A DNA stretch of 35,406 nt from Hyphomicrobiales bacterium (GTDB lineage Bacteria > Pseudomonadota > Alphaproteobacteria > Rhizobiales > Aestuariivirgaceae): assembly GCA_031376985.1 (NCBI GenBank), contig JANMEM010000013.1, forward strand, positions 1-35,406. The letters are read 5' to 3'. The position numbers and the translations under genes were made by a program. Shown piece by piece: positions 1 to 35,406 of the stretch. The notes under the pieces were generated by a model, which saw nothing but the letters and a program-made list of their open reading frames with translations, made no database searches and was not told the origin of the DNA. Positions within the stretch are counted from its first letter, which is position 1; the number at the start of each line of letters is the position of its first letter.

Positions 1-1
1 T

Positions 2-1246
2 CTCACCGAAGTGCTGACACGGCACCGCCCGGCATCGGAGGCACTGAAGGATTGGGGCAAGGCACATCGCTTTGCAGGCTCCGGTGATCGGCATGCCATA
101 GGAACGCTGGTGTATGACGGGTTGCGCCAGCGCTTGTCTGCCGGAGTGCAGGGTGGCGGTGATGCGGCGCGGAACGTTGTCTTGGGCGTGTTGCGTGGCG
201 GTTGGGGATTGAGTGTCGACGAGATTGCGGCGCTCAGTGATGGGGCGCATGGACCTCAGGTTCTTTCCGAAACCGAACGTGCAGCGCTGTCGTCCACGCA
301 AGGTGGCGTGCCGTGGCCGGTTGCAGCCAATGTTCCGGCTTGGCTTGTTGGTGTGTTTGAACGGCAGTTCGGCAAGCGGGCAGGGGCGGAAGGAGCCGCC
401 CTGTGTGAGCGTGCGCCGATTGATTTACGGGTGAATACCTTGAAGGCCAATGCTGCGAAAGTCAGTGCGGCCCTTGCTGTTCATAGTCCCGTAGCGGGGC
501 CCTGGATGCCGACGTCGCTGCGTATTGCGCTTTCTTCTCCCCAGCAAAAGCATGTGAATGTGGAAACTGATCCGGCCCATGGCATGGGTTGGTTTGAGGT
601 GCAGGATACGGCTTCGCAAATTGCCGCTGCACTTTCGGGCGTTATGCCGGGTGAGACGGTGCTGGATATTTGTGCCGGTGCAGGCGGCAAAACCTTGGCC
701 TTGGCGGCGCTTATGCAGAACAAGGGAAAGTTGCTGGCGCATGATGTTGACAAGCATCGCCTGCGGCCGATTTTTGAACGGGTCATGCGCGCCGGTGCGA
801 GTTGTGTCGAGGTTGTCTCGGCTGATGCGGCTGTGGCTGCGCTGCTGCCCGGCAGTTTTGATTGCGTTGTGGTGGATGCGCCCTGTTCGGGCACTGGCAC
901 CTGGCGGCGCAAGCCTGAAACGAAGTGGAAGCTGACGCAGAAAACCCTGGACACCAGGCTGATCGAACAGCGCGGTATTCTGGAGCGCAGTGCTGCGCTG
1001 GTGCGCAGTGGCGGTCGGTTGGTGTATTATACCTGTTCAATTTTGCCGGATGAGAATATCCGGCAAGTTGAAGGGTTTTTGCAAACGCACAAGGATTTCA
1101 AACTTGTTCCTTATGCGGAGCAAAGGGCGAAATTTATTGGTGGCGAAGTGCCAAAATCGGCTGATGGTCGAAACGATACGCTGCTGTTGACGCCGCATTC
1201 CCATAGTGTGGACGGGTTCTATGTGGCGGTGATGGTACGGGCGTAG
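2..1246 (+). CDS. RsmB/NOP (Sun) family SAM-dependent RNA m5C methyltransferase, 5' end outside the window
   Basis: Motifs FEVQD, VLDICAGAGGKT, VVVDAPCSGTGTWRR and LVYYTCS (both catalytic Cys motifs). The frame is open back to position 2, so the true start is probably upstream. Confidence 0.9.
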   Translation, partial: LTEVLTRHRPASEALKDWGKAHRFAGSGDRHAIGTLVYDGLRQRLSAGVQGGGDAARNVVLGVLRGGWGLSVDEIAALSDGAHGPQVLSETERAALSSTQGGVPWPVAANVPAWLVGVFERQFGKRAGAEGAALCERAPIDLRVNTLKANAAKVSAALAVHSPVAGPWMPTSLRIALSSPQQKHVNVETDPAHGMGWFEVQDTASQIAAALSGVMPGETVLDICAGAGGKTLALAALMQNKGKLLAHDVDKHRLRPIFERVMRAGASCVEVVSADAAVAALLPGSFDCVVVDAPCSGTGTWRRKPETKWKLTQKTLDTRLIEQRGILERSAALVRSGGRLVYYTCSILPDENIRQVEGFLQTHKDFKLVPYAEQRAKFIGGEVPKSADGRNDTLLLTPHSHSVDGFYVAVMVRA

Positions 1247-1249
1247 ACC

Positions 1250-1549
1250 TTACAGGCTGCCCGGTCCGTCTTTCAAACAGCCTGCATAAACCGTGTAGCT
1301 GGCGAAGCCTGAGTCTCCGGAGAAGTTTTTGGCTTCGGCCAGGCAGGCTGTTTTGCGGTCGGCATCGGCTGAGGTTTCGAGGTCGGGAACCGTGGATCTG
1401 GCGTCATCTTCCAACTTGGTGCATTCGCCCACGTCCATGCCATTGCTAGAGGCCTGCCAGGCGCAGAGCTGGGCCGGATCAAAATTCAAGCCGTCAGCGG
1501 CTAGTGCAGGACTGGCCAACAATGACAGAGTAATTACGATATATTTCAT
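1250..1549 (-). CDS. Small secreted hypothetical protein with 4 Cys
   Basis: Signal peptide MKYIVITLSLLASPALA-A. GGGGG RBS before the ATG at 1549 (ORF track start 1564). Directly downstream of mntR. Confidence 0.75.
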   Translation of the reverse strand: MKYIVITLSLLASPALAADGLNFDPAQLCAWQASSNGMDVGECTKLEDDARSTVPDLETSADADRKTACLAEAKNFSGDSGFASYTVYAGCLKDGPGSL

Positions 1550-1564
1550 AGTCTTAACCCCCAT

Positions 1565-2005
1565 TCATGCCATTTTACGTGCGGTAAAACGCGCCATGGC
1601 CTTCAGTGTTTCATTGCTTACGTGGTGTTCAATACCTTCAGAGTCAATGCGTGCCGTTTCCGCTGTTACGCCAAGGGTTAACAGGAAGTTTTCGACGATA
1701 TCATGGCGGCGGCGGCCGTTCTGGGCGAGGGACCAGCCTTCGCCTGTCAGCATAATCTCGCGGTAAGGTTCCTGGGTGACGAGGCCTCGCTCCATCAGCT
1801 TTTTCAACATTTTGACAACGGTGGCATTGGCAACGCCCAAGCGTATTGCCACTTCGCTGCCGCGGGCTTCGCCTTTTTCGTCAATGAGGTCTGCGATCAA
1901 TTCAACATAGTCTTCGGCGAGTTCAGACGAGTGGTCGGCCCGCGTGCGCTTGAAAGCAGCAGACTGCAATTTGGCTTTGCGGGGTGTGGTTGTCATATTG
2001 GACAT
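1565..2005 (-). CDS. mntR: DtxR/MntR family manganese-binding transcriptional regulator
   Basis: ELAEDYVELIADL, wHTH RLGVANATVVKMLKKL, RRRHDIVENFL, DSEGIEHHVS. Divergent from mntH. Confidence 0.93.
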   Translation of the reverse strand: MSNMTTTPRKAKLQSAAFKRTRADHSSELAEDYVELIADLIDEKGEARGSEVAIRLGVANATVVKMLKKLMERGLVTQEPYREIMLTGEGWSLAQNGRRRHDIVENFLLTLGVTAETARIDSEGIEHHVSNETLKAMARFTARKMA

Positions 2006-2018
2006 GCGCCATAGCCTA

Positions 2019-2046
2019 TTGACAAGGGTTTAGCCAATGCTAAGTT
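2019..2046 (+). promoter_or_regulatory. sigma70 promoter of mntH
   Basis: TTGACA (2019-2024), 16-bp spacer, TAAGTT (2041-2046) with an extended -10 TG. Overlaps the MntR boxes. Confidence 0.65.
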
Positions 2047-2066
2047 TAATTTAGCAATGGCTAAAC
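2028..2066. promoter_or_regulatory. Two tandem MntR operator boxes
   Basis: TTAGC-caat-GCTAA (2030-2043) and TTAGC-aatg-GCTAA (2051-2064). Together they form a 16-bp inverted repeat with one mismatch. Fits the TAGC-N4-GCTA core of the enterobacterial MntR box. Confidence 0.85.
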
Positions 2067-2082
2067 TTTTGGAAGCATCGTC

Positions 2083-3414
2083 ATGACAACAGATACGGAA
2101 AATGGTTGGCGGCAAGGGCGGGGTGAGCCGTCGTTGCTGGATGTGTTCCGCACCATTCCCGTGCGCAATTCGGGATCCATGTTCCGGCGGGCTCTGGCCT
2201 TTGTGGGGCCGGGCTATCTCGTGTCGGTTGGCTATATGGACCCCGGTAACTGGGCGACTTCTATCGCCGGGGGCGCCCAGTTTGGCTACACGTTGCTGTT
2301 TGTGGCGCTGCTGTCCAACATCATGGCGATCATATTACAGTCGCTTTGCGCCCGCTTGGCCATTGGTTCGGGCCGTGATCTTGCGCAGGCCTGCCGCGAT
2401 GCGTTTCCGAAGTCAGTGGCTTTTGTACTGTGGGCGTTTGCAGAAATTGCCATTATCGCCACAGACATTGCGGAGGTGGTTGGAACAGCCATTGGTCTCA
2501 ACCTGCTGTTTGGCATTCCACTTGAAATCGGTGTCATCATAACAGCACTTGACGTGTTCCTGATCCTTGCCTTGCAAAGGCTTGGCTTTCGCTGGATAGA
2601 GGCCTTTATTGTTGCTTTGCTGGCATTGATCTTCGCCTGCTTTTTTGTGCAAATTGCCATGGCAGACCCGGATTGGGGTGGTGTGATCCGCGGCTTTGCG
2701 CCGACTGTTGATATTCTCGGCAATCCTCAAATGTTGTACCTCGCACTTGGCATTATCGGGGCCACAGTGATGCCGCATAATCTTTATCTGCATTCCGGCA
2801 TTGTGCAAACACGGGCCTATGGCACCAGCGATGCCGAAAAGAAAACCGCACTGACGTTTGCCACGATTGATTCAACAGTGGCACTGATGTTTGCGCTGTC
2901 GGTGAATGCGTCCATTCTCATTCTGGCAGCAGCCACATTTCACCGGAGTGGTGCCACCACTGTGACCGATCTCGGGGAAGCCCATTCGATGTTGGCACCG
3001 CTGGTTGGCTCGTTGCTCGCTCCGAAACTGTTTGCAATTTCGCTGCTGGCTTGCGGAATCACGTCAACCGTTACAGCCACCCTCGCAGGGCAAATCGTGA
3101 TGGAAGGATTTTTGAATATCCGGCTGCCGGCGTGGATGCGCCGCCTGCTTACCCGCATGGTGGCCATTGTTCCGGCGGCTGGTGTTACACTTTATTATGG
3201 TGCGGAAGGCACTGGAATTTTGCTCATTCTCAGCCAAGTCATTCTCGCCTTCCAACTGCCGTTCGCCATTGTGCCACTGGTCATGTTCACCCGCGACAAG
3301 GCAAAAATGGGGGCATTGGTGGCACCACGTTGGCTCACGTTGGTGGCAGGGTTGATTGCGTCGGTGATCATAGCGCTGAATGTGAAATTGCTGTGGGATA
3401 TTGCTGCCGGCTAG
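2083..3414 (+). CDS. mntH: Nramp family divalent metal (Mn2+) transporter
   Basis: [33 protein letters not shown], many TM helices. Confidence 0.96.
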
Positions 3415-3432
3415 TGTGCCGCTACATCTGGG

Positions 3433-3900
3433 TTATTGTGCAAGTTCGGACCGTGCGAATGTGAAATCATAGGCCGCAATACTTGCACCTTGCTCTGCCA
3501 ACAGTTTAAGTTTTTGCCAACCGAGTTCTACGCTTGGGGGCGTGTGACCATCGTGAGGCCACACCACGTAATTCGGTCCCGGCCAGGGTTCGAACCATTC
3601 AGTTCGGCGACGCAGAAAACTTCCGTGTGCAGTCTTATGTACAAAGTGCCACAGATCCTCGACGTTGGTCCAAATTGACAGAGATATTGCAAGATGGACA
3701 TCCGAATCGACGGCCTGAAATGCAATGCCATCGCCGACAGCGGCGCTCTCGTCGGCCCAACGCCAAACATAGCCTTTACTGCGCTCGGCAATGGCATTGA
3801 CCTTACTGACATTGTCAATAAAGCCAGCAACGCGCGGGTCATGCGGCGGGTGACGAAGTCGCGCCACGTTAAAGTGCGCAATTTGGACTGAACTATCCAC
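3433..3900 (-). CDS. DUF3291 domain protein
   Basis: IAHFNVARLRHP.HDPRVAGF...VNAIAERSKGYVWR, H..FLRRR.EWF and YVVW are typical of DUF3291. Start uncertain (GTG 3900; ORF track 3957). Confidence 0.75.
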   Translation of the reverse strand: MDSSVQIAHFNVARLRHPPHDPRVAGFIDNVSKVNAIAERSKGYVWRWADESAAVGDGIAFQAVDSDVHLAISLSIWTNVEDLWHFVHKTAHGSFLRRRTEWFEPWPGPNYVVWPHDGHTPPSVELGWQKLKLLAEQGASIAAYDFTFARSELAQ

Positions 3901-4017
3901 AGCAGATTTTCCATGTTTGCCAAATGTGCATGATAATTGCGATGTGCTGCGATGCAACGACTAACTTTCACAAATCTCAACCTTGCAGAGTCCATCTAAT
4001 GTCCTTAAACGCCCCGC

Positions 4018-5577
4018 ATGACAAATGCCCTCCATGACAAAATTCTGATTATCGATTTTGGTTCTCAAGTCACGCAGCTCATCGCGCGTCGCGTGCGCGA
4101 ATTGGGGGTTTATTCTGAGGTCGTGCCTTATCAGAAAGCAGAAGCGGCATTCCATGCCATGCAGCCAAAAGCGGTCATTCTTTCAGGCGGGCCGGACTCA
4201 GTCACGAGAGTGGGTTCTCCACGTGCAGCTGACGTGGTGTTTCAATCAGGCTTGCCAATCCTGGCTATCTGCTATGGCCAGCAAACCACAGCCGTGCAAT
4301 TGGGCGGTGTTGTGGAAGGCGGGCACGCCGCAGAGTTTGGTCGTGCTGATATCGAGATCAAAGCGCAGAGTGCGTTGTTTGATGGTTTGTGGACCGTTGG
4401 TGAACGACACCCGGTTTGGATGAGCCACGGCGACCGTGTTACACAGTTGCCAGAAGGCTTCACAGTCAAAGCCGTCTCAGAAAATGCACCTTTTGCCATT
4501 GCGTCCGACGAAGCGCGTCGCATCTACACCACCATGTTCCACCCTGAAGTTGTGCACACGCCGGATGGTGCGAAACTGATTTCGAATTTTGTTTTGAAGA
4601 TTGCAGGCTGTCGGCAGGACTGGACCATGGCCTCATTCCGGCAGGAGGCGATTGATCGGATTCGTGCGCAAGTCGGCAAGGGCAGGGTGCTGTGTGGATT
4701 GTCGGGTGGGGTAGATTCATCTGTCGCGGCGGTTCTCATTCACGAGGCAGTTGGTGATCAGTTGACTTGCGTGTTCGTTGACCACGGCTTGATGCGGATG
4801 GACGAGGCCAAGGAAGTAGTGTCGATGTTCCGCGAGCATTATAATTTGCCGCTGGTGCATGTGAATGCGGCAGAGATGTTCATCACCGCACTTGAAGGCG
4901 AAGTTGACCCCGAGACAAAACGCAAAACCATTGGCCGTCTTTTTATTGAAGTATTCGAAGCTGAAGCCAAGAAGTTGGGCGGAGCGGATTTTCTGGCGCA
5001 AGGCACTTTGTACCCAGACGTCATCGAAAGCGTTTCGTTCACGGGTGGTCCATCCGTCACCATCAAGTCACATCACAATGTCGGCGGGCTGCCTGACCGC
5101 ATGAACATGCAGCTCGTCGAACCCTTGCGCGAACTGTTCAAGGATGAAGTGAGAAAGTTGGGGCAAGAGCTTGGATTGCCTGAGAAATTCGTAGGTCGTC
5201 ATCCGTTTCCTGGACCAGGTCTTGCGATACGTTTGCCAGGCGGCGTCACACGCGAGAAGCTTTTGATTCTGCAAAAAGCTGATGCCATCTACATCGATGA
5301 AATTCGCAAAGCCGGATTGTACGATAAAATCTGGCAAGCCTTCTCCGTGCTACTGCCGGTGCAGACAGTCGGCGTCATGGGCGATGGCCGCACCTATGAT
5401 CGCGTGCTGGCGCTTCGTGCGGTCACTTCAGTTGATGGCATGACGGCAGATTTCTATCCCTTTGATATGAACTTTCTCGGTCGTGCTGCAACACGCATCA
5501 TCAATGAAGTGAAGGGGATTAACCGCGTGGTCTATGATGTCACAAGCAAGCCACCGGGGACGATCGAGTGGGAATAA
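4018..5577 (+). CDS. guaA: GMP synthase (glutamine-hydrolysing)
   Basis: [44 protein letters not shown]-terminal [10 protein letters not shown]. Confidence 0.99.
5566..5573 (+). mobile_element. Putative attL core (GAGTGGGA) of a guaA-integrated genomic island
   Basis: 8-mer in the last codons of guaA, followed by AT-rich DNA, arm-type repeats, a P4-like integrase and alpA. This is the known layout of guaA-associated islands. Confidence 0.75.
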
Positions 5578-5622
5578 TTCAATAGCATTTCGGATCAATT
5601 GCCATCTATTCGAATAATAGCT

Positions 5623-5635
5623 TAAGATATTGATA
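5623..5635 (-). promoter_or_regulatory. IHF consensus site in the att region
   Basis: Minus strand reads TATCAATATCTTA, matching WATCAANNNNTTR. Lies between the att core and the arm repeats. Confidence 0.5.
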
Positions 5636-5692
5636 TCAAATAATTTATATAGCAACATCTATTGTTATCTATCGACTGTAAGCGGATTTTTT

Positions 5693-5845
5693 TGACGGTA
5701 AAACTGACGGTACTGTGCATTCGCCAAACCTTTGAAAATCAACGTACCGTCGGGCTAATTTTTCAAGCAAGGTCACAAATATATTCATAACTTGTTGTAT
5801 TTATTGTTTAATATTTTGTAGTTGACGGTATACTGTTTGACGGTA
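5693..5845. repeat. Integrase arm-type repeats TGACGGTA
   Basis: Exact direct copies at 5693-5700, 5705-5712, 5823-5830 and 5838-5845, plus inverted TACCGTC at 5745-5751. Confidence 0.8.
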
Positions 5846-5849
5846 GAAT
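5822..5849 (+). promoter_or_regulatory. Putative integrase promoter overlapping the arm repeats
   Basis: TTGACG (5822-5827), 16 bp, TAGAAT (5844-5849). Confidence 0.55.
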
Positions 5850-5892
5850 TGATCAAGGAATGGCGAATTCTTTGGTTGATGAGGCACTGCCG

Positions 5893-7134
5893 ATGCTGAC
5901 TGATCTGGCGCTTAAAAAACTGAAATTAAAGGACAAATCCTACAAGATCGCGGATCGCGACGGTATGTATGCCTTTGTCACAAACACAGGGCAGGTCACT
6001 TTCCGCTACGACTACCGTCTCAACGGTCGTCGAGAGACGCTTACGATTGGTCGTTACGGTGATGATGGAATGACGCTCTCAATAGCGCGCGAACGCTGTG
6101 CAGCAGCACGGAAGATGGTGGCGGAAGGAGAGTCCCCGGCACTTGAAAAGCAGCGCGACAGAAGGAAACAGCTGATCGAGCATAGCTTTGGTGCTTTAGG
6201 GCAGTTGTGGCTCAAAGATGCTACGATGGCAGACAGCACGCGTTCAATGCGGAAATCGATTTTTGATCGTGATATTTTGCCGTTCTGGAAGCAGCGCCTT
6301 CTTACTGAGATTACACCAGATGACTTGCGACAGCTCTGCGCGAAGGTAAAAGATAGGGGTGCTCCTGCCACGGCTATTCATGTGCGGGATATTGTCAAAC
6401 AGATATTTTCTTACGCTATCCTTCATGGACAAAAAGTTGCCAACCCTGCTGATGAAGTTGGCCCTGCTTCTATCGCAACATTTCAACCAAAAGACCGTGC
6501 CCTGTCTGCACCCGAAATTCGCATCATGTTTCAGCTTCTTGAACATGTTGCCACGCTGCCAACCATTCGAATTGGCCTTAAGCTTATTCTACTCACGATG
6601 GTGAGAAAGAGCGAACTTCAAGATGCAGTTTGGAGCGAAGTTGATTTCGAAAATGCGGTTTGGTCTATTCCGAAAGAACGAATGAAGCGATCCAAGGCAC
6701 ATAATGTGTATCTTTCGCAGCAAGCACTCGATATTCTTATTGCGCTCAAAACATGCGCAGGAAATTCAAGGTATCTCCTCCCGTCACGTTACGACGCCGA
6801 TGCACCCATGTCTCGCGCGACCTTTAACAGAATAACGTCGGCGATAGCCGTTAGCGCAAAGCAAAAAGCACTTCCGCTTGAGCCATTCACCGTTCACGAT
6901 CTGCGTCGTACCGGATCGACGCTTCTGAACGAATTGGGTTTTAATCGAGATTGGATTGAAAAGTGCCTTGCCCATGAGGAGGGTCGTTCATCCCGTGGTG
7001 TCTACAACAAAGCTGAATACGAGCAGCAACGTCGGCATATGATGCAAGAATGGGCCGACATCATTGATGCGTGGATTGTGGGCAAAAATCATAGTCCCAC
7101 GCTCTACCCACCATCAATGCAAATGCTCGCCTGA
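5893..7134 (+). CDS. P4-like tyrosine recombinase/integrase with N-terminal arm-binding domain
   Basis: MLTDLALKKLK..YKIADRDGMY arm domain. Catalytic residues MVRKSE, HDLRRT, LAH and VYNKAEY all present. GAGG RBS before the ATG at 5893 (ORF track 5860). Confidence 0.95.
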   Translation: MLTDLALKKLKLKDKSYKIADRDGMYAFVTNTGQVTFRYDYRLNGRRETLTIGRYGDDGMTLSIARERCAAARKMVAEGESPALEKQRDRRKQLIEHSFGALGQLWLKDATMADSTRSMRKSIFDRDILPFWKQRLLTEITPDDLRQLCAKVKDRGAPATAIHVRDIVKQIFSYAILHGQKVANPADEVGPASIATFQPKDRALSAPEIRIMFQLLEHVATLPTIRIGLKLILLTMVRKSELQDAVWSEVDFENAVWSIPKERMKRSKAHNVYLSQQALDILIALKTCAGNSRYLLPSRYDADAPMSRATFNRITSAIAVSAKQKALPLEPFTVHDLRRTGSTLLNELGFNRDWIEKCLAHEEGRSSRGVYNKAEYEQQRRHMMQEWADIIDAWIVGKNHSPTLYPPSMQMLA

Positions 7135-7192
7135 GATTGTAAGTAGTCTATATGGCTGCGCACCCCCGAATATTCTTTTGGCGAAATTGATA

Positions 7193-7489
7193 TCATGTTC
7201 GTACCGGACGAAATTTGCGTTGGCGTACATCAGGAAATGGCGGCCGCTTGGTTTCAGAAATTATTGAATTTTGACGACGTAGCTCTACCCAGTCTTCGAC
7301 CTCAATTAAACTCCATACCACGCAGCGCGGTGACAAGTTGAAACGTTTCGGAAACTCTCCGCGTTGTTCCATTTGATAGATAGTGGTGTCGGCAAGAGGC
7401 ACTATCTTCCGAAGTTCACATTTCCGAATTGTTTGCTGGATTGAGCGCGGCACGATCGCGTTTGGTCTTTGAGCCTTGAAGTCTTTCAT
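7193..7489 (-). CDS. alpA: AlpA family regulator / recombination directionality factor
   Basis: IRKCELRKIVPLADTTIYQMEQRGEFPKRFNLSPRCVVWSLIEVEDW. AAGAGG RBS before the ATG at 7489. Convergent with the integrase. Confidence 0.85.
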   Translation of the reverse strand: MKDFKAQRPNAIVPRSIQQTIRKCELRKIVPLADTTIYQMEQRGEFPKRFNLSPRCVVWSLIEVEDWVELRRQNSIISETKRPPFPDVRQRKFRPVRT

Positions 7490-7729
7490 ATTGCAAACCT
7501 CTTGGTGAAGAGTGCGAACTAGGCATTCTTCAAAAGCTAATAAGACATCACATATCGGAAAAACTTGCAGGCTCTTCAATTGGAAATGGCGGGATAAAAC
7601 GGGTATGACAGTACGTGTCTGGCCCGCGCTCTCAATTTGTAGACAGTACAAAAATCATCCAGAGTTTGAGTTCTCGAGTGCAAAATATGTGCAGCAACGG
7701 CTGGGTAATCCCCCCAAAAACTATTCGCT

Positions 7730-8033
7730 TCACGTAATTCCGCCTGCCATTAGCGCTCCGTATTTGGCGGCGTGATATTTTTGGAGACCTCGGGCCAAAG
7801 TTGCTGCGCCCGGCTTGCTGTAATAGCCAGCCCATGCTCCGAGCATTGCGATAGCCCATGTAGCAAAGGCCAATATATCAGGTGGGTGAGGATTTTTCTG
7901 ACGCGCGGTTGGCGTTTTGCCTTCATAATTGCCATCAGCAGAGGCTCGTCTCCTGGGTCAAAGGCGTCGGCAAGAAGCTGGCCTGAAGGATTGTCACGGG
8001 CGCGCACCATCTGCGTGACAGTGACGGCGGCAA
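7730..8033 (-). pseudogene. IS4-family transposase C-terminal remnant, frameshifted
   Basis: QMVRARDNPSGQLLADAFDPGDEPLL, frameshift near 7930, then YEGKTPTARQKNPHPPDILAFATWAIAMLGAWAGYYSKPGAATLARGL...stop at 7730. Confidence 0.7.
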
Positions 8034-8230
8034 CCGCAACAGAACGCCTACATTGAGCGCTACAACAGAACCGTCCGTCACGAGTGGCTGGATCAATACA
8101 TGTTTGCAACCATCAAGGAGGTGCAGGACTACGCTACAGAGTGGCTCTGGACTACAACAACGACCGTCCCAACATGGGGCTTGGCGAGATCACACCCGCT
8201 CAGAAACGGAAACAGCAATTAGCCGCGTGA
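8034..8230 (+). pseudogene. IS3-family transposase (rve) C-terminal remnant, frameshifted
   Basis: PQQNAYIERYNRTVRHEWLDQYMFATIKEVQDYATEWLW, 1-nt loss near 8152, then YNNDRPNMGLGEITPAQK...TGA at 8228-8230. Confidence 0.85.
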
Positions 8231-8540
8231 ATTCTGCTATCACGTCTTATCAAAAATGGGAGGATTACCAATAGCCAAAAAAGAACGGGGTTTGGGTCAA
8301 GGTTAAGACCTATTCACTTCCGGCATCTTCTCTTCTTAAAGCCTGGGATCTCCTAAAGCGCTTCGCTATACCACGGAATTTGTCAGTTGGAAAATTTGAT
8401 CATGTTCAAATCAAAGTGTTAGCGAACTTGTTGGGTATGCTTTGAAAATTATCGCCAAGCGACGTCAAGCTGATTATGACGGCGAAATACATGCAAAAAA
8501 CAGATTTTTTTCAACGCGCGCCGAGAATAGAAGATTCCAC

Positions 8541-8570
8541 TTGATTTGTTTGGTGAAAATTTTCTACATT
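8541..8570 (+). promoter_or_regulatory. Putative ABC operon promoter with overlapping candidate RpiR operator
   Basis: TTGATT (8541-8546), 18 bp, TACATT (8565-8570). TGAAAATTTTCTACA at 8554-8568. Confidence 0.5.
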
Positions 8571-8780
8571 GCTGAAAATCGATGATGCGCCATTCTCCTG
8601 CAGTGTTTCACATCCGAGGAAAAGGGCTGATGTCAAATAATCGAAAGGTTGGGTGCCGGACGGATTGTCATGGTGTCCAGCAGACTCGTTCGGACGGATT
8701 TCCAGTCAAGGCAGTCCCAACCGCGCAAAAGACTCGAAAGCAGATTTACACGTCGGCAAAATTCAGGAGGAGGACACCCC

Positions 8781-10307
8781 ATGTTTAACGTTCCAAGAGA
8801 CGCAATTTATACCCGCATCAACCGCCGCAAGTTCCTTGAACTTGGTGGCGGCACAGTTGCAGGCCTAGGTGCTGGCGGTTTGACGCTTGGCTTCGGTTCA
8901 ACAATCACGCGGACGACCGCTCAAGCGGCATCGTCTGATGATGCGAAGTGGAAACAGTATTCCGGTTCGAAGCTGAAGTTCATGTCGGAAAACACACCGC
9001 CATCCTTCGCCATCCGCGACAATATCAAGGCCTTCACTGATCTTACCGGGATTGAAGTTGAAATTCTGACGGATGATTTGCCCGTTGTGCAACAAAAGGT
9101 CGGCATCGACTTGCAAAGCGGCAAGGCCGACTATGTGCTCAACTATGTGCAAGACAAGCCAATCGGCGCACCCTTTGCAGATTTCTATGCCGACATGACA
9201 CCGATGTTCGGCGACAGCACCTTGCCACAAGACTCGGAAGGCTACGGCGACGAAGCCTGGTATCCGAACTTTCTGTCAGCCTGCGGACGCTTCTATGAAA
9301 AAGGCAAGATTATCGCACTTCCCTATGACGCTGCCGTGGCCTGCACCTTCTATCGCCAGGACGTATTCGAAAAATACACCAAGGACTTCGAAAAGGAATA
9401 TAGCAAGCGTCTGGAGTTCAATGAGAATTCCACCTGGAAAGACGTCACAGACATGGCGACCTTCTTCAAGAAGTTGAAAGAATCCGGTCAGGACGTTCCC
9501 TATGGCTATGCCCAGCACCACGGCAACTTCGCCTGGACAACACAACTTGATATCCAACGCTTCCTGTTTGCCAATGGACGTTGGGCAGACTGGAACATCG
9601 ACGATGTTTATGGCTCGAAGACACCCGGAAAAACCAACTGGGGCGACAAGCAATCAGTCTTGATGATGCAGAAGTTCAAGGAATTGGCCGATGTGTGCCA
9701 TCCCGACAACCTTGCCAATGGCACACTCGAACTGAACACCGTGTACCAAGCCGGCAAAATCGCGATGCAGACACAGTATCACGAGTTCGCAGCCTCGATT
9801 GAAGACGAAAAGAAGTCGCAGGCAGCAGGCGGAAAAACAGCTTACGCACCTTGCCCGAAGGGCGAAGCAAGCTGGATCACCAATGGCGGTCAAGCCGTTA
9901 ACGGCACCAACTGCGGCATCGGCGGCATTGGCATAAACGGCAATGCGACCGAAGACTTGAAGCGCGCTGCCTACATCTTTGCCATCTGGTCAGTGTCGAA
10001 GAACAATCAGCTGAACGTTCTCAAGGGCCTCGGCGGTACACCAACCCGCAAGTCGGTTCTTGCTGATCCAGAAGTGGTGGCTGCCAGAAAGCGTCCGACA
10101 AAGATGCCGAATGCACTGACGTTTGATGCCGTTTATGATTTGGGCATCAAGGATCCAAACTTCGTGCTTGGTCCAAAAATCCCGAAGTCGAACGAATATT
10201 ATTCGATTATCGCCGCAGAAACGCAGAAGTGTATTTCCGGCAGTTCAAATGCCGAAGAAACTTGCAAGTCAATCCAGTCACAACTGGACTCCTTGCACGG
10301 CGTTTGA
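8781..10307 (+). CDS. Carbohydrate ABC transporter substrate-binding protein with Tat signal
   Basis: AGGAGGAGG RBS before the ATG at 8781. Twin-arginine INRRKFL. FTDLTGIEVE and ALPYD...FYRQDVF motifs of family 1 SBPs. Followed by permeases and an ATPase. Confidence 0.9.
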   Translation: MFNVPRDAIYTRINRRKFLELGGGTVAGLGAGGLTLGFGSTITRTTAQAASSDDAKWKQYSGSKLKFMSENTPPSFAIRDNIKAFTDLTGIEVEILTDDLPVVQQKVGIDLQSGKADYVLNYVQDKPIGAPFADFYADMTPMFGDSTLPQDSEGYGDEAWYPNFLSACGRFYEKGKIIALPYDAAVACTFYRQDVFEKYTKDFEKEYSKRLEFNENSTWKDVTDMATFFKKLKESGQDVPYGYAQHHGNFAWTTQLDIQRFLFANGRWADWNIDDVYGSKTPGKTNWGDKQSVLMMQKFKELADVCHPDNLANGTLELNTVYQAGKIAMQTQYHEFAASIEDEKKSQAAGGKTAYAPCPKGEASWITNGGQAVNGTNCGIGGIGINGNATEDLKRAAYIFAIWSVSKNNQLNVLKGLGGTPTRKSVLADPEVVAARKRPTKMPNALTFDAVYDLGIKDPNFVLGPKIPKSNEYYSIIAAETQKCISGSSNAEETCKSIQSQLDSLHGV

Positions 10308-10325
10308 TTTCGCTTCAAACACAGC

Positions 10326-10351
10326 TCCCTCCCCCAATATGTGGGGGAGGG
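10326..10351 (+). other. Intercistronic stem-loop after the SBP gene
   Basis: TCCCTCCCC (10326-10334) pairs with GGGGAGGGA (10343-10351). No U-tract, so more likely mRNA stabilisation or a REP-like repeat than a terminator. Confidence 0.6.
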
Positions 10352-10386
10352 AATACGCGTAATGAACTATGCCCGGGAAGCGGAAA

Positions 10387-11376
10387 ATGACGGCGATGAC
10401 CAAAAATTCCATCACATCTGCCAACTTGTTCCGGGTCCGCCAGATTCTCGACAATGTTGAGTCAAAGCCTCTGGCCAAAGCAACAAGCAACGACCTGATA
10501 TACAATACCCTGCCGTCCAAAAGCTATTACTACTGGCTGATGGCGCCAGCCATCCTGTTGCTCGCCGCCATTTCGCTCTATCCATTTTTCTGGATGATCT
10601 ACATGAGCTTGAACGATGTGCAGATCGGCAGCATCAAGTGGAACAACTTTGCGAACTACACCAAACTTTGGAATGATGGTAAATTCTGGAACGGCTGGGT
10701 ACTGCTTTTGAAATATTCAGCACTGTGCCTGTTTTTCCAGATTACCATCGGCACGTTTCTGGCGATTGTTCTCAACAATTCAAAATATGAAAAGATCATC
10801 GTCACCACACTTCTCATGCCCATGATGATGGCACCCGTTGTGGCAGGCATGGTCTGGTACTTTCTCTACAATGGCACCTTCGGCTGGTATCACTGGATTT
10901 TCCAAAGCCTGGGCATTCTCGGTGCCAAATCCATTCTTGCTGACGTGCACACCGCCATGTGGGGCATTGTGATTGTTGACGTTTGGCAATGGACGCCGCT
11001 TATCATCCTGATCACGCTGGCAGGCCTGAAGCGTGTGCCGCAGGACCAGCTTGAAGCCAACATGGTGGATGGAGCAACGCCGATCCGCAACTTCCTGTCG
11101 GTCACGCTGCCCAATCTTTATCCGGTGCTTCTCATCGCAATTATGTTGCGCTTCATGGACAACTTCCGCTTCATCGACACTGCCATGGTGTTAACGGGCG
11201 GCGGTCCGGCAGACTCCACCAAGATTCTGCCGATCTATTTGTTCGACGTGTCCTTCAGGTTCACCGAACTTGGTCGCGCAGCGGCTATCGCTTTGATCCT
11301 CCTCATCGTCACAATTGTTCTTGGCAAGGCACTGGTGCGCATATTTGATCGCCAGCGACCTGCGGTCCACCAGTAA
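10387..11376 (+). CDS. Carbohydrate ABC transporter permease (MalF/UgpA type)
   Basis: IVDVWQWTP, EAA loop LEANMVDGA, LTGGGP. Start uncertain (10369, 10387 or 10396). Confidence 0.92.
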   Translation: MTAMTKNSITSANLFRVRQILDNVESKPLAKATSNDLIYNTLPSKSYYYWLMAPAILLLAAISLYPFFWMIYMSLNDVQIGSIKWNNFANYTKLWNDGKFWNGWVLLLKYSALCLFFQITIGTFLAIVLNNSKYEKIIVTTLLMPMMMAPVVAGMVWYFLYNGTFGWYHWIFQSLGILGAKSILADVHTAMWGIVIVDVWQWTPLIILITLAGLKRVPQDQLEANMVDGATPIRNFLSVTLPNLYPVLLIAIMLRFMDNFRFIDTAMVLTGGGPADSTKILPIYLFDVSFRFTELGRAAAIALILLIVTIVLGKALVRIFDRQRPAVHQ

Positions 11377-11386
11377 GGAACGGCAT

Positions 11387-12265
11387 ATGTCATCCCGTGA
11401 TATTGTAAACTACAACACGCCGCTGAGCCGGGCCTTCGGCTGGTTCTCTAAAATATTCATTGGCTTTTATCTGGTGTGGACGGTGCTGCCGATTTTCGTG
11501 ATGATCGTATCGTCCTTCAAGGATCTGCTAGAGTCGTTTCAGATCCCCGCCGTGGGTGATTGGCTGGGTGCGCGCGTCTTCTTCAACTTTACGCCGACGT
11601 TTCAACACTACATCGACCTTTTTACCCAGCAGCCTTTCGGCACCTATCTCTTTAACTCTATTGTCGCTGCGGGCGGCTCGGCCATCATCTCTGTTGTCCT
11701 CGGTTCCATGGCGGCCTATTCACTGTCCCGCACCGATTTCAAATTCAAGAATGACCTGTTCTTCTGGATCATATCAACGCGCATGGCGCCAGTGGTCGCT
11801 GTGCTTGTGCCGCTGTTTGCCATTTTTCGTGGCCTCGACCTTGTCGGTTCACTTTCTGGTCTCATTCTTGCCTACACCACTTTCAATCTGCCATTTGCAA
11901 TCTGGATCCTGAAAGGCTTCTTCGACAATGTACCCTATGCCATCGAAGAAGCGCAGATGATTGACGGTGCTTCGCGTCCGAGAGCCTTGATCTCGATCCT
12001 GCCACTGGTTGCACCGGGCATTGCTGCTTTCGTGGTGCTGTGCATTCTCTTTGCATGGAACGATTTTCTGTTCGCCGCCATCATCGGCTCTGGCGACGCC
12101 AAGACACTGCCGGTTGCCACAAAGGAACTGGTGCAGCCACAAAACATTCAATGGGGCACCATCATGGCCGCAGGCACTGTCACGACGTTGCCGATGATGT
12201 TGCTGGGCCTCGTCATTCGAAAATACCTGGTTACGGGCCTCACCATGGGCGCGGTCAAGGAATAG
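11387..12265 (+). CDS. Carbohydrate ABC transporter permease (MalG/UgpE type)
   Basis: IEEAQMIDGAS, FAWNDFLFA, C-terminal GLTMGAVKE. AAGGAA RBS before the ATG at 11387. Confidence 0.93.
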   Translation: MSSRDIVNYNTPLSRAFGWFSKIFIGFYLVWTVLPIFVMIVSSFKDLLESFQIPAVGDWLGARVFFNFTPTFQHYIDLFTQQPFGTYLFNSIVAAGGSAIISVVLGSMAAYSLSRTDFKFKNDLFFWIISTRMAPVVAVLVPLFAIFRGLDLVGSLSGLILAYTTFNLPFAIWILKGFFDNVPYAIEEAQMIDGASRPRALISILPLVAPGIAAFVVLCILFAWNDFLFAAIIGSGDAKTLPVATKELVQPQNIQWGTIMAAGTVTTLPMMLLGLVIRKYLVTGLTMGAVKE

Positions 12266-12277
12266 TTGGAGAGAATT

Positions 12278-13369
12278 ATGGCAACCGTAACAATCGACAA
12301 GGTCTGGAAAAAATACGGCGCGTTCGATGCCGTAAAAGACCTGAACATCAACTGTCCTGATGGTACCTTTTTGTCCATCCTTGGTCCGTCAGGCTGCGGC
12401 AAGTCCTCGACCATGCGGATGATCGCAGGGCTTGAACATATCAGTGCAGGTGAAGTTCGGTTCGACGGCCAGCGCATCAATGACCTCGCGCCAAAGGATC
12501 GCGATGTCGCGATGGTGTTTGAGAACTACGCGCTGTACCCGCACAAAACAGTTTATGAAAACATGGCAAATCCGCTACGCCTTCGTGGCCAGAGCGATGC
12601 CCAGATCAAGGACCGCGTGACTGGCGCAGCCAAGCTTCTGGAAATCAGTCAACTCTTGGAGCGCCGCCCCTCAGAACTGTCTGGTGGCCAGAAACAACGC
12701 GTCGCAATTGGCCGTGCCATTGTGCGCGAACCAAAACTCTTCCTGTTCGACGAACCCATTGCACACTTGGACGCAAAGCTTCGGGCCCATATGCGTGCCG
12801 AAATCAAACATCTGCAACGTTCGCTTGGTACAACCATGATTTACGTCACGCACGACCAACTGGAAGCCATGTCCATGGCCGACATGATCGCCGTCATGCA
12901 TGAAGGTGAACTGCAACAATTGGGAACGCCGCGCGAAGTTTATAACAACCCCGTCAACGCATGGGTGGCAGGCTTTGTGGGCGAGCCCGCCATGAATTTC
13001 ATGGATGCAACTCTGGAAGACAAGGCTGGCAAGACATGGTTCAATCATCCGAATTTTTCAATCGCCGTAACACCTGAACAACGCAGACTGCTCAGCACTC
13101 AAAATTCAAAACACGTGCGCATGGGCGTTCGCCCTGATGCACTCGGCATTTCCGGGGCCAAGCCAAAAGACGGTCACATCCAGGGCGAAATATTTGTCAC
13201 CGAACTACTGGGCAGTGACATGATTGTGGATGTGAATCTCGAAGACAGCCGCATTCGTGTCAAAACCACGCCGGAGTTCATGGGCAAGGAAGGTGAGAAA
13301 TGTTACATCACCGTTAATCGCGACAAGTGGCATGCCTTCTCGACGGCAGATGGCCAAGCCTTCTTTTGA
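12278..13369 (+). CDS. Carbohydrate ABC transporter ATP-binding protein (MalK/UgpC type)
   Basis: Walker A GPSGCGKS, LSGGQKQR, FLFDEP, YVTHDQ, C-terminal TOBE-like region. Confidence 0.95.
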   Translation: MATVTIDKVWKKYGAFDAVKDLNINCPDGTFLSILGPSGCGKSSTMRMIAGLEHISAGEVRFDGQRINDLAPKDRDVAMVFENYALYPHKTVYENMANPLRLRGQSDAQIKDRVTGAAKLLEISQLLERRPSELSGGQKQRVAIGRAIVREPKLFLFDEPIAHLDAKLRAHMRAEIKHLQRSLGTTMIYVTHDQLEAMSMADMIAVMHEGELQQLGTPREVYNNPVNAWVAGFVGEPAMNFMDATLEDKAGKTWFNHPNFSIAVTPEQRRLLSTQNSKHVRMGVRPDALGISGAKPKDGHIQGEIFVTELLGSDMIVDVNLEDSRIRVKTTPEFMGKEGEKCYITVNRDKWHAFSTADGQAFF

Positions 13370-13992
13370 TGCTGGCGGAGCCGCAAGACATGGGTGCCCA
13401 GTCTGGTCATGCAACACTCGCTTCCTTCCTTGATGAGATCAAGACCTCCGGGTTGCCGCTAAACGTAGTGACCCTGTTTCATGCGGTGCAGAATTTGCCC
13501 TACCTCTCAACAGGTGACCGCAGTCTTGAAGGAATACTTCAACGCCGTGCAGGGTCCTGTTCGAGCAAACATATACTGCTTGCTGCTTTGCTGAATGTAA
13601 TCGGCATCACGTCGCGTGTGGAACTTGTGTTGGGGGATTTTGCAACGCCGTTCCGTAACGCGCGGAATATTCCTGCGCCTTTCATTGAAGCTGCCAAGAA
13701 TGGTATTCGCGATATTCACAATATCTTGCGGGCCGACATCAACGGGACTTCCGTCATTCTCGACGCCACATGGCATGATGCCATGTTGCCGTTTGCTATG
13801 CGTGTGAACAACGCATGGAACGGGCAGGGCGATACCGAAATCGCAGTAGATGTGCACAAGATGTTGGGGCCTTCAAACGAGCCTGCAGAAGACAAGGCCC
13901 GCATCATCGCAACATGGCCGCAGGCTGAACAGCAGGCACGGCGACGTTTTCTTGAAACGGTCAATGACTGGATCGCAACAATCGCAAGTTAG
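13369..13992 (+). CDS. Transglutaminase-like (Cys-His-Asp) protein
   Basis: VQNLPY, GSCSSKHILL, DIHNIL, ILDATW. The ATG overlaps the ATPase stop (TGATG). Confidence 0.65.
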   Translation: MLAEPQDMGAQSGHATLASFLDEIKTSGLPLNVVTLFHAVQNLPYLSTGDRSLEGILQRRAGSCSSKHILLAALLNVIGITSRVELVLGDFATPFRNARNIPAPFIEAAKNGIRDIHNILRADINGTSVILDATWHDAMLPFAMRVNNAWNGQGDTEIAVDVHKMLGPSNEPAEDKARIIATWPQAEQQARRRFLETVNDWIATIAS

Positions 13993-14009
13993 ATAACGGG
14001 AGATTACAC

Positions 14010-15575
14010 ATGGCCGGGAACACCAGCAAAGCCTTCATCGGCATCGATGCCGGAACCACGGGTACGACTGTTGCCATATATGACGACAAAGGCAACGAGA
14101 TTGCCACAGGTTACAAAGAGTATGCCTGCAATTTTCCGCGTGCAGGCTGGGTGGAACAGGATTTCGCCGATGTGTGGGACGGTATTTGCGTCGCCTCGAA
14201 GCAGGCCATCAAAGCCGCCAATCTTCCGGCTTCATCATATAAGTCGGTCGGCTTCTCCAGCCAGCGCGGCACCTTCGGCTTGCTTGATGCCAAAAAGCAG
14301 CCGCTTGCACCTTCAATCGTCTGGAACGATGGTCGTGCGCAAGCCTATGAAGGCAAGTTCGCGGAAACACTTTCGGCAAAAGACTATCAGGCTCACACCG
14401 GCATGCCATTGGCTGCGGCTTGGGCGGCCTGCAAGATTGCCTGGTTGCGCGACAACCGGCCCGACATTTTCGAGAAGACGCGCTGGGTGGTGAACGGTCA
14501 GGAATATTTCCTGCATCTCTTGGGAGCTGATGACTGGACCACGGACCCTGCATCCCTCACCCTTAACGGCATGATGGACATTCGAAATCTGGACTGGAGC
14601 GACCAGGTCCTGAAACTCTGCGGTCTGACCCGCGATATGATGCCACCCGTCGGCAGAACCGCCACGCAAGCAGGCGTGATCTCAAAAGCTGCTGCTGCCG
14701 CGACAGGCATTCCTGCAGGCACGCCGATATGTCGTGGCGCTGGCGACCAGCAATGTGCGGCTATTGGTGCAGGCATTATCAAGCAAGGCATGGCGGAATT
14801 CACCGTTGGCACATCGGCCGTCATGGTCGCCCATGTCGACAGTGTGGACCGGGTGACGGGCGACAAGCTTTTCCTCGGTGGTCATGGCGTACCCGGCATG
14901 TGGGATCTGGAGGGGGCGGCATTCGCAGCAGGTGTATGTTTGCGCTGGTGGCGTGATATTCTTGGTATGCCCGAACAATCAGCAGCCAAAAAAGCCAAAC
15001 GCAGTCCCTATGCCGAGATGGTTGACCTCGCAATGAAGTCACCAGCGGGTGCCAAGGGGCTGGTGTTCCACCCCTTCATGCAAGGCCAGGTCACTCCTTA
15101 TTATGATGTGACGGCGAAAGGTGGCTATCTTGGTATGCGCCTTGACCATGACCGCGCCGATGTGATGCGCGCCGTGCTTGAAGGTGTATCAAATGAAATG
15201 CGCATGATCGTTGATACTTTCCAGTCTGGCATGAAGGGCGGCGTCACTGAATTTCGCCTCACAGGTGGCGGCACCAAAAGCCCCGGCTTTGTGCAGATCA
15301 TGACAGATGTGATTGGCATTCCCGCAGGTGTACCCAAAGTGCGGGAATGCACCGTGCTGGGTGCGGCCATATTGGGTGCCGTAGGGGCGGGGCAATTCGC
15401 CAGCGTTGCCGAAGCCGCGGGTGCCATGGTCTCGCTCGAAAGTATGGTCGAGCCATCACGCGCAACACGCGCGCTTTATGACGATCAGCATGCGCTGTTC
15501 AAATCGGGCTACACCAGCCTCAACAAGGGTGGAGCATATCAGGCGATGTATGATTACAACGCGAAGTATTTCTGA
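14010..15575 (+). CDS. FGGY-family carbohydrate kinase (xylulokinase-like)
   Basis: IGIDAGTTG, GWVEQD, WNDGRA, GAGDQQCAAIG, RAVLEGV, TGGGTKS. Confidence 0.92.
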   Translation: MAGNTSKAFIGIDAGTTGTTVAIYDDKGNEIATGYKEYACNFPRAGWVEQDFADVWDGICVASKQAIKAANLPASSYKSVGFSSQRGTFGLLDAKKQPLAPSIVWNDGRAQAYEGKFAETLSAKDYQAHTGMPLAAAWAACKIAWLRDNRPDIFEKTRWVVNGQEYFLHLLGADDWTTDPASLTLNGMMDIRNLDWSDQVLKLCGLTRDMMPPVGRTATQAGVISKAAAAATGIPAGTPICRGAGDQQCAAIGAGIIKQGMAEFTVGTSAVMVAHVDSVDRVTGDKLFLGGHGVPGMWDLEGAAFAAGVCLRWWRDILGMPEQSAAKKAKRSPYAEMVDLAMKSPAGAKGLVFHPFMQGQVTPYYDVTAKGGYLGMRLDHDRADVMRAVLEGVSNEMRMIVDTFQSGMKGGVTEFRLTGGGTKSPGFVQIMTDVIGIPAGVPKVRECTVLGAAILGAVGAGQFASVAEAAGAMVSLESMVEPSRATRALYDDQHALFKSGYTSLNKGGAYQAMYDYNAKYF

Positions 15576-15594
15576 TGGACCAACTAGGAGTGGT

Positions 15595-15609
15595 TGAAAA
15601 TAATTTTCA
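15595..15609. promoter_or_regulatory. Palindromic candidate RpiR operator upstream of the VOC-aldolase-cbbY genes
   Basis: Perfect palindrome TGAAAAT-A-ATTTTCA, with a second copy AGAAGAC-A-ATTTTCA at 15691-15705. Confidence 0.6.
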
Positions 15610-15763
15610 CAATGACTTGAAAGTCTAGAGATTAGATGGTTAGAGTGATGGCGAAGCTACCTCAATAGTGCAATAATTTGCTGTCGATTGAGAAGACAAT
15701 TTTCAAGCGGGCATAAGCTAGCGTTATCATCGGCACCAAACGGACCAATAAGGAGTGAACAAA

Positions 15764-16318
15764 ATGCCAATCCCCGGAATTCAAGGCATGGAGCATGTTG
15801 GCCTCACAGTGCCTAACCTGCAGGAAGCCTGCGACTTTTTTGAAAAGATTTTGGGCGCGGAAGTGTTGTTTACCGCTGCCACCGATTTTCGCAATGACGA
15901 CAGCGACTGGATGACGACGCATCTCAACATTCACCCTCGCGCAGTGGTCAAGGAATTCCGCTATGTCCGTATGCGCAATGGCACAAATCTTGAGCTGTTT
16001 GAATATTCATCACCTGATCAACAAACCGTATTGCCGAAAAACTCGGATGTCGGCGGCTATCATCTTGCCTTTTATGTTGATGATATTTACGCAGCTGTGA
16101 AGTTCTTGAAGGACAACGGCGTCAAGGTTCTGGATGAACCTACAGTTTATGCCGACGGCCCGAACCTTGGTCTCTCGTGGTGCTATTTCATGGCCCCTTG
16201 GGGGCTTCAGCTCGAAGTCGTGTCGGCCCCCAAAGGTACGACATTTGACAATGAAGCCAAACAAGCGGGCAGGCGTCGTCTCTTCGATCCAAGCAGGCCT
16301 AAGGAAACATTGATTTAG
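15764..16318 (+). CDS. VOC-family protein resembling CetB-type cyclitol epimerases
   Basis: EHVGLTVPNL, TNLELFEY..PDQ, PKNSDVGGYHLAFYVDD, YFMAPWGLQLEVV (H/E/H/E metal ligands). AAGGAG RBS before the ATG at 15764. Confidence 0.85.
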   Translation: MPIPGIQGMEHVGLTVPNLQEACDFFEKILGAEVLFTAATDFRNDDSDWMTTHLNIHPRAVVKEFRYVRMRNGTNLELFEYSSPDQQTVLPKNSDVGGYHLAFYVDDIYAAVKFLKDNGVKVLDEPTVYADGPNLGLSWCYFMAPWGLQLEVVSAPKGTTFDNEAKQAGRRRLFDPSRPKETLI

Positions 16319-16363
16319 TTTTCTGCTGAACCATTAAAATTCGAAAATACAAGGTCCAACACT

Positions 16364-17242
16364 ATGCCACTGTTAAATATGGGCCCGATGCTCAAGCGTG
16401 CACAGTCCGCACGTTATGGTATCGCGGCGTTCAACATGATCGACTACAATTCCGTTCGCGCTATTATTGACAGCGCTACGGAACTCAAAGCCCCGATCAT
16501 TGTGCAAGTCTCGACCAAGACCATTCGCCATTGGGGTTTCAAGCCCATTGCAGGATGGGTGAAGCAACTTGCGAACGATACGGATGTTCCAGTGGCCTTG
16601 CACCTCGACCATTGCTCAGACCTCAAAATCATTCAGGGCTGCATTGATGCGGGTTGGACGTCTGTGATGTTTGATGGTTCGGCGCTGCCTTTCAAAGACA
16701 ACATCGCAAAGTCGAGCGAAGTCTACAAACTCACCGAAGCAGCAGGCGTTGGCCTCGAAGCTGAAATCGGTGCCATCGGTGGTGTTGAAGACGACAAGTT
16801 CGTGGCGCAGGATAAATCCATTCTCGCTGATTTTGATGAATGCGTGGCCTTCTGCAAGGAAATGCCAAGGCTCGCCGTGTTTGCGCCGGCCATTGGTACC
16901 GCGCACGGTTTCTATGCAGGTGAGCCGAAGATTGCCTATGAACTTTTGGAACGCATCACGTCTGCCATCGACATTCCCATTGCCCTTCATGGCGGCACAG
17001 GTTTGACGGAAGAACAATTCCATCGTTGCATTGGTGCGGGCTGTGCCAAGGTCAATATTTCCACCATGCACAAGAAGCGCTTTATTGATGGTTTTATGGG
17101 GCATCGTGACAACAAGCCGAAAGAGTCAGAACCACTGCCCTTCATCCAATCGCAATACGAGGCGATGATGGGCGATGTGCGCGACATGATCCGCACCTTT
17201 GGCAGCGAGGGCCGTGGCGCGCATGCCGCAGGACATGCGTGA
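16364..17242 (+). CDS. Class II fructose-bisphosphate aldolase family protein
   Basis: AAFNM, LHLDH, SVMFDGS, EAEIG, GTAHG, LHGGTG, KVNIST. Confidence 0.92.
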   Translation: MPLLNMGPMLKRAQSARYGIAAFNMIDYNSVRAIIDSATELKAPIIVQVSTKTIRHWGFKPIAGWVKQLANDTDVPVALHLDHCSDLKIIQGCIDAGWTSVMFDGSALPFKDNIAKSSEVYKLTEAAGVGLEAEIGAIGGVEDDKFVAQDKSILADFDECVAFCKEMPRLAVFAPAIGTAHGFYAGEPKIAYELLERITSAIDIPIALHGGTGLTEEQFHRCIGAGCAKVNISTMHKKRFIDGFMGHRDNKPKESEPLPFIQSQYEAMMGDVRDMIRTFGSEGRGAHAAGHA

Positions 17243-17243
17243 C

Positions 17244-17951
17244 ATGCAAGCTTTAATTTTCGATTGTGATGGTGTGTTGGTTGATACCGAGCGCGATGGC
17301 CACCGCGTTGCCTTCAATGCGGCATTCAAGGCCATAGGCTGGACAACCGAATGGTCGGTTGAACGCTACGGCGAACTGCTGACAACGGCCGGCGGCAAGG
17401 AACGTATGCGCCGCCATTTTGATGAGAAGGGCTGGCCCGTCCCAGAGGCCGAGCGTGATGCTGCGATTGCATCGCTGCACAAGCTCAAGACTGATCTCTT
17501 CATGGAATTGATTGAAAGTGGCGCTTTGCCATTGCGTGCAGGCGTCGCCCGCATCGTCGATGAAGCCATAACCGCCAAGTTGAAGATCGCTGTGTGCTCC
17601 ACATCAAATGAACGGGCTGTGCAATCCGTTGTCGACAAAATGTTGGGCGCAAAACGCTCGCAACACATCAAGGTTTTCGCAGGCGACATCGTCGCCAAGA
17701 AAAAGCCGGACCCTGCCATCTATGAACTGGCCGCACAAGATTTGGGCCTTGATCCCAAAAAATGTGTTGTGGTTGAAGATTCGAACAATGGGCTTCGTGC
17801 AGCAAAATCCGCAAACATGAATTGCATCGTCACGATATCATCTTATACCGCAGATGAGGATTTCAAACTCGCTGACCGTGTTGTTCCGGAACTCGGAGAC
17901 CTGCCCAATCGGGTGGTAACGCTAGCCGATTTGCGGTCGCTGGTTAAATAG
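17244..17951 (+). CDS. cbbY: CbbY-type HAD phosphatase (xylulose-1,5-bisphosphate phosphatase-like)
   Basis: ALIFDCDGVLVDTERDGHRVAFN, YGELL..AGGKERM, LHKLKT.LF, AGDIVAKKKPDPAIY, VVEDS, YTADEDF. Start 17244 or 17235. Confidence 0.85.
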   Translation: MQALIFDCDGVLVDTERDGHRVAFNAAFKAIGWTTEWSVERYGELLTTAGGKERMRRHFDEKGWPVPEAERDAAIASLHKLKTDLFMELIESGALPLRAGVARIVDEAITAKLKIAVCSTSNERAVQSVVDKMLGAKRSQHIKVFAGDIVAKKKPDPAIYELAAQDLGLDPKKCVVVEDSNNGLRAAKSANMNCIVTISSYTADEDFKLADRVVPELGDLPNRVVTLADLRSLVK

Positions 17952-17956
17952 AAACA

Positions 17957-18844
17957 TCAAGTCTTGCTGCCGTTGCGCAGGTAAAAGCGTTCCAGCGCCA
18001 TACCCGTTGCTTTCAAACCTTCACGTGGTTTTTGCCCGTGGTGAAACAGCAGTCCGAGATAAAGCAGCTCAACCAGGTAAAGCTGACAAATGCGGCCCTC
18101 AAGAAAATCACCGTACAAAGGTTGCGGCGAGTCGTTATGCCAAGTGATCAATTGGATTTCAGCGGCCTTCGCCACATCGGAATCCGGATCGCTGGTAATG
18201 GCAATGGTTTTTGATCCCTTGCTGCGGGCAAGAGTCAATGCCGAAGCCACAGTTTCAGTGTGACCCGTATGCGAAATTCCAACCATCGTGCGTTGGGGTG
18301 TCATGGTGGCGGCGGCGGTGATCTGGGTATAGCCATCATTATAACTCTTGGAGTCGATGCCAGCCTTCAAAAGCATATGCACAGCTTCATCACACACAGA
18401 AGCTGCTCCTCCGACGCCGACAAAAATTGTCATCGACGCATTGGCCACGGCTTGCACTGCCTTTTCAATCCGGTCCGCATCAAGCATGCGATGTGTTTCA
18501 CGAATGGCGGCTGAAAGTGTGAGTGACAATTTTTCGCTCAGCGTGATCATGTTGTCGCCCTCAAGCAAGCCTGAGGGCAGGTTGGTATAAGTAGATTGGC
18601 GGCTGGATTCTTCAGCGATGGAGAGTTTGAGGCTAGGATAGCCTTCATAGCCCAAGGCGCGGCTCACGCGGCTGATGGTTGCTTCACTCACACCCAGGGT
18701 GCGGGAAAACTCAGTGATCGATGCGTCAATGCGTATGCCGACATGGCTGCGTAGATAATCTGCAACTTTGCGTTCAGCGGGGCGGAGTTCGCCGTATTGA
18801 TTTTGAATCCGTTGAATAAGATCAACACGTCCAGTCTCTCCCAT
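17957..18844 (-). CDS. MurR/RpiR family transcriptional regulator (HTH + SIS)
   Basis: LRPAERKVADY, GVSEATISRVSRALGYEGY..LK, GVGGA, GISHTG, IAITS. Confidence 0.93.
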   Translation of the reverse strand: MGETGRVDLIQRIQNQYGELRPAERKVADYLRSHVGIRIDASITEFSRTLGVSEATISRVSRALGYEGYPSLKLSIAEESSRQSTYTNLPSGLLEGDNMITLSEKLSLTLSAAIRETHRMLDADRIEKAVQAVANASMTIFVGVGGAASVCDEAVHMLLKAGIDSKSYNDGYTQITAAATMTPQRTMVGISHTGHTETVASALTLARSKGSKTIAITSDPDSDVAKAAEIQLITWHNDSPQPLYGDFLEGRICQLYLVELLYLGLLFHHGQKPREGLKATGMALERFYLRNGSKT

Positions 18845-18961
18845 ATTTACAGTCCTTTCCGCTCACATGATACGAGCGCACTTTTAGTGTGTTGAAAGCC
18901 CTGAACGGAATCGCCACAACTGATGGCAATAAAGCCCAGAATAGTCCAAGTATGCAATCCC

Positions 18962-18996
18962 AGACAGAAATTTTCAAACTGTGAAGAAAATTTTCT
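18962..18996. promoter_or_regulatory. Two candidate RpiR operators in the rpiR/E1a divergent region
   Basis: AGACAGA-A-ATTTTCA (18962-18976) and TGAAGAA-A-ATTTTCT (18982-18996), the same motif as at 8554 and 15595. Confidence 0.55.
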
Positions 18997-19070
18997 CGAC
19001 AAACGAAAATCGGCATTGTAGAGCAATTGTCAAGCAATTAGAAGGTTAAACCGAAGAAGGTTCGATCAAT

Positions 19071-20057
19071 ATGGCAAAAGCACCGCCCAGAGAAAATGCA
19101 CCACCCAAGGCACTTCTGGAAAAACTTTTCAGAACAGCTTATTCAATTCGTGTCTTCGAAACCGAAGGTATCAAGCTCTATCGTCAGGGGCTGATCCGTG
19201 GTTATTTCCACCCCTACCTCGGTCAGGAAGGCATCGCAACCGGTGCCTGCGCCGCTCTTTCAAAGGGTGATTACATCGCCTCGACCCATCGCGGCCACGG
19301 CCATTGTATTGCCTGGGGTGCAGACATCAAGCGCATGGTGGCAGAACTCTTGCAAAAAGAGACAGGCTATTGCCGGGGCTACGGTGGTTCGATGCATATC
19401 GCTGATATCACCACAGGAAATCTCGGAGCCAATGGCATTGTGGGTGCAGGCACACCATTGGGTGTGGGTGCTGCACTGGCAGCGCAAGTGCGCGGCAGTG
19501 ATGCCGTCACTGTGACCTTCACAACTGATGGCGCCACCAACAACGGCACGTTTATGGAGTCGCTCAATCTAGCGGCTATCTGGAATCTCAATTTCATTCT
19601 GATCATCGAAAACAACCAATACGCCGTGTCGACTCCCATTGGTGACTCGACCCGCGAGACTGACCTCTACAAGCGCGGCATCGCAATCGGCGTTGAAAGC
19701 CATCTTGTTGATGGCAATGATCCTCTTGCGGTGCATGACCTCATGGTGGAAGCCGTGAAAAAATGCCGTGCCGGGCAGGGGCCAATCCTGATTGAAGCCC
19801 GTACCTACAGACACATGGGTCATCATGTGAATGATCCTGGAAAATATATGCCGGAAGACAAGCTGAAATATTACAAGGATCGTGATCCCGTCGACCGTGC
19901 CCGCAATGACTTCGTTGAAATGGGTGGCGCGACGGCGGCAGAAATAGCGGCAATCGAAAAGCAGGTTCAAGACGAATTTGAAGAGGCTGTCGAATTTTCC
20001 AAGAACAGCCCGGAAGTTTCCGTTGAGGAGTTCCGAGAATTCGCGGCGGTATATTGA
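19071..20057 (+). CDS. TPP-dependent dehydrogenase E1 alpha subunit (acetoin dehydrogenase-like)
   Basis: STHRGHGH, GGSMH, GANGIVG, TPP motif (T)DGA...ENNQY, TYRHMGH. Confidence 0.92.
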   Translation: MAKAPPRENAPPKALLEKLFRTAYSIRVFETEGIKLYRQGLIRGYFHPYLGQEGIATGACAALSKGDYIASTHRGHGHCIAWGADIKRMVAELLQKETGYCRGYGGSMHIADITTGNLGANGIVGAGTPLGVGAALAAQVRGSDAVTVTFTTDGATNNGTFMESLNLAAIWNLNFILIIENNQYAVSTPIGDSTRETDLYKRGIAIGVESHLVDGNDPLAVHDLMVEAVKKCRAGQGPILIEARTYRHMGHHVNDPGKYMPEDKLKYYKDRDPVDRARNDFVEMGGATAAEIAAIEKQVQDEFEEAVEFSKNSPEVSVEEFREFAAVY

Positions 20058-20091
20058 AGCATCACATTAGGTAAGTCCGGAGAACGTTTTA

Positions 20092-21093
20092 ATGCGCGAG
20101 ATCATGTACCGCGATGCCCTGCGTGAGGCGATTGACGAAGAAATGGCACGCAACAATCAGGTCTTCATCATTGGTGAAGGCATTGCAGAACGTGGCGGTT
20201 CTTACAAAGTCACGGAAGGTCTGCTGGCCAAATATGGCACAAAGCGTGTGCGCGATACACCTATTGCCGAAGCCGGCATGATTGGCGTGGGCGTCGGTGC
20301 TGCCATTGCAGGTGGTCGCCCGATTGTTGAAATTCTCTACGTCGATTTCGCCATGCTGGGCATGGACATGATTGTCAACCAGGCTGCCAAATTCCGCCTG
20401 ATGACCGGGGGCAATGGCCGTGTTCCCTTCGTCATGCGCACGCAGGGCGGCACAGGCGGCGGTGTTGCCGCACAGCATTCGCAAAGTCTTGAAGCCATGT
20501 TCTATTCTGTTCCCGGCTTGCGCGTGGTCATGCCTTCAACACCTGCGGATGCAAAGGGCTTGTTGAAATTCGCATTGCGCCAGGATGATCCCGTGATGTT
20601 CCTGGAGCACAAGCACCTCTACATGACCAAGGGCATCGTGCCCGATGGTGAACATATCATCGAATTCGGCATTGGCGACGTCAAGCGCCAAGGCAAGGAC
20701 GTGACAATCATTGCCTGGTCCAACATGGTGCTGCGCTCATTGGAAGCGGCAGCAGAATTGGCCAAGCAGGGCATTGATGCAGAAGTCATTGACCCGCGCA
20801 CGCTGGTGCCGCTCGACAAGGCGATGATCCTGAAATCCGTCGCCAAGACCAAGCGCGCCGTCATCGTGCAGGAAGCCTGCCGCCGTGGCGGTGTGGCCTC
20901 CGACATTGCGTCGATCATCCAGGCCGAGGCCTTTTATGAACTTGATGCCCCGGTTGAAATTGTGGCCGGCCTTGATATTCCTGTGCCATTCAATCTTGCG
21001 CTTGAAAAAGTCAGTGTGCCGCAGAAGGATGAAATTGTGGCGGCAGTGCGCCGCAGTCTGCACCTTGATGCCTATGCCCAGGCAGCGGAGTGA
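20092..21093 (+). CDS. TPP-dependent dehydrogenase E1 beta subunit
   Basis: DTPIAEAG, IVNQAAK, AAQHSQ, DPVMFLEHK, EVIDPRTLVPLD. Confidence 0.93.
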   Translation: MREIMYRDALREAIDEEMARNNQVFIIGEGIAERGGSYKVTEGLLAKYGTKRVRDTPIAEAGMIGVGVGAAIAGGRPIVEILYVDFAMLGMDMIVNQAAKFRLMTGGNGRVPFVMRTQGGTGGGVAAQHSQSLEAMFYSVPGLRVVMPSTPADAKGLLKFALRQDDPVMFLEHKHLYMTKGIVPDGEHIIEFGIGDVKRQGKDVTIIAWSNMVLRSLEAAAELAKQGIDAEVIDPRTLVPLDKAMILKSVAKTKRAVIVQEACRRGGVASDIASIIQAEAFYELDAPVEIVAGLDIPVPFNLALEKVSVPQKDEIVAAVRRSLHLDAYAQAAE

Positions 21094-21099
21094 GCGGCA

Positions 21100-22353
21100 A
21101 TGTCTGAAGCCATTCTGTGTCCCCAGGTCGGGCAAGATCTGACTGAAGCAAAAGTCGTGGCACTCCATGTAAAACTGGGGGACACGGTCAAGAAGGGAAT
21201 GATCGTTGCCGAAGTTGAATCCGAAAAAGCCACCTTTGAAGTTGAGGCCTTTGCCGCTGGTGTGGTGATCAAACTACCTTACCAGGTAGGTGACACAGCA
21301 ACCGTGCTCGAACCGCTTGTGGTGTTGGGGAGTGATGCAGATGCCAAAGCTTCGGTTGAACAACCGAAGAAGGCACCAGCAAAAAATGGCAAAGCTCCGG
21401 CTCATGAAATCGCTGTTGAGCGTGTTGCGGAGAGTGGTCAAGGCAGGTCTTCTCCATTGGCCCGCCGCATCGCCGCGAACAATGGCCTTGAGATTGATAA
21501 GATCGCGGGCACCGGCCCCCGAGGTGCCGTGGTGTTGCGAGATGTGGAAGGCTTGGCTGCAACATCAGGCAAATCCGCTGCCGCCTCTGCCACGGGACTT
21601 CACGTCAAATCCTTGAAGGATGGCAAAGGCACGCCTGTTGTGTTCATCCATGGCTTTGGTGCAGAACTTGCCGCGTGGCGACAAATTGCCATGGCCATTG
21701 GTTTACCTAATACTTTACTTGCCGTTGACTTGCCGGGCCACGGCGCATCACCGGATGCTGCTGCGCCTAGTTTCCAATCCATCGTCGATGCTGCCACTGC
21801 AACGCTACGTAGCATGGGCAGCGAGTTTCATCTTGTTGGCCACTCACTCGGTGCCGCTGTTGCCATTGCTCTCTCGGTGCAGAATGGTCTGACAATCAAA
21901 TCACTCACACTGTTTGCACCAGCCGGTTTGGGGACGACGGTTGACGGTGATTTCGTTGCGGGGTTCCTTGCAGCAAAGTCTGAAGCTGCCTTGTCTGCGC
22001 AAATGAAAAAACTGGTGAACGATCCCGCTGATCTTCCATCATCAATGGTCAAGGCCACCCAGGCCGCCCGTGAAGCAGGTCCGGTGGCTGCGCGTCAGTT
22101 CAAGGTTGCTGCGGGTCTGTTTGAAGGCTCAACACAATTGTTCTCGGTGCGTGCTGAGCTGGCCAAATATCAAGGCCCTTGCCGCATTGTCTTGGGGCAG
22201 CGTGATGGCATCATCTCGTCTTCTGAAACAAACAAGAAACTTGCCCCTGGTGTCGCAGTACATCTTCTGGAGAATGCAGGTCACTTACCTTTCCTCGAAG
22301 AGCAAAACCTCTCTGCACGTCTGATTGCTGAAACCGTCAGGTCCAGTGGCTGA
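21100..22353 (+). CDS. AcoC-type protein: lipoyl domain + E1/E3-binding domain + alpha/beta-hydrolase domain
   Basis: Lipoyl Lys in EVESEKA. PSBD SSPLARRIA...IAGTGPRGAV...DV. Hydrolase motifs FIHGFG, DLPGHG, GHSLG, GQRD, AGHLP. Confidence 0.88.
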   Translation: MSEAILCPQVGQDLTEAKVVALHVKLGDTVKKGMIVAEVESEKATFEVEAFAAGVVIKLPYQVGDTATVLEPLVVLGSDADAKASVEQPKKAPAKNGKAPAHEIAVERVAESGQGRSSPLARRIAANNGLEIDKIAGTGPRGAVVLRDVEGLAATSGKSAAASATGLHVKSLKDGKGTPVVFIHGFGAELAAWRQIAMAIGLPNTLLAVDLPGHGASPDAAAPSFQSIVDAATATLRSMGSEFHLVGHSLGAAVAIALSVQNGLTIKSLTLFAPAGLGTTVDGDFVAGFLAAKSEAALSAQMKKLVNDPADLPSSMVKATQAAREAGPVAARQFKVAAGLFEGSTQLFSVRAELAKYQGPCRIVLGQRDGIISSSETNKKLAPGVAVHLLENAGHLPFLEEQNLSARLIAETVRSSG

Positions 22354-23080
22354 CTCGTTGGGCCATAGCTCTCGTCCGCAAACGAGGGAGATTGGCACGA
22401 TCATCATTGATCTCGACGGCACCTTAGTGGACAGCGCGCCTGATCTGGCTGATGCACTGGATGAATTGCTGCAAGAACGTGGATTGGACCCAATCGGCCT
22501 TGACGGTGCGCGCAAGCTCATTGGTCATGGCATTGTGAATCTGGTGAGAAAAGCTTTAGAACTGCGCGGGCTTGCAATCACACCCGATCTCCTCGAAATT
22601 GCCGCAACGCGCTTTCGCGAACTCTACGCCAAACGCCTTCCCGCCAAAGCCGTTGCCTATCCCGGCGTCATGGATGTTCTGAAAACATTGAAAGCCGAGA
22701 ACTGGCGCCTGGTGGTTTGTACCAACAAGCTGGAAACATTTTCGCGCAAGATTCTTGAAGGCTTGGGTCTCGCCGCATTTTTCGATGTCATCGCCGGCCC
22801 CGATACTTATGGTGTGGCCAAGCCCGATCCGCAGCATCTCTTGCGAACATTGCCGGAAAACATGCCGCCCGGTTATAAAAAAATTATGATTGGTGACAGC
22901 GAAGTGGATGTCGAAACAGCCCACGCTGCTGCAATCCCTGTGATCGCCGTAACCTATGGCTATTCCAAAATACCGCTAGCTCAACTGAAGCCGCAAGCAC
23001 TTGCAAACAGTTTTTCCGAAGTCCCCATGCTGGTGAAACAATTGGCAAAAGAAGCCGGAGCTACAGCATGCGCGCTGTAG
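22346..23080 (+). CDS. gph: Phosphoglycolate phosphatase-like HAD hydrolase
   Basis: DLDGTLVDSAPDL, CTNK, KPDP, MIGDSEVD, VTYGY. GTG at 22346 overlaps the upstream stop. Confidence 0.8.
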   Translation: MADSLGHSSRPQTREIGTIIIDLDGTLVDSAPDLADALDELLQERGLDPIGLDGARKLIGHGIVNLVRKALELRGLAITPDLLEIAATRFRELYAKRLPAKAVAYPGVMDVLKTLKAENWRLVVCTNKLETFSRKILEGLGLAAFFDVIAGPDTYGVAKPDPQHLLRTLPENMPPGYKKIMIGDSEVDVETAHAAAIPVIAVTYGYSKIPLAQLKPQALANSFSEVPMLVKQLAKEAGATACAL

Positions 23081-24087
23081 CTTACTCAGCAGCAGGGCCG
23101 ATTGAGGCCAAAGACTCGCTTGTCAATGTCGAGATGCCAGAGCCCGTGCTTGGCGACAGAGATCTGCTCGTTGAAGTCAAAGCTATCTCCGTCAATCCCG
23201 TCGACACGAAAGTACGCCGCAAGGTCTCGCCGCAATCCGGCGAATTGAAAATATTAGGTTGGGACGCGGCAGGTGTTGTGATCGCGACCGGAACAAATGT
23301 GCAGAACTTTAAGCGGGGCGACAAGGTTTATTATGCTGGCGATCTCAACCGCCAAGGCACCAATGCCGAGCGCCACGCCGTAGATGAACGCATCGTTGGC
23401 CGCATGCCAAAAACACTCGATTTTGCCGCAGCAGCAGCTTTGCCACTCACCGCCATTACCGCTTGGGAAGCGCTTTTTGATCGGCTTGATGTCAATCGCC
23501 CAATACCAGGGCCAGACAATTCAATTCTGATTATCGGAGGTGCCGGTGGAGTATCTTCGATAGCCATTCAACTTGCCCGCCAGCTCACGAAGCTCAAAGT
23601 TATCGCGACAGCCTCGAATGATGCGTCACATGCGTGGGTAACGCAAATGGGTGCCCATGTTGTGCTCGATCATCGTGCGCCATTGGTTGAGGAAATTCGC
23701 AAACATGGGCTTACTGCTCCAGCATTTGTCTTCGGCACAACGCAAACCGAAATGCATTTGCCTGCCATTGCAGAGCTCATTGCGCCGCAAGGCCGCTTTG
23801 CAGTGATCGACGATCCATCGGTTCTCGACATCAACCCGTTCAAACGCAAGAGCGTGTCCGTGCATTGGGAGTTCATGTTCACCCGCTCCATGCACCAGAC
23901 AGCTGACATCGCAGAGCAAGGCCAGCTTCTCAATGAAGTTGCGCGTCTCGTCGATTCTGGAAAAATCAAGCCCACGCTTGGCGATAATTTTGGCCTCATC
24001 ACAGCAGAAAATTTGAAACGCGCCCATGTCCATATCGAAAGTGGACGTGTCAAAGGCAAGGTTGTTCTGGAAGGATTTGGAACATGA
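23068..24087 (+). CDS. MDR superfamily 'zinc-binding alcohol dehydrogenase family' (quinone oxidoreductase-like) protein
   Basis: AISVNPVDTKVR, LGWDAAG, LPLTAITAWEALFDRL, IGGAGGV, HWEFMFTRS. Confidence 0.9.
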   Translation: MRAVAYSAAGPIEAKDSLVNVEMPEPVLGDRDLLVEVKAISVNPVDTKVRRKVSPQSGELKILGWDAAGVVIATGTNVQNFKRGDKVYYAGDLNRQGTNAERHAVDERIVGRMPKTLDFAAAAALPLTAITAWEALFDRLDVNRPIPGPDNSILIIGGAGGVSSIAIQLARQLTKLKVIATASNDASHAWVTQMGAHVVLDHRAPLVEEIRKHGLTAPAFVFGTTQTEMHLPAIAELIAPQGRFAVIDDPSVLDINPFKRKSVSVHWEFMFTRSMHQTADIAEQGQLLNEVARLVDSGKIKPTLGDNFGLITAENLKRAHVHIESGRVKGKVVLEGFGT

Positions 24088-24118
24088 AGAATTCAATAAT
24101 TCGCAAGTGGAGGAAAAC

Positions 24119-24409
24119 ATGAAACCCTTGACAGTGGTTGCCACATTGAAAGCCAAGCCTGGTCTAGAGAAAAAACTGGGTGACATTTTGAAAACACTTG
24201 TTGCGCCCACCCGCGCGGAGAACGGCTGTCTCAACTACGACATGCACCAGTCTGATGAAGACACTGGCCTGTATGTCTTCCACGAGAATTGGGCCACGCG
24301 TGCCGATTGGGAAGCACATATGAAGACACCTCACCTTGTCAACTTCGCTGCCATGCAAAGTGATCTCGCGGAAAGCTGGACCTTGTTCAGCGGCCACAAC
24401 GTTTCCTGA
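24119..24409 (+). CDS. ABM-domain protein (putative quinol monooxygenase family)
   Basis: VATLKAKPG...PTRAENGCLNYDMHQ...FHENW...HMKTPH. GGAGG RBS. Confidence 0.85.
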   Translation: MKPLTVVATLKAKPGLEKKLGDILKTLVAPTRAENGCLNYDMHQSDEDTGLYVFHENWATRADWEAHMKTPHLVNFAAMQSDLAESWTLFSGHNVS

Positions 24410-24425
24410 ACCGGAGGATAAATTC

Positions 24426-25124
24426 ATGAAAATCAAGTTTTACGCCCACGCCAGTTTTCGCCTCGAAACGGATGATCTCGCCGTTGTAACTGACCCCTAT
24501 ACCCCCGCACCCGGCAACAGCGGCTTCGATCCCATCAATGAGGAGGCGGACATTGTGCTGATGAGTTCAGCAACCGACAGCTTCCACTCGGACCCAAGTC
24601 ACATCAAAGGCAAACCCATCGTGGTCAATACATTGGAACTGCCCACGGAAGGCAAGCAGATCAACAACAGACTCTTCGTAAAATCCTATCCCGCTTGGGA
24701 AAGCATGACCTTTGACTATCGCAAGGAATACAACCGCGACCCCGATGCCAATGCGCTCTATCATTTTGAACTTGAGGGCATTCGCTTCTTGCATATGGGC
24801 GACACGGGCATTCCCGTGCTTGAAGATCATCTGAAAGAACTCGAAGGCAAAGTCGATGTGTTGCTGGCTCTGGCTGGCGCCCACGCCACCATAGCGCTTG
24901 ACGAATTGGACAAGGTGATCATCAGATTGAAGCCCAAGGTCGTCATTCCCATGCATTACTTTAGTGCCAAGGGCGTATTGAAAATCGAGCCCGTCGAAAC
25001 CTTCCTCAGCCATTGCAAGTCGGAGAATGTGACGCGCGTAAAGGGATCAACACTTGAGCTCACCGTCGCAACATTGCCGAAAACAAACACACAGCACGTC
25101 TATGTGTTGGAACAATCGAAGTAG
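24426..25124 (+). CDS. MBL-fold metallo-hydrolase-like protein
   Basis: MKIKFYAHASFRL, VTDPY, LHMGDTG, PKVVIPMHY. HxHxDH motif degenerate. GGAGG RBS. Confidence 0.8.
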   Translation: MKIKFYAHASFRLETDDLAVVTDPYTPAPGNSGFDPINEEADIVLMSSATDSFHSDPSHIKGKPIVVNTLELPTEGKQINNRLFVKSYPAWESMTFDYRKEYNRDPDANALYHFELEGIRFLHMGDTGIPVLEDHLKELEGKVDVLLALAGAHATIALDELDKVIIRLKPKVVIPMHYFSAKGVLKIEPVETFLSHCKSENVTRVKGSTLELTVATLPKTNTQHVYVLEQSK

Positions 25125-25146
25125 GGCGCGATTCGTGAATTGAAAC

Positions 25147-26694
25147 ATGGACGACGGAATTATTATTGGCATTGATGCCGGAACATCGGTGATGAAATCT
25201 GTCGCGTTTACCTGTGATGGCAGGCAACTGGCTGTTGCAGCCATTCCCAATCACTATGTGACTTTGCCTGATGGTGGCGTCGAACAGGATATGAACCTTA
25301 CCTGGGTTGATGCGGCAGCCACACTTCGCCAACTTGGAGATATTATTCCAGATCTCGCGTCTCGCGTGATTGCAATATCTGTTACGGCACAGGGCGATGG
25401 TTTATGGTTGATCGACAAGGCGGGTGAGCCAGTGGGGCCTGCTATCATCTGGCTGGACAACCGTTGCGCTCCAATTGTTGATGGCTATGTTGATACAGAA
25501 CACTACGCCGCCCATTACGAGCGTACAGGAACCGGTCTGACTGTTGTGCAGATGAGCGGCAAGCTTGCCTGGATGCAAAGCAACAAGCCCGAAATTCTGG
25601 CCAAGGCAACTCACGCCTTCCATTGCAAGGACTGGATCTATTTCAAACTGACAGGGGATCGGGTCACCGATCCGTCGGAGGCCAACTGTACGTTTGGCAA
25701 CTACAAGACCGATACTTGTCAGCCGGATATTCTTGATCACTTGGGAGCAGGCAGTGCCAGGCAGCTTCTGACTCCGGTTGTTGATGGCACACGAGACTGC
25801 GGCGACCTGACTGCGGCTGCGGCGAAAGTGACAAACCTGAAGGCCGGGACGCCGATTTGCCTGGGCTTTGTGGATTATGTCTGCTCTGGCTTGGGCGGTG
25901 GATTGTTCGATGCTTCAGGCGAAACAGGTTGCTCCATCATTGGATCCACGGGCATGCACATGTGTCTTCGGACCGACATGAACGACGTCCAGCTAAATTC
26001 TGAAAAATCCGGGTTCACCGTCAGTTTTCCGGCACCGGGCATGGTAGCACAAATGCAATCCAATATGGCGGCTACATTGAATATCGACTGGTTACTCGAT
26101 GTGGCGATCGGCATATTGTCAGACTACGGATTAAATAGGAGCCGGACTGATTTGCTGACAGGTCTCGACGACAAGATTCTGGCGCGCGAGCCCGCCAAGC
26201 TGTTGTACCACCCCTATATTTCATGGGCCGGTGAACGTAGCCCGTTCATGGACACGGCGGCGCGGGCCATATTCAACGGGCTTGATACCACGGTTGATTA
26301 TTTCGACATGATGCGAGCCGTGTTCGAAGGCCTCGCTTTCGCGGCACGGGATTGTTACGTGGCCATGGGGTCGATACCGAAGGAGATCCGCGTCACGGGT
26401 GGGGCTGCGCGGTCCAAGGCTCTGCGCTTGATCATGGCGAGTGTGCTGAATGCTGACATCCGGACTGTGTCGCGCGAGGAGACGGGGGCGGCTGGTGCCG
26501 CGATGATAGCAGCGGTGCAGCAGCGGATTTTCCCGGATATGGCGGCCTGCGCCAAGGTGTGGGTTGATCCGCATCTGGGCGCATTGACCAAGCCTGATGC
26601 CGCTTTGGCCGCACGGTATGACAAGGTTTTTCCGCTTTATGTCGCAGCCCGCCAAGCCATCAGGCCGATTTGGAAGAATTTGCGCGAAGTCTGA
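25147..26694 (+). CDS. FGGY-family kinase, erythritol kinase EryA-like
   Basis: IIIGIDAGTSVMKSVAF, TAQGDG.WL, HCKDWIYFKLTG, IGSTGMH, SNMAATLNIDW, GERSPF, TGGAARS. Confidence 0.88.
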   Translation: MDDGIIIGIDAGTSVMKSVAFTCDGRQLAVAAIPNHYVTLPDGGVEQDMNLTWVDAAATLRQLGDIIPDLASRVIAISVTAQGDGLWLIDKAGEPVGPAIIWLDNRCAPIVDGYVDTEHYAAHYERTGTGLTVVQMSGKLAWMQSNKPEILAKATHAFHCKDWIYFKLTGDRVTDPSEANCTFGNYKTDTCQPDILDHLGAGSARQLLTPVVDGTRDCGDLTAAAAKVTNLKAGTPICLGFVDYVCSGLGGGLFDASGETGCSIIGSTGMHMCLRTDMNDVQLNSEKSGFTVSFPAPGMVAQMQSNMAATLNIDWLLDVAIGILSDYGLNRSRTDLLTGLDDKILAREPAKLLYHPYISWAGERSPFMDTAARAIFNGLDTTVDYFDMMRAVFEGLAFAARDCYVAMGSIPKEIRVTGGAARSKALRLIMASVLNADIRTVSREETGAAGAAMIAAVQQRIFPDMAACAKVWVDPHLGALTKPDAALAARYDKVFPLYVAARQAIRPIWKNLREV

Positions 26695-26703
26695 TTTTTA
26701 TCC

Positions 26704-26737
26704 TTGACAAGGCGAATATACTGTTCTATGTTTGTTC
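26704..26737 (+). promoter_or_regulatory. sigma70 promoter overlapped by an alphaproteobacterial LexA (SOS) box
   Basis: TTGACA (26704-26709), 17 bp, TATGTT (26727-26732). GTTC-tatgttt-GTTC (26723-26737) is an exact GTTC-N7-GTTC box. Confidence 0.8.
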
Positions 26738-26739
26738 TA

Positions 26740-26945
26740 ATATTGCTGATCAGGTCATGGACGAGACGTACCAAAACAATCGTCCGCCTCCGCTGGAGGT
26801 ACCTAACCGGGTGGGACGCCCGGCGGCATCTGCGAAGGTTTCGGGCGTGACGACGCCTGATGCCTTCGTAAACCCCTGATAAGGGTTCGGGCGAGAGTTG
26901 GGCCGCTCATCACTCCGGCCAAGCGACCCGCGGGGTGGTCGTGTT
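26740..26945 (+). ncRNA. Candidate structured non-coding RNA (family not recognised)
   Basis: Seven consecutive hairpins directly downstream of the LexA-boxed promoter. Several G-U pairs work only on the + strand. Confidence 0.6.
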
Positions 26946-27003
26946 GCGATGTTGAACGGGATATTTGCGTGTGGTTGTGGCGTTTATGATATCAAAATCT
27001 GTC

Positions 27004-27037
27004 TTGCATAAAAATTCAGATAGTGTATAAAAATGCC
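27004..27037 (+). promoter_or_regulatory. Promoter of cluster II with tandem candidate SorC-family operators
   Basis: TTGCAT (27004-27009), 16 bp, TATAAA (27026-27031). Repeats TGCATAAAAATTCA (27005-27018) and TGTATAAAAATGCC (27024-27037). Confidence 0.6.
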
Positions 27038-27055
27038 ACTGACCCCCGAGGTAAC

Positions 27056-28453
27056 ATGGCACCTGCACATACATTGTCTGATCCGACGGACCTCGATGGT
27101 CTGCGCCGCTTTCTGAAAGCGGAAGATGTTGAATCGCGGTTACTGCCTTTGGAAATGTTGCGGGTTGAGATTTCCGCTGACGCGCATTTGAAGCTGGAGG
27201 CAGCGGTAGCAGAGGCGCTTCCCGCACGGGAACGTGCCGCGATCGTTCTTCTCACAGACACTTCGGCGATCATGCGCGGCGCGCAAAATCTTGGCACGCT
27301 TGTGCAGTCGCAGCTCGTATCTCATAGCGTGAAGACTGTCATTCTCGACGGTGGACACGCAACGCTGCATGCTGACGAGTTAACAATCGACGTTGCCGCA
27401 GAGGCTGTGAAAGGCGCTGACCTCATCATCACAATCGGCTCCGGCACTATGACCGATGTGGGCAAAATGGCGGCCACACGCAATGGCGGCATTCCACAGA
27501 TCGTAGTGCAAACTGCGGCATCGGTTGATGGCTTTACCGATAATGTGTCGGTAATTTTGCGAAACGGTGTCAAACGTACTGTGCCCTCGCGCTGGCCGAC
27601 CATTGTTCTTGCCGACACGACGACGATTGGTGGCGCACCACGCGAATTGAATACGTCCGGTTTCGGTGAGGCGATTTCACTTTTTACCGCTCCTGCCGAT
27701 TGGTACCTCGCCAATCTAGTCGGCCTCGACTACACCTTTCACCCGGCCTCGATGGAACTGCTGAAAGCGGCCGCAGCTGAACCACCGACTTGGGCTGCGG
27801 GTGTTGCGACGGGTGATGCGACAGCCATCCACGAATTGACCAAGCTTCTTGCGTTGCGTGGAATAGTCTCGGGCGTTTCCAATACGACTGCATGCCTGTC
27901 GGGTGTTGAACATGTGATCAGCCATATGTTGGACCTGCACCACGCAGCCCACCACCAACCCATTGGCCTGCATGGTGCACAAGTTGGTGTGGCAACGCTG
28001 GTGGCGACCAAGTTGTGGCGTCGGGTGATTGATGGTGATTTGGTTCAGCCTGCACGATTGAAAAAGCCGGATGCTGCAATTTTGGAAGCGCGGGTCCGCA
28101 AATCCTTCGGACATCTTGATGCGTCCATCGCCGAAGAGTGTCTGCGCGATTGTCTGAAGAAGCAGGCGCTGATCGAACGGAATTGGACACGCTTTGTGTC
28201 AGTCGTTCAGAACTGGAAACAGCATTGTGCTGAGTTCGACAAGATGGTGCAGCCGCCGGAAAAATTGCGGCCTGCATTGGTGGCCTCTGGCGCGCCCGCA
28301 ACATTTGATAAACTCAACCCGTCGATCACACCGGACCTTGCCCGCTGGGCTGTTTCCAATTGTTTTGTCATGCGCAACCGCTTCAACCTTGTTGATCTGC
28401 TGGACCTCATGGGATTGTGGACTGATGAGATGGTGGATTGGGTGCTGGCATGA
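27056..28453 (+). CDS. sn-glycerol-1-phosphate dehydrogenase-like (AraM/EgsA; DHQS/Fe-ADH superfamily) protein
   Basis: IGSGTMTDVGK, TAASVDGFT, SGVEHVISHMLD, LHGAQVGV. GAGGT RBS before the ATG at 27056. Confidence 0.85.
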   Translation: MAPAHTLSDPTDLDGLRRFLKAEDVESRLLPLEMLRVEISADAHLKLEAAVAEALPARERAAIVLLTDTSAIMRGAQNLGTLVQSQLVSHSVKTVILDGGHATLHADELTIDVAAEAVKGADLIITIGSGTMTDVGKMAATRNGGIPQIVVQTAASVDGFTDNVSVILRNGVKRTVPSRWPTIVLADTTTIGGAPRELNTSGFGEAISLFTAPADWYLANLVGLDYTFHPASMELLKAAAAEPPTWAAGVATGDATAIHELTKLLALRGIVSGVSNTTACLSGVEHVISHMLDLHHAAHHQPIGLHGAQVGVATLVATKLWRRVIDGDLVQPARLKKPDAAILEARVRKSFGHLDASIAEECLRDCLKKQALIERNWTRFVSVVQNWKQHCAEFDKMVQPPEKLRPALVASGAPATFDKLNPSITPDLARWAVSNCFVMRNRFNLVDLLDLMGLWTDEMVDWVLA

Positions 28454-29961
28454 CGCGCGATCTCGTCATTGGCGTGGACTGCTCCACGACGGCCAGCAAA
28501 GCCGTGGTGTGGGACATGCAGGGAAAAATCGCGGCAACGGGTCGGCACGGTTACGGCCTGTCCAACGTCCGCTCAGGCTGGGTGGAGCAAAATGCACTTG
28601 ATTGGTGGACGGCGACGTCGGCGTCACTGGCTGACGTAGCCAAAAAAATTGATACCAGCCGTATCGCTGCCATTGGCGTAACGCATCAGCGCGAGACTTT
28701 TGTATGCCTTGATGCTCAAGGTCATCCTATCCGTTCGGCCATGTCGTGGATGGACGTGCGCGCCACCAAAGAGGTGGAAGAACATGGCACTGATGAAGTT
28801 CATCGCATCACCGGCAAACCACCAAGTCCGAACCCGGCCTGGTACAAATTGCTGTGGCTGAAAAAACATGAACCCGACATCATAGCCAGAACGGCACATG
28901 TTGTGGATGTGGCGGGCTATCTCGTACAGAAATTGACGGGTGAATGGGTCACGTCCTCGGCTTGCGCAGATCCATTGGGCCTCGTTGATCTGCAAACTTT
29001 TGACTATCATGATGGCTTGCTTGAACAGGCGGGGCTTGACCGCAACAAAATGAGCCGATTGTTGCCGCCGGGTGCCATTGCCGGGCATCTGTCAAACGCA
29101 GTGGCGGTTGAAACCGGGCTTCCCGCAGGGCTTCCAGTCATCAGCAGCGCAGGCGACGGCCAATCGGCGGGGCTCGGTTGCAATGTCACGCGCCCGGGTC
29201 GCGCCTATCTCACCATTGGCACAGGCACAGTGTCTGGTGTCTATGCCGAGAAATACAGTCACTCCAACGCGTATCGCACTATGGGCGGACCCATACCCGG
29301 CACGTATATTCTGGAAACCTTTATCGGCGGCGGCACGGCCAATGTTGTGTGGTTCGTCGAACAGATTTTTGGTGCCGATGCAAAGAGCTTGCAGGCGGGT
29401 GTTTCTGCTGAGCAGCATTTGGAGGCGCTTGCAGCGAATATTCCAGAAGGCAGCGAGAAACTGTTGTGCTTGCCCTATTGGACGGGTGCAATGACGCCCT
29501 ATTGGGATGGCCATGCGCGCGGTGCCTATGTTGGTCTTTCTGGCGTTCATAGCAAAGCCCACATGTATCGCGCCATTCTGGAATCCCTTGCACTGGAACA
29601 GCGCTTGTTGACCAGCGGCGTTGAAGCTGCAACAGGCCGCAAACTGGATGAGATCATTTTGATAGGGGGTGGTTCACGCAGCCCGCTGTGGTGCCAGATC
29701 ATTGCCAATGTTTTGGGCCGTACTGTAAGCCTTGCACGCGAGCAGGAAAGTACAGCCCTTGGTGCTGGCATACATGCGGCAGCGGCTGTTGGTCTGTACA
29801 CGGACATTCGTAGTGCTGCTGATGCCATGACGGGGACAGAAAAAATGTTTGAGCCTGATGCCACCTCACATGCGCGCTATGCCGAAATCTTCAAAGCCTT
29901 TCGCAGCATTTATCCTGGCTTGAAAAATACCTTCCGATTGATGGCGGAGAAAATGCCATGA
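28450..29961 (+). CDS. FGGY-family carbohydrate kinase
   Basis: VIGVDCSTTASKA, GWVEQ, THQRETF, AGDGQ, GGGSRS. ATGA overlap with the upstream gene. Confidence 0.92.
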   Translation: MTRDLVIGVDCSTTASKAVVWDMQGKIAATGRHGYGLSNVRSGWVEQNALDWWTATSASLADVAKKIDTSRIAAIGVTHQRETFVCLDAQGHPIRSAMSWMDVRATKEVEEHGTDEVHRITGKPPSPNPAWYKLLWLKKHEPDIIARTAHVVDVAGYLVQKLTGEWVTSSACADPLGLVDLQTFDYHDGLLEQAGLDRNKMSRLLPPGAIAGHLSNAVAVETGLPAGLPVISSAGDGQSAGLGCNVTRPGRAYLTIGTGTVSGVYAEKYSHSNAYRTMGGPIPGTYILETFIGGGTANVVWFVEQIFGADAKSLQAGVSAEQHLEALAANIPEGSEKLLCLPYWTGAMTPYWDGHARGAYVGLSGVHSKAHMYRAILESLALEQRLLTSGVEAATGRKLDEIILIGGGSRSPLWCQIIANVLGRTVSLAREQESTALGAGIHAAAAVGLYTDIRSAADAMTGTEKMFEPDATSHARYAEIFKAFRSIYPGLKNTFRLMAEKMP

Positions 29962-30956
29962 AGAAACCAGCAACCAATCGGTTCACGCGTCTCGACACGC
30001 AGCAGATGCGTTTGATCACACGGGTTGCGCGCCTGCATCATATGCAGGGTTTGCGACAAGCTGAAATTGCTGAGACTCTTCAAATTTCACAAGCCAGCGT
30101 ATCCCGCTTTCTGGCCCTTGCCGAAGAGCACGGCATCGTCCGCACCATTGTGGTGCCGCCGGAAGGCCTCTATCCTGAACTCGAAGAGGGATTAGCAGCG
30201 GCCTACGGGCTGCAGACTGTTTATGTGGTCGATATTACCGCGCGTGAAAGTGGCATTGAACAAATTCTGGGCGCTGCCGCAGCCCAATGTTTGACCAGTG
30301 AATTGTTTGATGCACCACTTCTCGGACTAACCTCGTGGAGCACGACGTTGCGTGAGATGGCCAAGTCCATGCCGATGCAAAATAACACCGGAATTACCCG
30401 CGTTGTTGAATTGCTGGGTGACCTTGGATCACCGCGTTTGCAACATGAGGCCGCTTTGGCCACGCAACAGGTGGCAAGGGCTTTTGATGCTGAAGCGATC
30501 TACCTGCGAACACCTGGCGTTATGCCCAATGCTGAACTTCGTCACATTGCCATAGGCGATGCCCATGTGCGGGCGGCACTGAAATTGATGGATGATGTTG
30601 ATGTGGCGTTTGTCGGTGTTGGCCCTGCCGATTTCCACGGTCCACTGGAAGCGAGCGATAATTTTTTCACGGCGGGTCAGCTTGCTGAGGTGCGGGCCGC
30701 GGGTGCAGCGGGACAATTGCACCAACGCTTTATTAACGCCAAGGGCGAAGCTGTGCAGACAGCGCTTGATGAACAGGTGGTGGGTATCACACTTCCGCAG
30801 TTGCGCAAGGTGCAGCGGAAAATTGCGGTTGCAGGTGGTGCGGCCAAGCATGCAGCGCTGGCGGCGGCTCTTGCCGGAAAATGGATTGATGTGCTTGTCA
30901 CCGATGTGAACAGCGCAAATTATTTGATGAATAATTCGCCAAAAGGAACAACATGA
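29958..30956 (+). CDS. SorC/DeoR (LsrR/EryD-like) sugar-binding transcriptional regulator
   Basis: VARLHHMQGLRQAEIAETLQISQASVSRFL..A...GIV, SWSTTL, VAFVGVG, IAVAGGAAK, IDVLVTD. Confidence 0.92.
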   Translation: MKKPATNRFTRLDTQQMRLITRVARLHHMQGLRQAEIAETLQISQASVSRFLALAEEHGIVRTIVVPPEGLYPELEEGLAAAYGLQTVYVVDITARESGIEQILGAAAAQCLTSELFDAPLLGLTSWSTTLREMAKSMPMQNNTGITRVVELLGDLGSPRLQHEAALATQQVARAFDAEAIYLRTPGVMPNAELRHIAIGDAHVRAALKLMDDVDVAFVGVGPADFHGPLEASDNFFTAGQLAEVRAAGAAGQLHQRFINAKGEAVQTALDEQVVGITLPQLRKVQRKIAVAGGAAKHAALAAALAGKWIDVLVTDVNSANYLMNNSPKGTT

Positions 30957-31939
30957 CAATTCCCAATGACTTTCTGCTTGAAATGCAGCGGCGCATGTTG
31001 CGCATCCGATATTTCGATGAACGCGCTTCCAAGATGGTGAAGCGCGGTGAAATTCCAGGCACAGTTCACACGTCAATTGGCCAGGAGGCGCAGGTTGTCG
31101 GTGCCGCCATGGCCTTGGGGGAGGGTGACTACATGACTGGCAATCACCGCAGCCATGGTCACCCCATCGGCAAGGGTGCGGCGTTGGGTCCGTTGATGGC
31201 CGAGCTTGTGGGCAAGGCTTGGGGCGTGTGTGGTGGCAAAGGTGGCTCCATGCATTTGGCAGATTTCAAAGTGGGAAGCCTTGGCGAGTCAGGTATTGTC
31301 GGTTCATCCATTCCGATAGCAACAGGCGCAGCGCTCTCCAGCAAAGTACTGGGTAATGGTAAAGTGTCGCTGGCTTTCTTTGGTGATGGTGCGGCCAATC
31401 AGGGCTGTCTTTATGAAGCGATGAATATCTCGTCGGTTTGGAAACTGCCGATCATATTTCTGTGCGAGAACAATCAATATGCGCTGTCCACACCGGCCCA
31501 TACAGTGACGGCGGGTGTGTTGGCCAATCGTGCGGCTGGCTTTGATATGCCGGGTGTGCGCGTTGAAGACGGGCAAAGCGTGTTGACTGTCTATGACGCG
31601 GTGAAAACGGCAGTGGATCGCGCCCGTGCAGGCCAAGGCCCAAGCTTTGTTGAAGTTGTCACCTATCGCTTCAACGAGCATTCAGAAGGGTTGCGTCTCG
31701 CCGTTGATTATCGCGACGCCGAACAGAAGGCCGCGTGGTTGCAACGTGATCCCGTCAAACTGTTCCGCGCCCATATGCTGGAACAGAGTATTGCCGACGA
31801 AGCAACACTGGCAGGCCTTGAAGCCGAGGTGATGGCAGAAGTAGATGCGTCCGTGGCCTTCGCCAACGAAAGCCCGTTCCCTGAACTGACTGACGCTTTC
31901 AAAGATATTTACACCGAACCCCTGGGAGCAACACAATGA
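30953..31939 (+). CDS. TPP-dependent dehydrogenase E1 alpha subunit (second copy)
   Basis: GTVHTSIGQEA, GNHRSHGH, GKGGSMH, FGDGA...ENNQY, TYRFNEH. Confidence 0.93.
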   Translation: MTIPNDFLLEMQRRMLRIRYFDERASKMVKRGEIPGTVHTSIGQEAQVVGAAMALGEGDYMTGNHRSHGHPIGKGAALGPLMAELVGKAWGVCGGKGGSMHLADFKVGSLGESGIVGSSIPIATGAALSSKVLGNGKVSLAFFGDGAANQGCLYEAMNISSVWKLPIIFLCENNQYALSTPAHTVTAGVLANRAAGFDMPGVRVEDGQSVLTVYDAVKTAVDRARAGQGPSFVEVVTYRFNEHSEGLRLAVDYRDAEQKAAWLQRDPVKLFRAHMLEQSIADEATLAGLEAEVMAEVDASVAFANESPFPELTDAFKDIYTEPLGATQ

Positions 31940-32946
31940 CCATCATGAGTTATCTGGGTGCCATTGGTGCCGCCCAACGCGAAGCCATGGATGCGGATTC
32001 GCGCGTCATCATCATGGGCGAAGACGTGGAAGCAAACGTCTATGGCACCATGGGTGGAAAGTCCCGCTCCGACAAGGGCGACTTTCTGCAACTGTTCGGC
32101 CCCAACCGCATCCGCAACACACCCATCTCTGAAGAGGTGATGGTGGGGGCGGCGGCTGGTGCGGCGATGACGGGGCTTCGGCCCATCGTTGATCTGTCCT
32201 ACTCAACGTTCCTTTACATGGCGATGGACCAGTTTATCAATCAGGTGGCCAAGAGCCGCTATATGTTTGGTGGCCAGTCCTCCATGCCTGTCGTGTTCCG
32301 CTCTGCCATGTTCTATGGCTTGAGCACGGCAGCGCATCATTCTGATCGGCCATACCCCATGTTCATGAACATGCCGGGTTTGAAAATCATGGTGCCCGCA
32401 TCACCAACAGATGCGAAGGGCTTGTTGCGCAGTGCCATTGATATGGATGACCCTGTGATGTCCTTCGAGGCCTGCATGCTCTGGGGCATGAAGGAAGATG
32501 TGGATGAGGGCGAATTCCGCATTCCCTTCGGCGTGGCCCGCATAGTGAAAGAAGGAACTGACGTTACACTGGTTGCGATTTCGTCGGCGGTGTCTCAAGC
32601 TGTTCTGGCCGCAAAGACGTTGGAAGCAGAAGGCATATCAGTGGAGATCATTGATCCCCGCACGCTGGTGCCGTTTGATTCAGACGCTGTTTTGAATTCC
32701 GTGGCGCGCACTGGTCGGCTCGTGATTGCTGATCCTGCGAATAAAACCTGTGGCGCTGCGGCTGAAATTTCTGCGATTGTTGCCGAGCAGGCATTCGATT
32801 GCCTGAAAGCGCCGATCATGCGGGTGACCACACCTGACACGCATATTCCATTCAGTCCAGCACTCGAAAAACAACTTTACCCCAACGCCTTGAACATCGC
32901 TGATGCGGTGCGCAAGGTTGTTCAAACCAAACCAAGAGGACAGTAA
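31936..32946 (+). CDS. TPP-dependent dehydrogenase E1 beta subunit (second copy)
   Basis: MGEDV, NTPISEE, INQVAK.RYMFGG, AAHHS, IIDPRTLVPFD. Confidence 0.93.
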   Translation: MTIMSYLGAIGAAQREAMDADSRVIIMGEDVEANVYGTMGGKSRSDKGDFLQLFGPNRIRNTPISEEVMVGAAAGAAMTGLRPIVDLSYSTFLYMAMDQFINQVAKSRYMFGGQSSMPVVFRSAMFYGLSTAAHHSDRPYPMFMNMPGLKIMVPASPTDAKGLLRSAIDMDDPVMSFEACMLWGMKEDVDEGEFRIPFGVARIVKEGTDVTLVAISSAVSQAVLAAKTLEAEGISVEIIDPRTLVPFDSDAVLNSVARTGRLVIADPANKTCGAAAEISAIVAEQAFDCLKAPIMRVTTPDTHIPFSPALEKQLYPNALNIADAVRKVVQTKPRGQ

Positions 32947-32947
32947 A

Positions 32948-33187
32948 ATGCCGCGTATCAAAGTTCTTCTTCCCCAATGGGGCATGGGTATGAGTGAAGG
33001 CACCGTCGTCAAATGGCTGAAGGCTGTTGGTGATACGGTGAAGGAAGATGAGCCGCTGGCGGAAGTCGAAGCGGAAAAGGCGACGGAAGTGATCGAGTCA
33101 CCTGCATCCGGAACGCTGAAGGAAATTCTGGTCGAGGCAGGAACCACGGTTGAGGTTCGCACACCTGTCGCCGTCATCGAAATTTAA
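32948..33187 (+). CDS. Stand-alone lipoyl-domain carrier protein (79 aa)
   Basis: LPQWGMGMSEGTVVKWLKAVGD.V...EVEAEKA...SPASGTL, then a clean stop with no further domains. GAGG RBS. Confidence 0.88.
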   Translation: MPRIKVLLPQWGMGMSEGTVVKWLKAVGDTVKEDEPLAEVEAEKATEVIESPASGTLKEILVEAGTTVEVRTPVAVIEI

Positions 33188-33201
33188 GGGGAAGTTACAT
33201 C

Positions 33202-34050
33202 ATGCCAATGGTCAGTCACCGTCAACTCATGTCCGATGCGCAAGCCGGTGGTTATGCCATCGGGGCTTTCAACATGCACAATGAAGAAACCACTGAGGCG
33301 CTGCTGCTTGCAGCCGAACAGGCGAAGGCACCCGTGGTGCTGCAAGTCGGTCGCGCACTTGTGCCGCACGTTGGTTTGAAACGTGGCTTTGAAATGACAA
33401 AGCGCATCGCTGAAAATTCAAATGCGAACTACGTCATTCACTTGGATCACGGCCCGTGGGACGAATGCCTTGAAGCGATCAAGCTGGGTTTCAATTCCAT
33501 CATGTGCGATTTTGCGCATCTGCCGTTTGAAGAGAATATCCGCTGGACGAAGCGCACCGTCGAGATCGCCCACGACTTCGGCATTCCCGTTGAAGCGGAA
33601 CTGGGCAAGATCCCGGATGTGGGCCAGAGTGTAAACTGGGAGGACTATTACACCACTGTCGAAGAGGCTCAGCGTTTCGTGGCGGAAACCGGCGTTGATT
33701 ATCTCGCCATCTCCGTCGGCATTGTGCATGGCGTCATCCCCGGTTTGAAACCCGAACCCTTGTCGATCAAGCGCACACTTGAAATCCGCGATGTCACCAA
33801 TATTCCGCTGGTGCTGCATGGTGCATCAGGTGTGCCCGAAGAGGAAGTGCAAGCTGCGAAGAAAGCGGGCGTACACAAGTTCAATGCTGACACCGATCTC
33901 CGCCACCTGTTCCGCCAAGGCATTTTGGATGTCTGGTCCAAAGGCGATCACCAGTTGGAAGAAGCCATGGCCGAGGGCAGGAAGCGCATGATTGTTGGCA
34001 CCATCGAAAAGATGGAACTTTATGGCTGTGCCGGAAAAGCGAAGGCCTGA
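33202..34050 (+). CDS. Class II fructose/tagatose-bisphosphate aldolase family protein (second copy)
   Basis: YAIGAFN, IHLDHG, VEAELG, GIVHG, LVLHGASG, KFNADTDLR. Confidence 0.92.
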   Translation: MPMVSHRQLMSDAQAGGYAIGAFNMHNEETTEALLLAAEQAKAPVVLQVGRALVPHVGLKRGFEMTKRIAENSNANYVIHLDHGPWDECLEAIKLGFNSIMCDFAHLPFEENIRWTKRTVEIAHDFGIPVEAELGKIPDVGQSVNWEDYYTTVEEAQRFVAETGVDYLAISVGIVHGVIPGLKPEPLSIKRTLEIRDVTNIPLVLHGASGVPEEEVQAAKKAGVHKFNADTDLRHLFRQGILDVWSKGDHQLEEAMAEGRKRMIVGTIEKMELYGCAGKAKA

Positions 34051-34761
34051 GTGAGCAATCCCTTCGGCGGGCCTTTCCGTTTAATTGACGATACGGAATT
34101 GCCTGCCGAAGCAAGACCTTCACCAGGCGAGTATGCGGTGTGGGTGCAGCACCAGCTTGCAAATTTGGAACCCGGTGATCAAGGCGTTCTGCGTTTGCGC
34201 CGTCCTCGCCCGACCGCTGCATTCTCGCCACAAGATACAACACACCCCGAGTATGAGAATATCAGGCGACAAGCCCGGGCCAATGGCTTTGAGCCGATAG
34301 AGCGCGGCACGGGCGGCAGGCTGACTATGTTTGATGAACACGCACTGGCGATCACCATCATCTCGCCCCATGCCGACCCGCATCAACACACGATCAAGCG
34401 CTATGACGTTTTTGCGGGAGCGATCGCTGATGCACTGGTGACGCTTGGCATGGACGCGCGCATCGGCGAATTGCCAAATGAATACTGCCCGGGAAGATTC
34501 AGCATCAATGCCGAGGGACGGATCAAGCTTGTCGGCATCGCACAGCGCATGAACCGCCGTTGCATTCAAATGGGTGCAATCATTGCGGTTGGACGATCAG
34601 AAAAAGCCTGTGCTGCAATTGCAGAAGCCTATGACGCCATGGGCCTTCCTTTCGACGCAACAACTTACGGCGCTATCAACGAGCTGCATCCCGACGTGAC
34701 ATATCATGACGTGCGGGATGCCCTGCTTGCCTCGGTCAGGGCGACGCTAGAGCGGGCCTGA
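34051..34761 (+). CDS. Lipoate-protein ligase family (BPL/LplA/LipB fold), LipL-like
   Basis: RGTGG, EYCPGRFSIN, KLVGIAQR. Single domain with no LplA C-terminal domain. Confidence 0.8.
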   Translation: MSNPFGGPFRLIDDTELPAEARPSPGEYAVWVQHQLANLEPGDQGVLRLRRPRPTAAFSPQDTTHPEYENIRRQARANGFEPIERGTGGRLTMFDEHALAITIISPHADPHQHTIKRYDVFAGAIADALVTLGMDARIGELPNEYCPGRFSINAEGRIKLVGIAQRMNRRCIQMGAIIAVGRSEKACAAIAEAYDAMGLPFDATTYGAINELHPDVTYHDVRDALLASVRATLERA

Positions 34762-35406
34762 CATTCTTCACGCTGCGCTTGGCCAGTTCTGCTGTGGCAT
34801 GTTCAATTTCTGATTTGATACGGGCCTTGTTCCAACCCAGCACGTTTGAAGCAATCACCGCCGTTTCTTGAATGACGTCGGCTGTCAGCAGTCCTTCCAT
34901 GGTAATGGCGGTGCGGCGCAGCAGCAGATCAGCGAGATGGCGAACGCTTTCGTGGGTGCAGATGTAAGCAATCTCGCCGGTGCTGTAGCCGGGAAGCGAC
35001 GACAGCGGACGGTCTTGTGTTGTTGCCGCGAAGTCCTGCACAGCAAAAGCCGTGGTGCCATAACGATCCAGCAGTGCGTCACCGCGTACTCCAATTTTGC
35101 TGAGCATGGCCTTGCGGCTGTTGTCATCGCGGGGATAGTCGCGTCCGCCGCCTATGGCCAATTCCACCGTTGAAACCGAGCGCGGCTTTTTCAACAGCGA
35201 CAACACTGCATCACAGGATTGTTCCGAGAAGGCGCGGAAGGTGGTCCACTTGCCACCGATCAGTGATAGTACGGGGATTTCAGTGCAAGGCAGCTTGTCG
35301 TGGCCAATGCTGTGGTCGCGTGAGACATCGCCGATGTCCTTGCCATTGGCGCGGGGCAGGGGCCGCACACCTGAGTAGGTCAATATGACATCATCACGTG
35401 TGAGTT
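34736..35406 (-). CDS. FAD-dependent glycerol-3-phosphate dehydrogenase family (GlpD/EryB-like), C-terminal part; 5' end outside the window
   Basis: YSGVRPLP, VSRDH, IGGKWTTFRAF, RYGT, HLADLLLRRT. The frame stays open to the window edge. Confidence 0.85.
   Translation of the reverse strand, partial: LTRDDVILTYSGVRPLPRANGKDIGDVSRDHSIGHDKLPCTEIPVLSLIGGKWTTFRAFSEQSCDAVLSLLKKPRSVSTVELAIGGGRDYPRDDNSRKAMLSKIGVRGDALLDRYGTTAFAVQDFAATTQDRPLSSLPGYSTGEIAYICTHESVRHLADLLLRRTAITMEGLLTADVIQETAVIASNVLGWNKARIKSEIEHATAELAKRSVKNVRPALASP

What the first reader, a model, noticed from the sequence alone, without database searches (positions are those of the whole stretch)
26695..26945. LexA-boxed promoter followed by a ~200-nt multi-hairpin segment: candidate SOS-induced ncRNA between two sugar operons
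Seen: TTGACA-17-TATGTT with an exact GTTC-N7-GTTC (26723-26737) over the -10. Then back-to-back stems: GGACGA/TCGTCC (26759-64/26780-85), GCCTCC/GGAGGT (26786-91/26795-800), CCGGGTG/CGCCCGG (26807-13/26817-23), a 16-bp hairpin GCGAAGGT-t-TCGGGCGT-gacg-ACGCCTGA-t-GCCTTCGT (26832-69), AACCC/GGGTT (26871-87), GGCCG/CGGCC (26901-20) and GCGACC/GGTCGT (26923-42). Several G-U pairs favour a + strand RNA over a DNA palindrome. Established: GTTC-N7-GTTC is the alphaproteobacterial LexA site. Inference: no DNA-repair gene is nearby and the downstream operon has its own promoter and operators (27004-27037), so the SOS promoter most likely makes a stand-alone structured RNA. I cannot assign it to a known family.
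Basis: partly seen in the sequence, partly recalled or inferred. Interest (0 to 1): 0.9.

Follow-up and report, generated by a model that had tools for sequence, protein, structure and literature searches.

The report
SOS-switched mobile double-pseudoknot RNA cassette
A 300-base insert made of a DNA-damage-type promoter and a conserved folded sequence with no protein gene sits at unrelated sites in a few Aestuariivirga genomes; it likely makes a double-pseudoknot RNA when DNA is damaged and likely moves as a unit, which would be an undescribed kind of small RNA-only mobile element.

Summary
The -35/-10 promoter with a GTTC-N7-GTTC box is kept at the same spacing in all 10 homologues with an intact 5' end. 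The ~215-nt segment covaries (26 of 52 pairs with two-sided changes) and has no Rfam match. Comparison revises the fold: a 5' pseudoknot, a four-way junction and a probable 3' pseudoknot. No reading frame is conserved. It was found in 9 of 151 genomes of the genus and nowhere outside it. It is an insertion: 25 of 28 orthologous kinase loci lack it, the three filled ones are not a clade (AU p 1e-5), and other copies sit behind unrelated genes. Several unrelated LexA-boxed structured families share this layout in the genus. No terminal repeats, target duplication, guide or mobilising enzyme were found. Transcription, LexA binding and movement are untested. Best reading: an SOS-inducible, non-autonomous mobile RNA gene, working like the ssr9 hitchhiker of Pseudomonas putida but not a member of that family. 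The scan had not seen this sequence; it had noted similar LexA-boxed RNA repeats in two other genomes.

The parts
25147..26694 (+). Host gene upstream: FGGY carbohydrate kinase; the cassette abuts its TGA stop
26692..26703 (+). Left edge of the cassette (TGA plus T-tract); same junction in 4 copies, one of them behind an unrelated gene
26704..26732 (+). Sigma-70-type promoter: -35 TTGACA 26704-09, -10 TATGTT 26727-32
26723..26737 (+). LexA-type operator GTTC-N7-GTTC over the -10
   Evidence: same motif upstream of lexA and recA; motif named in PMC8565304
26739..26955 (+). Predicted non-coding RNA, about 215 nt; start inferred from the -10, end from conservation
26753..26785 (+). 5' H-type pseudoknot: 26753-56 with 26765-68 (invariant, first pair broken in this copy) and 26759-63 with 26781-85 (two covarying pairs), A-rich loop
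26788..26897 (+). Four-way junction closed by the long-range stem 26788-93/26891-97; arms 26797-831 (two stacked stems), 26832-69 (long hairpin), 26874-85
26901..26951 (+). 3' domain: stem 26901-20, stem 26923-42, and a probable second pseudoknot between loop 26906-15 and 26944-51 (weak in this copy)
27004..27034 (+). Host promoter and direct repeat of the downstream operon; the dehydrogenase gene it precedes follows the kinase stop closely at 21 of 25 empty sites
27056..28453 (+). Host gene downstream: iron-containing (glycerol-1-phosphate-type) dehydrogenase

Best explanation
The segment is a ~300-bp insert made of a LexA-boxed promoter and a conserved, non-coding, covarying fold; it likely makes a double-pseudoknot RNA only when DNA damage inactivates LexA, and it likely spreads as a non-autonomous DNA unit, promoter included, into sites just behind host genes with the help of an unidentified enzyme encoded elsewhere. 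Shown by calls: the insertion, the conserved promoter and box, the covarying structure, the lack of a conserved ORF, the unrelated sites. Inferred: transcription, LexA control, both pseudoknots, horizontal movement. Least certain: what the RNA does. I favour a role in the cassette's own persistence or spread, as a protein-binding scaffold made when RecA filaments, single-stranded DNA and breaks are present. Movement must be at DNA level, or from a read-through transcript of the host gene, because the promoter lies outside its own transcript yet travels with it.
For: Structure: 93.8% of cells paired and 26 of 52 pairs with two-sided changes, 0 of 500 shuffles, slid controls 31-45% (that alignment was fitted to the model). 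On a plain MAFFT alignment, 25 of 65 pairs, 0 of 500. RNAalifold alone predicts the same core, 23 of 43 pairs two-sided. The only two broken pairs of 52 in the window copy (26768, 26801) carry the pairing base in a contig from another study that differs at 7 of 1301 bases. Promoter and box in 10 of 10. Insertion: 25 of 28 readable kinase loci are empty, and 12 of 13 readable loci at a second host gene. The filled kinase loci are not a clade, p-AU 1.2e-5. The promoter spacer is 11 of 13 identical between G000 and G116, whose kinase genes share 32% at four-fold sites, p 1.6e-4; the family mean is 31%. A sister family has copies 91-95% identical, starting 12-19 bp upstream of the -35, at separate loci of one 99%-complete genome. 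Precedent: ssr9 (PMC12288879).
Against: No mobilising enzyme tracks the family in 5 carrier genomes: reverse transcriptase 0 of 5, TnpB 0 of 5, IS110 2 of 5, Y1 transposase 4 of 5, multicopy 'MDW' ORF 2 of 5. No consistent terminal inverted repeat or target duplication. Copy number is low: 1 per carrier, and 2 or 3 in G000. The spacer excess is strong for one pair only; the other two give p 0.33 and 0.04. One ancient gain with many losses, or transfer by recombination in the kinase 3' end, is not excluded (G000-G169 excess z about 2). Strong purifying selection on the fold fits a host-useful RNA equally well. Only 11 related sequences are in hand, so covariation counts are inflated by kinship.
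Confidence: 0.5

Rival explanations
1. A host-beneficial SOS-induced RNA (regulator, decoy or RNA toxin, for instance binding S1 or ribosomes through its pseudoknots) that is passed around passively by homologous or illegitimate recombination and has no mobility of its own.
For: Fold and operator are conserved down to about 50% identity. One copy per genome in 8 of 9 carriers. Slight excess identity in the last 70-150 nt of the kinase for one filled pair. Pseudoknots bind S1 in the LexA-controlled tisB mRNA (PMC7708055, abstract).
Against: Not found in 142 of 151 genomes of the genus searched. At least seven unrelated host sites. Sister families duplicate within single genomes. The window copy carries pair-breaking changes.
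Confidence: 0.27
2. The RNA is itself catalytic or a template (a self-cleaving or splicing ribozyme, or RNA copied into DNA at SOS-induced breaks) and mobilises the cassette from a read-through transcript of the upstream gene.
For: Two pseudoknots and invariant junction bases. The upstream gene is co-oriented in 9 of 10 copies, and 4 copies abut its stop codon. No DNA-transposon ends.
Against: No match to any Rfam ribozyme or intron. No reverse transcriptase found in 5 carriers. One copy has a divergent upstream gene.
Confidence: 0.12
3. A type I toxin-like mRNA or leader-peptide transcript (tisB/dinQ-like): SOS promoter, 5' pseudoknot, sequestered Shine-Dalgarno sequence, small protein.
For: LexA box, 5' pseudoknot, and a GGAGG paired inside the fold. 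Patchy distribution.
Against: No start codon or frame is shared across the 11 rows; the ATG of the 40-codon ORF is AGG in 5 of 10, and 1-nt indels occur. Downstream DNA is unrelated, and the next gene is convergent in 5 of 8 readable cases.
Confidence: 0.06
4. A DNA-level hairpin element (REP- or MITE-like) whose structure matters in single-stranded DNA, the promoter being incidental.
For: Intergenic insertion behind genes. A 12-of-15 inverted repeat brackets the window copy.
Against: That repeat is marginal (5 of 100 shuffles) and no such repeat exists in 7 of 9 copies. The promoter is kept in 10 of 10. Strand-biased G-U pairs 44 against 9. Long-range and pseudoknot pairing.
Confidence: 0.05

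Closest known systems
ssr9 / MITEPpu9 of Pseudomonas putida, an sRNA gene that hitchhikes on the IS110-family element ISPpu9 (PMC12288879; abstract and passages read)
   Same: Small RNA gene with its own promoter, no protein, patchy among relatives, at several chromosomal sites, proposed to move with a transposase supplied in trans.
   Different: ssr9 is bounded by copies of the IS ends, inserts into REPs and is complementary to an IS antisense RNA. Here no IS ends or partner IS were found, my REP patterns hit 0 of 10 upstream and 0 of 9 downstream flanks, the promoter carries a LexA box, and the RNA has a covarying pseudoknotted fold.
tisB/istR-1 type I toxin mRNA of E. coli (PMC7708055; abstract and outline read)
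   Same: DNA-damage-induced, highly structured transcript with a 5' pseudoknot.
   Different: No conserved ORF; no antitoxin RNA was looked for beyond a promoter scan.
IS110/IS1111 bridge (seek) RNAs (described in PMC12288879, passages)
   Same: RNA of about 200 nt tied to an element without terminal repeats and with an apparent site preference.
   Different: No adjacent recombinase; no cognate complementarity between RNA and flanks (p 0.72 and 0.89); own full promoter rather than a junction promoter.
Ornate bacterial ncRNAs such as OLE, ROOL, GOLLD, HEARO/omega RNA, raiA (names and properties recalled)
   Same: Multi-stem, pseudoknotted, found by covariation.
   Different: No Rfam match; smaller; LexA-boxed; found in one genus only; no associated gene.
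Bacterial Y RNAs with Rsr/Ro60 (recalled)
   Same: Structured RNAs linked to DNA damage.
   Different: No TROVE gene found in G000 (85% complete); no Rfam Y RNA match; the 5'-3' closing stem is not kept outside one subfamily.

Membership tests
Alphaproteobacterial LexA regulon | GTTC-N7-GTTC operator overlapping the promoter, conserved in homologues | tested here: met
   10 of 10; also upstream of lexA and recA in G000
Alphaproteobacterial LexA regulon | LexA binding and induction by DNA damage | not testable with these tools
   needs EMSA and expression data
Any Rfam family | Score at or above the gathering threshold | tested here: not met
   window; four divergent homologues
Classical MITE | Terminal inverted repeats | tested here: not met
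   marginal 12-of-15 repeats in 2 of 9 copies, at different offsets; none in 7
Classical MITE | Target-site duplication | tested here: inconclusive
   no consistent direct repeat, but no near-identical empty allele was available
IS110-dependent sRNA module (ssr9/MITEPpu9 type) | Ends copied from a co-resident IS110 element | tested here: inconclusive
   IS110 found in 2 of 5 carriers; the RNA core model does not hit those loci; cassette ends were not aligned to IS ends
IS110-dependent sRNA module (ssr9/MITEPpu9 type) | Circular intermediate that depends on the transposase | not testable with these tools
   only assembled contigs were available
Bridge/seek RNA | Loops complementary to target and donor DNA | tested here: not met
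   longest exact match to own flank no better than to others' flanks; split short patches were not tested
Type I toxin mRNA | Conserved small ORF | tested here: not met
Y RNA | Rsr/TROVE gene adjacent or in the genome | tested here: inconclusive
   not adjacent; not found in an 85%-complete genome
Retron or group II intron RNA | Linked reverse transcriptase | tested here: not met
   none adjacent; PF00078 in 0 of 5 carriers
TnpB/omega RNA | Cognate TnpB or IscB | tested here: inconclusive
   PF07282 in 0 of 5; IscB not searched
Cis-regulatory leader or riboswitch | Conserved, co-oriented downstream gene | tested here: not met
   downstream genes unrelated; 5 of 8 readable are convergent

The most novel reading that the evidence does not exclude
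This is one family of a new class of SOS-triggered, RNA-only selfish elements: promoter-plus-RNA cassettes, at least four unrelated families in this genus, whose pseudoknotted RNA actively directs its own copying into preferred sites by recruiting host damage-repair or recombination machinery, with no element-encoded protein.
Probability: 0.2. Interest if true: 0.95.

Novelty: new variant of a known kind. Interest (0 to 1): 0.72.

Why it matters
Bacterial SOS regulons are described as sets of protein genes plus a few toxin mRNAs and integrases (my knowledge). Here LexA-type promoters recur in front of several unrelated, folded, non-coding sequences that behave as insertions. If they are transcribed and mobile, they add a route by which RNA-only elements tie their activity to DNA damage and by which ready-made SOS promoters are scattered through a genome. 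Repeated use of one site behind a kinase gene hints at targeted insertion by a 300-bp unit, which would be of interest as a tool. The family is small enough to synthesise and test in Caulobacter or Sinorhizobium, which use the same class of LexA box.

Tried and rejected
Homologue searches without result: PLSDB plasmids and INPHARED phages by blastn; IMG/VR patterns (the one hit lies inside a 472-aa ORF that I read as a capsid gene and does not match the model); metagenome pattern, 4 hits, all coding look-alikes. Rows dropped as chance: G110 (24.7 bits, coding), G444 and G440 (20-22 bits), and the short blastn hits in G024, G045, G133, G153, G067, G108, G127, G141 (G127 and G141 not inspected, same 24-base stretch as the two that were). 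Genome searches with RNA models score only 15-20 candidates per genome, so remote members can be missed. No RNA holder listed among sequencing runs: no evidence either way. The 5'-3' closing stem of the single-sequence fold holds in 5 of 9 rows only and competes with the 3' pseudoknot. Guide-to-flank complementarity, terminal repeats and a displaced gene end (1 of 3 at p 0.02, a control nearly as high) gave nothing consistent. REP flanking was not seen with my patterns, though they missed REP-like hairpins visible by eye after two copies. Sister families are not hit by the model. The multicopy 'MDW' ORF as mobiliser: not found in G000, G160 or G009; no Pfam or NCBIfam match; helical model, pLDDT 77, no Foldseek match and best Z 6.0, which tells nothing. 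Literature: ten searches listed no paper on a LexA-boxed mobile structured RNA, judged from listings and abstract starts. The supplements of PMC2864571 hold no 'LexA' or 'SOS'; the supplement of PMC5737381 could not be read and may bear on novelty. The library lacks most subscription papers.

Full report
Observation. The promoter hexamers, the GTTC-N7-GTTC box and all eight stems are at the stated coordinates. The + strand folds better than 198 of 200 shuffles (z -3.0). A lone box or a lone promoter match is at chance level, so the case rests on comparison. There is no Rfam match at the gathering threshold, and only noise at E up to 10.

Host and motif. Records that carry the conserved core are titled Aestuariivirga or unnamed Alphaproteobacteria. 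PMC8565304 names GTTC-N7-GTTC as the alphaproteobacterial LexA motif (two passages read). In this genome the motif lies 71 and 46 bases upstream of ORFs that are lexA and recA. The flanking genes are an FGGY kinase and an iron-type dehydrogenase in a sugar cluster downstream of guaA, an integrase and an AlpA gene.

Homologues. blastn and a covariance model gave 11 sequences: three in G000 and one each in G009, G029, G089, G100, G116, G142, G160 and G169. That is 9 of 151 genomes of the genus, after dropping one coding false hit. Two of the G000 rows (C286, C409) end at contig edges, overlap and may be one locus in two strains. G000 is an 85%-complete bin with two guaA genes, and the window's guaA is nearly identical to that of G100, so binning is uncertain. 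Nothing was found in 85 genomes of 19 other genera of the family or in the other genera among 150 genomes of the order; 150 genomes of the class gave two weak hits that I dropped as chance. Identities run from 97% to about 50%. All 10 rows with a 5' end keep TTGAC, a 13-nt spacer and the box, while the spacer itself averages 31% identity.

Structure. Comparison gives a 5' H-type pseudoknot (26753-85); a long-range stem (26788-93 with 26891-97) closing a four-way junction with three arms; and a 3' domain of two stems. On the plain alignment 25 of 65 hand-chosen pairs change on both sides (0 of 500 shuffles). On the model-fitted alignment it is 26 of 52, with 93.8% of cells paired against 31-45% for slid partners. 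RNAalifold, given no structure, predicts the same nested core. The first pseudoknot stem is invariant, so it is compatible with the data but not proven by covariation. The loop of stem 26901-20 pairs with the 3' end in 7 of 8 rows tested; own loop against own tail beats swapped pairs (permutation p 0.016). Three rows were not tested there: one truncated, two missed by my pattern. G-U cells outnumber A-C cells 44 to 9, which fixes the + strand. The window copy has two broken pairs and a weak second pseudoknot. A contig from another study, 7 differences in 1301 bases, has the pairing base at both broken positions; the weak loop is also seen in another run. This copy may be decaying. With 11 related sequences these counts overstate independence.

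Not a coding or leader element. No start codon or frame is shared; the ATG of the 40-codon ORF is AGG in 5 of 10 rows. Upstream genes differ across at least seven sites and are co-oriented in 9 of 10; I read them as the kinase, sarcosine oxidase gamma, fliP, mfd and others (labels recalled from the translations). Downstream genes are unrelated and convergent in 5 of 8 readable cases.

An insertion that recurs. I fetched the 30 best-ranked kinase loci from the 89 genomes with a match; two were cut by contig ends. Of 28, three carry the cassette. Of the 25 empty ones, 21 have the dehydrogenase gene 45-198 bases after the stop. So 26695 to about 26990 splits one conserved cluster. In a tree of the 30 kinase genes the three filled loci fall apart, the window's gene pairing with an empty sister at full support, and a single clade is rejected (p-AU 1.2e-5). 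The promoter spacer of G000 and G116 is 11 of 13 identical although their kinase genes are saturated at four-fold sites (32%; p 1.6e-4); the other two pairs are weaker (p 0.33 and 0.04). At a second host gene 1 of 13 readable loci is filled, with the same junction at the TGA. This points to movement between lineages with a preferred site. Ancient gain with many losses, or transfer by recombination, remains possible.

A class, not a one-off. TTGAC followed by the box occurs up to 12 times per genome in the genus. Of 72 such promoters fetched from a hand-picked set of genomes, 4 belong to this family, 33 to four other clusters that look non-coding and folded (13, 10, 6 and 4; the last two share a motif), 17 drive a multicopy ~234-residue basic ORF, 7 a leaderless gene, and 11 fall in pairs or singletons. 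Covariation was not counted for the sister families. They share a left edge about 12 bases upstream of the -35 and are not hit by this family's model. One has copies 91-95% identical at separate loci of a 99%-complete genome, promoter included. The motif of another was found in 3 of 7 genomes of the genus and in none of 393 other genomes of the order. Two unchecked notes of the scan describe similar LexA-boxed RNA repeats in other genomes; neither this family nor one sister matched them by sequence.

Mechanism. No reverse transcriptase or TnpB was found in five carriers; IS110, Y1 transposases and the multicopy ORF occur in some only. There are no consistent terminal repeats, duplications or guide matches. 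I commit, at about even odds, to a non-autonomous mobile RNA gene: silent under LexA, transcribed after DNA damage, folded into a protein-binding double-pseudoknot RNA that serves its own spread or persistence, and moved as DNA by an enzyme encoded elsewhere. The nearest described case is ssr9 of P. putida, an sRNA gene that forms transposase-dependent circles (PMC12288879, abstract and 12 passages). This cassette works like it on present evidence but is not shown to be a member: no IS ends, no partner, and a LexA operator instead. The main rival is a host-useful SOS RNA spread passively.

Verdict. A real, undescribed RNA family (no Rfam match; ten literature searches without a description, one relevant supplement unread), narrow in range, function untested. 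Interest 0.72.

Noticed in passing
G000 contigs C437, C488, C514, C566, C417 (L063-L067); also G099, G098, G001, G011: Second LexA-boxed folded family of about 430-450 nt, at least 4 promoters in this genome; no Rfam match.
   Followed up: partly
G000 C242, C246 (L068, L069); G160, G100, G099: Third family of about 480 nt with a GGAGG-ATG near its 5' end and an apparent loop-loop pairing. Near-identical copies lie at separate loci of G160, often beside REP-like hairpins; the C242 copy looks cut by an IS-like sequence.
   Followed up: partly
L081, L082, L087, L091, L092, L096, L099, L103, L106, L140, L209, L210, L212, L214, L219-L221: Short (~130 nt) LexA-boxed families sharing a CTGATTGACATCGTGAA-like motif; found only in this genus among 401 genomes of the order.
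   Followed up: partly
L101, L107-L126, L147-L152 (G014, G021, G169, G089, G100): Multicopy LexA-boxed gene for a ~220-250-residue basic helical protein (starts MDW, ends DTS/DSS); about 9 copies among the promoters fetched from G014, 2407 homologues, no Pfam or NCBIfam family, no fold match; often preceded by a REP-like hairpin. Possibly a selfish element in its own right.
   Followed up: partly
G000 C156:13940-14398 (L004) and orthologues: Conserved leaderless ~140-residue ORF whose ATG follows the LexA box by 1-2 bases, at a fixed locus; probably a core SOS gene of the genus, not identified.
   Followed up: no
window 4018-5577 and G000 C221: Two guaA genes in the bin; the window's copy is about 100% identical to that of G100 and 81% to the second copy, which suggests mis-binning in one of the two genomes.
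   Followed up: no
window 5860-7651: Tyrosine integrase and AlpA gene directly after guaA: a guaA-anchored island that appears to carry the sugar clusters.
   Followed up: no
L060, L061, L053: Three copies of the cassette lie within about 1.5 kb of type II toxin-antitoxin-like genes (labels recalled from translations); probably shared insertion hotspots.
   Followed up: no
L128 (G099 C16), L208 (G160): Further LexA-boxed sequences without an obvious ORF that fit none of the clusters; L208 looks like a degenerate copy of the third family.
   Followed up: no
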